Positions 1 through 64,000 of a DNA stretch of 64,000 nt are shown here, piece by piece. Position 1 is the stretch's first letter, and every line of letters starts with the position of its first letter. The position numbers were made by a program, and so were the translations under genes. The stretch covers positions 3,035,826-3,099,825 of the forward strand of contig BDGG01000002.1 in the NCBI GenBank assembly GCA_001949185.1. Reading direction: 5' to 3'. A model generated the notes under the pieces. That model ran no database searches. It was not told where the DNA came from and saw only the letters and a program-made list of their open reading frames with translations. Origin of the DNA: Ramazzottius varieornatus (Eukaryota; Animalia; Tardigrada).

Positions 1-9
1 TATCTTTAG

Positions 10-2040
10 GTCCCGAACACTGGGAGAGGATTGCTGAAGCAGAGCTTAAACGAGCGCTCGGGACACAGAAGATCGAGAAGCGGCCCAAAAACGTCGTCTT
101 CTTTCTGGGTGACGGCATGGGTATCACGACGCGCATCTATAAATGGCAGCTGTATGGCCAAAACGGAGAAGAAGGCAGCCTATTCTTCGAGAAGTTTCCC
201 CACGTCGGGCTTTCCAATATATAATTTATTTGAAGTGGCAAATCTTTTAGGATTTATTGCACTCTAGCGGGACGACAGTACCGGTTGATGGTTCAAAGCT
301 GACTGTTTGGAACGCTAATCGTACTTTGCCTTTTGCCAACGTATCAATTACCCACTGTGGCTTCGTCCCCAGACGTACAATGACGATGCTCAAGTTCCGG
401 ATTCTGCTGGTACTGCCACGGCGTTCTTATGCGGACAAAAGGCAGCTTTGGGCGTGATCGGACTGAACAGTAACGCCAAGTTGGACGTGTGTTCCACTGC
501 CGCGGGTAACGAAATGTCCTCCATTCTGGAATGGGCTCAGGAAGCCGGCAAAACTACTGGTTTGGTGACCACCACCAGGATCACCCATGCCACACCTGCC
601 GGCACTTACGCTTACACACCCAACCGCGACTGGGAGTATGATGGCGAGATCCCTGCAGCTGACCGAGGAAGATGCAAAGATATCGCGACACAGCTTATCG
701 ACAGCGAACCTGGCAAAAATATCCGAGTGAAAAGCCCTTCTGGCTGGAACGACTGTTGTGTTCAATGTCAGGCATAAATTCCGTCCATTCAAATTTCAAT
801 CAATCAAGCACATCTGGTTTACTGAGACTGAGTAGTAAAAACTAGCTTTTGCAAGTCGGGTTTTATATCAGTTTTCGATATTAGGCTTCGGTTGACTTTT
901 GTCGCTTGATTAATCGTTAAGTACGTAAAGTATACCCAGACTGAATACAGCACTGGCTGGAGCATTTGGGCTCATATGCTTCTTCTGTACACGGGCAAAT
1001 GTTTCGTTGCTCTCCTCAGGTTATATTTGGAGGACGGCGAAGGATGTTTCTCCCCAAGGCCGGCTCCAGTCCGCACGGAAATGGTAGTCGTCAGGATGGT
1101 GTGGACCTGATTGACCGATGGATTACCCAGAAAGCTCAGACCAAGTTTTTCTATGTCACCAACTTTACCGACATGAACCAGCTGGAGCCTGCCAATACGG
1201 ACTACGTTTTTGGACTCTTTAACAACGACCACATGAACTACGAGTTAGAACGAAACAAGACGACCAACAACGCCAACCGAGAACCCTCTCTAAAAGAGAT
1301 GACGGAAAAGGCTATCGACATTCTTCTCCGGCATGGCGACGGGTTCTTCTTGGCGTTCGAAGGGGGGAAGATTGACCACGGCCACCATGCGGGAAAGGCC
1401 AAACTGGCCATGTATGACGTGTTGGCGTTCGATGAAGCAATTGAGGTGGCAGTGAACAAGCTGGGAACAGAGGAGACCCTGTTTGTGGTGACGGCAGACC
1501 ATTCGCACAGTCCTTCCATGGGCGGCTACGCTAAACGAGGTAAAGCGACCCAGGGCTAAATATCGGAATCTGAGCAACGCAGATCCAGCATGTCAAATGA
1601 CTGTCTTAGAAAATAACGCAAAAGGATTCTGCTACATTCATCGTTTCTTTTTCTAACTTAGGAAACTCTATTTTGGGTTTCGGTGGCGCAGCTAACACCA
1701 CAGGGACCGTTTTTCCCAACGAAAATGTTCCGTACCTGACATTGGCCTACGCCAACGGCCCAGGAGGTGGTCTGTGGTTCACAGGCAACTACACGGATCC
1801 GGCTAGCATACTCCCTATTGGACCAGGTGCAAGCACATACCGTGGTGAAGGCTTTCTCAGTTCACAGTTTTTCCGCTGTTACTATCCTAAATGTTCTTGC
1901 TTGTTTTATAGAGGATGACGGTTTCATTCAAGATGCCGGTATCCCGCTGAGTTCCGAGACTCTCTGCTCTTTGCTCTGATTTTCTGTTTCGCAGTGCTTG
2001 TTTGTTGCCGGCATTACTGGAAATTTCTCGGCTAGCCTAC
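10..2040 (+). pseudogene. Alkaline phosphatase (metazoan ALP type), multi-exon, probably defective; 5' end outside window
   Basis: Exons translate to KNVVFFLGDGMG, FEKFPHVGLS, TYNDDAQVPDSAGTATAFLCG (catalytic Ser), TTTRITHATPAGTYAY, EPSLKEMTEKAI, EGGKIDHGHH, VTADHSH, LAYANGPG and IPLSSET. Lesions: about 4 codons missing after GMGITT, no GT donor after GLS, and HGGEDV absent after SET. Confidence 0.85.
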
Positions 2041-2166
2041 CAATTTTTTTATAGCACAGTCACTACGTCCGCTTATCAGGTTTTAGGATTACAAACAAAA
2101 TTGATGTTAGCGATGTCAATGTGTCAAAAACCCAGCGGACCGTAAGGTACAGTATAAAGTAAGTTA

Positions 2167-2634
2167 TCAGCCTATTCCGGTAACAGGGTAAATTTTTTCT
2201 GGAGCGGCGCGTGGTGCATCCTGCATCAGGAACTTGGTTGGTTCTTGAACCTTGGGATTTCCGATCTCCAGGCTAAACTCCTGCGGTGGTGGTGGAATTT
2301 CAATGCCCGGTATCGCCAAGGCTGAATTCTGTAGACCACTTCCTCCAAGGCCTTGCGCAGCTGTAAAACGTTTTGCGTTGCAGACGACAAACCGGAAGTG
2401 TACAGTAACCGAATAAACAGTAACACAGAGTAACTGTTGAGCAGCTTGAGACTTACCTGAGCTTGTTTTCGACTGCAGTAAGAGCAGAAGAAGGATGGAT
2501 TCTGCCCCGTTACTACTAAAAGTTGTTGCAGGAATATTGATGGGAATACGATGCGCATGCGGTCGGCGTTCCGAAGACCCGCTGCTGGAATCTCCACCTC
2601 GCACTTGCGGTCTCAGCACACCTATGCTGTCCAT
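2167..2634 (-). CDS. Possible small spliced gene of unknown function (3' exons)
   Basis: 155-aa ORF containing a CAG/GTAAGT donor (~2455) and a TTACAG acceptor (~2362) that splice in frame; no recognisable motif. Confidence 0.25.
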   Translation of the reverse strand: MDSIGVLRPQVRGGDSSSGSSERRPHAHRIPINIPATTFSSNGAESILLLLLLQSKTSSGKSQAAQQLLCVTVYSVTVHFRFVVCNAKRFTAAQGLGGSGLQNSALAIPGIEIPPPPQEFSLEIGNPKVQEPTKFLMQDAPRAAPEKIYPVTGIG

Positions 2635-3347
2635 TCTCTTGCAGCGAAAAAGAAACTAAGAATTCCTGCGGATCTACGTTGAGTGGCTACATCTACAGTC
2701 TACCGAAAAGGCTCTCGGATCTTGCCGGAGCTTTCCATCAGCGATTCTGTTTACGTCGATGGAAAGAGCGGTTGTCCAGAGGTATCGTTGTCAGATTTGG
2801 TAACGTCGTTGGCATGTTTACAGCGTATAGGTGCCGTATCAGTTACCGTTTATTTACACCATTGTTCGTGTACCCCAATGCGATGGTAAACGTAAAAGGT
2901 TGTCTCACTTCCTTGTTCACAAACATTGCTCATTGCTGTTGCATTTTGGGTATAAAATGTGTCATCCGACTGAAAAACTTTAAAATTCTACACTCAACCG
3001 GAAATCAGGGTTTTGCACATACGAGTGACTTTCCAGTCAGGTTACTCGCTAGTGTGAAAGCTTGCAGTGCTGTATTCCAGCGTGGTTATATGCATCAAGC
3101 TGACATGAGCCATCAGACAAGCACTTAAACTTGAACCAAAAGTGATAAGAGTTGAACTTATCGCACCTTCGTACCGCAAACTGTGCGAAGGGACAATCAC
3201 GGCAGATCCGGTTACGCACTTGTAATTTTGCTCTAATGCGCCACTTTGACCAACACTACTATGAACTTATCCTGATCCTCAGTTGTTACTGGTCGATACC
3301 GAACAGTTATTTGGCAGCGAGTTAAAGCCAAATCTAGAAGATTTACG

Positions 3348-4277
3348 ATGTCGACTGCACTGGACCTGGCCCTCCTCCGGGTGTCAGGTAAGTCTCGTTT
3401 CCATTTCCCATCGGTTCGGAATGTCGCTGCGTCGTATGACTCGTATCGGCTGCAGTACGGTCGTTTTTGTAGAACCAGAAGTAAGACAGTTGCTCCAAGC
3501 CTGTCAAGAGGTGAAGAAGCGAGCTTATTCGGTTTACAGCAATTTTAGGGTCGGCGCCGCGCTTATCACGGAACGGGACCGCCACATTATCACAGGTAAA
3601 CTTTGACGACGTAAGTTCACGTAACAGGTATATCGTTTCCTCCCAGCTGTCCACGTTGTGTTCAAACCGAGTTAGCAAACACAAGTCATTGCAGGTTGTA
3701 ATGTCGAGAACGCTTCCTACGGACTCACGGTCTGCGCCGAACGAGCCGCCATTTGCCAGGCGGTGTCCAGAGGATACCGAGAATTTTCCTGCATTGCCGT
3801 CACATCGTGAGTACCGAAAAATAACTCCTTTTCCAAGTAGAAATTGTGAGGCACCGTGTGAGCATATCGGTCTGTGCAACAGTAAGCATAAGGAAGTATC
3901 TTCCTCGTCCGGACTGTGTACTGTATATCCTGATCCTTGAGCGATAGCGCGCCGATAGGAACGCTGATTCCGAATTGTTTCTACAAATGATTAGTAACAA
4001 CGTTGTCGTCTCATTCCGATTCACGCTTTTTGCTTACAGAGACGTTCAAGGAGTTTACTGTACACCTTGTGGAGCTTGCCGGCAGTTTATCGCAGAGTTT
4101 TCGCCTGAAGGTTACGTCCTTCTGGTTCAACCCGGCCTCTCTGAAGACGAGTACCTCAAAGGGAAAGGCGCTCAGATCGTCGCAGTGAGCAGCTTACTTC
4201 CGTCCGGATTCACCCCAGCGGACCTGCATTTACCGAAACACAAAGAACAGGACGTCACCGAAACCATCCAACTCTGA
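3348..4277 (+). CDS. CDA: Cytidine deaminase (homotetrameric CDA type), 4 exons
   Basis: Spliced product contains [31 protein letters not shown] and [13 protein letters not shown] (Zn ligands and catalytic Glu); canonical GT-AG introns; AATAAA at ~4300. Confidence 0.95.
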
Positions 4278-4559
4278 ATTTATTCCACCATTATCCCCCA
4301 ATAAACAAATTTTTTCTTCAATATTTATTATATTGTTTGGTGCAGTATAAGGAACATTAATGGTAACCCAACAGCAAACAACTGACCACGAAAGCTGACC
4401 TACACTACTGTCTGTGTTCTGCAAAAGAGGAACAAAAAGAAAACATCACAAAAAGAATCCTCAAAGAGGCAAAACTTATTATGTACAGCATTTTCTCGAC
4501 GAACAATAAAATCACAGGTCATCGCAGCAGCACTTCTGAATCAAACTACATCAACCGTA

Positions 4560-7500
4560 TCACGGAGGAACTGTATTGTAGGAAAGGCCTTGTTCAAACG
4601 AAACTTTGGCTTCTTTACCGGTTAGCTTCGGGTTCGTCAGTACTATCGGGCTGGACGATGACAAGTCTCCGTCTGACAAGGAACTTTTTGATGCATCGTC
4701 AGCTTTAGTTTCATCATCCTCGATTGATTCAACATCATCGCTGGACTCGCTAGTCGAAGGGGACGAACTATGCTTGCCGGTACCGGCCACGATCTGCGCC
4801 AAATCGGTGAAGCTGTACTGCACACCGGGCACCGTATCGTCGATGGCGAGTGCGCGAGAGTGCTGTGACGCCAGTGTCACACCTGGTCGGTGAAGGTTAC
4901 CTTCTTCTCGGGCGAACAGCTCGTCCATCCGACCTTTCATGACATCTTCCGTGAAGAAACTCCTAAAAAGTAAACATGGTAAGAACCTAGTAAGATGCAG
5001 TAACCTGCATACTCGGGTACTATGACAAGCTGTTAGCTAGTTGTATGCAGGTTCATGACGCAGAGGTCTTTCAAACACCTGCATACAGTCAACCGCCTGT
5101 TTACCACAGACAAGAAGTATTCAGGTGTCTGCAAAAATATGATGTTGCACGTACTTTCCGTAATCGTAGCCCATGGTGCAAATTAAGTCGAACTTCTTGA
5201 AGTCTAGAGTCTTGAAACTCTCGATAGGCGGTCTGACATACACGCAATAGTCGGACTTCTTCACGATCTCCAGCGTCCGAACACAGCTGACATACGCCAG
5301 TCTTGTCTGGACTTCGGCCATGGTGGGTACTCTCGGCTGGTTACCGAAAGGAAACCACCGCTTGAAAAGCAGCCACCAACCGGAGAGCTCGTCCCCATAA
5401 TTAGTTAGATCATAATCGTCCTAATAAAAAAAACCACATCAGTTATCGTAAAATAAATAAAGGGTTGTGGAATGTGAAAGGACATACCTGGCTGCCGACG
5501 TCAACGGCGAAGATGAAGTTGGCGCCTTGCTGTTGCATGACATCAGCTGGCAGGTTGTTGACGTAGCCACCATCGAGCAGGAGATGGCCGTCAGCGGGGT
5601 CGCACAGAGGAGGAAGGTAACCGGAGAGGGACATGCTAGCGCGAACGTAACGCCACAGATCGCCGACTTTGTGGACGCGCATCGATGAGGAGGAGATATC
5701 GGTCGTCACTGTAAAATACGGTATCCACAAATCCTACAAAAAACCCCCTAATTTCTCTTCAAGCTGATGATCATCACTGTAAGCTCTTTATGAGATAATG
5801 TGACAAGATTACGATACATGAGAAGTGTACTTCAGGCTGTTTTTCCTACGGTATATTCACTATAGCACTTGAGCATACTCTTGCTCACCTCGACTTGTCT
5901 GTCTTTGAACGTGTTTTCAACCTCTCTGTTGAACGCTGTGCCTTTGAACATGGCTGTGTACGGGTAAGTCAGGTCGAGGATTTGCTTCCACAGCACATTC
6001 ATGCCGAAGAACCACGAACGTGCCCGTTGTATTACCGCCGTGATATTCCGTTCTTCCGCCCACAACCCAGACACAAACGCCCCTGCAAAAAGCACCGATC
6101 ACGAACCATTCGCCTTAGCTTTGTTCAACTGAAATCTTCTACCGATACTCGTGCCACCGATCATGTCGATCGGCACTTCCGACTCCATCATGGCCTTGAT
6201 GACACCCACATGCGCCGCTCCACGAGCGCCGCCACCACCCAGCACCAGACCAACCGCCTTGCCCATGAGGACCCTTCCTAGCCTTGAGAAGTCAGAGAAC
6301 TTATCGGCAATGCTGTCCTTCTTTTGTGTGTAGTAGTCTTCGAACCAGCCCGGTGACTTGGACAGGAACATCCGCTTGGTACACTTGACGTGGTGGTGTG
6401 AGGAGACCCAGCCGCGCATGTTGAGCCAGGCCGCTGTGTCTTTTGGAACAACCGTCTCTGGTCGATGGAGGAGAACGAGCTTCTTCTCGGCACGAAGGTC
6501 CATTGCGTCAAGCTGCTTCTCCAAATGCCCCACCTGCAAAAGAGGATGCTAACTACTCCATAACGGGTATCATTTTCGATTGTGATACGAACTCTCACAG
6601 CAAAATGCTGAAACAAACCGTTTCTGCACCATCATAAAAATCATGTGGAAGGCAAGTCTGATCTACGGAATGTGACGATATCAGTATCAACGTCAAACTC
6701 AATAGGGAACAGCTTCTTATTGACCATTCTACGATTAGTATTACTTATGCGAATTACCGTTGGCTTCCGGTCGCCGTTTGCGATGATGAGGATACAGTCG
6801 GCTTGTCGGAGGCATTGCTTCGTCCAAGTTGTCATCGTCTGGTCGCAGTGGAAAAGGACCATTCTGTGAGAGTCTTCTTGGTGTCCCAACCACAAGGCCA
6901 ACCTACAAAAAAGGTGAGACGCCATTGTAGCTAATTTCGTTCAAGAAGTTCCAGGAGGTAACGAAGAAGGCTTTACCGGTCTTCGTTGACAGGGTCGAGT
7001 GCCGCCGGTCCCAGTATTTCCTCGACTTTGCGACTACTCAAGCACAGCGTACTGCCCATTTCGTTCATGGCAGCTTCCATCTCCAGACAGAAGGGGACAA
7101 TCGGGACGTCGGAACTGACAGCCACAATGGCCACCGTGGAAAGGTTGGGTGTCAGCATCTGCTTGTCCTGGGTACCCATCAGCTTTTGCTGCATCTGACC
7201 GAACATCTTTGTGCCCAGGATGTTGATTAATCTACTGACAACCTAAAACAGAAGCCAATCAAGAGTAACCCATCAAAATCGACCCAAATCGCGAGCCGGA
7301 AGACCGGCAGATAAAGCAAAAGCCCTTTTCATGTACCTGCATACACATGTACGGTCAGAATAACGGCACGCGCGTATGCAGGATATGACACTCCAGTATT
7401 TCCGGCCCGCCAGCCTTAGAGTTCCTAGTCAGAATCTAGTCTTACCTTTGGGTATTTTAGTTTGATAAATTCGAGGACATGTGTCGGAATTTTCGCGATT

Positions 7501-10500
7501 TCCGAGTCCCTCACAGCAATGACAGTCGTCATTCTGGGTTTGTGTACAGATACTTCCGCCAGACCTAGCAAGTCGCCTCGTGCGTACTCACCGGTGGGCT
7601 CCTTGCTACCGTCCTGCTTCTTGACCACGGACCGGACTCTTCCGTTGAGTATCACGAACACCGAGTCGGCTTCCTCACCCTGCCGGTAGATAGCTCGACC
7701 AGATTCGACCTGCTCCCAGTCCAGGGCGAAGTCAATCTGCCGGACAAAGCCAGACATACGTTCGGAGAAACAGTGTGCGGTCGTCAAGATGATCTGCGGA
7801 TTCTCCCGCAGCAAGTCAAAGAAATCGGACCTGCAAAAACGTACTTCAGGTTGTTTATGTACCAACCGTAACTTACGTCACATTTCGACGCAAGAAACAA
7901 CGAAGAAATAGCGAAACGATGAAGTCGACTGAGAGACGAGGGAACTCCAGCACGCTCCTACATACAAGATCCCGAGCTTCAAGAGGAGAACATGTATGCA
8001 GCAGCGTGAGCATCTTTGGATTTATGAGGCCCTGGAGTAGACCTGGCAATGGTGTGGTTTTACCTTACCACACCACACCGAAAAAAACCACACTTTCTGG
8101 TTTCCGAGGACACCACATTACACCAAACCGAAAAACTTCTGGTGCACCATTTCGTAGGAAGGCATGCCTTGATCGGGAACTAAGGCGGAGCATGACACGC
8201 TTTGAGTGGCCAAATATACAGGGAAAACCGACAGGACCAGTAGAATTAAGCATACTGACGTCAGGTTTAGCTTCGGAGTGTGCATTGTTGTCATTCGGTT
8301 TCTGTTTGTACATCTGTGTTACGCCAAGGTTTGCTCCCTAGCGGTTATTAACTACAACTTTTGCTTTTTCTGTTTTTCGAATTGGTGTGGTGTGGTGCAC
8401 CAAAAGAGTTGTGTCCGATTCACATCACACTAAAAAAAGTGGTGTGACTTTCGCACCGAAAAAGTAGTTTCGGTGTGGAAGAACACCAAACCAAAAAACA
8501 CCACACCACACTTAATCACACTATTGCCACGTCTACCCTGGAGATGTCAGTGCAGACAACTTCTTACCGTGTTATGACGAGGACTTTGGACAGTTGTTTG
8601 GCTCGAATGTTGAACAAGCTGGGTTCGCCCGTGAGAACAGCCAGCGTTCCCACAATCTCACCAACATTGGCGACGAAGAGGTGCGTGTTACGATCAGCCA
8701 TTCGATGATCGGCGATCTTCTGCGAGACGTTGAGACTACCACTGACCACGTAGTACAGCGAGGAATCGTGGTCGAACTCGTGAGTCAGGTACATGCCTAA
8801 AAATCTTTAGATGAATCCGAATATCGAGAAGAGTATTCAACGTCTTTCGTACCTGCTTGTACTCTTTTGTATGTGACGCGATCTTCCAAGCCGGAAGCAT
8901 CCTTCAAACCCAAGATCTCGATGAGATCTCGCCGAGCTCTTCTTGACTCATTGTCTTCGTTCAGTATAGCATCTTCGAAGCAGGAAACCGAACGAACCTT
9001 ACGGTAGGCTTCTCGACCAGACCGTTCTTTAAAGCTCGAAGAAAATCGCTGGAATGAACGACAGAATTTTTTCCACAAATCCTTATTTCAGAATGTTTTA
9101 TGATTGCTTTTATGCTGATTTTTTCTGGGTGATGAATTGTGTGAGTTTTATACTTTGCCCTCCAGGTATGCGAGCTCGTCTTCGCTGCTCCGAATGGGGC
9201 TGATGTTGCGTCTGACGGACGTCGCTTGGGGTGGTGTATAAAGTGGCGCGTGCGAGACGACCGAAACGCTGCGTTCTTTGGCGTATTTTCCATTATGCGG
9301 AGACACGTGATCGACTGTATCTGTCAGCAAACAAAAACAAGATGGTTATTTATACTTCTTTACAACACTCCCATGAGCGAATCAGCCTTGCTATCGACGT
9401 CAGCGACGACCGTTGTGGCGTGTTTGGCATATGGCGACGTAAGGAGGTGTGTTTGGTCTATCACACCGTGGCATCAAACAAGTTCAACTACTCGACCACA
9501 TAACCCATCACATCGAACAAAACAACACACGGAAAAAATTTCCCAAAATATTATTTTTGCCGAATAATTTCTTTAAATCTCATATCGTAAAGATCAAGAG
9601 AAACTGTCCTCGAAATTCCAACAGCTCTTCTTTTTGAATTAGCTTACGAATGGGGCTGTTCATCGGAGCATTTGCCGGTGCGAACGCCGACTTATCCGTC
9701 CTCATCAGCTCGTGGGTTAGTCCCAGGTAGTCCCGCAACGCGGAGAAGGTAACTCTCTGGAGCCTCGTCATGATCAGTTGCACTACTCTGACCAGCGCTT
9801 CCGGGTTTCTCGCCAGAACTTCCCCGAAAGCACTAACCGGCATTCTGACCACTGTACTCGGCTCTAACGCCCTCGAAGTCACAGTCCTGCAAATAAAGCA
9901 CATTGGTACTGTGACATCTTCGCAAAACCGAGTGGGGAAATAGCTACCTGAAGGGCCTTTCGGTGCCAGCGAGAACGTCCAGTATGGACAACATCGACGT
10001 GATGTTCTCTCCGGCTTTGACCTCTTTTAGCGGCATCTCGCGTTTGAATTCCATGTCTGTGATATAAACGAGGATCCTACCCCGTTGCACCATGTAGACC
10101 GAGTCATCTTTGTCTCCGGGTTGAAAGAGTAACTGACCAGTGTCCACTTCGAGTGAGACCATCTGCCGACAGAGTTCGAGAAACACCGGCTCTTCCAGAT
10201 GGCCGAAAAGTCGAATAGCTCGCATCATCGAGACAACTTCCGGTGGGAATTTCGACTTGGTTTGGCCGGACTGCAGTTCTTCCAGGTAGGAGGCTGGAAG
10301 CTCCTTGTGAAGCAACCTGGAGAAGGCGAAATATTGTGTACCCATTTTTACCGATTGAGTAACGCACATATACGGTATGAACAGCTGTAACAACGCGCAA
10401 CTTCAGTATACTGGCGTAAAAAGAAACGTTGATCAACTCGAAAACGCGCCATCCTTAACGAATCAATAGAACCTTGAAGCTTTTTGCATGGTTTGAGCTG

Positions 10501-11549
10501 AAATAACGAGTATTGTGTTGAATTTTCACTAGTTTTATGCCCTAGAGGGTATTATGTAACGTTCTTGTGGAGGGGATGAGCTTGAAAGATAGTGTTACTT
10601 AGTGTAATCAGGGTTGCGAAACTTTCTTGAGTGGAAAGTAGTTGAAGGCCGCCAGCTGATTTGGCACGTGTGGCGACTTGTTTACGATAGGGCGTAATGA
10701 TACCCTCCATCACGAGGGCTGTTCGAATAGTTAAGAAGAACGATGGCATTACAGAAACTTGAAAGTAGCAGAGAGTAAAGTGGGAGATCTACCGGGGAAT
10801 GGCAACATCGCTGGCACGCCGCTGGAACTTGCTGCGTAGCCTCACGCTGGCGCGGTTGATGAAATTCTTGGCGATCTTCTCCACTATCTGCTTGCTCTTC
10901 AGCCGTGTTTGCTTCCCCGACGGCGTCTCGGCATATTGCAGGGAATTCACTTTACTTAACCATTTGTTGTAGTAGAAACGGACCTAAAAGAAACGCAGGA
11001 AAATAAAATTAGAAATGGTCAGTCGAAGACTTGTTACACGTTAACGGCAGATACAAAGCAACCGTTCCTCTCGCACCTGCATATTGCAAAACACCTCAGA
11101 CAACAATACGATTGTTTGCTAGTGCACGACTCACGTATCGTACAGCCCTATTTGGGTCGCACATGACGTCATCGACAAAGCGGGAAACCACCGTTGGAGG
11201 GCAACTGCACCGTGACGTCGCAGAGAGCAGACGCCTTGACCAACAATCAACTCACCTTTTCTTTTCTGGGGAATTTTCGGGTATTAGTTCTGACAGCGTT
11301 TTTCGTTTCTTCCTTCTCCAGCTTTTTCTTCCCCCAACTTGTCCATTTTTTCCGCTTGATGATAAGCGCGGTAAAACATGTAGCGCCAGCGAGCAGAAGA
11401 GAGATGAAAAGGAACCAGTTATCCGGAACTGCGGGTTCGGAAGCGAGGGAGAAATACGGAAAGGACTCCGAGACGGTATAGTCTGGCATTATTGATGGGA
11501 TATTTTCCCAACGAAGATGAGAAACGATTGCCTGTAGGTAGGCCGCCAT
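4560..11549 (-). CDS. sws: Neuropathy target esterase / patatin-like phospholipase 6/7 (swiss cheese), multi-exon
   Basis: N-terminal TM helix ([20 protein letters not shown]); cNMP-binding domains ([38 protein letters not shown]); patatin motifs GGGGARG, GTSIG and [16 protein letters not shown]. Confidence 0.95.
8038..8535. mobile_element. hAT-type MITE in an NTE intron
   Basis: TIRs TAGAC(C/G)TGGCAAT; 8-bp TSD CCCTGGAG at 8030-8037 and 8536-8543; CACAC/GTGTG subterminal repeats. Confidence 0.9.
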
Positions 11550-12939
11550 CACATTGAGGGAGACTGATCGGCAACAATATCAAGTCGACTGGTACGACAC
11601 CGTAATCGCATCTCCTGATATCGAGGGCCTCGAACGAGGATTGTCCAACCCAAGAGCCCAAATATCGCATGAATTGTTGATGTAGACTATAACGGCGTGT
11701 CCCTTCCACACGGATCATGGATATCAGGAAAAAAACCAAAGATGCTCTCGGAAGATGACGATTGACGAGACTGTCGATTAAACGTTTCCAAAATACACAA
11801 TCGGACTTACTGTACATGAGCTGCTAAAGGGGGCCTTGCCGGAACGTCAAACACACTGATTGAGCGATTGATTGATTACGTTCCGCTAACAAATAGGTAG
11901 GACCGATACGGATACGTCATACGTTGGTCATATACAGTACGTAATGTGATGTAATCTACTAACAAAACTCAAGATGAGCTCTTTATTCAATCAAGGAATC
12001 CCAGCAACAGAAGAAAACCGTCTCGCCCAACAAAAGCAACCGCTGGGGTGCAATAAGGGTGAGCGTACACATTAGCAACTGTTCTATCATGACTCAACAA
12101 ACGCCTTTTTCGACGGCCTGCGTTTTTGGCAGGCCATGTCAAGTAAAGGCCTTTTAGCAGCACTCCACTGCAATCGGAGCTCCACTAGCTCAGGTCACAC
12201 CCACGGAATCTCTAGCAGTAATGAACGCCTGGGACATATCCCACGCGGCTGCCGTACTACCAGGGGAAAATAAACCTGACGCGGACTGTTCGGCGCGAAG
12301 TGATCGACTACAGTATGGCTATAGCGAGGTGCGGTACGATACACATGTCAGCTGGGTGTAACCGTCGTAACGCAGTATCCAATTGTTATTCTCACTGCAG
12401 TGTTGTTCCGATTATTGTAATACATAATTGAAAATGGATGATTTTGGCCTTTTTGGAATTCCGATACAACAATGAAAAACTGAGAAGCTTTTGCCAACGT
12501 ATTTCGATTTGAATCGGAATCCAAATTCAAATGAGAAATGATCAGTGTATTTTAATTCATAATTCAAATCATACAAGGGCGTAATTCAAATAAGCATAAT
12601 CGGAATAAGACACTACGGTCGATTTGAATTGCGCATTAGTACCGCGAAACTGCAAGTTCAAGTGCGCCGGTTGAATCTACAGCTGTCAGCGTCAAGCCCG
12701 CATCGCCAATCTACCCCGGGACTATAGCGCATTCAGAGGCGGGCAAATCGGGGCTCATTTTCGCTGTCTGCCTCACTGCCTCTTACGATTGCTTATCATT
12801 GATCGTTGATTTGATGAGGAGATAAATTCGAAAAGCATCGCCGGAAGTGAAGCCGAAGAGTTTTTGAGTGGCTTTGTGATACGTTCAGATTCCACCGCTG
12901 ATCTGTGTTATTCCAAGTTTTCATACTGACATCTCAATC

Positions 12940-14970
12940 ATGGTCAAGAAGCAGAACAAGGTAAAGCGTAAGGCCGACACGCAGAAGATGGATAAGAAGC
13001 CTTCCACCAACACGTCTTCCATAGAATCCGTTGTGGACTTGACCACATCCTCCGAGAACTGCGTTCCACCGCCGTCACCATTTGCTGGCAGTGAGCTGAG
13101 CATTTCTGTTGGAACTACAAACGTTCGAGTTCCAAATTTGAAGAAGTCTACAGGGGGAAGGAAGAAGGACTCGCCAGTTTGGAATTTCTTCAAGTATGAC
13201 GAAGAAGGCGACCAGTCGACGTGCATGGTTGAAGGCTCCTCGAAACAACTTACCAGCTGCTCTGCAGCAAAAAACAGAGTTCATCTGCACAAGCATCCAG
13301 CAGCCTACAAGGAATACCTCGAACTGTTGGCAAAACAGAAAGCTGAAAGGGAGAAGGATTCCATTTCGGGCGTTTCCTTCAAACAAGTAACGCTCGAAGA
13401 GATGGCTCAATCAGGAAAGCCGTACGATAAAAACCATCTTAGGTAAATCGATTGATCGACTGATTCGGCCACTCCGATCCGCAAAATCTGATCTTTGATC
13501 ATTGTTTGCACGCACGATAGTACACTCCAGAAAGTTGCTCTCTATGTTCTGCGGTCGCCATCCATGACGCTGAATGGCGTCGAAGACGAAAGCTTCCACG
13601 ACTTGATTCATCATCTGGACTACCGAGCGCCTTTACCGATACGCAAGACTGTACGTGGCTTCATGGACTCAACTGAGGAGCGACTTCGAGAAACAATTGA
13701 AGATCTGCTGAAGAATGCCGGCAAAATCTGTCTCACAACTGGTACGCTTCATGTTTTCTTTCGTTTTTCAGAATTCCGGATGTTGGATTTCCAATCTGTT
13801 TAGTCCTCGTAGATATCTGCACCAAGGAAAGGTATGACAGAAGCATTCCTCGGGATCACCGCCCATTTCACCGACGGGAAGAGTCTTGTCAGGCATCACA
13901 TGTCAGGCTGTGTCTCTTTTCCGTCTCGCCATACGGCAGATAACATCTGCGTGTTGTTCAAACAAGAACTGACCAACTGGGGCATCAAGCCGCAGAACGT
14001 GCCGATCGTCCAGACCGACAACTGCTCTTTGGATTTCCAAATATTGGACTTTCAGAGCAAAGTGTCACTTTGTGTTGCGTCTTGTTGTAGATAACCGTTC
14101 GCATGCAAGCAGGAAAGGAAAGTACGATCCACAAAGTGGCTCCTCATTTGAAAGACATTTTGGTACACCTGAAGCAAATGGAGACTCTCGCAGACGAGTT
14201 GGAACTGGGCTCTCTAGAAGTTCCTGATCCTTTCTTTCCTTTGGTCCAAAGTAGGATATCGCGGTTCTTGCATTGTCACACTTAATCTACGTTCACGTGA
14301 TCTATTCGTCTATTTCAGAAATGCGAATAGACATGGTGCGTCGTTTTGGTATATGGTTGAACCCCGAACATGAAAAGTTCGACCCTATCATAATGGCCGC
14401 TACTCTGCTACATCCCAAGCTCCGCCGAGTGTTGAAGGAAAACGAGCGGGATATCGCAAAGAAAGGTGCTCTTCAGTACAGTAAGAAGTGGTACCCAAGT
14501 GAGGGTTCACAACAAGCCCACAGCTCAGTCTCAAGTAGGTTGTACTCAGTAAAGATTCCTGTTCGGAACTTCAAAGTTTGGAATTCCAAAAGTCGTGTGT
14601 TTTCTGTTAGGTGAGAGTTTAGGATTGGATGCACCGGAAGAGAGCGATGTGTTCGCCGGGCTAGCGGAGATGCTTGCCCGGCAGCCTGAACAAGTTATCC
14701 AAAAAGAAAGGAAGTCGCCGATCGAATGTCAGTTAGACTGTTACCTGACGTCTGCAGAAGCATCCAACTGTCCACAAAAGGGAGAACCCAGCAGATTTTG
14801 GGCTGAGCACGCGTCGAAATATCCCGACCTAGCCAGGCTTGCCTTAGACATTCTTAGCACCCAGTGTTCTTCCGCTCCGTCAGAAAGACTGCGAAAAGAA
14901 TCGATTGGTTGGCAAGAAGCTTGAGCAGAAAGTATTTGTTGGACGTAACCAGAAATACCTCAGTTTTGGA
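12940..14970 (+). pseudogene. hAT transposase (BED finger, catalytic core, dimerisation domain), frameshifted and internally deleted
   Basis: SPVWNFF..STC BED-like start; FLGITAHF; RHTADNI; VQTDN; AATLLHPK; FWAEHASKYPDLARLALDILSTQCSSAPSER hATC motif. Confidence 0.9.
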
Positions 14971-15284
14971 ATTCCAACTCTGTATATCCAATAACGCCTC
15001 TTTAGTGTTGCATTAAACTCGTAGCTATGCCATAATGTTGGATTGTTAACTGTTTATAGAATGTGGATCTTTAGTTTTCCGTTGTGTTTAACTGTCGGAT
15101 CGATCAAAGAAAAGTACCACAGTCAAGACAGGACACTGAGCCCACAAAATCGATAAAAAGAGCCAACAGTCGTAATTACTCTTCTGACATTCATCTAGGA
15201 ACAACAAAAGGCGTCTCAGTTGAGACTGCGCCAAGCGCTTAGAGCTTTTAAGGAAGACTTAGGGCAGAGCTAAGGAATGCATTG

Positions 15285-16606
15285 CTAGACAAGGTCTTTT
15301 CCCCTAAACATGGCATAGTAGTCAGAGGCGCGGCTTTCGAAATCCAGGTCTTCCTCCTTCCTGTCCAGAACCCGCTGACGGTCTTCCATTCCGTACCTCT
15401 CGGATCTCTCACGATCCTCTCGTGCTCGCTTTTCCGCCAAGTCTCGCTTTTCACGATTACGAAGCTGGATCCGATCGAGAACCTCCTGTTGACGAGTGTA
15501 AGTCATTCGCTTCATTTCCCCATCACGCCAAGATATAACTTCTTGGTTCCTGCGGTGAACGCAGAGATCCGGCGTCGGTCGTGCGCCACCACGAAGTCTG
15601 GCTTGACTTTGTTACCATCAGTCTTCCAGAAATGGCCACCAGACTTGGCATTTGGAGCTCCACAATCCTTTGGAGTTCCAAATCGAACACGTTGCTGCAC
15701 AGGAGGACTAACGCAGACGGTGTTGCTCAAACACCGAGACGCTTCCGGTCGAGTTTTGTGGAGTTCCACTGTCTGAATCTCCAAAAATCACTGCGACATC
15801 AGGTTTTCGTCCCAGGTTGTGCATGTCCGACTGCCGTAGTCGCATAGCACAGATACCAGTCTTGACGAGAGGCGTAGCCTGAGCTTTTTCCTCAAGGTCC
15901 TGTTGACGGAACTGATCTTCTGAAAAAAAGAAAATACGACGATACAGTGAGAAGTTGACCAGAGCGGTCCACAGAACCACCTATATCACCAGCGATGGAA
16001 AACCATAAGGGACCTCTGCATGAATAATGGTTTTACCCTCGACAGGAAAATCAGGAAAAATCCTTACCTAAAGCTTTGAGACCACCGGCGGTAAGGGTCA
16101 GCTTCTCGGAACTTCCCATAGCTTCTTTCAACAGATCTGCGATGTCCGACATTGCAGAGGATCGGCTCATCCTGCAAAGCAAAACTATTAACAGTGTGGT
16201 TTGTAATCAAATGGGAGCTCGGCAAACAAAACGTACAAGATTGTTGTATCAAGTGGCGCACGGTTAGGTGTTACTGGCTGGAGGAGTGCGCCTCTCAGGC
16301 TAGCAATCTTGCTAACAATCTTGTATGTTTCGTTTGCCTTGCTTTCGAATACAGCAGATTATGAAAGTCTGGCGTAAGTAGTACCTTTCACTTTTAGAGT
16401 CGTCCGGGACCAGGAAATCTTCCTTCACGGCAGGTTGTGATGTCCCGTTCATCCAGAGTGTCTCTCCTTAGCATCCCACACTATTTAAATAGTCACCCAG
16501 CTCTTCTACGACGACAGAACACTGGCCAGGTTGGATGGTATCGCTACAAGTGGCCAGGATGATGGCTTGTCCGGGTCTGATGACGACCGCTCCTCCTTAC
16601 TTGAAC
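15285..16606 (-). pseudogene. Second, convergent multi-exon ORF inside the hAT element; unknown product
   Basis: Several minus-strand exon-like blocks bounded by GT/AG (e.g. MSDIADLLKEAMGSSEKLTL, EDQFRQQDLEEKAQ) ending in a charged coiled-coil-like tail; interrupted by stops and frameshifts. Confidence 0.45.
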
Positions 16607-17379
16607 CTACGGTTTTCGTAAGGAAGACAAAGAACATCGGAAGGAAGATGCACGAGAAAATTCAAAGACGAGAGAACTTTGTACTAATAAGTTCCAAAGA
16701 CCAGACTGCGAAACTTCATTTTTCAGCCCCCTGATGCGAAAGGGCTGATCATACCACTATGTGGTAGCGCCGGGCGAACCCGCGCCAGAATTGATATGTA
16801 CACCCGGACAAGATGCCTCGGGCACTGCATGATCGATGTAGCACGACAGACGGGCATTCCATACGCTCCTTAATACTGCGACTGGAATGACAGCTTTACG
16901 GGCATACTATATTGAAATTACAAAATATCGTCCTAATAATTCAAATAATTTGAATTGCTGTCGAAAGCTGGATTCCGATTAATTGTAATCGTCAGTTCAG
17001 TAACGGCGAACTACCGGCAATTCGAATTACGGCTAATAGAACGATTTCGATTAATCCTAATTGTAATTCACACTGCAAAAGTTGTATCGGAACAACACTG
17101 TCTCACTGCAAAATCTCCCTAAAAAGTGAGAAGACTAGCAGTATTCAGAATGAAAACTGAAGACGATGGTTTTACTCGCAAGGATAAGAAGCTCTGAGTT
17201 CCGAATTAACTCTTCATTAATACGACGATTTCAAACGGATTAACTCACAAAAGACCGAAAAGTCATTTTCGAGCTCTACAATCCCCACCGATTTCGAAAA
17301 GCTGGCTCGGAAGATCATTGATAAACTAACATGTCAGAGTGCAACATAGTCGAATGGTATACAGATGAAATTTTTGTGT

Positions 17380-18313
17380 TTACTGGAGGAAGTCGAGCGT
17401 GGCAGCAGGACAAGACTGTTGATCAACGGGAAGGAACCTTCTGACGTCGACGTTGTTTTGCAGCAGGATGCGGTCCACCTCAGCCCTAACATCTGCCGTG
17501 TATCCTTCCGCTGTGCGGCTCAACAACCACGCGGAAACTAAAAAACAGTCATTCATCACGTCTGCACGTGGTCCACGTGGAACTGATGCTTCGCACCAGA
17601 GATAAAGAAAATTTCTCACCAAATCGTAAGTTTAACCCCGGTGCATCCCGACATGAGTACGCCTAGAAGTGCAGAAAACCAAGAGGAAAATAATAAACAA
17701 TTCACAACGTGTATTAGTCAAGTGCCGGGAACCATGAACTAACCACGCTGAAGTTTTCGTAGTCGGTTCTCAAGATCCATAGCTCTGCTTCGGCACCTTG
17801 TTCAGGGAAGACTACGTGTAGTTTGCCTGGTTCTTCCGGGTTCTGGATACTGGCGATCCCAAGAATGTCTTTGGCTTCTCCGTTATTACTGCAACAGTAT
17901 ATCGGGTGAATCTGTCGCACCATAGCTATTGAATGAGTTTGGAGTGCGCGAACCTGTTGATTCCTTTGTTGTTCACTTGAACGGTACCATCAGGGAGAGG
18001 GCTGTATTCGGCTGTGACGCATTTCAGACCAATCTCGAAAGCAGCAAAGTAGCGGTACTGTTCATACCATTTGCCCACATACTAAAATGAACAGAGACCA
18101 TTTTATTTTTTCGTTACAATTTATGTTTTACCCGAGGTTTCGGCCGCTGACAGTTCAGGAGCTTCGATACAGACAGACCTGAGAAACATCGAAGTCACTC
18201 ATAGCGGCAGCCTGTTGACGGTCGCAGCGACCCGGAAGGAGGACTTGTCCTTGGACTGTATGGCTCAACACCACCAGGGCAGCCACGATCAAACTCACAA
18301 GTTTCAGATCCAT
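17380..18313 (-). CDS. Apolipoprotein D-like lipocalin 1, secreted, 5 exons
   Basis: Signal peptide MDLKLVSLIVAALVVLSHTVQGQ; DFDVSQYVGKWYE (SCR1), CVTAEYS, WILRTDYENF (SCR2), AYSC, AWLLSR (SCR3), VDQQSCP. Confidence 0.93.
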
Positions 18314-18855
18314 CGTTGCGAAGTTTGGAGATGGCTTCAGACGGAGAGAATGAAAACTCGATGGACTAACTGGCTGTCAGAATATCGGAAATTGGTAATC
18401 ACCGATTGATTGTCAGTGTTCTTCACGGATTAAGTACTGAGCAACGCAGATGAATCTACCTATGCATAGCTGTTCTTGGCAAGCTTGCCGTTCTTGTAGA
18501 TAGGTTGCATTGTTCTTGCCGAACCAGGTAGTGCATATCAGCAAACTTTGCCTCGATGATGAGAAAACCTGGTGACTTTCCCGAAACTTCAACCGATGAG
18601 TAACAATACGGGACTCTGACTGCGCGGCTTTATGATATTGCATTTCGTATCCCCGTAAACCTGAACATTGTCCTGTCAAATTTGCTCAAAGTCGTTTGAC
18701 CAAGGGCAAAGTAAGTAACTTCTTGCGGTATCATGCATTGGGTTCATAAAATACTTGAAAAATGTTGAAAACCGACAAAAAAAAGAGGCTAGCCGTTGAG
18801 AGCGTGCCATGAGAGCGTAAGGCACGCCCCTGCCGTCTAAACGGGAAGTTCTCCG

Positions 18856-19294
18856 TATAGCACAGGGCCGCAGGTCCAGAAGTACGCTGTAACTGTGCTG
18901 CACACATTACCAGGGCGCTGTACGCTGCGCTTCGCTGTGCTGTGCTGCACAACTTTCAAGTCTAGTGGCTAAGCAGCTGTGCTGCAGATGCACGTTGACC
19001 TGGTGCAACTGCGCGGAGCGCCGATGTATTGACGTGGTTTGTAATTTGGTCAGGGAAATCGGTAGTCAGCCTGGAGAACGTTGCCCCAAAGTACGGCAAA
19101 GCTGAGACGGCTGACGTTCGAATGCCCAAAAACTTTAATTTTTGTTAGGTTTCGGTAGGTGCATCTGCGCGGTAGTCTGGCTTTCTGCTGTATGCTGTGC
19201 TGTGCCGCACAGATTTCTTCAGTTCACGCGCTGCAGCTGTGCTGCAGCACAGTAAAGCTGCAGTGCAGCGCATGCGGCCAGATTCCGTGCTCTA
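18856..19294. mobile_element. hAT-type MITE
   Basis: Ends TATAGCAC / GTGCTCTA; 8-bp TSD GTTCTCCG at 18848-18855 and 19295-19302; GCTGTGCTG subterminal repeats. Confidence 0.85.
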
Positions 19295-19827
19295 GTTCTC
19301 CGTATGTTGATCAGTGTGGGATAATACACACATAAAGTTGCTACCACCAGATGAAAGTTCGACTGTAGCTAAAATGAATTGCAACGTCACTGATAAGCGA
19401 AGCAACTGATCACAACTTTGAATAGTTGAGCAGCCACCATGCTCCCCAATGTTAGCGAACCGTAACTTCGATTACGCTATTTTCCGAAAATAAGGGGAGC
19501 ACCCGAAAGCAAAATGTAGTTACACGTTACGAAAGGGGCGGAGCAAGGCCGTAGCTACAGTTGCAAAGTGAACCGGGGTGGCAACTGAATCTCTGTAATA
19601 TCGACACCGGCCTGTTGATGCGCATAATAATCGTTCATCGTTCCACAATAAGGAAGACTGATATCTGATTTAAATGAGTGCAAAAGCTTCACTTCCTCGG
19701 GCAGATTAATTCCGTAAAATGTTACGCTTATACCCGGTGTACGTATTGATACAAACACACGCATGTATCAAACTTCTGCCCGGATACCGAAATGATGGAG
19801 CTCTAGAGTAACAGTCCTTGATGCTTG

Positions 19828-20026
19828 CACGCACGACGCGAAATTATGGGGCCAGTAAAAATTATGGGACCAGGCCTTTTCGCTACGGCGGTACGGAACG
19901 ACGTACGTACGCGACTGATTCACAGCAATACACTTTTGGACACTTTTCTACGTTTGAATTTGATTTTTGCCGTCTTTCCTTTCGGAGATGCATCCGTCCT
20001 AACGCCATAATTTCCCGTCGTGCGTG
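19828..20026. mobile_element. Tc1/mariner-type MITE (same family as 57715-57885)
   Basis: TIR CACGCACGACG.GAAATTATGG with TA on the right flank; body matches the copy at 57.7 kb in inverse orientation. Confidence 0.8.
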
Positions 20027-21166
20027 TACGAGTAGTGAAAATATGGCGTTAGGACGGATGCATCTCCGAAAGGAAAGAGGTCGCTTTGCGAGTTCATTAG
20101 TGGCCTTCCCCTTCCTCGAACCTCACCGCCTGGGGTTCTGCTAGAATTTGTGGGCAGGACGTCCGATCAACGTACTCGAAAGGTTCTTTCAAGATGTTGT
20201 TCATCCTCAAAACTCGTTCGATAGCTTCTGTAGACTGGTAACTGAAACCCTCCGGTTGCCGGCTCAGCAGCCACGAAGAAACTGAAATCGAAAAAACTAG
20301 TGCAAAATTCTCAATGTACGCGTGACTGCGATGTACTGTTTCTCATAATGTTATTGTCCTAGAGTAAAGCCAGAACTTTTGCAGGGCGATCGCGAATATA
20401 CTGGTATGTTTGCTTACCTAGACGGAAAGGTCCAACGTTAGTGCACGAGTACGCCTGTTGGAGAAAAGAAATTGTGACAAAGAAAACAATTAGAGACGAC
20501 GTTTACTATGGTGTCCACTTGCCACTGCGTAATCAGTGTAGTCCGTCGCCACTATCCAAAGAGACCTCGGCGGGCCGGTGCCTACAGATTGTCGGAAAGT
20601 CTGACTCTGAGATAAGAAGCGGTTCGTGTCCTACGCTGTACATCGATACCTGGGAATTCAACGTTGAGCTTCGCCTGTTCGGCCGGATCCGGAGCATAAG
20701 CACGACCGATTACCGTGGCTGCTTCCCCAGATAAAAAAGTCAAAATAGTAAGACACTAGAAGTGGATTCGATACACTACCGATTATTACTGGTGTCTAAC
20801 ATCCATCAGCGGTGTCTTGAAAATCTGGCAGGTCTACAACTTGTGTATTCTGCTCTCAGTGTCTTACTAGGACGTTTCAGTTGTACTGCGGGAATACGGC
20901 GAGAGACTGATTCGTGTATCCTCACAGGCGCCCTAAGTATGCGTTACATAGCATTACCGGGATGTTTTATGTCTGCTAAGAGCCAATTCGAACCCCACTG
21001 CGGGTATCTTACCGTTGCACTTTATGATTCTGACCACGATATTGAGCAAGAATTATTAAATTAAAAACTGAGCCAGAAAAGCGCTGTTTGAAATGTCTTC
21101 AGAAACGAAAGAATAGAGAACAAAAGAAAAGACGGTTCCGTACAAGCTCAACACCGAAAAAGAAGA

Positions 21167-21800
21167 ATTTAATTGTCATTGTACAAATACTTCTTAATGG
21201 TTTCCATTTTGTAGTCTATGTCAGACTCGAGGAAGCGGAAATACTTTCCACGTTGATGGCGGCGCTTGTCTGGAACGACCTCGTCTAGGGCGATACGGAG
21301 TCTGAAATAAAAATATCACCAAACACGACCTACGCAAAATGGAAGACACAGTGTTGGGGCACAGTTTACCTGTTGAGGACAGCGGTGACACCTTCGTTCT
21401 TTTCCTCATTAAAGAAAGCAAATCGGCACTTAGAGCGCTAGAGTCTTGCGATTGTTCTTGCCGAAGACTGTCTATGAAACTCGACAGTCCAGCACCAGTA
21501 CTCAGGCCTTCTACGTACTTCCGTAGCTTACCCCCATTAAAGTCTGTAATGTGTAATGAATTAAGAGCGACGGGGTAAAGTGACGAAAGTTGGATTTTCG
21601 AAAGGTTCGTCTGATGCAAAATACACTTTTCCAACTTTTGAATCTTTGGATAGCACTACTAGTCCACTGATGTTAGACGGTACGTACTTCGTTTCAGGCT
21701 CTTCCCGTATCGGTATAGTTGGGAGCGTGAAAACTGACGATCTTCCTCCTGTGACATTGCAAATGGGAAATTCCGTCGAATTCGCTCGTGCTACTGTAAA
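21167..21800 (-). CDS. Unknown gene fragment (3' exons) nested in the lipocalin 2 insertion
   Basis: Exon-like ORFs with GT-AG boundaries ending ...GKYFRFLESDIDYKMETIKKYLYNDN*; no family recognised. Confidence 0.35.
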
Positions 21801-22672
21801 TAAAACAAACACATAGGTGGCTCCGGATACTTCGCTGCGGTTGGTTTTTTTCTGTACGGATGAAAATGTGGAGGCACCCAACCGCTGTGAGGCTAAGTGG
21901 CAATAATGGTGCAAAAAATACGAAAATTGTGTACCGTCACCGCGCGTGTCAGTTTTCCCAAGACGCTAGAAATTTTATTTATTGAGATATATTACTAAAT
22001 TTTTTTATCCACGTTCAATGAGCGGAATATCGGACTCTAAAACTGAAACTGATTCGAAAAAGGACAATTTACGCCAGAAGTTTACATTTGTAGTTTACGT
22101 CAACCACAAGACCGTTTGTGTTTACGGGTGTCCCCAGTAACCACAATGCGAACACGTCCGTGTTTCAGTAAACTTCTTCCACACCGTCCGTGGAAAAATT
22201 TTACCCTTTTGTTCGAACTCTTCCCCCACCCGCCCGCCGCTACTTTCTGTATTCGCATTTTCCACATACAAACGTATCTCGTTCCTTCCGTCACCGTTTT
22301 GTTCGCTCGATTTCATTACAAATGAGGGGGTTCAGCGCGATGGACGTAAGGAATGGCTACCTGTTGAGTGAAGGCTGGATTGGCTACCTGACGACAGTCC
22401 GCGCGTTGCGCTACCTCAACGTATCCCAACTCGTTGCGTGTTCGTTATTACAGGGTCTAGGTCAGACGTAAAACCCAAAGTCCAGTGTGTCAGCGGTGTG
22501 TGTGACACACCATGTTATGCTGTACTACCAACATTACAATCAATCTGCCGAACAGAGCTGGGCTGGTGTATAAAGCGCCATCAGAGGTAACGTACACGAT
22601 CTCTAGTGACGCACGTTTCCATTCTTGTTGGCTGGAGGGATGCGCTACTGTAGGGAGTCATGTTGTAATGTA

Positions 22673-22815
22673 CTGTAATGCTTCTAGAACTTCGCGAATC
22701 ACGTGATCATACGCGTACGGTTGAACCCCGGTCCGAAAATTTTGCCCTACCAGCCTCCTAAGGGATGTTTCGTGCGTATGATGACGTGCTTCGCGAAGTT
22801 CAAGAAGCATTACAG
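22673..22815. mobile_element. Small MITE with TA target duplication
   Basis: ~45-bp TIR CTGTAATGCTTCT.GAACTTCGCGAA.CACGT.ATCATACGC flanked by TA on both sides. Confidence 0.8.
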
Positions 22816-23825
22816 TAATGTTGAAATAATTGATTCAAAACAGTTGTAAAAAGATTTATTTTCCGCGCGCGCGCGTGAGTTTTTGGGAATCCTGATGACG
22901 GTACCAAAGTCCATTATCACTTAATAATGTACGGTGACGGTACACAATTTCCCTGTTTTTAGCAACCTAAGGCATGAACCGCCATTTCTGACCTTCGAAT
23001 CCCGGTGTGGTTTACTTGGACGCTATCTCCATCCGGCAATAAAGTATATTCCGCCGTTACACAAATTAGCCCCAGTTCCGCTTGCATGTAGTAACGCTGC
23101 TGTTCGTACCAGCGTCCCACATACTGCGCACGCAGAAAGAGTGTGAAGAATATACACGATCCTCCGATATTGTACATCTCAAACCTTGGCAAGGTGTCGT
23201 ACCTGACTGAGTGCGGAATCCTTTTTAGCGGTGGCTTTCTCCGCCGCAGATTCCGATCAGAAATACCATGGCGGCAATTACTGGAGCGATACTGTTGCTG
23301 GCAGACACCATGGTGCACAAATGATAAACCACTTATATGTTAGATAGAAGTAAGGGCCAGGCTAATAATTCCCCCCAAGCTGGCTGAAGACCGTTGGAAA
23401 AATACCAACGATCAGTGTGAACTTATGCAAAATTTTCCGCACCTGTAAAAGCGGTGTACGGTCCAGTATTAGTAACTGGTTAGTCTGATACGGTATCTGG
23501 TTACCGTTAATCAAACGTTCATCTGCACCCTATCTGACAGAGTCTGGTCTCCGCGGCCATTATGCCGCTATGATCGTCCAGATAAGCTGTCCGTTTCGCG
23601 GACTTTTGCAGTATACATAGAATTTTTTTTGCCCTCTGGGTGCACATCGGAACTGAGCACTCCCGGGACTCCCCAGTTAGAGGCGCGCTATTTCGGTGTT
23701 GAACAACGTATAGTGGAAGAAAACAATTGCGCGCAGCGTTCTGGGAAAGTAATGTATGATGATTATCAGAAATCCCACTGTGTGACCGGGAGACACGAAG
23801 AAGCGCCCAGAATCCATTCACAACA

Positions 23826-24926
23826 TCAAGGATTTTCTAACTCGGCCAGCTGCGTCACCTTTTGCGGGCAGGCAGTTTGATCCACGTGTTCAAACGGCTC
23901 CTTCAGAATACCATTGCTTCTCAGGACTCGCTCGATGGCTTCCATGGACTGATGACTAAAACCTTTCGGCTGCCGACTAAGCAGCCACGAAGCCACTGAA
24001 ACAAAGAAGAGTGAAGTGGTAACCCGCAACCGCGTACGGGTAAGTCACAGAAACATAAAGCGCGATCAATTTTATCGCTTCTCGGTGGCGCACAAACGAC
24101 ACTGTGCTACGGATGAAACTGTCGATGGCGCTTTGTTGTGTCACCTAATCGGTAGGGTCCAACATCAGTACACGCGTACGCCTGTTGGTACAAGATGGTA
24201 ACGAATCCAAAAGAAGGGCTTCAACTTCGCAAAACAACTTCGAGACGTATCCATACCACGGCGTAGTCAGTGTAGTCGGTCTCGATGATCCACAAGGGTC
24301 CCGCTGGTTCACCGCCTGCGGCAATGCAAGGAGAGGGGTAACACGTTACTCGGCGTATTTTAACAAAACCGTCGTACAACGCGGAAAATCGGTAACCCTT
24401 ACCCGAAAATTCTATGAGAAGTTTTGCCGGTTGCGCGGGATCAGGAGCGTAACCACGACCGATCACCGTTACCACTTCGCTGGTGCTACTGTAAGTGAAG
24501 CACATCGGTCAGTTTGCTGATAGCTAGACTGTCTCTCGCTCAACTTCTGGAGACATCGAAGCTCTGCGAACCTTTGGACTCCGCTGTTGTTTACTTGGAT
24601 GCTATCCTTCCCGGGCATCATGGTGTACTCCGCTATCACACAGACTAAACCAAGTTCCGATGACATGAAGTAGCGCTCCTGCTCGTACCAGCGTCCCACG
24701 TACTGTAAGAATACATGTCTGCGCTCGAGAAAGTAAATGTTTATCTTTTTGTCAGTGCTGCGAGAGTCAGGATTTACGCAGTACGTACCTGTTCCATCTT
24801 GAAGTCCTTTTTCGCGGTAACCTTCTGCTTATCACAGCTCCCGTAAAGCACAATTTGACAATCACACAGCTCGATCAGGATTGCCGCAACCATCAGAGTA
24901 CAGAAAACCTTCCGAGTGGCAGACAT
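23826..24926 (-). CDS. ApoD-like lipocalin 3, secreted, multi-exon
   Basis: Signal peptide MSATRKVFCTLMVAAILIELCDCQ; YVGRWYEQERY, CVIAEY, WIIETDYTDYAV, AYSC-type exon, SWLLSRQP, VDQTACP. Confidence 0.92.
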
Positions 24927-25649
24927 GATTCCGCGTGCCTACTACAACGTACAGTTGGTGAACGGTCGCAGACGATATCACTTTGAATGCCGCGGCGTAA
25001 ACTTTTTTACTTTACTACACCAGGGTGCAACACTTTAAAAAAATACATGCAAAGAACCACCAATACCCAGAAACACTGTAGTGCTGCTGAGCCGCGCGTT
25101 GCCGGGACCAGAAACGCATAATCAAGCTCTTGATTGTGTACGTCAAAGGCGATAGTAGGCTGGGACCAGTGCTTAGCCAGTTGCACCAGGGAATCCATGC
25201 CTTCATTCAAAGACGTGCGAAACAAAAAGGCAAGCACCGCAAGACTCGATTCTGAATACTCCTGTATCCAGTGTCAGCGCCTTGTCGTGTGGGACAGCCT
25301 GTATCATGACAAAGCGAATTTTATGGTAACCTGGTCTCAGATGGACGCGCGGTTCAGCAGCACTACAGTGCCCAGAAAGCTCAAGAAGTCTAACGTGTTA
25401 CAACGCTGCAGCCAGCGTGGGGTATTTTTCGGTTTCGATGGTGTTTAGAATATGAGTCCATCATAGCGCCTTGCAGTTGACCATCAGATAACGCGGTCGC
25501 TTTGTCGTACTTTGTCCGAAGACCATTGAACCTTCTAGACTTAATAGTAATCGCTTTACTCGTGTTTGGATCGCCAGCAAATGCTAAGCCTTAGACACAA
25601 GTTGAAAGATTCGGCAAGAGAGCAGCCAGAGGAGAAAGGATTCAAAAGT

Positions 25650-27890
25650 ATACAAAACAATTACAACAAGCAACTATTTACATTTTGAATTCACCATGAG
25701 AATTTTCGGAAGTCTAGTCGATCGAGATAGGACCTGAAAGCAGAGAGACTTCGACAGTTTGCAGGAGATGGGCGGAAATTCATATCGTTGATCAAGGCAG
25801 AGGCTACGTACGCGAAGGTATCAGAAGTTACATTCAAAGTGTCTTTCTCTTTAATTCTTGTAGCCGGCTGGACCCATACTTTTCCTTCCGGAACTCTTGC
25901 GCAAGTCTGGCTCCTGGTATTGGCTCGAGTTGGTGGTTGCTGCACAGGGCTGGATACGTTCAGCAAAAGCCGTCCATCGGGGAACCCATTCGTCCAAATC
26001 TCGAAACCGTTTACCAGCACGGACTTCGCCCTTCTTGTCCACAGATGGTCCCACTTGACTTCCGCCAGATGCTGTCTGTACTGACTGAAGTCGCCATCGT
26101 GCTGTCCTTTGGGTATCTTGCTCAGGCGGATGCTCTTGAGGAAATCTTTTTGAACTTGCTCCAGCTGTCTCTGGTGCTTGTGGTTCGTGGGGTTCCACAC
26201 TGAGCAGGCGTATTCAGCAACGAGACGGACTAGGCTCTGGTACAACAGCTGCCTCGCCTCACCAAGCTGCAAGGGAAAGTACGAGCGCATGACGTGAAGC
26301 CGCTTCCGGCATTTCGCAGTTATTGCGTCGACCTGCGCAGTCCAGTTCAGCTTCCTGTCAAGTACGAGTCCCAAGCACGTCGTTTGGCTCTCCTTCGGAA
26401 TCTTCTGGCCGCTGATGGAGTAGTGACCATGGGGGACAGGGCCGCTTCCGGATCTCTTGAAGGATATGCGGATATGCTGCGACTTGCTTGGGTTCAGGCT
26501 CAGCCCAGCTTCTGGGCAGTTCTTAACCAGCTGGTCAACGCTTTCTTGAAAGGCGCTGCAGACCTCAGGCTTGCTGATCACTTGATGGGCTACCAGGTCG
26601 TCAGCATACTGATACAGCTCGCATTCAACCGACTCGGAGAGCTTGTTGACAGCCACAATGAAGAACAGTGGGTCCAAAACGGAACCTCGCGGAACGCCTG
26701 ACCGGACTTCACTGTACTCACTGTAGTAGCCTCCATCGGTTACTCTTTGAGTCCTTCCTCATAGATAGCCGGCCATCAGCGCTAACAGGTCGCCGGTCAT
26801 GCCATCATCTTGTAGGCTTCTTACCGGTACTTCATGGGGGACTCTGTCGAACGCCTTGGTGCAGTCTAGGAAAACTGCTTCTACTTCTCGTCCGACAAGC
26901 CTTGCGACCATCGATGGACCATATGGAGCAGGTGCGCTCCTGTGGATTTCTTAGACCTGAAACGACACTGTCTCGTGGCCGACAAACGGTTCTTCTCTAA
27001 AAAGCCCCAAATTCGAACAGCTAAAACTTTCTCGAAAATTTTAGACAAAGGGGATAGAAGGGATGGCGCCACCTTTCTTTGGGACTGATACAACATCCGC
27101 CTTCTTCCAGGGGGTGGGACACTGCTTGGTGCAGAGGAAAAGGTTGAAGAAACGGGTGAGTGGGTAGACGAGAGCTATGCCAGCTGGTTTGACGAGAGCG
27201 TTTGTCAGAACAGACGAACCTGCAGCCTTCTTATCAGGGATTTTCCGAAGTACTTCCCACACTTTCGGTCCGGTCACATTCAGACTTGGCAGGCACTCTT
27301 TACATCTGGTAACGGTGAAGGGGACTTGATTGTTGATTGGCCGACAATGTGCTCCACACGCGCCATAATCCTTCACGAAAACGTTAGCTATGTACTCTGC
27401 TTCATCTTTAGGATGTACCAGGTATTTCTCTCGAACGCCCATTTGTGATTGCCGAAGACTCATGTTGAAGCTCCTGTTTCAGGGTCAATAATTTTGGGAA
27501 TAGGAATGGGAGGAGGCTTTGAGACTTGGAAGACCGCTTGACGTGCTTCCACAGCGCATCTGGACACCTTCTTGACAGAGTGGCGATCTTTCGAAGATGT
27601 TTCGTTCTAGCTGCCTTCAGGAGCCTCTTTGTGTCCCTTGCGCGATCCACCCAGATGTTGTAGTCGGTCAGATCTCTTGTCTTGGTCCATCTCCGGAAAG
27701 CCGCGTCACGTCTCTTAAGACTGTCAATAGTTCGTGGGGAGAGTGATGGTCGGTTACGTCTCGATCCAACTTTCTTCAACCTGAAATTTTCCTGCGCAAT
27801 TCCCACCAGTCTAGCTTTGAAGACAACAACGGCCACATCTGAATTACACTGAGCATCGAAAAACGAGGTCCAATCAACATTTGCCACTTC
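25650..27890 (-). mobile_element. 5'-truncated non-LTR retrotransposon (CR1/L2/Jockey-group RT), frameshifted
   Basis: WKKADVVSVPK, LSKIFEK, FLDCTKAFDRVPH, GVPRGSVLDPL, YADD, LGLVLDRKLNW, EYACSVWNP. Confidence 0.93.
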
Positions 27891-28307
27891 TTTACGAAAT
27901 TTTTGCTGGCTTCCGGTCTCTTCTACGCAGCAAACGCCACGTATGCCGTGAAAATTTGTAAAATTTTTTCCCGGTTCCCCATATATGTCGGTATACGAGT
28001 ATGGGCATATGAGAATGCGTCCAAAGTACTTTCTCTCGGAACTGGCTTTCTATAACATCAAATTGTTCGGAATACTGAACTGCACCATAGGTTCATTTTG
28101 CCGCACTTTACCGCGGTAATGAAACCAGAACGATTGGCTGAAAGATTTGAGGATACCACAAAAAAAACACCAGGGTGTTAAGAGCCAGTCTTAACGGGAG
28201 CAACGCGCTCTGATCAGAGACGCGCACCAACGAGCACTTCCGGTGCAATTCGTCTATGCAATGTCGTCATTTGATTAGTTGATTAAAATAACTGCGCACA
28301 TCGCATA

Positions 28308-28475
28308 CAGTGTACGACAAAATAAACCGTTAAAAATGGGTGTTGGATGGAGCCAGATGGCTAAAGCCAGTGAAATTTGCGCATACACCAAAACCTAATT
28401 CTCATAGGCTGAGGAGTAAGTAAGCTCCAGCTGGAGTGTTGCGCCCATTTTTAACGGTGGATTTGTCGTACACTG
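28308..28475. mobile_element. MITE sharing TIRs with the adjacent Tc1 element
   Basis: TA-flanked TIR CAGTGTACGACAAA....CCGTTAAAAATGGG, matching the ends of 29815-31444. Confidence 0.88.
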
Positions 28476-28887
28476 TACAACCGATCCGCGCGATGATTAC
28501 TTAGTGCACGGGAATTCGGGGCTTCCACCATACTCTCCCTAACTCCCGAACCTATAGTCAGAACTTGATTCCGACTTCGGCTTCGGATTCCTCGGGGTCT
28601 GTTTTACAGAGGTTTCAGTCCCGTTTTACTTCGCCCTTGGGGTCCAGAAACTTTGAATTGCTCTCCTAAACAATTTGATCGTAAGCCATTTGGACGCATT
28701 CTCATATGCCGGTACTGTACAGGAGGAGTAAGATACTTTCGACGGAGAGTGAAACGAGGGAGTTCGGTGACCGGTGCAGAAATTGTTCATTTGACGGATC
28801 GGAAACACCGGCAGGAATTCTTTCTAACTGCTGGGTTTGAGAACTTATGCGCAGTCACTAACATTCGTTTGTTCAAAGAATAGAACG

Positions 28888-29630
28888 ATGGGGGGGGGGG
28901 CAATATCGCTCTAATTACAGCAGCTTCAGCTGGAATTCGACACGGCATCGCCGAGGCGTTGGCTCGAAGCGGAATGAAAATGATGGCAGGCGCTCCTCAC
29001 GTCTAAAACATCGAGATAGAGACATGCACATTCCTTCTGCACATCAAGCGACCCGTTGAACATCTTCTACAAGCTAAAACAGTCTCTTCCCGACGGAGGG
29101 AACTATCTCGAAGCTATGGTCCGTGACGTTACAAAAGGTGTTTTGAGCAGATTGAACGGCAGTATCGTCATGTGGACGAGCTGGTCATGCAATAACGCCG
29201 GCGGCGGTCCAACTTCTGGTCTCCTCTCCGCTCCGAATTCTTCAACGTCACACCGAAGAACTGTACTCAAATATAACGTGCACGCCGAACCCTTCTTTTT
29301 CAACCTTTTGTAATTTGGAATACTCGTCCACAGTCAAATGTTCTTGCTGGCTCGATCTGTGCAAGCGAATTCCCGAGGCTGATGGTGAAGGCCGGTGTCC
29401 GTGACGGTCATATTATCAATATCGACGGGTTTGGCTTTCAGCTGATAATTCAGGTTGAAATTTCGGCCAAAGACTACTGTACACTTCGTTGAAGAAGATG
29501 TGGTAATTCAGAAGTGTCGCCGGGCATAGCCCGGAGGGAATGGCGCTGACCAAACAGCTCCCATTCTATGTTGATTCGAAGCGTATGCTGACCTCATTCC
29601 CCAAAGCGCTCAAAATCGATGTTAAAGGTC
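28888..29630 (+). pseudogene. DHRS11/farnesol-dehydrogenase-like short-chain dehydrogenase remnant
   Basis: Hand translation: IALITAASAGIRHGIAEALARSGMK (degenerate TGxxxGIG), NNAG, VNVLAGSICASEF...DGHIINID, SVAGH, FYVDSK (YxxxK); stops and frameshifts present. Confidence 0.75.
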
Positions 29631-29814
29631 GTGCTCGGTAGCCATTGTAATAGGCATGGTACCTCTGGCAAGTCTTCAGGTACAGGAAGCTGAAGACGCT
29701 TTCCAATCCAGTGCCGGGTATTTTTCGTCAGTCAGGGGGTTCCCCAGGAAGAACCCTGGCCGACTCCAAAGCAGCGCCAACTTGAAACTAATTAATATTT
29801 TGCACTTGTACTTA

Positions 29815-31444
29815 CATGTATACGACAAAATTAGCCGTTAAAAATGGGTAAAAATAGGCGGGGTATAGGCTTCACTAGGCCAATCAAACACTCCGAGATT
29901 GACTGTAAACAGGCTGGCACTCCATTTGCATTTGTCTTCTTGCGAGTCGGACTTCTAGAGAACCTTAGCTGATATGCTGATATACAGATCCACGATGTCA
30001 CCCGGAAAACCTATTGATCCAGATGTGGTAGCTTTAACGTTTAACTATTATAGAGAGGAGAAATTCAAGAAAGCCAGTGTTGCGAGGAGAATCAAAAAGA
30101 GCTACTCCTGGGTGTGCGATGTTCTTCGCGACTACGATCCGGAAACTAAAGAGAGGAAGGTGACGAAACCAAGAGGACGTCCTAGGATTAATACTCCAGA
30201 ACAAGACGAAGATATCCTGAGCTTCGTAAGAGCCGACCGCGAGCTGAGCGGTGTGAAAATTTCAGCCGAACTTGGATTAGACCACCGAACCCTACTTCGT
30301 CGGCTCCGCGAAAACCGTGTCCGGCGTTCGAAAGCTATTTCGAATGGACTCACTCCCTCTCATATGGAAATCGAGTAAAAGGTGTTTGTCTTATTTGGAA
30401 CAGTACGGTGAGAATCGGGACGTATTTGACAACATGATTTTCACGGACGAGATGCGCTTTAATTTGCACGGTGGTCGACTAGAGGTAAGAAAATTGAAAG
30501 TAAAACTTGTGTGTTTTTAATCTCCACTTCATGACGAGCCATACTTTCTCTTAGATGTGGTACTTTCCGGGAGAGAATCGAACCGATAAAGATCTACAAC
30601 CCAACACTTCAGTACTTTAAAGTGCCAATGAAGTGGGACAAGATTGGTCCGGATCCGCGTAAAGAATCCCCCGGTACGCGCCGTGTTGGCTGTTATGTGT
30701 CATGTCGTAGCGATCAGCTGATCGATACACACGTTGACCAGATATTTCACCTTCCATCCGCGCGGTCTTTTTACACGCACCCGGATCCAAACCTGTCCCG
30801 CATCATTGGCCCTTTGTACTGACGAAGGGAGGCTACATGTATTGGGGTGCTGTCTCAGCAACAGGTCCTGTTGCGCTCGTGCGAGTTGACGGCAATGAAG
30901 ATTCAGAGAAGTATACCGAAATCATTCTCGATCGTCTGGTCCCATACCTGGACAAGTACGGATATGACAAGGAGCTGTTGCAAGATGGTTCATCAGTCCA
31001 TACTTCTACCACACGAGGAACTTTCTCGAGCGCGAAGGAATTATTACTGTTCCTTGGGCCGCAAAGTCTCCCGATCTGAATGTGGTCGAGAATGTGTGGG
31101 GTTTGATGAATCAGTATATCGTTAAGAAACAAGCGAAAAACCTAGAAGAGCTAGACCGCTATGTCAAAGAAGCCTGGGAAACTTTATTTACACCAGTTGA
31201 ATCTTTATTTACACCAGTTTTACACCAGTTGAATTAGTTGAATCTGTGGTTGGACGTTGTAACGAGTGCATTCTGAACAAGGGTGCTCGGATCTCGTATT
31301 GCTGGTTGCGGTCCGAGTCCACTGGGCACGGTGGACATCTCTCATTTATCCTGTTGAGTTTTAAATTGTTTTGTAACTGGCTCAGTAAAAGTGGCACCGC
31401 CTCCCGTCCCTCCCGCTTTTAACGGTTAATTTTGTCGTACACTG
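29815..31444 (+). mobile_element. Tc1-family transposon with decayed DDE transposase (29995-~31290)
   Basis: TA-flanked TIRs; HTH with GRPR; IFTDE, MYWGAVS, LQDGSSVH, SPDLNVVENVW; intron 30485-30554; frameshifts. Confidence 0.93.
30617..30815. mobile_element. MITE nested in the Tc1 transposase
   Basis: TIR AAAG(T/G)GCCAATGA.G.GGGACA; GTACT directly repeated on both flanks; removing the insert restores the frame ..NTSVLTKGGYMYWG. Confidence 0.8.
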
Positions 31445-31863
31445 TACCATGTCAGAAACAAAGACGATAACATTCACCGCAAAATAAGGCAGGGTGTACC
31501 AGGACTGACCTCTCGCTCGGGTATTCAGATAGCAGACAAACGCCACCTTGTCAGTGGAGGGAACAGCAGCTTCGTTGTTCTGAGTCAGACCAACTACAAC
31601 GAAACAGCGTAACCAGAGTTTTACCTTCGACGGGAAAAAAGTTCAGTGACTCGGATTTATCAACAGCCTTACAGACAAAAACAATTAGATTCGTGTTTCT
31701 TTGATCATGATCTTGCCTTACGGAATCATGCAGACAGCCAACGAGCTGGTACACGAGGTAAGATCAGTTAAATGCTAAATACTATCTAGTAAATACTAAT
31801 CGTTCGAGCTCAAAGAAATACTAATCTTCTGGCCGCAATTCACGCGCAGCGTTGTTTGCTTGG

Positions 31864-34144
31864 TCAGTTGCACCAAGGAAGGACATTCATATCCACACAA
31901 GCGTACGTTTCAGATCGGAAATCGAAACGTTGTCCAGCAGAACAAGTTAGGACTACGGGTAACCAGTTGTTTCTCTCCATCGTACAGAAACACCAGTAAG
32001 GCGTGCATTTTCCCAGCGTGTACCAGGCCTTTCCTGGGCCGGAAGTGCTCTGCCCGTTTGGCCCACGATTAGCGCAGTTCTTCACATTACACACAGCTGA
32101 TACGTTGGCGGGCGCAGTGGGCCACGGCGCGGTATTAACCAGGTTTGAGGGTGGCTTGACAGGACACCAGGTTGGACTTGGTGTTTTGCAGGCTGGGGGG
32201 TTTCCTTCGAACAGCTTCCCAGCAGCACAAGACAGCCATTTCGCCGTTCCACCGCTACACTTGCAGTAATTTCTGCTACACTCATTGATTTGGTAATATC
32301 CGTTGGTTTTGGAGGAACAAAAGTATGCGTCACATGTGGCATAACATTCAGGTACACCGGGCAGTAGCGGCGGCGTTGAGGGGGAACCGGCAGGGCTGCT
32401 GGATGATGTTGAGGACACAACAGGTGGCTGACTAGTAGTGGGCGATGATGTCGTTGCGGCCGTTGACGTCGCCACGGTCGATGTGAAGGTGGCGACAGTA
32501 GTAGTGAAGGTTGATGGTGCGGCAACGCGTGTGATGGATACATTAATTGCAGCCGTTGCCGTTGTCGCAGCAGTTGACGTCACACTGGGGAAACTAGGGG
32601 TAGCGCTAGGATTAATTGAAATCGGCGGACTTGTAAGTCGTCTAGTGGATGCGCTGCTGCTGGTGGTAGTTGTGGTTGTTGTCGTGGTTGGAGGAATCTG
32701 GTTAACTTTGGGAGGTACACCCTGTAGAGCTCGTCCAGCAACTACGTAGTCCTCGATTTTACATTCATTCCTCCCTCTAGCAAACTTCACCGTTCCATTC
32801 ATACCCCAGCGGGTTCCCCACGAATTGACGATCAGCCAGTAGTCCTGACCGTGTTCCGTACCCCACCCAATCAACCTCATGGCGTGTCCACCCAGACGTG
32901 CTCCGGTTACGTGCTGATACACACCTGTAACAAAGAGTCCCCTAAGTTAGAGAATTCACTGAACAGTTGGATACAACTCAGTGATGTTACCCGAGCTGTA
33001 ATGGTAGAAGTCATCGTAGACGTCGACTTCTACCGACATTGGTCCATATGTGAAAAGGTCTGACTTTATTTGGTCTATCACGGCTGTTGATGTGGTGGTC
33101 AACCCACTTGACACTCCATTGCCCATAATGTAGTAACTGTAGCCTGCAAAAATTACATGTGCCCAGAACAAAACAAGGGCGAATATCCAGTCAGTGTTGC
33201 AGCACCTTTGTTCCGGTCGGTGAGGTAGGCTCTTGGATAACTCGGGTTTGTGCATGTGTTGCTGCAGCTCGAGGAGCTCGTGGATGCAGCGGCAGACTGG
33301 GTGTAGGATGTGTATGGCATGCAGCCAGAAGAACTGTTGTAGGTCCCGCCAGTGACGATGCCGAAGCTGACCCACCATCCGTATGGCCAAATCGTTTGGC
33401 ATCCGTTACTAGGTCGACATTTTTATGTTATGCATGAAAGCTCTTGTGTAGTAGCCACAATAAAAAACTTACCAGAGGTTGGTGGAACCCTGATATGGTC
33501 CGGTACAAACCAGGAGGTCTTGGACCGAGGCTTGGTGCATGGTGCTGCCACCTGATGCAATGCATATACGATCAGAAATCGCCATCGCTCCTGCATGCGC
33601 CTACCAACACAGAGTCTGGTACAGAGGGGAATCAGAGCCGTGTCAGGATCCGAGCCCAAACGTACCCAGCAGGAAGAACATTTTCCTTGATTACGAACGC
33701 TTTGGATAGCAGGACAATACGGCCAGGCTTCCCTAGCATCGAAGTTTTCCGGAAGAGATGCTCTGGTGGTCCGCTTGAGCAGCCGAGGGGAAGCTTGTGC
33801 TTCCTCCAGGGTTGGTTTGATGGTACCGGCGAGCTGCCGTTTCTCATGGGTTTTCAGGCCACTGGTCGATGTTCGCCCAGGTTTCCAGCCACCAGATTTG
33901 CCCCTATGGTGTTTCGCAATTTTCCTGAAAAAGCACAGAGGCCAGGCGGTAGTTTACCGGCAGGTTTTGTGTTCAAGACCCGTAATATCCCCGTTTCAAG
34001 CTGCGCAGTGAACTCTTACTGTATCATCACGTCCTCTGCCGTTATATTTCCCACAGATGCTTGAGCATGATCAGAAGAAGTGGAGAGAACTTGTCCACCG
34101 CAAAACAGCACAACAAAGAAAGCAGCGCAAATGTTTGCAGGCAT
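31864..34144 (-). CDS. Secreted cathepsin B-like C1A protease with Thr/Ser mucin linker and two C-terminal chitin-binding type-2-like Cys modules
   Basis: Signal [17 protein letters not shown]; [23 protein letters not shown] (Cys), [26 protein letters not shown] (His), YWLIVNSW (Asn); then a T/S/P-rich run and two Cys-rich repeats (NGYY..C..Y.KC..C..G..F..C..C). Confidence 0.9.
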
Positions 34145-35710
34145 TGTGGCTGCGGGAGTCGACAGCAGCGGGACAACTGGTCCATCGTCCTTGGAGGAAC
34201 CAACCGTGTATTCCTTGTGGAAAACCGCGGAATGGATAATGCTACGCGTGCTAGAACGTACTGGTCTGGCAACGTATTATTCATGTTCGAATTATACTTT
34301 TCCCACATCCGCGAATTGTAATGATGGAGCTCTTGAAAGAAGCGGGATCGGTAGGTGATTTATTGTTCGCAATAAATTACCTACCTTTGGTTGTACTCGG
34401 TGTTCACAAGTCCTGTTTTGGCATCGAAAACTAGCTTTAAAACCGCTGCTACGACGAATTTTTTAAGGGTAATTTCGCCATAAAAGTGCTCGCTTAGAGA
34501 TTTGTTCGCACATGTGAAAATAGATGCTCTAAAAATATCTCTAACCAACGCACGCAAATCGAACGCGTTTTTTTAAATTTCTTCAACGAATCAAACTTTG
34601 TACTAACTTAGTTATACCCTTCCGAAACGCGCCCGACACCCTTCCCCAACGTTTCCTTTCGATTAAGCGACGAAAATGTGAAGTTTATTTCCAACTCAAT
34701 CAATCACAATGCCTCGCATCAAGCAGCGCTGGTTAGGTAGACCTCTAAGGGCTGGATATAAGATGGATGAAGTTCCCTAAGCAATCAGTGTGGAGCTGAT
34801 GATTTACAGGACGTTCAAAGTTCGTGGTTCGCAACGGAGGTGAAATTTCGAAGGCGTTGGCTTTTCAAGTAGGGCTCTAAAAGGGCAGAGCCTGCTACTC
34901 TGCTGACCTCAAACTTACGTTGCGATCTTGCGCTGACTGAGTTCCGTAAATTATCTCCCTCAAGATGTTATCCCAAGCCATCATATTTAATCAACGGGTA
35001 GCCTGGGAGCTAACGATTCTTTTGTCTTTCGGGACACAATAGTTAGTCAGACTAACCAATTAACCGAGAAATTATAGGCCAGGCGGTAAAAACGGCAACA
35101 TGGAAATTCAAACGCAGAGAAGCGTGGACAAGTTTGTTACTGTGAATCGGTCGCTTACGTACGTGCTTCTGTACCGCCATATCGTAAAGGCCTGGTCTAT
35201 AATTTTTACTGACCCATAATTTCTCGTTGTGTGTGCACTGAAGTGTTGATTGGGTGGCGAACTGCAACACCGCGGTGACAAAACCTCTAAGTGGCTCCCA
35301 CCTGCAGAGGATCAACTAAATCCAAGTCACGAGTTCCAGGAATCAAGTGCGGGGAAACGTAGTAGAATGCTAGCTTTAATCGTTACGATGGGTCTCCCCC
35401 ACCGGAAGTCACACTAGTCAAATTCTTCAAGCTGCTGTTCAATATTATAGAACTGATCATGGTTCAACCGAAACAGCTTGAAACGTTGTATGAATAGTGT
35501 GGAAGAACAGACATGCACTGGCAAGAACGCAACTTTGGAAGACCGTCGTCAACTGTGCCCGAAATTCTGTGTTCACAACAGTGCGTAGTCTGTGCAGTAG
35601 ACATGAATTCCGCGTTCGAAGATGGCACTGGACAGCATACAGGAAAGTGTAAACTTTTCTTTAGCGTCTCTGCGCTTATTTATCAGTAGCTCATCAAATG
35701 CCTTATTATA

Positions 35711-38103
35711 CACTGACGAGGGAACCTTCAGACCATGTCACTCGCCGATCACGATAGAAATGATTTCACGTGATAACTGAGACTCATGGCTCTCTACAAA
35801 GTATCGGGAAGAACGGCGAATAACCATGCCCTGGCTCCACAGAAATTCTCGAATGCGTGGCAGTCGACATTGCAGAGAGAATTGAGAATATGAGACTGCA
35901 TACAGTAAAGGCTGATCAATCAAACTATTCATCAATCAAGTCACAATGTATGCTAACATGACTCACATGCCATGTCACGTCAGGTCATACGTGGTATGTC
36001 ATCGCAAAAACGGTAAACGAAATGTTTTAACCAACGGTCAGATTAACCTCCGGTTTCCGGTCTGACAGAAACATCCTCTGTAGCATTCTTTGTAACGAAG
36101 CAATGCTGTTTATCCTCGTAGTATTGTGAATCTGTTGGAAGATCGACTTCAAGCCTTTACGACGATATCAAGTGCGACGCAAGCGAAAGTTAAGCTGGTG
36201 GACGTTATTGAAGGTATGACCAACACTCGCATTTCTCCTGCTGGCTTCTCGAAGTACGCTTTGACGGCCATTTTGGTGTTTCAGAACTAATCAGAACTGC
36301 TGCTCTAACGTCTGAAGATTTTATTACCGAAGAGATCTCTGTGGAATACGAGGACGGTTACGACACAACAGAGGTGACTTTGGACCAGATACGCGAGATA
36401 ACGGAAGACGAATTGGAGCTGCGTGCGGAGGAACATCCAGTCAGCTTCCGTCCAGTGGATCGACGTATGATCTAGACAATTCCCCAAAGAAGGCTCGATT
36501 AGAAGCCGTTGAGGTTCGAGCAAGTTCGAGCGTGTTCCTGATGTAAGAACCCTTCATCAATGGAAAGCCCAGATAGAGCAGTGTGGAAGTCGGAATGAGA
36601 AGCTGCTCCAAATTTGTATGCGTATAAAACAAGAGTTTGATGAAAAAAAGAACGAAGAATAATCATGCGCGATGGAGATATTCGTCGGATGGCAATCCGA
36701 ATAAATGCAGAAGTTGAGCTGGATGGTTTTGTCGCATCGGATACTTAGGTGTACAGGTGGAGGATGCTCTTCAAGATTGGATCTCGTACAATAAAGAAAT
36801 TTGTTTCCCGAAATTACACGAACGAGCTCGCTGATATCAACCAGACAGCTACTGAATTTGTAGCAGAAGCGAAGCTGATAACCCTCGCAGCTGACCCAAC
36901 AAATGCTTTCAACATGGACCAGAGCAGCTTCAACTACGAAATGCACAGAGGACGCAATTTGCACTACAGAGGTAAATTGTTCTTACAACAGAGATTAGCT
37001 GTCATCTCAGACTATGAAAACTGATGTCTAAAAAATCGGTGGTTTTGTTCTCGTAGGCGCGAAGAATATTGAAGCCGGTGGCCAGTCGATTAACTCCACC
37101 ACCCATTCCTTTATGATACAGCCAGTGGTTTCCATGAGTGGAGAATGGAAGGTACCTGTATTTTTTTTGGTAATGCAAGAGTCGGGCGGGAAGTTCGGAC
37201 CTATCGTCGCGAAGAAAGTAAAAAGTGTTACAAGGAAGTGTGGTAACGTATAGGTTACAGCTTCGTCATCCGGAACAGTTACGAAGGAGCTACTGCGCAA
37301 ATTTTTCGAGAGAGTGTAGGGGGAGACGTCGACGAAGATAGTGTGTGCTGGTCGATCCGTTTTCAATGTAGAAAGATCGGCAGTTCTTGCAAAACATGCA
37401 GCTCAAAGTCGAGTTGCTCACTATTCCTCCAAAAACGACTAGTCGCGTCCAGCCGCTCGACGTCTACGGCTTCCGACCTTGGAAACGCTACTTCCGGATG
37501 TGCTCCAAAAGAGTCCTGATTGACATGATTGACTTTGAGTTATTTCATAGAGAGAATTGTATAATGCTTCAGTCGCTAGTTTTTAGACAGTTTACTTCTC
37601 ATCGTGACACTAATCTATGGAAGTATTCCTTTTACAAGTCCGGGTGCTCTGACGAAAAACCCGATGTCTTCCCCGATCCGGTCGAGTTTGCTTTCCCGAA
37701 AAACGCACTCTATCGTGATCGCTGCGAGCCTCGCAAAAGACAGTTCGTCAGATGCTCTTGGTGTAAGGACAATTTGTGTTTTGACTGCTTTGTGACTAAC
37801 TATCACAACTGAAAATTTAAAACATTTTGTACCACAAAACCGGTTTATGTGAGTCTGTCTTATCGTCCTGTATTGATTCCCTTTCGTTGTGAATACGAGG
37901 CAGTTGGAAATCCTGATTTTTGGAACAAGTTCGTGGTGTTTCCATACACTTTCAGTTAACAAACCGCTGTCTTCGAGAATTTCTGTGGAGACAGGGCATG
38001 GTTATCCGCCGTACTTTCTGATACTTTGTAGAGATCTATGAGCTATCACGTGAAATCATTTCTATCGTGACCGGCGAGTGACATGGTCTGAAGGTTTCCT
38101 CGT
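35711..38103 (+). mobile_element. pogo-group (Tc4/Tc5-like) transposon with ~140-bp TIRs; decayed transposase ~36100-37812
   Basis: Long TIR pair 35711-35851 / ~37972-38103; FNMDQSSFNYE, STTHSF.IQP, IPPKTTSRVQPLDVYGFRPWK, C-terminal CSWC..LCFDCF. Confidence 0.88.
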
Positions 38104-38115
38104 GAGCCCCATAAG

Positions 38116-38523
38116 TATCTGTCCGCCCTATATTTTGACTCAAAATTCATAACTCCCTTCACTTTCACGCGATTTTGATAATTCGATCGTCTTTGTAAAG
38201 ATCAGAATTTCATCTTTCCGACCACGTTACTTTTTTTGACCAAATCAGCAAATCGACTGGCTGTACTGAACCCTACGAACCTGAAAATACCCTTGTTTTT
38301 GGCTCCGTGTTGCGAAAGTCAGACAGTAGCTAGCAGAACGCGCTTGTAATCGTGACATGTTCGTAGGATTGAACACAGCCAGTTGATTTGCTGATTCGAT
38401 CAAAAAAAGTAACGTGGTCGGAAAGATGAAACTCTGGTCTTTACAAAGACGATCGAATTATCAAAATCGCGTGAAAGTGAAGGAAGTTATGAATTTTGAA
38501 TGAAAATATAGGGTGAACAGATA
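38116..38523. mobile_element. Fold-back MITE with ~150-bp inverted arms, abutting the right TIR of the Tc5-like element
   Basis: 38116-38265 is an imperfect reverse complement of ~38375-38523. Confidence 0.85.
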
Positions 38524-38719
38524 TGTGCACATGCTAAATCAATCCAGACGCAATCTGTTCTGCGTATTCCCTTTTTTTCTGCTTCCCGTTTCAACATTAG
38601 ATCCAACTCATGACAAAAGCGGCGATCTCTGACTGGTATCTCAAGGTACAGCACAGTGTCCGCCACATAATGACTAACTTGATCCGGATTCCGGAAGCCA
38701 AGATATTGGGCGGTGATCA

Positions 38720-39955
38720 CTAAACTGTTAAGACCGAGCCAGGAATTATCGACCCGGTCGCAGCCTTGCAACGACGATCTACCATCTTGGATTTGCCCCA
38801 TCCAACAAAGTCCCATTGGTTCGTACAGATTTCCACGATGTTCTTCGCGACGAACACAAACGTGTTCCCGGTATGCTGGTTTTTGGTCCACATGTAGATG
38901 CGTATCACAAGAAAAGGCACATTCTCTCCAAAGACATTAATAAATTGTTGCAGCATGCTCCAGAACATCTTCATTTGTTGATCGGCAAAGTTCGTCGTGC
39001 TCAGCTGATACAGTCCCAGCGTCGGTATGATCAGCTGAATCGAGACCAGTGCCAATATGGCGTTCCTCACATATACATTCAGTTTTTGATCCGGACTATG
39101 ATCGAACAGAAAGTATAGCATCTCAACCGAGTCGATAATATCCATCAGCGCTTGGTTCTGCATATAATTGATGACCAAACGTTGGTTCGCTCTTTTCTTC
39201 GGGACTTTTCGATGGCTGACCAAAACGAGCCCAAAGACGCCGGCGGTCGCGACAAATGCCAGCTCCAACATGTTCGTACCGAACAGTAATCGTTCGTTCA
39301 GCTCGTCTCCGAATGTGAGAAATATCACAAGCATTTTCGACGTTAGAATGATTGAGTAGAAGGCCCAGCTGACGTATGACAAAGGTAAGGCGCCCAGGTT
39401 GTACTTCCGTCTAAAGTGGCCGATCTGCAGAAGGGCGGCATGCTTCTGAGCTCTTCGTCTGACCCTGCAGATGTCGCACTCGTCCAGTCCACTCAATTCG
39501 GGTTCTTCGATAGTATAGTCGTTCTTTATTCTTTGCGTGACAGTGCTTTTCGCAGAAGAGACCGCGTCATCGTTCAGCTCGGTTTTGAAAGGCTTGGTCA
39601 CTCCATTGGGATAGTCCCCCGCCCTCTGTCTTGCATCATGTGCTTGCAATATACCGCTCGGCGGGCGAGGATAATCGTGATCCAGACGCAAAACTGCATC
39701 TTCGAAATGGTCGATCGGGGAATGCTGTATAACGGCTTGGACCACAAACTGTTGCAAATGCTCAAAATAAGTGTCCGCCAAGAGGTATGAAGCAATGAAC
39801 AAGGCAACAACTAGAGCATCTGCCACAATCCATCCGACAACAGTTGTCCCGCCGTAGTAGCCCAGATACCAGTCAAGGATCCCTCCCTGCGTGATAACCA
39901 AAATCACACTCACTGCTCGAACCAAAAACGTTGAAAACTTGTATGTGAACGCCAT
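38720..39955 (-). CDS. TMEM121/CECR6-family multi-pass membrane protein, intronless, 411 aa
   Basis: QGGILDWYL, WIVAD, LGALPLSYVSWAFYS..L.SK, FGTNML, DIIDSVEML, NVPFLVIRIYMW, FVAKNI; multiple hydrophobic helices. Confidence 0.8.
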   Translation of the reverse strand: MAFTYKFSTFLVRAVSVILVITQGGILDWYLGYYGGTTVVGWIVADALVVALFIASYLLADTYFEHLQQFVVQAVIQHSPIDHFEDAVLRLDHDYPRPPSGILQAHDARQRAGDYPNGVTKPFKTELNDDAVSSAKSTVTQRIKNDYTIEEPELSGLDECDICRVRRRAQKHAALLQIGHFRRKYNLGALPLSYVSWAFYSIILTSKMLVIFLTFGDELNERLLFGTNMLELAFVATAGVFGLVLVSHRKVPKKRANQRLVINYMQNQALMDIIDSVEMLYFLFDHSPDQKLNVYVRNAILALVSIQLIIPTLGLYQLSTTNFADQQMKMFWSMLQQFINVFGENVPFLVIRIYMWTKNQHTGNTFVFVAKNIVEICTNQWDFVGWGKSKMVDRRCKAATGSIIPGSVLTV

Positions 39956-40593
39956 TCATCTACGAGAATAATTCGGAAGACGGAAGGTGCTCGGACTCTT
40001 TGTTCGGTCTGTTTGGCAAACACGCCAGAGCAGCATTTTGATTCTGTCAGCAACCGACAATGAATGTTGGGCATGCTTGGTTTGTTTGCACTCGAGCTAC
40101 GTAGTGGATCTCCACCTAGTCGTTAATGCAATAGAAGTCAGCAATTGTGAAGTGGACCATGTCGACGTCTGTACAGACAGGAGCGAGAAACTTGCAAACC
40201 AGGGCGGTCGAAGTTAGTAGGCATAGGTATACGGAAGTCTACAACACCAGACAGATTCTTGGTTGCATGTTATTCAAGTCCCGCGTCAGCTAAAAATTAC
40301 TGTGACACCGGGGGTAAGATCAAACATACAGTACTCATACAGCAGAAAATGGGTCCGTGCCTGGTGCTATCGGATTTTAACCTGCGCTGTGCCAAAACTG
40401 GGCGTCGAAATGGGCATCGGAGTAAGCTTTACCGATATTTCAATGGACTATTAGCCAAGCTCATTTCGCTGCATGACCACACTGTGAAGGCTGGTTGCGA
40501 ATATTTCCATTCAACAAAAGGGAAAAAAACTTCCGAGCAACCGCACAGATACAGTACCAGCAATAACAGAGGCTTCCTACGTCTGACACAAGA

Positions 40594-41200
40594 TCAGAGG
40601 AAGAACAACGAAAGTAAAGACAGCGCGATCGACAAATAACACTACCTGGAGACAGTAATCGGCGGTCCGCTCGTGGAAGACGCTGATGGGTCAACTCCGC
40701 CGTTGGTTCCTCCACTGCCAGCTCTGTTGGCGACGGATAGGTCTTCCGCGATATTAGAGCCCATGCTATCAGCGTTGTTTGTTCCTCCAACGTTGTCTGT
40801 TCCTCCAGAGTTAATCCCTCCGCTGGGTGATTTGTCAGCGGATATATCTGCAGCGGTATTGGAACCAGCGTTATTTGTGGGGATAGACGGATTAGAAGCT
40901 GGTGCCGTTACAGGTATCGCGTACACTCCATCCGCACCTCTGACGGGTGCAGCAAACGTATTGCAATTGCCGCTACTGCAGAGGCAAGTTGACGCTAGCA
41001 TACCACCGGCCCACTTAGAAACGTAATATACCCAGCCCTGCTGCTTCAAAGTGGCAGTTTCAAGTGTGACGAATTACCAATCCGAGCCCATCAATGCTAT
41101 CTCGAAGCAGCCTCTGGCTACTTCCAACGCTGCACAAGCAAAAAATCTGTTCAATTGGATCGCTAATGTTCATGCAGTTCTTGTACGACGAAAGTGCTTC
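40594..41200 (-). pseudogene. Partial Ly6/uPAR-like, GPI-anchored-like surface protein with Gly/Ser/Asn linker
   Basis: RGC...C..TCLCSSGNCN terminal LU-like motif; low-complexity linker; hydrophobic CYLSIALSLLSLFFL* in frame after a TAG at 40642. No 5' exons found. Confidence 0.5.
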
Positions 41201-42272
41201 GCTGCTAGTAATCACAAGACCAAAGGCGACACTGTTTTTCCTTCCAGAAAGGGTTCGATAACCGCAATTCAAAACCGTCTGGTGATATATATAGTTCAGT
41301 GGGTCCGGCTCTACATACTGTACATGGTGACCAGCAAAATTTTCTTGATAACTTTTATAGTTTTCGAGATATAAAATTACGACGTTGGACCCGGAAGCAG
41401 CCTTTCTGTCGAATTAAAATTCAACCAAAAATAGACGAACGATCGGAAAAGTAATCAAGAACCCTTTCTCGAGCGAAGACAGTTGTGATTACAAAGTGTC
41501 GACACAATCGCCACCGTCTGCGACCGCGACCGTCTGCAGTTTCTGAGAAATCAACCTCCAAAGTGAGTTGCTCTGCCAGTTTTTGAAATTGCTCAATGAG
41601 CATTGCAGGTCACCGTCCGAAAAAACTATCACTTTATAGGCGAGGTTGTCATCTACAACTTCGATTTCGATGGGCTCTTGACCAGACGCACGAGTCAACG
41701 TTAAATGATGTAAAACCGAAATCGTGCTTGTGGCTCCATAGCTATGAGCACTGATTTGGTCTGGAGAAGTGGACAACATGACGTCACACAGGAGAACTGA
41801 TACATCACGGACAGATGGTCTTGTATGCTGAGCCGGGCGATTCAAAAGTCCACAGTACTTTCTCCGCGGGTGCATGCGCGGAAAAACTCCATGCGCGGCG
41901 AAATACTTTTTCCGCGTATCCACCCGCGGACTATGACAAGAGTTTCCCCGCGGGTGTACGCGCGGTGAAACCCCTTCTTTCCGCGCATGGATGCGCGGAG
42001 AACTGACTTTATCCGCGGGTGGATGCGCGGAGAAATGTGTTACTCCGCGGGCAGAAGTGCAGCAAGGAATTTACGGTTCGGTGTATAGAATTTGCGGTTC
42101 CGCCAGTCGAAGAACGGAGCGGACTAGCGATACCAGTGCGGATCCGTTACAACATGCGAAGGCGGATCCTGAGGAAAAAACAGCATTTTCGCAGCGGATA
42201 TCTTTTCGCTGTTCCATCAAATCATTTTGAATTTTCATCAGCGTCTTCCTTCAGACAGTCCATCCTTCTTCC

Positions 42273-44829
42273 ATGGATTTCGAGGTGCCTTCTTCCAGTC
42301 TTTCAGGTGTGCCGACAGCTGAAAGCCGAGGTGTTCGCAAGAAGGCCGTCTGCGATGGCTGTCAGTCGTTCAAAGCCTCCACGGAGAAAGCTGACATCTG
42401 TGTCTGCGGTCACGGCGATAACTATCACGAAGTTGTAAGTCTTATCTTCTTTCCAAAGCTGACGTTCCATTTGTGTTCACAGATCCGGCAAGCCCCAACC
42501 CCGAGTTCTGTTGTTCGCCCCGTGTATTCTCTGATAAACAGGTCACTGCAGAATGGAGAACTTCGGCGAACATTCCGGTCCAATCGGTTCCCTTCGCTCC
42601 AGTCACCCTCTCGTCCAGCTCGCGCAGCGGATCGTTCCTCTTCCCGTGCGCGCAACGCGTCGCTGCCCCCCAAGCGGGCGACCACCGATTGACGAGATGA
42701 CGTCGCGTGTACTCTGTGTCTTGAAGTGAATATGCCGAGGCTGGTCAACAGAAGCTACGCTTGGTAAGCTAGTCTGTTGTTCGCTGACCATCCGAAAGCG
42801 CATCTTTGAAGTTTTCAGATGTTTGACTAGGTATTCAAAGATGGTGGAGCAGGGATTCATTCGGGGACGTCACGTTCAGAGAAAAAGAACCGGTTCGGGA
42901 CGTTATCGATAGATCGTTTCCCCAGGTGGCTGGTCACTGGCACATTTATAAAGCAGATACGGCACATCATCTCTTTCCTGTGGTAATTCCGTCTAGCGAT
43001 TTGACGTTCGAGTTCTTTCGAAGGTAAGTTTCATTGATGCCTAGGTTTTTGGTTCTTGGGTTAGTTCGTTATTTTGTCCATTTCAGTGTTGTGGAGAGAA
43101 ACAAGAAGACTCGGCGTTTGTACCTTGGACCGACTGAGAAAAACTCGGTTCTTGCTACTTGACGATCCATCTGGTCCGAATGACTCCGCAGATAGCCTTA
43201 AGGCTTCGGAAGTTGTCCAAGATGTTGGAGCGGCAGGTAAAACAGTTACCAACACTCTGAAGCAGACTGGAGAAGTTAAGTGCTTGAATTCAGCTCTGTT
43301 TGCAGTTGTAGAAGTTGGACCGGCTCCACAGACTACAGCCAAGGTCACCTCAGTTCGGGACGCTCAACCAACTCGACGAGACATTGCTCTTCCGTCTACG
43401 CCGAGCACAAGCCATCAGTACGAGGTCGATCTGGTTTCTGTCCAAGAAGAATTTGACCTACAAGATGAAGCCGAGCCGGATGCGCTGAAACCAGTCATGC
43501 AGGCCTTCCAAGTTCGAGCTCGACAAGGCGTGGCTGGTCCTCGTATTGTTCATCATCTGGACCTGAACACAGGGGAAGACATTATGACTGTCTTCATCAA
43601 GTTCGTGAACGACAAATATCATGATCTTCGTGTGAAGCCGGATGTTATATTTGGAGAGTAAGATAAAACCATACAGTCGAAGATTCGCCACCCTAATTCC
43701 ATGTATTTTGTTTGTGTTCGCAGTGCGGTGGACGCCGGAGGACCTTTCCGCTGCGCAATAATGCAGCTTTGGGAGCAAGTTTTGCTAACGCATGATGGAC
43801 TCGGTCCGTTCTTTGATGGAGATGTCCGAAAGTCCGTAGCCATTCCTACCTCGTTTGCTAGAGCAGAGTTCTATGTCGCAGTTGGGAAGCTACTGTGCCT
43901 ATGTGTTGTTCACGATGGTGCTTTTCCATGCGATCTGGCTCGTTCAGTTTTTCGCTACCTGGTAGGTGAGAAGCTAGTGGAGGAGGAAGTGGGTTTATTC
44001 GATCCACACTCGGCCGTGGTCATTGACTTGGTAAGACGGCTCCGAACAACTCCAATATCCCTTCAGAAATTCCCAAACTTGCACGATGGATGGAAGACAG
44101 GATGAATGTGCAAGTACGTGCTCTGATTTCCATCTTACATTGTTTAGTTCGACCAACAATGCACCGTGACGTGTTGTAGGCTTCAGTCTGGAAAGAGCAC
44201 ACCAAGAAGGCCATGGTGAAGAAGATCGTCAGCTTTATCGTTATCTGACCGACGCATGACAAACTTGATTTTGCTGAGACAAGGATTCTGTCAGCACGGT
44301 ATGATTGAGGTGAGCGAAACAAACTTATTCAGTGAGGACCGAGATTAATTTCGGTTTTGCGTTGCAGTTGATCAAAGAAGATAAGGTTTTTACGGAACTG
44401 GAGGAAAGCCTCCACAGTATTGTGGTGACTTCCGAGGAGTTCCTCCGTGAGGTTGTCGCACCTCCACTAAATAGCAGGAAGGAGATCATCGCGTATTCGT
44501 TCTTCAAACGCTATGTAGAAGAGTCACTCCAACCGAACTGCAGACTTTGTTTGCGTTCATCGTCGGTTTCGTCAGAATCCCACCGAAAGAAAAGATTATC
44601 GTGAGAGAACTCATAACGCCAGGATCATCAAGTACAGTTGACAATCGACGCCGGTTTTTATCTTCAGATCCATCTAGAGGAACGCGCGGACAAGACCTTG
44701 CCGAAATCTGCAACTTCTGGCCCTCTGCTCACGTTGAACGCTCAGTACAACAACACGGAGCACAAAGAGTTTTCTAAAGATTTAGAACGTTCGATCGGGC
44801 TGTGTGGTAAAACTTTTACTGACTCTTGA
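42273..44829 (+). pseudogene. Multi-exon HECT-domain (G2E3-like) E3 ligase-like gene with N-terminal Cys/His finger
   Basis: CDGCQSF...CVCGHGDNYH; AVDAGGPF; FYVAVGKLLCLCVVHDGAFP..LARSVFRYL; FAFIVGFVRIPP; LPKSATSGPLLTL...EFSKDLERSI..GKTF* at the C-terminus; in-frame stops and frameshifts. Confidence 0.75.
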
Positions 44830-46550
44830 GGATTGTCTTTCGAGTGGGATTTTCACATCTTTCAGCCATCTTTCAGGCATATTTCTGACATCTTTACCAC
44901 GGTAAAGTATGATGAATTGAGCCTACGGTACGGTTCAACATTCCGAAGAACTTGATGTCATAAACCGCCAGTTCCAAGCGAAATGATCTGGACGCATTTT
45001 CATATGGAGATACCCATTCAGCTTTTTGCTTCAGGTTTAGCCTCCGTAAAATGAGCTTGAGCTCTGCCGAAATCCTGCCCCGTATCATCTTCTGGTTTCG
45101 CAGGCAGAAAACAGGTTCAAAGGAATAACCGACAGTACAAGGGATTTGTGGTAACCTCGCGACTCGGGTGTGTTTCACGTTAAAGGAGAAGTACATGCAG
45201 CAGCACTTTCGGTGGGCAGTTCAATCAATACTAATCAGAAATCAAAAGCCCTGCAACTGACCACAATCAAACGCAATCAAAAGCCCTTCATGTGGTCCGA
45301 TCAACCATCAAATTCGAACAGTGGCGTAGCTTTACTGTTTAGCACCTATGACGTATCAACACGTGATGTTGACCGATAAAGCAAGTCGTTAGGTGATTGA
45401 GACCTTTGTACAATACCATCAGTTCAACCCTCCGTCACCGTCCTAAACAGGTTTCACAGTCGCGCCCAACCGAAGTACGTCGCGCTTTTCTGACTCGTTC
45501 GATCTTCTCACAAACTTCTTCTATCCCACGCACTGAAGCGCAGCGCGTCTTACCTCGACCTGGACCGAGAATCTACGGATCTGTGTTGGACTACAGTTAT
45601 CATGGCAAGTTACTGTACATGGTTGGTGTTGTAGCCAACTCTGTGTAAATGTGCTTTGCAGCTTTCCCGGATCTACCATTTCGATCCCCAGAATTTCGTC
45701 GATGGACGCAATCGGCTGAAACAAGATCGTTACTTTGATTCCAAGAAGGATGGCATAATTCAGCAGTCAAACAGTTTGCTCCGTTGAAGGTCTTCGAGAA
45801 GGACGGGTCGTTTACGGTAAGTAAAACGTTATGAACTTGCCCAAGCCGTTCCGCTGGTTTCTTTGCAGATCTCTGCCAATTCCAACCTTCTTCTCAGTCA
45901 TCTTTACCCCACGTTGAGCAAAAACGTTCGACAAGCTAAGTACAAGACTCATGAGATCGGTAAAATACGACCCCCTGGGGGAGAATTTCGCCCCCTAAGT
46001 GGGGGGATCGACAGAACTCGACGAGATCTATCGAACTGCATCAGCCGTTTTTGCAATGGGGACCTTTATTCCAGGGGTAATAAAGCGTAAGAACAGAGCT
46101 GGAGCTCGCTTTGCTCGCCTCCAGCTCTGTTCTTACGCGTGCTAGGCCTGCGCGCACGCTACCCCCACCTAGCCGCTCGTTAACCCCAACCCCCACCATG
46201 ACCACTGCGAGAGACCGCTACCCACCCCCCCCACCAACCCCAAACAACCACCAATCAACCGCAAGATTACACCGCATATCAAAATTAATCGAACCAGCCT
46301 TAGTAGTCACATTTTCTTACTTGAGGCACATCAAGAAAACAACAAGAGATTCCAATGCAGAACAAAAACAGGAAGATTAGTATCTAATCTTCCTCAGGCA
46401 AAATCCAGTCACAGTCACAATCATTTCTATCTGAATGAGCGTCGCTAACACAAAACTTTTTCCACATCTGCTGGTACTCCCAGTAAACAGAATGAAACTG
46501 ACTGTTCTGAAGAAGAGTTTTACTGTTACCAACAACAGAAACATGGCGCA

Positions 46551-47787
46551 TCACTGTCGGACGTCGGCGAAAGCAGCAGAACCCGATTTGTTGCGATGGT
46601 AGATGTACTCCTCCAGAGCCAGCCAGACGCGGTTGTAGACGTAACCGTTGTGCTTGCGAAGAAACGTCTTCAGTGCCGAGTTGACCCCTTCGACCTTGTT
46701 CGACGAGATGAACTGCAAAAGAAAAGCAAACAGATAGAAATCACGGAAAAGTAAGAAAACAACAAAATGAAGGGTAAGAAAAGAAAACTGACCTCTTGAT
46801 CGTCGTAGCGAACAAACTCTCCTTCTGAGTGATTGACCTAGTCGTGCTCGGAGTCGCCCCACTTCGCAATTTGACGGTAAACAGCGGCTCCGTCGGTATG
46901 CGCGATGGAACCAGGAAGGACATGTTCGACGAAGATCTTCCTGATCGTCTCTTGGTTGGCGCGGATGATGTGCTAGACGACGATCCGTCCGGAGTCCTTC
47001 TCGCGCAGGATCAGGAGCATCACCTTGACGCTGGACTTGTCGCCAGTATCCGGATCGGGCATGTGAAGTCCTCGGGAACGGTCACCACGCCGGTACTTCT
47101 ACTTCGTTCCTATGAAAACCTGCGAGTACAAAAACACGTCAGACTCAAATCTTACACTTGATTGCAGACAGCAGAAAGCGAACCCGAGTGACGTGCAACT
47201 GAGGGACGGTCTCTTCTAGAAGTACTGCGGAGACACGTATCAATGCAGGGAGTCAAACGGCCTTCACAATCAACTGTCCATCAACCAAGCAGATATTTCG
47301 AGAAAATCCAAAATCCATATACGAGAAACGAGCAGTGTAAAAGAGTACTTGCCTCGTCGATGTAGACAATCCGTCCTGGCCCTCCGAGTTGGATCAGCTG
47401 GTTCCGGTTGTGGACAGTGAGCTTCACGGATCCAGACAGCCCGCTGCGACACGGTGTTCTTGTCCAGATGAAGCTGTCTGCGATGGCTCGTNNNNNNNNN
47501 NNNNNNNNNNNNNNNNNNNNNNNNNNNNNNNNNNNNNNNNNAGCAGCGACGAAATTCCCTCCCGAGCACTGGACTTCCACCCGACACAGGCCAACTGCTT
47601 GAAGGAAGCTCCGTACCGACGCGTCCTGGGCTTGCTGAGCGGTGAGACCGGTACCGTTGCGAGCGACGATGGCTAACGCAGTCTTCGTTCCGAGGGACCG
47701 ATGGTTGGCGAAGCGATGAACGAGGTTCCGTTGGCTGAATCCGAGAGGGAGACTGACGACGTGGATCAGCTCAAGGAGAGGCTCCAT
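46551..47787 (-). mobile_element. Merlin/IS1595-family transposase, intron-containing, with in-frame stops; spans an N gap
   Basis: QLGGPGRIVYIDE, KYRRG, VLPGSIAHTDGAAVY, VNHSEGEFV, SNKVEGVNSALK, LEEYIYHRN. Confidence 0.9.
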
Positions 47788-48099
47788 GGTCCAGCACTAC
47801 CTGAAAAAGAGAAAAGCGCCTTCCCGAACACCTAGTAGCCACTACCTGGGTCGTCGTTCCAGCGCAAAAACGTTAAGCCGTTATGTGAACTGTTCTAGTC
47901 GAACATTCCGCAAAATTCTTGCATATATTGTCAACAGACAATAATGCAAGAATCATGATGTTGTGTAGTGAGTTTTGAAATTGACAGCGCCAATTTTTCT
48001 TAATTAGAACACTTAATTAACGTTGCGGTCACCAGCCTTTACCAGGGGATGTCACTGTTGCAAAAACGGCTGATGCAGTTCGATAGATCTCGTCGAGAG

Positions 48100-48530
48100 A
48101 AATCTTTTTTCCATGGTCACACATGAAGCGACGGTGCCACTTCTCACTGAAGATCGTACCAATACCTGTCAAGAAACGCAGACCTTGTCTCACTGAAAAT
48201 TTGTCAGGAATAAAACAAAAATAAACCTTTGCCAGAGCCCATTTCATCCACGAAAGAACGCAGATCATGCTTGTTCATGGGAAATCCGCTATTTTCAAAG
48301 GCCATCAGCATGTCCACCAGTAGAGCCTCTTCTGTCTTGTCCAGCTTCGTTGGTCGGCCCTGCTTCTGAGCCATCGGTGATCTTTCATACCTAACGATAG
48401 TCATGCAAGGAACACCAAACGTGAGCGAAGCTTTCCGCACTGTCATCCCGTTGGCCACTGCGCGAACTGCATACTTCAGGCTTTCCTCCGTGTACTTTCG
48501 GCGATTGTTGCTCTTGAAACCTTCCGACAT
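48100..48530 (-). mobile_element. pogo/CENP-B-type transposase N-terminal fragment (psq HTH)
   Basis: RRKYTEESLKYAVRAVANGMTVRKASLTFGVP..TI, GRPTKL..EE, GFP, W..RF; truncated at ~48100. Confidence 0.8.
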
Positions 48531-49893
48531 TTTCCAGTTACTCCAGATCCGTAAGTCGAGATTGAAAGACGGATTTACGAAGGAATACATGTACGTGTAG
48601 AGAAGGACGAATGACACTGGCCATTGAAAAGTGAATTGCGGAATGTTCAATTGTGACGTCACACAACCAGTTTCTGTATCGATGTAATATTCTTTGCGTT
48701 AAATTGCCGCCACTCCTACTCCCCACATGTTTGCCCATCCCCACAACTAGGCCAGGTAAGCGTACTTCACGAAGAATGGCGGAGAAGCTGTGACGAGGTC
48801 CAGCTACACTACTACCTCGATGGAACTCCGTCGAGACTTGGCTCTAGCGACACAACCGAGTCAGACAGGTACGGTACATTAAATTCTACTCTATGAAAAT
48901 CGCGGAAAGGTTGATACATCTTTCTCCTGTTTGAAGGCTGTATGTGTCGTGCGTTCCTGATGGAGTGAGAATGTACTACTCGGACATTGCTGGTGCTTCT
49001 TCCCACCCGGCCTCGCCCATCGCCAGTGGAGGAACAACCGTATACTCCAGCGTTCTTTCTCAGTACAACAGGCAGAGTGTTCCGCCAGGCAAGTCAATAG
49101 AAGACCTTCGGAAGGTTCCTCTTTACTTCGGAAGGTTCCCCTTTACTTATTTCCGAGGCGTGGCCTCGGACCAACATGTTCGGAGCTTCATCCCGCTCAG
49201 CTTACCTCAAGGCAGTAAGCTGATCATTCTTTTACTCACAATTTTGTTGTGCCTGTCTTGCTAGACAAACAGTGCGAGTTTCCTTCACAAGAATCATCCA
49301 GGAGAACCAGGAAACTCATGGCGATCAATTAAGAAGCAGTATCGGCGATTCGGTCGTGTTGTGCGACAAGCAGAAACAAGTAAGGGCAGTTCAGGGATAC
49401 TGGGAATACTTGGGAACTCCGGTTTGATAGTTAAGTAGCAGGTCAAGTCTTCCTCGTTTGTTGAACTGGATTATCTTCTTTTCAGGAAGAACCAACCTGA
49501 TGACATTGTCCTGAATTTCGGCCAGATTAAGGCCGATGCTGCTGGTGTAGATACTTTCCGATGAGAACCTCATGTCCTCGTCTGTTTTTTTTTCCTTTTC
49601 CGATCTTTGATTCGAATCTTTAGCTTTTTGGTATTTTCCGAATCTTCACGTCTCCTGTATAATTCAGTGTTTTTGTATCCTCGAACTTATTACTTGCTGC
49701 ATTTGCCCTTTTTTCTTTTTTTTGCTAACATCAGTCAAACTGGACGTGAAAGTTGTGGTACTGTAATTGCCGAACAAGACGATAAAATATTGCGGATGGT
49801 CGAATACAAACGTTAAGCTAAAACCGTTTCGAATTGCGATGCATCAGCTAAGTTACAAAAGGTGGTAAAATTAAAAATCTAGAGACTGTTAAA

Positions 49894-50250
49894 CTATGCC
49901 AAGCTATCGATCAAAGAATCGCGCATCTTTGTCGCGATGTTAGACGGCTGATGTCCCTCGGTAAGGCGGACGACGGACTCCATAATTGAGATTTTCTATA
50001 ACAGAAAGCTATCCAGTCGTTAACGATCATTCCACCTCCGATCACATCGCTGCCACGATTCACGGTTCTAGCCTGAAAAATATGACCCGGAAAATTAACC
50101 AAGTAAGCCAGGAAGTCGTGTATGGGATCTCGGTAACTGAATTCACCCAAAGTGTTTCCAACTGGCACCCGCTCTTAGCCCATGTCGATGAAAACATGCG
50201 CCACTTTTGACCACGAGTGGTACTTGAAGCAGTGAAGAAAGCTCATCTTG
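49894..50250 (-). pseudogene. eIF6: eIF6 C-terminal fragment (two exons, frameshifted)
   Basis: QDELSSLLQVPLV / intron / ARTVNRGSDVIGGGMIVNDWIAFC ... MESVVRL..QPSNIATKMRDSLIDSLA*. Confidence 0.9.
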
Positions 50251-50271
50251 TCAGAGAACTTGATGTGCTTA

Positions 50272-51058
50272 CCGAGGTGGCTTTCCTTCGAGGCCACGTC
50301 GACCCTCCATCTGAAGCATGACTTTGACCACGTCCATTGGGTTCGCCAGGAACTGACTTGGACCTCCGCAACTCAATCCTTACATCACTGCTTACATGCA
50401 ACAGAATAAGGTCAGGTTTGCACGACGCATCGACACAAACAAATGCGAGACGAACCGGAAGTAAGGATATCACATACCATAAGGCAATGGAGTCCTTGGA
50501 GTCCGCATGAAACACAATCTCGCGACCTTTCTCGTAAAGCGTCGCGAGAACCGCTGTATACTACGATACAAGAGCTGCTTTGCACCTTGTTACGCTCTTT
50601 CTCGGATCATCTCCAAATGCATAAGACCATATCTGCATGTCGTGCTGAGGCAGGTGACAGTCCGTACCATAGCTTGAAGAACCCTTCTTCCTCCACCACG
50701 AAACAAACTCAGTTCAAGATATCTGTCCACGTATAATTCGCCCGAACACCCACCTATCCCGATCGCGTTTTTCATCAGTCCGCGATAAGACTAATTTCTT
50801 TTGATGGACGCTGGCGCGCAACACCGCGCTCGCCTTGAATCTGCAGCCATGTCTTCGCCTGTTCCAACGGGTAAGTGACTAAAAAATTCCAACGAAAAAT
50901 AAGAAGAGGACATTCGCCATGATTTGCTCCACTGGAAACATAGCTAAGACTCCGATGAAATTGTGCTGAATTCAGCAACGAAGGCACTAAGGCTGGACAG
51001 ACGTATTTGAGCACCAGTCTGTCATCTCCGGTTGCTTGACGAACCACAGTAGTGTCAT
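50272..51058 (-). pseudogene. UCP4: Mitochondrial uncoupling protein 4-like (SLC25A27) N-terminal fragment, several exons
   Basis: [81 protein letters not shown]. Confidence 0.85.
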
Positions 51059-51817
51059 GTGAAGCGGAGGGTCTCGCGAAGTTCAGCGCTTCCTCGCCGC
51101 ACTTTCGCTCCCTGAGCTGGCTCCGTCGAAGAACGTGGAAAGTTGAGGGACCATTTTCGTGATAGATCCCGTCCGACAGAATTACTTAACGAGGGTGCGC
51201 TTGCCATGTCCTGCAAGGTAAAACAGCGTCAGCCAATGTCTGGAGGCATGCACATACCACGAACGAGCACTGATGAAACACGCCTCCTTTATCACAACTT
51301 TCAGGTGATCGTCTTCAACTTCAAATACCTTCAGGAGAGAAAAGGAGCATCTGCAAACGAACTAGCGTTAATTAAGAGAACCACCGGAAGTGCTAATCAG
51401 CTTGCTTCGCGTATCAGTACCATCCAGCGCTCGATGTCCAGTTTCGGTCCCTCGCCCTAGTGCTGACGTACAGACAAGTATTTCTCCAAACAATCTGAAT
51501 TCACCGACTTGGGGAAGAAATTAACGACGGTGGAAGTCCACGGGAGAATCACACCGGACCGGATCAAAACGCACTGTAAGTACGTCAGATGATCACCACT
51601 TCCGGTTGGTAACCAATCAAGAACCAATCAAAAGCCCTTCATCCGGAACAATCAAAAATCAAGCGCCCTGCACTCAAAAATCAACAATGAAAAGCCCGGT
51701 GAGGTTCCCCTGTTGTCAGCTTCTGAATTGAAAGGTGTTTCAGGATTAAGCACTTTACTTCCTTTATCCTGTTTGAACCAAGCCAGAAGGCGTCGAGCCA
51801 GAAAAACAGAATACAAC

Positions 51818-52761
51818 TCAAACATCCGCAACATGGCTGTACACAAAATCTAGTACACTAAAGTAGGTTTCAATGCCATGATTTCCGTCATCCAGAATCG
51901 GGTTAACAGATTGTACCAGCAACGCATAGCTGTCAGCAGAAATCGGACATTTCATTACTGGAACTTCAACATGAGGGTTATCCAGCTCTTGATCGTCTTG
52001 ATCTTCCGCAGACGGTCCCTCGAAATCCACACCGTACTGTTCCAGATTCTGCACATCGATGTCCATCCCTCTGACGCCGTTGGTTATCATTCCCGCAACG
52101 AAGACTTGTCTCGGCGACTCGGCTCCTTGCGTTCTCAAGCCGTGGCAATTCTAGCTGTAAAAGAACTTAATTTTAGGAATATACGCCATAAACTTAAGCA
52201 AACTGGCAGAATCAAGGATACCTCTCGAGAAACTCTTTCAGGCCTTGTTTAATTCGTGGAAGGAAGACGTACTGCAAACTGAAAACCTGCAAAGAGTTCT
52301 TCGCGTCCAAATAACCTTCGTTTTCTCGTCGGATAAATAGACTACGGTACTGATTTGAGACGACTCTTGTTACATCTCTCCAGAGACGTTTAATTCGCTG
52401 GTTATCTACAGACTTCCCTGCAATGAAACTGCCACGGTTCAAACCACGCAAGGCCCACATCATACGCGCCTATGGCACCATTCACTTCCACAACCGCTAC
52501 TGGATGATCCACGTCTTCTGGGAAAGCTTGAAGAGCGGTCTCGACGCGATCAAGTGGTTCCGAAGCCCTTTCAGCAATTCTTTCAGCCACGACCGCATCA
52601 ACGTTGATTTGGATGACGGGAACGATTTCTCCAATACGCTGAAGCCGATCAACCTCGAGTAGCATTCCATCTTCGTCATTTGCAGATGTCATCAAGATCC
52701 GCACTGCCCTGTCGAAAGTCTGCTGAGCGAACGAAATAAGATCCTCAAACTGATTCTCCAT
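51818..52761 (-). pseudogene. IS3-like eukaryotic DDE integrase-core transposase, internally deleted
   Basis: RGLNRGSFIAGKSVDNQRIKRLWRDV...LF...E.EGYLD...LQYVFLPRI, LRTQGAESPRQ, YGVDFEGP, NPILDDGNHGI. The N-terminal exon jumps directly into the core, so the first two acidic catalytic motifs are missing. Confidence 0.85.
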
Positions 52762-53698
52762 CTTCAAGAGACGGTAGCCCAAGAAGACATATTTGAAATC
52801 ACTTCGAACAGAAACGGAAAACGTTCTCGTACTCATTATTTGCGGCGCAGCACTGCCTTATCCTCTGCCGCTGGAATTTTACTACGCTCCGAAGAACAGT
52901 ATCCGCCATCCCGTGTGATTATGACGTTCCTGTTCAAGCGGCGGTATAGCACACCGAAGGACAAATTCTGTACCGCACTTCTGCCCGCGGAGTAACACAT
53001 TTCTCCGCGCATCCACCCGCGGACAAAGTCAGTTTGTCCGCGCATACACCCGCGGACTCATACATTTCTCCGCGCATCCATGCGCGGAAAAAGGGGTGTA
53101 CGCGCGGTGAAACTCTTGTCGTTCGATAGTATTTCAACACGCGCATATGGACACTCGCTCAATGGGAAGTATGGAACCCGTCCATCTACTGTATGCCAGC
53201 GTTATGGTGGATGCGAAGCCAGAGCTGCATTTTGAAATCAGGTTTTGCGGTACTTTCGGTATTTTTTCTAGACAGTACTTTACCGGTGGTATTACCCGTG
53301 AATCTTGCCGAATAACGATACTTTACCTGCGAGGCGGGCCGAAATACTTTACTTTGCTAAGTATGGACCAGACAGTACTTGTTCAACACTGGTCAGAGTG
53401 AAACAATACTATCTCCAGTGTGTTCACTGCAATACAGGCTTCTGTACAGGCTCGTTGGATACACTGGAGAAGTCCATCCCTACAATCAAGCATAGAAAGA
53501 CAAGCTAGATTTTGATTGTTGCTCGGGGAGTATTTTTTCTGTTGATCGTGATTTAGCTCTTGATTGACTAAGGAGAAATTTTAGAACGAGATCCGCCGCT
53601 GAATTTGGACACCATTGGTTGACTGGAAATTTTGTGCCAACACCCACTTCTGATGAGGTGAACACACTAGAGGCAGTATTGTTTCACTCTGCCTCAGT

Positions 53699-54118
53699 TA
53701 ATAATGAGCATTACATTTTACATTACACTACATTTTACATTACAATCACACCTTTACACGACATTACAACCGCCGGGAAGTTGTAATGCAAATGCAAAAT
53801 TTAATTACACGTTTTACAAGCCGAAAATCTGTGGTATGTTTGAGCGTTTTGCCGCGAAAAATCTAAACCCGGCTGATGTACGTGGGACAATTGTGAAAAA
53901 CTTCGTCAATATGGCCATTTTGTAAGCTTATGTCTATTGCAACCCGTATTTTTATTTTAGTCTGACATTTTATATGCTCCATATCTTTTTTATACGTTAT
54001 GAACTACTCGGTTTGAAAAATGTAAACTGGTGTAAAGTGTAATTACAATTTTACAATTACACCATTTTACATTACAATTTACATTACACGGACCGTCTGC
54101 GTGTAATGCTCATCACTA
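53699..54118. mobile_element. hAT-type MITE
   Basis: TIR TA.T.ATGAGCATTACA; 8-bp TSD GCCTCAGT at 53691-53698 and 54119-54126; ATTAC subterminal repeats. Confidence 0.9.
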
Positions 54119-56330
54119 GCCTCAGTGCCTCAATGACTCATACGCACAGCCACGACTTTTGCGTGGCGCGGTAAGGCATTGCCGTCATACTGAACGAAAT
54201 AACGTCTTTGACTTCTGATGGTTGATTGCGAGGCTTGATTCATCTGTTCGTCACAAGGTCAACAGCTGATTTCGAATCCTTAGCTCAAATCCCTCATCTA
54301 TTTTTGTCAGTACCGTTTGCTGGATTCACGGAGTCTTACGGAGGCTAGTCTGGATCGGAGAGGAACGACCTCTCCAGAGTTCAGAGCATCCTATTCTGGA
54401 AATCGCTATGTAGCTAATTTCGCATACGGTACTTGACCGACAGATGTTGATTGTCGATCACGGCGTAACCCGCCAAGGCGGAGCTCATACTGTCAAAAAG
54501 GGGGCAGTCCCGGAAAAGTCTAGGCTGTGCTCACACGTCAGTGCTTCCTTCCCTCAGACGAAAGTCCCAGCTGTACTCATAGGACGTTCAGGGCGCTCGT
54601 ACCAACTTGTTACCACTCATTAAGTCATGGGTTTCTCGACTGGATCATTGCTGAACTTTCAAACTAGTTCTTCCTGGTCTGACATCCTGTTTGCAACCAC
54701 GAGGAAATTACCGAGCAGAAATTTTTTCAGGAAGAATCCAGCTGGAGGAGGAGAGAAGCCAAAAGTCCATCGACTTTCGCAGTTTTTGGGGTCGTTTTCA
54801 AAAATAGTTTTCCGTTTTCCGCTGAAGTCGTGCGGTACTGCGATCAAGAATAATCAGACCACGAACTGGGTTGCTCGAGAAGTGGTCAAAACCATAAATT
54901 CGACGATCATGTCAAAAGTGGGAATTCGCAGAGTACGGTTTCCCGGCAAAACGGCCGAATTTGCTGTTTAAAATTCATTCTAAGTGTGGGCATAAGAAAT
55001 TTTACGGATTCCGGAAGCGAGTCTCGTCAGATATTGTGATTGGTGGTGCAGGTATCACCGAGACTTTTTAACCCAAGATACATATCGAGCCCGATTACTG
55101 TAAACTTCCTCCGAGATTTCATCCTCCCGGGTTTTCTGTATCAATCCCTGGATTTGTCCATCTCGGGATATGCATAGCGCGGGATTAGGTACACCCGGGA
55201 TTCCACCCCGGGATTTTGTAATGGAAGGAATAATTCTCTCCACCAGCTTGAATGGCTGTATGGATAGTGTGGAAGAACAAGCGGAAAACAAGCAATCTGA
55301 ACAGGTGGTAGCAAATTGAGCGGATGCTAGTGAAAAAATGGTGACTTGGCAGACCGTTGAGTTAAAAGTGGAAAGGGCGAAGTTCGATGCCAATAGAAAA
55401 TGGCGATTTGCACCATGCACCCTTTCGTCTCACATTGTCGATCCCATGGAAAAATTTCCCCTTTGGATTCCACCGCAATCCCACATTACCGACGTTTGCC
55501 GCTTCCAGGTTATAATTCAGGCAGGAAACAATATGGGACCAGATGATCCCACATTGGTTCACTTCTAAATACGCACTGAAAGGTAAAGGTGGATTGCAGC
55601 GTAAGGATGAGGGACGATCCCACATTGGTACTGCAATGCAGCCTACGGCGGTCCGGCGATGAGACAACATCAAAGAACTTTTGAGTAAGGTACCAATAGC
55701 TAACGCAAAAACCTATCTGGTAGAGCTTTTGATCCATACCCCGATCACTTTCGAACCTTTTTCTTGAACGCATATTACTCAAGTTCATATCCATAACGGA
55801 AGATTACTGATTTCCTGGGTAAAGACCTCTCGGTTGCAGAGGTGGAACGGCTCTGGTCGACATGGTCCAACCCGTTCAGGATTCGGGGTATAACTACAGT
55901 AATACCGTTAGCCTGACCGCACTGTTTCTATTGCTGACGTACCATTGTCTGCCTGTTGTTATAAACCACCGAAACATGACTGCGCACTATTAAAACCGAG
56001 GATCAATCAAACAGACCACAAGCCTGCAACAATAAAAAAAATTTAATGATATCAGATGATGGAAAATGAATACACCGATCAGGCAACCGATAGAAAAATA
56101 CACCAAAAGTACACCTGAGAATCTCACTCAAAAATAACCTAAGCAAAAACGACCAACAAGATCGGACTGGAGCGTAAGTTGGACAACAAGAGAAGCTGGG
56201 TACTTCAAATTAATTTAAACAAATCAGGAATTCTAAAACAAGGTAAAGGTTCAAATGGCTCAGAAAGAGATATAAAAAATTGAAACGCTTGAATAAACAG
56301 TTGACTGAAACTGCCGGCTCTTTACAGGAA

Positions 56331-56860
56331 CTACGCTTTATTATCATCGTCGCTGCTGTCATCGAGAGACAGAATGCGTTTGCCGGTCTTCGGCAGTTTG
56401 ACGAAGCGACCGTCGGCGTTCAGCTTCAAGATTTCGATGACCCTCTCCATCTGTCCCTTGTCACCAGCCTTGGTCACGAACTTCAACTTTCGTTTCCGTT
56501 TGCGTGAACCTCCTTCCTCTTGTTTACCAATGTCCGATTCGGCATCGCCAGATTCCAGGAAGGATGACCTGGCGTATTGGGTCAGGTACTGGATCAGCAT
56601 GATGCGTTCGTTTGTAGTATTGATGAGCTTGTACTGGTTTCTTGTTTCTCGTCTCAACAGCTCAGTCATGTATCCATTCATGGCATTTAGGAACAGGGTC
56701 TTGTCAAGCTCGCACGACGCCATCTTGAATTCTTTCTCGAGAAAAACTGCAAATAAAGAACGGTGAGTCTCGTCGGACGGTTCGAACCAGTAGCAGAACC
56801 TTGCAAGCTTGCTGCTGGTATACGAGGTGGTAGTCGTGAAGAGTCCGCTTGTTGCGCGCA
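56331..56860 (-). CDS. Unknown ORF (3' part) between the CAATRTGGGA arrays; runs into an N gap
   Basis: About 175 open codons with protein-like composition and a basic NLS-like RKRKRKLK; no family recognised. Confidence 0.45.
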
Positions 56861-56982
56861 GNNNNNNNNNNNNNNNNNNNNNNNNNNNNNNNNNNNNNNN
56901 NNNNNNNNNNNAACAAGCGAACTGTTCAAATGGCTTAGGACTGTGGGTCCAACGTGGGGGCCTGTAGTCATACCATGTTATC

Positions 56983-57400
56983 CAATGTGGGATGCATGAC
57001 GTCATGTACAACAGGTAGCAGCACTGTATACTGGGTCCCCCGTTGTTGTTAATGAGAGATATTAGGCTGCGGATCTCAAAAAGCTTCCAATGTGGGACTC
57101 GTGACGTAGTGACATGGGCGTTGTCAGTTAGGCATGGGACTAACAGGGTTTCAATGGGGATCTGGTGAGGCTGAGAGTACTTTGAAAATCAATATGGAAA
57201 CTCTGACGTCATCAAATCGGGTCACCGAAAGTAATATGGGATTTACAGCGCAACAATAAGAGTTGAAATCAATATGAGATAAGACTGCAAAGGATACATG
57301 CGGAAGAATATTCAATATGGAATGTCAAAGTGACTAATACGGTCGCAAGGTGGCGGGAAATCAATGTGGGATCGCTGGACGGCATGCTGCTCCCACATTG
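56983..57400 (+). repeat. Dispersed array of CAATRTGGGA motifs; inverted copies at 55478-55630
   Basis: At least 8 variants, many about 40 bp apart; TCCCACATT copies at ~55480, 55547 and 55618. Confidence 0.65.
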
Positions 57401-57714
57401 ACGTCCACGCTACTGCCACTGTATCCAGGTCCGACGTTTCCATGGGATTTCGAGACCGGAATCAGCTGATAGTTTGATCCTATCACGATTGCACGTTCCG
57501 ACGTCACTTTCTGGCCCTTGTGATCTGCTTAGTCGCTATTTTCTATTGGCATCCACTCAACTGGTGCGAGTGCCCTTTCAATTCAGATCAGAATGCCTGT
57601 GTGCTTAAATAACAGATTAATCCCCAGGAAACTTTCGACAAGCGGCAGCTCGGGCCATCTACCACATCCTAGAGCTACGAGTACGCAGAAGCTAAATTCA
57701 TGGCATATTCAGTA

Positions 57715-57885
57715 CACGCAAGACGAGAAATTATGGTACGGTAAAAATTATGGGACAGGCGGAAAGGACGGCAAAATGGAAATTCGACCGTAGAAAAGTG
57801 TCGAAAAATGTGTTACTGTGGATCGGTCACGTACGTGCTTCCGTACCGCCGTAGCGAGAAGGCCTGTCCCATAATTTTTACTGTA
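57715..57885. mobile_element. MITE, same family as 19828-20026, right end truncated
   Basis: TA-CACGCAAGACGAGAAATTATGG..AAAAATTATGGGACAGGC ... GCCTGTCCCATAATTTTTAC. Confidence 0.75.
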
Positions 57886-60415
57886 CAGTCTAACTCGTCT
57901 GCAACCGATACGTTCAAGTCCGTCCACCGACAAGGGGACTATGCTTGTCCCCATCTCTCACTGACCAATATGTACCGAACATACGACAGGAAAAGTTTCT
58001 TCTACGTACCAGGAAGCTAAATCCACCGACGGTCTTGGAGTAAACTATACCACTCGGAAGTGACGTGAAACAATGCGAAACCGACACAATTAGCTCAATC
58101 AACCATCATGTTTACCGTCTGGAAGCTTAGTTTGCAACACTTCCGAGTCAGCGGCAACAAACAGTGGAGCAGGTGTGTTCATAAACACGTCTACGAGGTA
58201 AACGACATAATTCGGGCCAGGGGTTTTTCATTCGTAATTCGGGCATATTTTTTCTCAGCTCCTGCTGCGCGTAATGAACCGCTTCTTGTTTCCTGAGGTA
58301 GACTGATCCCCCAACTTCGATCTGTTTTCTTATTGCAAAGTGCGCCATTGCCAAACTACCGAGCAGGTCCAAAGTTCGGGGCCATTGATGCGTTCTCGTC
58401 ATAATTGTTACGTTTCGGACCTCTTGATTGGCCAACATGAATCTCTCTGTAGGCAAGCCGTTCTACTACATTCCGATCGAAAACTCGACGAAATCGGACC
58501 TTTCATACAACGGGCATGGGGTTTTCGCAGCATGTGGGATTTGGGAATTCAGTCCCGACGACGTTGATACTTCGCGATAACCCACAAGCGTTGATAGCAT
58601 TTCATCAGAGTTGATCAGCGAAATTGAAATCGCAGTAACTTGCTCAGTCTGGCTTTATCCTTGGAAAGGGCTTCCCTCACCAACGACACCACTGATCGGC
58701 TCACCACACTACCGCAGTTATTTGCAACATCCCCAAGGGGCTCCTCTCACCCCTGCCATTCAGATTTGTGACACCATCTACGGCACATCGCACGACCTTT
58801 TAGAATTTTATTTCCGTTGGTGGTGACCCAGACGCCACCAAGAACAATATTGAACAGTTACGCTCATGGGTCATGGGTACCTATGGCCGTACTTTGCTTC
58901 TTTGTATCTGATGAACCCGTAGTCCAATCTCCGTGATCCAAAAGTATCTCATAGGAAAGCACTGAACTTCTCGATCACGTGACGGTCCACTCAACCATTC
59001 AAACAATCAACCAGTGAGGACGAGCGGGCGGACAAGCAAATAAGGGTCATATTTGGCTGCTTGCCTCTCGTCGCGTGAAAGGTTTATTGTAAAGTCTAAA
59101 CAGCCAAAATGTAGCTTGCACAATGGCCTGTCTGCCGCGTTAGAGACAACGTTTCCTGCAAAACTGTATGAGCTGAATTGAAATATTATGTTCTCAAGAG
59201 TAACAAACGGAGAACCATCAAAAAGTTGATAGATCACCGCTCCTATTGACCGAATGTCAGAGAAGCCTGTTGTGCCCAGTCTTCCTACTCGCACATAAGG
59301 CCTGCTCGCTCGGTGTGCCTTACTTCGCCATTCTGCCCGATCAGCACACTAGCTCATCCGCTGGCGCCTGGGATCCTTTGACAAGGTACAAGGCAGGTAG
59401 TTGTTGAAAACGTACGAGGTAACCGGCATGGAGATTTCAACTCGAAAAATCCAGCGTGGAGATTACAGCGCAACATTGTTTTCTATGCTTGATTGTCTGA
59501 TCTTAATACACCTCATAGGCTCTTCAACATTGCGCGACACCTATGTCACTTTTAAAGATCACATCTCACCAATGTGGCTTCTGTTCTGTCTCATGAAAGT
59601 CCGAAAAGGATGGGAACAAGTTTTTCTTAATTTAGACACCAGTTGCCGGATTGACCAGGTGGATACATGGGTACTTCAAATGCAGAATACCTTTATTCCA
59701 CGAATAAGGGTCCTGTACTGGTGTCGTGTGTATGAGTATGACTGGAAGGCTTGTGCTGTAAACATAGATATTTCTACAAGGACCACCGCAGTGTTGTTTT
59801 TGTTTGGCTCAACGTAGAGTGTGATCATATTAATGCATGTTTGTCGTCCTCGTCAAACAGGCACATGAAGGTCTAAACGTACACGACTGTGTCAGATGAT
59901 TAGACTTGATATTATAAGCAGTCAAGCTGTACATCTATGTTGATACTCCCGATCAATAAACGCGGAATTTTTTCCCTTATACGGCTTCAAATTCTAATTT
60001 CTCCGGTACATCGAATTTACGGGAAAACTATTACTTTGGTGGTGTTACGTAGCTCGCATTAACGGCAACTTCCGCTAGCTAAAAATGTGAGCCTACCGGT
60101 CGGCGCGCTTAATAATCAGATAATTAAACTGAATTGTAAAACATTTCTTAGCGCGCAGCGAGCATTCTTCCTGTTCGTCATTGTTGTAAAACTCATCCAA
60201 CTGCATCGAATATCCGCCATTAAAGTCGTCCGATACAGCATGACTTGCGCAACTTTCTCTACTAAAGTCACAATGCATTACAAACTTCTCACTTTCACTC
60301 CGCACGTTCTTCGAAGCAAGATAAGTCTGGTGTTTTCTTTTAGACTTCGTGTCTAAGTCCGAAAAAGGTTGTCCTGTTTTTATACCACAAATACGAATAT
60401 TCAAACTCCCGTCAG

Positions 60416-62026
60416 ATGATGCGTACAGTGTGGTCCCTCTTCCTGACGGCTGCGTTGACCATCTCCAGTTCGCTTCAACAAGATTCATACGGTCCTGTCC
60501 GTCGCGGTACAACGCGTACCACCACGCCGTCATACGCCGACTACGGAGATTACAGCGACTACGTCACGGATTCGCCCTATCGTTTCACCACACGATCTCC
60601 GTACGCATCTAACAGGAGCAGCAACCGCAACCGAAACAGGAGCAACGGTAACACAAACTCAGTCTATTCAGACTCTAACTCGAACCGCTACAATGATAAC
60701 TACGACACGGTCAACTCAAATTACAACACCAACCGCGACGCCAACTATCGCGACCAACAACGACAGCAGTACGGAGAGTCCTTTCAATATGGTCAAGCCA
60801 ACGCTAACATCAACAGCAATCGTCGCCGTCAGACGAACTCTCAACGGACTAGTACTCCTGGGTATCAGGACTACTCTGACTATGACACTTACACGAACTC
60901 TATCAACGACGATACCACCTTCGGGAACAACGTCAACGGTAACCGACGGACATCGAGCTTCAACCAGCAGCAGCAGTATAACCGACGTAACTCAAACGCA
61001 CAATCATCACGAGGAAATTCTTGGTCTGGGGCTGGGTCGAATGGGGTTTCTAATTTATGGACCAACGCCGACGGACAAGGAAGTTGGAGCGGCGACTCTA
61101 ATAACAACCGGTGGAACAGCAACGCAAATTCTGGCCGGAATAACAACCGCCTCAGAGCCAGCGGAAACACCTACGGTTCATCACAGTCCTACAGCGGTAA
61201 CAACCTGAGTGGATACGGCAATGGTACATCATCGCATAACACCAACTGGAGCAACCTCTTCGGTACAAGCAGCGGCAGCGCCTATTCGTCGGGTCGTAAC
61301 AACAGCGGACTGTGGTCGAGTTCTTCGTCGGGGAATCAGGTCTTTCCGGGAAGCGGCTACCGGCCTGGGTCGTCGTCGCTACAGGGCCAGCAAGGCGATG
61401 CGGTCTGGCAGTCCGCCATCGAGGTGATGAGGGGAAATCGAGGGGCAGTTGGAGCCAGCGAGATTTCGTCCACCCTGGAGAACGCTGTGCCCGGAAGGGA
61501 CTACCCAACGCTAAGTGTCATTCCGCCCACGACGAGCTTTCGCTGTGACGACAGAAAGCAGCCTGGGTTCTACGCGGATCCCGAGCAGCGCTGCCAAGGT
61601 TTGTACTGGATGTAATTCATGGTCATATCGTGCATCGGAGCAACTACCTTCTCCTTCTATTTTAGTGTTCCGCCGGTGTGACGTCAACGGGAACATGTAC
61701 AGTTTCCTCTGTCCCAATATGACGGTACAAAATTTCACGTTCTTCGTGGCTCAAACAAGGGATACTCCGAACACAGATCGTGACTATGTTGTGTTTCTTT
61801 TCCCAGCTGTTCAACCAAGTCACGTTGACGTGCGACTGGTTTTACAACGTGGACTGCAACTCGTAAGTGAAGCCCTCGAGGCTGCTTGTTTCCCCTAAAA
61901 ACAACCATTTTTAGCTTGTGCTCGGACATGAGGTAGGATCATATCTTTTTTTATAGGGCTGTTCAGTTTTACGATCTGGCGAACAGTCGGCTATACAATG
62001 AAAATCTGCCACTGCTGGGCAATTGA
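60416..62026 (+). CDS. Secreted protein: long N/S/G/R/Y low-complexity region plus C-terminal chitin-binding type-2 (CBM14/peritrophin-A) domain, 4 exons
   Basis: Signal MMRTVWSLFLTAALTISSS; exons 60416-61598, 61666-61724, 61807-61862 and 61957-62026 give PGRDYPT..IP.TSFRC....PGFYADPEQRCQVFRRC...SFLCPNMTLFNQVTLTCDWFYNVDC. Confidence 0.92.
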
Positions 62027-62177
62027 TCGCACCCGGAAGGAGGAGTAGATAGAGTCGATCGATACTGACAAACCTCAACAACCTTAGTACAGCTGATCGG
62101 TACTTTTATCTTTTAATGACATAATCTTTTTGGTGGATGCGGAATTGTGGACCATGCGATACACAGTACATTCTGTA

Positions 62178-62341
62178 CACGCGCCTGGCCTAAATGTGGG
62201 GATGGACAAAAATGTGGGGAACGGCGCGAAAGCGGCACGAGTGAGCTGAGGTTGACCAATCAATTAAATCAATCGGAGCACAGCCGCTTTCGCTCCGTTC
62301 CCCACATTTTTGTCCATCCCCACATTTGGGTCAGGCGCGTG
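62178..62341. mobile_element. Tc1/mariner-type MITE
   Basis: ~55-bp TIR CACGCGCCTG.CC.AAATGTGGGGATGGACAAAAATGTGGGGAACGG; TA on both flanks. Confidence 0.88.
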
Positions 62342-62873
62342 TACCCCTTCAAATTTGAACTAACCGTGCACTGTTAATTCAAAAGGCGGATTGAGTGTCT
62401 AGCCCGGACAGGTGGTGCAAAAGTGTCAGATCTATCAATAGTGTCAGGAAACGAGTTCATCGCAGATAATAGGTTCGTAAGTATGACAAACACAGGCAGA
62501 CTAGTAAGAGCGTGCAAGGGGAAATGAAAAACCATAGACATGCAAAAGTGTCCGCTTGTCGGTCCATCGTCCTTCGATTCTTGCTTGATTGGGGAGTCAC
62601 CTGATTTTTAACCCCTAAGGTCGATACGCTCCAAGCAATACCGTCACTGAGCAGCTGGCTCCATCTAAATCTAATTACTTATTCATACGAAGGTTGAGAG
62701 GCCATAGCGTTTACCTTTACCTTCGCCTTTACCGGAAGCTCGAGTAGGTCTTTGGCGGGCATGGATTGCTTAGGCGCTACCGGCGTTAAATCCCAGCTGG
62801 TTAAGCACCTTCGGTTATTGGCTGTCGTTCATTAGTTGAATGCAAAAGAGCCGAACTTCGCTAAACTTCGACA

Positions 62874-63938
62874 ATGCCGAATTTGACTGTATCACAGCTG
62901 TCCGTGGACACCGTAACAAATTCGACAGTTTTCGGGTCGGTAACATCGGCGCTCTCAAGTTGGATCCTTGCAGTTTTGATTGCTCTCATGTTTGTCACGA
63001 TATCGGCAAATTTTCTCATCCTTCTCGTCTTCGTGAAGAACAGTCGTCTACGCAATCCCTTCAATACTTACCTGTTCAGTCTCGCTTTCAGCGACCTTCT
63101 GGTTGGGATATTCGCCATGCCGTTCTACACAGCTTACTTGCACGCAGGAGGAACCTTGAATACACTTCACTGTTCGATATGGATGTTCTTCGATTACTTC
63201 GCGACGGAAATTAGCTTATGGACCTTGGCTGTGATTTCTCTCGATCGTGTCTGGGCGGTTACTTGGCCTGTCTCCTACAGAAAGCACAACACCACAGTCA
63301 AGAGCCTGAGTCTCCTTGGGACTGCGTGGGTCCTCGCATTCTGTGTCGTACTTCCGGGTTTCCTCACAACCCGCAATCTGAATATGGATAAGTTAACAAC
63401 GAATGTCACAGGATATAGTGACCAGTGTAGTTGGGATATCGAAGGTATGCCATTGTGGGCTGCCTCTATCAATGTGATTGCCCTCAATGACTTCACTCCG
63501 TGTTTGCTCACCGTCCTATGTTACATCATTACTGTGGCGAAGATTTTTCAAATGAGCCGGATGCGAACAAGAGTTGTGGTAGGACCAAGTGATAACGCTC
63601 AGCAGGCCGGGCCGAAGAGATCTTCGAGGAGCGAAAAGAAAGAAAAGCAGGCATTCTTTCTGCTGACATTGCTCATCTGTTCCATCATCGTTATGTGGAC
63701 ACCGTGGTTCTTCTACTTTCTTTGGACCCTGGCTACCGGAAAATGGAACGACACAGGAGCAACAGTAACGTACTGGTTGGCGTACTCCATGTCAACAGTT
63801 AACCCTTTGCTGTTCAATGTGGCAAACGATGATGTCCATTCGGCAATCAGAGAGCTGTTTGGGTTGGGGTCAAAACGACGACCGGTGGGACCACCCAATA
63901 TTAATGACATCGAGATCGAAACAGTCCACGCCAGCTAG
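62874..63938 (+). CDS. Intronless class A GPCR, amine-receptor-like, 354 aa
   Basis: Seven hydrophobic helices; N in TM1, SLAFSDLLVGIFAMP, CSIWMFFDY (Asp3.32), ISLDRVWAV, MWTPWF, WLAYSMSTVNPLLF. Confidence 0.95.
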   Translation: MPNLTVSQLSVDTVTNSTVFGSVTSALSSWILAVLIALMFVTISANFLILLVFVKNSRLRNPFNTYLFSLAFSDLLVGIFAMPFYTAYLHAGGTLNTLHCSIWMFFDYFATEISLWTLAVISLDRVWAVTWPVSYRKHNTTVKSLSLLGTAWVLAFCVVLPGFLTTRNLNMDKLTTNVTGYSDQCSWDIEGMPLWAASINVIALNDFTPCLLTVLCYIITVAKIFQMSRMRTRVVVGPSDNAQQAGPKRSSRSEKKEKQAFFLLTLLICSIIVMWTPWFFYFLWTLATGKWNDTGATVTYWLAYSMSTVNPLLFNVANDDVHSAIRELFGLGSKRRPVGPPNINDIEIETVHAS

Positions 63939-64000
63939 TTCCTGACCTTTATTGGGGCAACAGATGGGAACCGAATCTTCAGGTTGAGCACATCAATGTG

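Follow-up and report, generated by a model that had tools for sequence, protein, structure and literature searches.

DNA transposons are known to encode enzymes that take part in ubiquitin and SUMO de-conjugation, and fungal ones also carry demethylation enzymes. Ulp1 domains are found in MULE and CACTA elements, and OTU or Ulp1 domains in Ginger1; these de-conjugating cysteine proteases are often fused to the transposase or encoded beside it. Published IS3EU elements have TA..TA or TAYGG..CCRTA ends and a 6-bp target site duplication (TSD) (PMC10045372, PMC12730594), while GingerRoot elements have a 6-bp TSD and terminal inverted repeats (TIRs) of 100-150 bp (PMC6839031). The passenger enzyme of fungal IS3EU elements is thought to counter host silencing (PMC12730594). 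No mention of a HECT gene, or of any ubiquitin-pathway gene, in IS3EU or GingerRoot was found in a search of published papers.

How does a tardigrade locus compare with these systems? The DNA analysed here (the window) is a stretch of 64,000 nucleotides from Ramazzottius varieornatus. Positions 41824 to ~53135 very probably represent a single decayed insertion, ~11.3 kb long, of a two-gene IS3EU/GingerRoot DNA transposon. The features of the insertion are as follows.

41818..41823, unstranded: presumed left half of the TSD, GTCTTG, the 6 bp beside the left terminus (the family makes 6-bp TSDs)
41824..42084, plus strand: left arm (TIR), with terminus TATGCTGAGCCGGGCG... followed by five CCGCG-N8-CGCGG palindromes
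42085..42272, plus strand: subterminal region and 5' UTR of the left gene, common to the copy on contig C6 up to 42298
42273..42434, plus strand: first coding exon of the HECT-like gene, with Cys/His motif CDGCQSFK...C.CGH....H and a GT donor at 42435
42830-43021, 43085-43232, 43302-43657, 43724-44113, 44180-44307, 44366-44600 and 44668-44998, plus strand: HECT-like exons defined by RNA, partly annotated as RvY_04476
44868..45017, unstranded: short dispersed repeat of ~150 bp, which makes the 3' end of the HECT transcript
45959..48098, unstranded: nested 2.1 kb transposon with 47-nt TIRs (46017-46063 and 48051-48097), containing an assembly gap at 47492-47541
48096..48766, minus strand: dispersed-repeat fragment encoding an HTH_psq domain
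48762..51546, unstranded: chimeric duplicate of a host locus on contig C3, 80-91% identity
51818..52836, minus strand: integrase remnant (N-terminal region 52477-52836; rva_4 positions 79-163 at 52218-52472; C-terminal region 51818-52138)
52951..53135, minus strand: right arm (TIR), with at least three CCGCG-N8-CGCGG palindromes, its outer part and terminus gone

The CCGCG-N8-CGCGG palindrome occurs eight times in the window, where 0.02 occurrences are expected, and every occurrence lies inside one of the two arms. These palindromes are likely to be the binding sites of the integrase. The left arm is ~260 bp long and the truncated right arm ~185 bp; the stretches 42001-42084 and 52951-53034 are 89% complementary, and further overlapping pairs exist. 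The inverted repeats of CCGCG/CGCGG units described in the first-pass annotation, which placed the element at 41851-53147, are therefore real, but the left terminus lies at 41824 and there is no clean tip at 53147. Right-arm homology ends near 53120-53147, the outer ~60-110 bp including the terminus are absent, and pattern searches and local alignment against shuffled sequences found no right terminus in the window. As the right arm is truncated, the end of the element is put at ~53135.

Nine complete MITEs of 215-572 bp, relatives of the element, have a common tip, TATGGTGAGCCGGGCG, and each carries 3-11 CCGCG-N8-CGCGG motifs. Eight of the nine are flanked by a perfect 6-bp TSD, and in the ninth five of the six positions match. 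The family tip reads TATGGTGAGCC... and the left tip in the window TATGCTGAGCC..., in agreement with TA..TA (TAYGG..CCRTA) ends. At the right arm, the integrase remnant (52212-52463, minus strand) matches Pfam rva_4 (PF24764) with 83.6 bits (cut-off 26, E 2e-23), at profile positions 82-163 only. With its rva_4/DDE integrase, TATGG terminus, long TIRs and 6-bp TSDs, the last scored on the MITE relatives, the element belongs to IS3EU/GingerRoot; an IS3EU-type element was what the first-pass annotation suggested. The proposed layout also holds: the HECT-like gene reads inward from the left arm and the integrase inward from the right, so that the two converge.

Later insertions account for ~5.7 kb of the element interior, close to the ~6 kb first estimated. 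In the chimera at 48762-51546, the 3' end of eIF6 and the DNA downstream of it are fused, in inverted orientation, with the 5' part of a gene for a UCP-like mitochondrial carrier; the parent locus is still present on C3. To either side of the N gap (47492-47541) the sequence runs collinear with that of three other copies of the nested transposon, which hold 155-166 bp in place of the gap. The flanks are thus continuous, and the gap probably has a true length of ~160 bp and is crossed by neither gene.

The HECT-like gene is a transcribed pseudogene. Its ATG (42273) follows the inner end of the left repeat by 189 bp, near the ~180 bp first given. An RNA-run contig covers 42061-42211, in the subterminal region and 5' UTR, and a single RNA contig joins seven exons through six GT..AG introns of 58-69 nt, which bears out the prediction of a spliced gene. 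RNA and DNA contigs show no differences from the assembly. The reading frame contains at least four breaks and a stop (43132-43359; 44036-44180, with a TGA at 44103; 44227-44241; and ~44527), and the frame of the spliced mRNA stays open only over stretches of 300, 110 and 95 aa. A further frame change, near 44610-44650, is explained by the intron at 44601-44667 in the RNA contig; the other four stand. At the position of the HECT catalytic Cys (~44716) the window has Ser (LPKSATSGP vs LPAAKSCTP in P0124, a Hypsibius exemplaris relative). No other copy of the gene was found in the R. varieornatus genome.

Is the left gene a HECT gene at all? The exons were searched singly, the joined exons serving only to count open frames. 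The window exon at 43701-44105 scores 17.8 bits on Pfam HECT (PF00632) and RvY_04476 scores 20.1 bits, both under the cut-off of 23.9. By contrast, the full-length H. exemplaris relatives P0124 and P0125, the only sequence relatives of the window gene, pass with 31.9 and 40.2 bits. The two intact HECT genes of H. exemplaris, BV898_03862 and BV898_02104, are annotated as plain genes. The zinc finger of the first-pass annotation survives as a Cys/His motif (CDGCQxFK..C.C.H....H, 42351-42431), which is common to residues 33-60 of P0124 (E 6e-9) but matches no Pfam family. An ESM Atlas model of P0124 residues 380-744 reaches a TM of 0.77 to HECT clusters, a PDB sequence search with P0124 gave marginal HECT matches (E 0.03-1), and AlphaFold2 with a 5-row alignment gave a P0124 model too poor to use (mean pLDDT 36.5). 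A synteny query with the flanking 411-aa PF14997 gene was uninformative, as it returned no H. exemplaris locus tag.

The 55.8 Mb assembly contains no more than two integrase remnants, one in the window copy and one in the copy on C6, and no autonomous copy with an intact DDE triad was found there. The window copy has lost ~550 bp containing the integrase HTH and the first two catalytic Asp, and has Lys for Glu (NQRIKRLW vs NQRIERLW in relatives). The C6 remnant scores 100.5 bits on rva_4 and lacks the second half, so that the two are complementary: C6 corresponds to residues 2-166 of the relatives (WHID, GGIDGFSR) and the window to residues 179-258. These integrase relatives are widespread in animals. 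C6, with arms ~22% diverged, is the only other long copy, and of the HECT gene it keeps only the start: the 5' UTR and ~25 bp of the ORF are in common, while tblastn found no HECT remnant. The middle of C6 consists of ~600 bp of unique sequence and a nested abundant MITE.

Is the gene pair found in other DNA, as a linkage test of the two-gene proposal would predict? Eighty integrase-centred metagenome loci were gathered by integrase alignment. A HECT-like ORF lies near the integrase at 25 of the 80 by HMM and at 14 by tblastn. Seventeen of 18 downstream HECT matches are on the strand opposite to the integrase, and among the 31 loci having at least 3 kb downstream, 13 show a convergent HECT 0.5-2.4 kb past the integrase core. 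At many integrase loci HECT is absent within 10 kb. Many unrelated eukaryotic contigs thus contain the gene pair, and two elements with both genes inside have defined boundaries. L093 has the TSD CCAGGC/CCAGGC and TATGG..CCATA ends, which enclose an rva_4 integrase match and a HECT C-lobe; L076 is bounded by TIRs whose 71-nt tips are 99% complementary. The two-gene reading is therefore supported by loci in metagenome DNA, including the TSD-flanked L093, and not by the R. varieornatus genome alone.

The pairing is old. At four loci (L070, L048, L061 and L094) both ORFs are intact, and integrases just 65-70% identical retain HECT partners that are 40-44% identical. Because the pairing is old and is found inside TSD-flanked units, the ligase was probably selected for the benefit of the element. 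Pfam HECT is passed by the transposon-linked ORFs of L070 (30.3 bits), L061 (26.6), L067 (28.4), L076 (37.2) and L093 (36.5), and the catalytic Cys is kept in transposon-linked ORFs (RRPISHTC, PTASTC) and in P0124 and P0125.

Are the tardigrade and transposon-linked HECTs related? Their identity is low, 25-35%, but the two profiles match with 96.6% probability (E 6e-10, 252 columns). The mid domains gave no significant match between transposon-linked and tardigrade proteins (E 0.12), the cnidarian-like L070 HECT as a single query found nothing in the tardigrade genome, and a metagenome scan with the HECT protein alignment gave pattern matches with no confirmed relative. The tardigrade integrase falls in a clade (SH-aLRT 89) containing AT-rich loci, and the same loci are the best HECT matches. 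Profile similarity, shared architecture and these congruent nearest relatives together suggest common descent of the tardigrade HECT and the transposon-linked family.

Could the HECT-like gene instead be a host gene at its native locus, with two independent IS3EU fragments inserted beside it, one upstream consisting of a left end, the other ~8 kb downstream consisting of a right end with the integrase? The right terminus is absent and thus no TSD can be checked to prove that the 11.3 kb is one insertion; the region is also full of unrelated insertions, the gene is single copy, and in H. exemplaris the annotation treats its only close relatives as plain genes. On this explanation, however, one of only two integrase remnants in 55.8 Mb has come to lie, correctly inverted, at a distance of 11 kb from a solo left end, and the 5' UTR and start of a host gene fall within element sequence common to C6. 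The convergent layout is moreover repeated at many loci, some of them TSD-flanked. A native gene is already disfavoured and is most improbable.

An origin of the gene by capture has to be weighed on similar evidence. GingerRoot captures intron-containing pieces of host genes (PMC6839031), the same element holds the eIF6/UCP-like chimera with its parent locus extant on C3, and the introns of the HECT gene are host-like, being short and GT..AG. The tardigrade element might then have taken up an entire host HECT gene as DNA, in a one-off Pack-type event independent of other IS3EU HECTs, with the parental gene lost later. Yet published captures are fragments and not whole genes, and the genome contains no parental HECT copy. 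The gene abuts the arm and converges with the integrase, just as HECT genes do in elements elsewhere, and the loci closest to it in HECT sequence are also those closest in integrase sequence. C6, for all the divergence of its arms, keeps the same gene start. A one-off capture is thus unlikely, and a single two-gene insertion is the preferred reading.

How would such a two-gene element work? In working relatives, the DDE integrase, consisting of an HTH and an rva_4 core, presumably binds the palindromic subterminal repeat arrays in arms of ~165-260 bp, and would cut at the TATGG tips and insert via a 6-bp staggered cut. The second gene, reading from the opposite arm and usually convergent with the integrase, encodes a HECT-type E3 ubiquitin ligase made up of four parts: N-terminal region, mid domain, acidic linker, and a HECT domain that bears the catalytic Cys. 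This ligase may ubiquitinate the integrase of the element itself or, alternatively, a host factor that holds the element in check. The role first proposed for it, to degrade or decoy host silencing factors or to regulate the transposase, is speculative. The window copy is dead, in keeping with the first description of it as defective: the right tip and the first half of the integrase are gone, and a presumed catalytic Glu is Lys. Its middle is filled by at least four later insertions and the duplicated chimera of host gene fragments. Transcription of its HECT pseudogene from the left arm persists, and the transcript is spliced, but no ligase can be made from it any more.

With a HECT ligase encoded by a transposon, the enzymes known from DNA transposons would come to include a conjugating one; many viruses use such a conjugating strategy against host restriction. 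It can be proposed, tentatively, that a broad IS3EU/GingerRoot lineage in several eukaryotic lineages encodes its own, undescribed HECT E3 ligase, needed for transposition or boosting it, as it might do if it tagged the integrase or a host restriction factor to be degraded. If so, many multi-copy 'HECT domain-containing' or 'G2E3-like' genes of fish, molluscs and cnidarians would be transposon genes. RvY_04476 is reclassified by the present analysis as a transposon-derived pseudogene, and the two intact H. exemplaris HECT genes, possibly with large 'HECT-like' families in other animals, become candidate transposon genes. HECT also becomes a second marker gene for IS3EU annotation, and the identity of the protein ubiquitinated by a transposon-borne ligase becomes a testable question.

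The element resembles IS3EU/GingerRoot (PMC6839031; Kojima 2023, PMC10045372) in its rva_4-type DDE integrase, related to IS3/IS481 and Ginger, its 6-bp TSD, TAYGG..CCRTA tips, TIRs of at least 100 bp, MITE derivatives and captured host gene fragments. It differs from published members in its arms, which are arrays of an 18-bp palindrome, and in its tardigrade host. Fungal IS3EU elements with alpha-kinase and TET/JBP dioxygenase genes (PMC12730594) likewise have a transposase and a second enzyme gene opposed at the two ends, and share the multi-gene build, TAYGG..CCRTA tips and 6-bp TSD. In contrast to these, the second gene here codes for a HECT E3 ligase rather than a kinase or dioxygenase, and the hosts are animals or eukaryotes represented by metagenome contigs. 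The ESM Atlas clusters nearest to the tardigrade and transposon-linked HECTs are chordate and mollusc 'HECT domain-containing' and 'G2/M phase-specific E3 ubiquitin-protein ligase-like' proteins (language-model features 0.93-0.97, predicted-structure TM 0.67-0.77). They are of similar length (350-490 aa), some have a UBX-like domain, and they are annotated as host genes; that they are IS3EU genes is a lead only. Like the transposons bearing Ulp1 or OTU, the element is a DNA transposon with an accessory enzyme of a ubiquitin-like modification system; unlike those proteases, this enzyme is a ligase of the conjugating HECT type and has a gene of its own, which in most cases converges with that of the integrase.

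The inverted repeats of CCGCG/CGCGG units described in the first-pass annotation were recovered by an inverted-repeat search of the window, which gave 89% complementarity between the arms at 42001-42084 and 52951-53034. The repeat unit of the arms is an 18-bp palindrome, CCGCG-N8-CGCGG, with five occurrences in the left arm and three in the right (8 observed in the window against 0.02 expected), and several staggered inverted-repeat pairs were obtained because the arms are internally repetitive. A genome-wide search with the repeats, proposed at the outset as a check on termini and target-site duplications, gave more than 40 matches to the left arm across the 55.8 Mb Ramazzottius varieornatus assembly, many as close plus/minus pairs. 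When the copies are lined up, the family tip is TATGGTGAGCCGGGCGATTC and the left terminus falls at 41824; the repeat from which the element had been started, at 41851, is real, but its exact end was misplaced. Nine short copies are complete, at 215-572 bp and with 3-11 palindromes apiece, and the 6-bp target-site duplication is perfect in eight of them and 5/6 in the other. IS3EU/GingerRoot elements are defined by TA..TA or TAYGG..CCRTA tips and 6-bp duplications (PMC10045372, PMC12730594, PMC6839031). The original assignment to the IS3EU type is borne out by the family tips, the duplications, and the match of the integrase to the Pfam profile rva_4 (PF24764). The right arm of the window element is without its outer part: no second terminus was found in the window, and alignment of this arm past ~53147 is no better than against shuffled sequence.

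An integrase-core gene had been placed at the right end, and rva_4 indeed matches at 52212-52463(-) with 83.6 bits, over profile positions 82-163 only. The one other integrase remnant in the assembly lies inside the copy on contig C6 (L024 2763-5440, 2.68 kb), which has both tips and a 5/6 duplication. The C6 integrase retains the HTH and two Asp motifs, the first (WHIDSNHKL) and the second (GGIDGFSR), and stops at residue 166 of its relatives, while the window integrase begins at their residue 179 and reads NQRIKRLW against NQRIERLW in eight relatives. No autonomous copy was found in the 55.8 Mb assembly; relatives of the integrase are common in fish, echinoderms, molluscs, and cnidarians. 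An abundant MITE of ~415 bp (at least 40 copies, 86-90% identity) is nested in the C6 copy at L024 3766-4183, and short pieces of it lie at window 19828-19896 and 35186-35238.

Is the left gene intact? The window, on contig C2, encodes GAU92391.1 (RvY_04476, annotated 'HECT domain-containing protein'). The ATG at 42273 lies 189 bp inward of the inner end of the left repeat, near the ~180 bp first estimated, and the gene is spliced, as had been proposed: one 1,783-nt contig from a public RNA-type run spans seven exons (42830-44998) with six introns, all GT..AG and 58-69 nt long. Other RNA contigs cover 42277-42509 and, from a different run, 42061-42211 within the arm region; there are zero differences between the assembly and the RNA/DNA contigs over the gene. 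The message has no long frame, and the open pieces, counted on joined exons, are 300, 110, and 95 aa. In an exon-by-exon comparison with the intact H. exemplaris HECT-like proteins P0124 and P0125, its nearest relatives, the homologous frame shifts at 43132-43359, 44036-44180 (which includes a TGA at 44103), 44227-44241, and ~44527, and Ser stands at the catalytic Cys position. The left gene is a transcribed, spliced pseudogene, of which RvY_04476, annotated at 192 aa, models only a part. The copy had been called defective, and it is so in its partial integrase with NQRIKRLW, its frame-broken HECT-like gene, and its incomplete right arm.

One RNA contig uses a different GT..AG junction (42303-42480) that drops 176 nt, including the coding part of a Cys/His motif, and another keeps a 48-nt intron (42435-42482). 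Pieces of the locus also occur at 99% identity or more in runs X9, X10, X12, and X15 of one 2022 study, labelled as four other organisms; these may be mislabelled samples, mixed samples, or very close relatives.

The earlier identification of the left gene as HECT-like finds support in its homologues; the window exon alone scores 17.8 bits on Pfam HECT (PF00632), below the cut-off of 23.9. An exhaustive HMMER search across 1.8 billion proteins gave eight matches only; the genuine ones comprise the annotated RvY_04476, H. exemplaris proteins of 744 and 756 aa, and a pair of fragments from read assemblies. The two H. exemplaris genes are BV898_03862 (OQV22366.1) and BV898_02104 (OQV24154.1). Their products each exceed the Pfam HECT cut-off and retain the Cys, and P0124 shares the Cys/His motif of the first exon (E 6e-9). 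The ESM Atlas model of P0124 380-744 reached a TM of 0.77 against HECT clusters; the AlphaFold2 model of this protein was too poor for use.

Does the integrase/HECT pairing occur in other DNA? The HECT-like gene is single copy in the R. varieornatus genome, and the C6 copy has in common with it only the 5' UTR and ~25 bp of ORF; therefore, 80 metagenome-contig loci around integrase relatives were examined. The tardigrade HECT proteins matched 10 of the 80 loci, the addition of one transposon-linked HECT as query raised this to 14, and an HMM from seven HECT sequences to 25. The linkage that the first-pass annotation had suggested looking for is thus present in these metagenome loci, and mostly convergent when the HECT is downstream: it lies on the opposite strand in 17 of 18 such matches, and a convergent HECT is found 0.5-2.4 kb past the integrase core in 13 of the 31 loci that have 3 kb or more of downstream sequence.

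One of these loci, L070, is a contig of 5.5 kb that ends in inverted repeats and has subterminal repeat arrays; its complete HTH + rva_4 gene scores 273.9 bits and converges with a HECT ORF of 507 aa (30.3 bits, RRPISHTC). L048, L061, and L094 are laid out alike, their ORFs also intact, yet the relationship is old: the integrases are 65-70% identical and the HECTs 40-44%. A multi-copy family in one assembly (98-99% identity) has TIRs of ~165 bp, with 71 nt 99% complementary, and TATGG..CCATA tips. Between the halves of a perfect duplication (CCAGGC/CCAGGC), its copy L093 carries an integrase and, converging on it, a HECT gene of several exons (C-lobe 36.5-37.2 bits). The first reading would have been undercut if other repeat-bounded copies never held the HECT gene; L093, in other DNA, is bounded by TIRs and a target-site duplication and holds both genes. 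Among near-identical copies, the 6-bp flank CAGGTC occurs left of L076 and right of L078, and GCTGGT right of L076 and left of L072; this pairing across different contigs suggests assembly switching or recombination between copies. In the AT-rich loci L033, L034, L038, L050, L053, L056, L065, and L069 (~26% GC), the HECT lies on the upstream side of the integrase, oriented in tandem or divergently. L053 has two HECT-like genes.

The transposon-linked HECTs match the tardigrade profile in profile-profile comparison with 96.6% probability (E 6e-10). In the integrase tree, 13 of the 14 loci by then linked to a HECT lie in the same half as the tardigrade fragment, which itself falls in a clade of SH-aLRT 89 that includes the AT-rich loci; these AT-rich loci are also the best matches of the tardigrade HECT proteins and of the window's own exon. 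At 38720-39955(-), 1.9 kb to the left of the element, is a 411-aa transmembrane gene without introns (Pfam PF14997). It is 68% identical to its best relative, an ordinary-orthologue yardstick against 25-35% for the HECT gene.

The interior had been described as swollen by insertions, and repeats and a duplicate were mapped between 44868 and 51546:

44868-45017, short repeat with copies in the assembly
45959-48098, nested 2.1 kb transposon with 47-nt TIRs and copies in the assembly
48096-48766(-), dispersed repeat encoding HTH_psq, at least 15 copies at 70-91% identity
48762-51546, chimeric duplicate of a C3 host locus, 80-91% identity

Three full copies of the nested transposon sit on C13, C7, and C2:3409344-3410721, the one on C2 being 99-100% identical, alongside many short derivatives; none of its ORFs matched a Pfam family. 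The N gap at 47492-47541 lies within the nested transposon, where three other copies carry 155-166 bp. Both sides of the gap are collinear with these copies; therefore, the flanks are continuous and the integrase and HECT-like genes unaffected. ORFs listed across the Ns are artefacts. The HTH_psq domain makes the dispersed repeat a probable fragment of a pogo/Tigger-like element. In the chimeric duplicate, the eIF6 3' end and its downstream DNA adjoin, in inverted orientation, the 5' portion of a UCP-like mitochondrial-carrier gene. Its parent, two neighbouring host genes at G000:C3:1833500-1843000 (L028 1970-3811 and 6470-7762), has four short stretches (58-150 bp) that the duplicate is without. 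The duplicate may have been taken up by the IS3EU element as a Pack-type capture, or it may have arrived later by segmental insertion.

We regard the window element, with high confidence, as a copy, now dead, of an IS3EU/GingerRoot element with two genes, whose HECT protein in working relatives may act as a ligase on a host factor that restrains the element or on the integrase. Alternatively, this element may have captured a host HECT gene in a one-off event, independently of the HECT genes in other IS3EU elements. This is improbable because the integrase/HECT architecture recurs in other loci and the gene start lies within element sequence common to C6; in addition, a parental copy is absent, with no cellular HECT gene matched by P0124 in the R. 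varieornatus genome. The same recurrence and the same shared gene start make it more improbable still that a host gene merely sits between two unrelated IS3EU fragments.

How does a two-gene integrase/HECT element compare with known systems? The literature search returned no paper with both IS3EU and HECT, and ubiquitin enzymes are unmentioned in the GingerRoot/IS3EU literature found; Repbase and Dfam, which lay outside the search, may list the pairing. The nearest described design is that of fungal IS3EU elements with an alpha-kinase, oppositely oriented, and a TET/JBP gene (PMC12730594).
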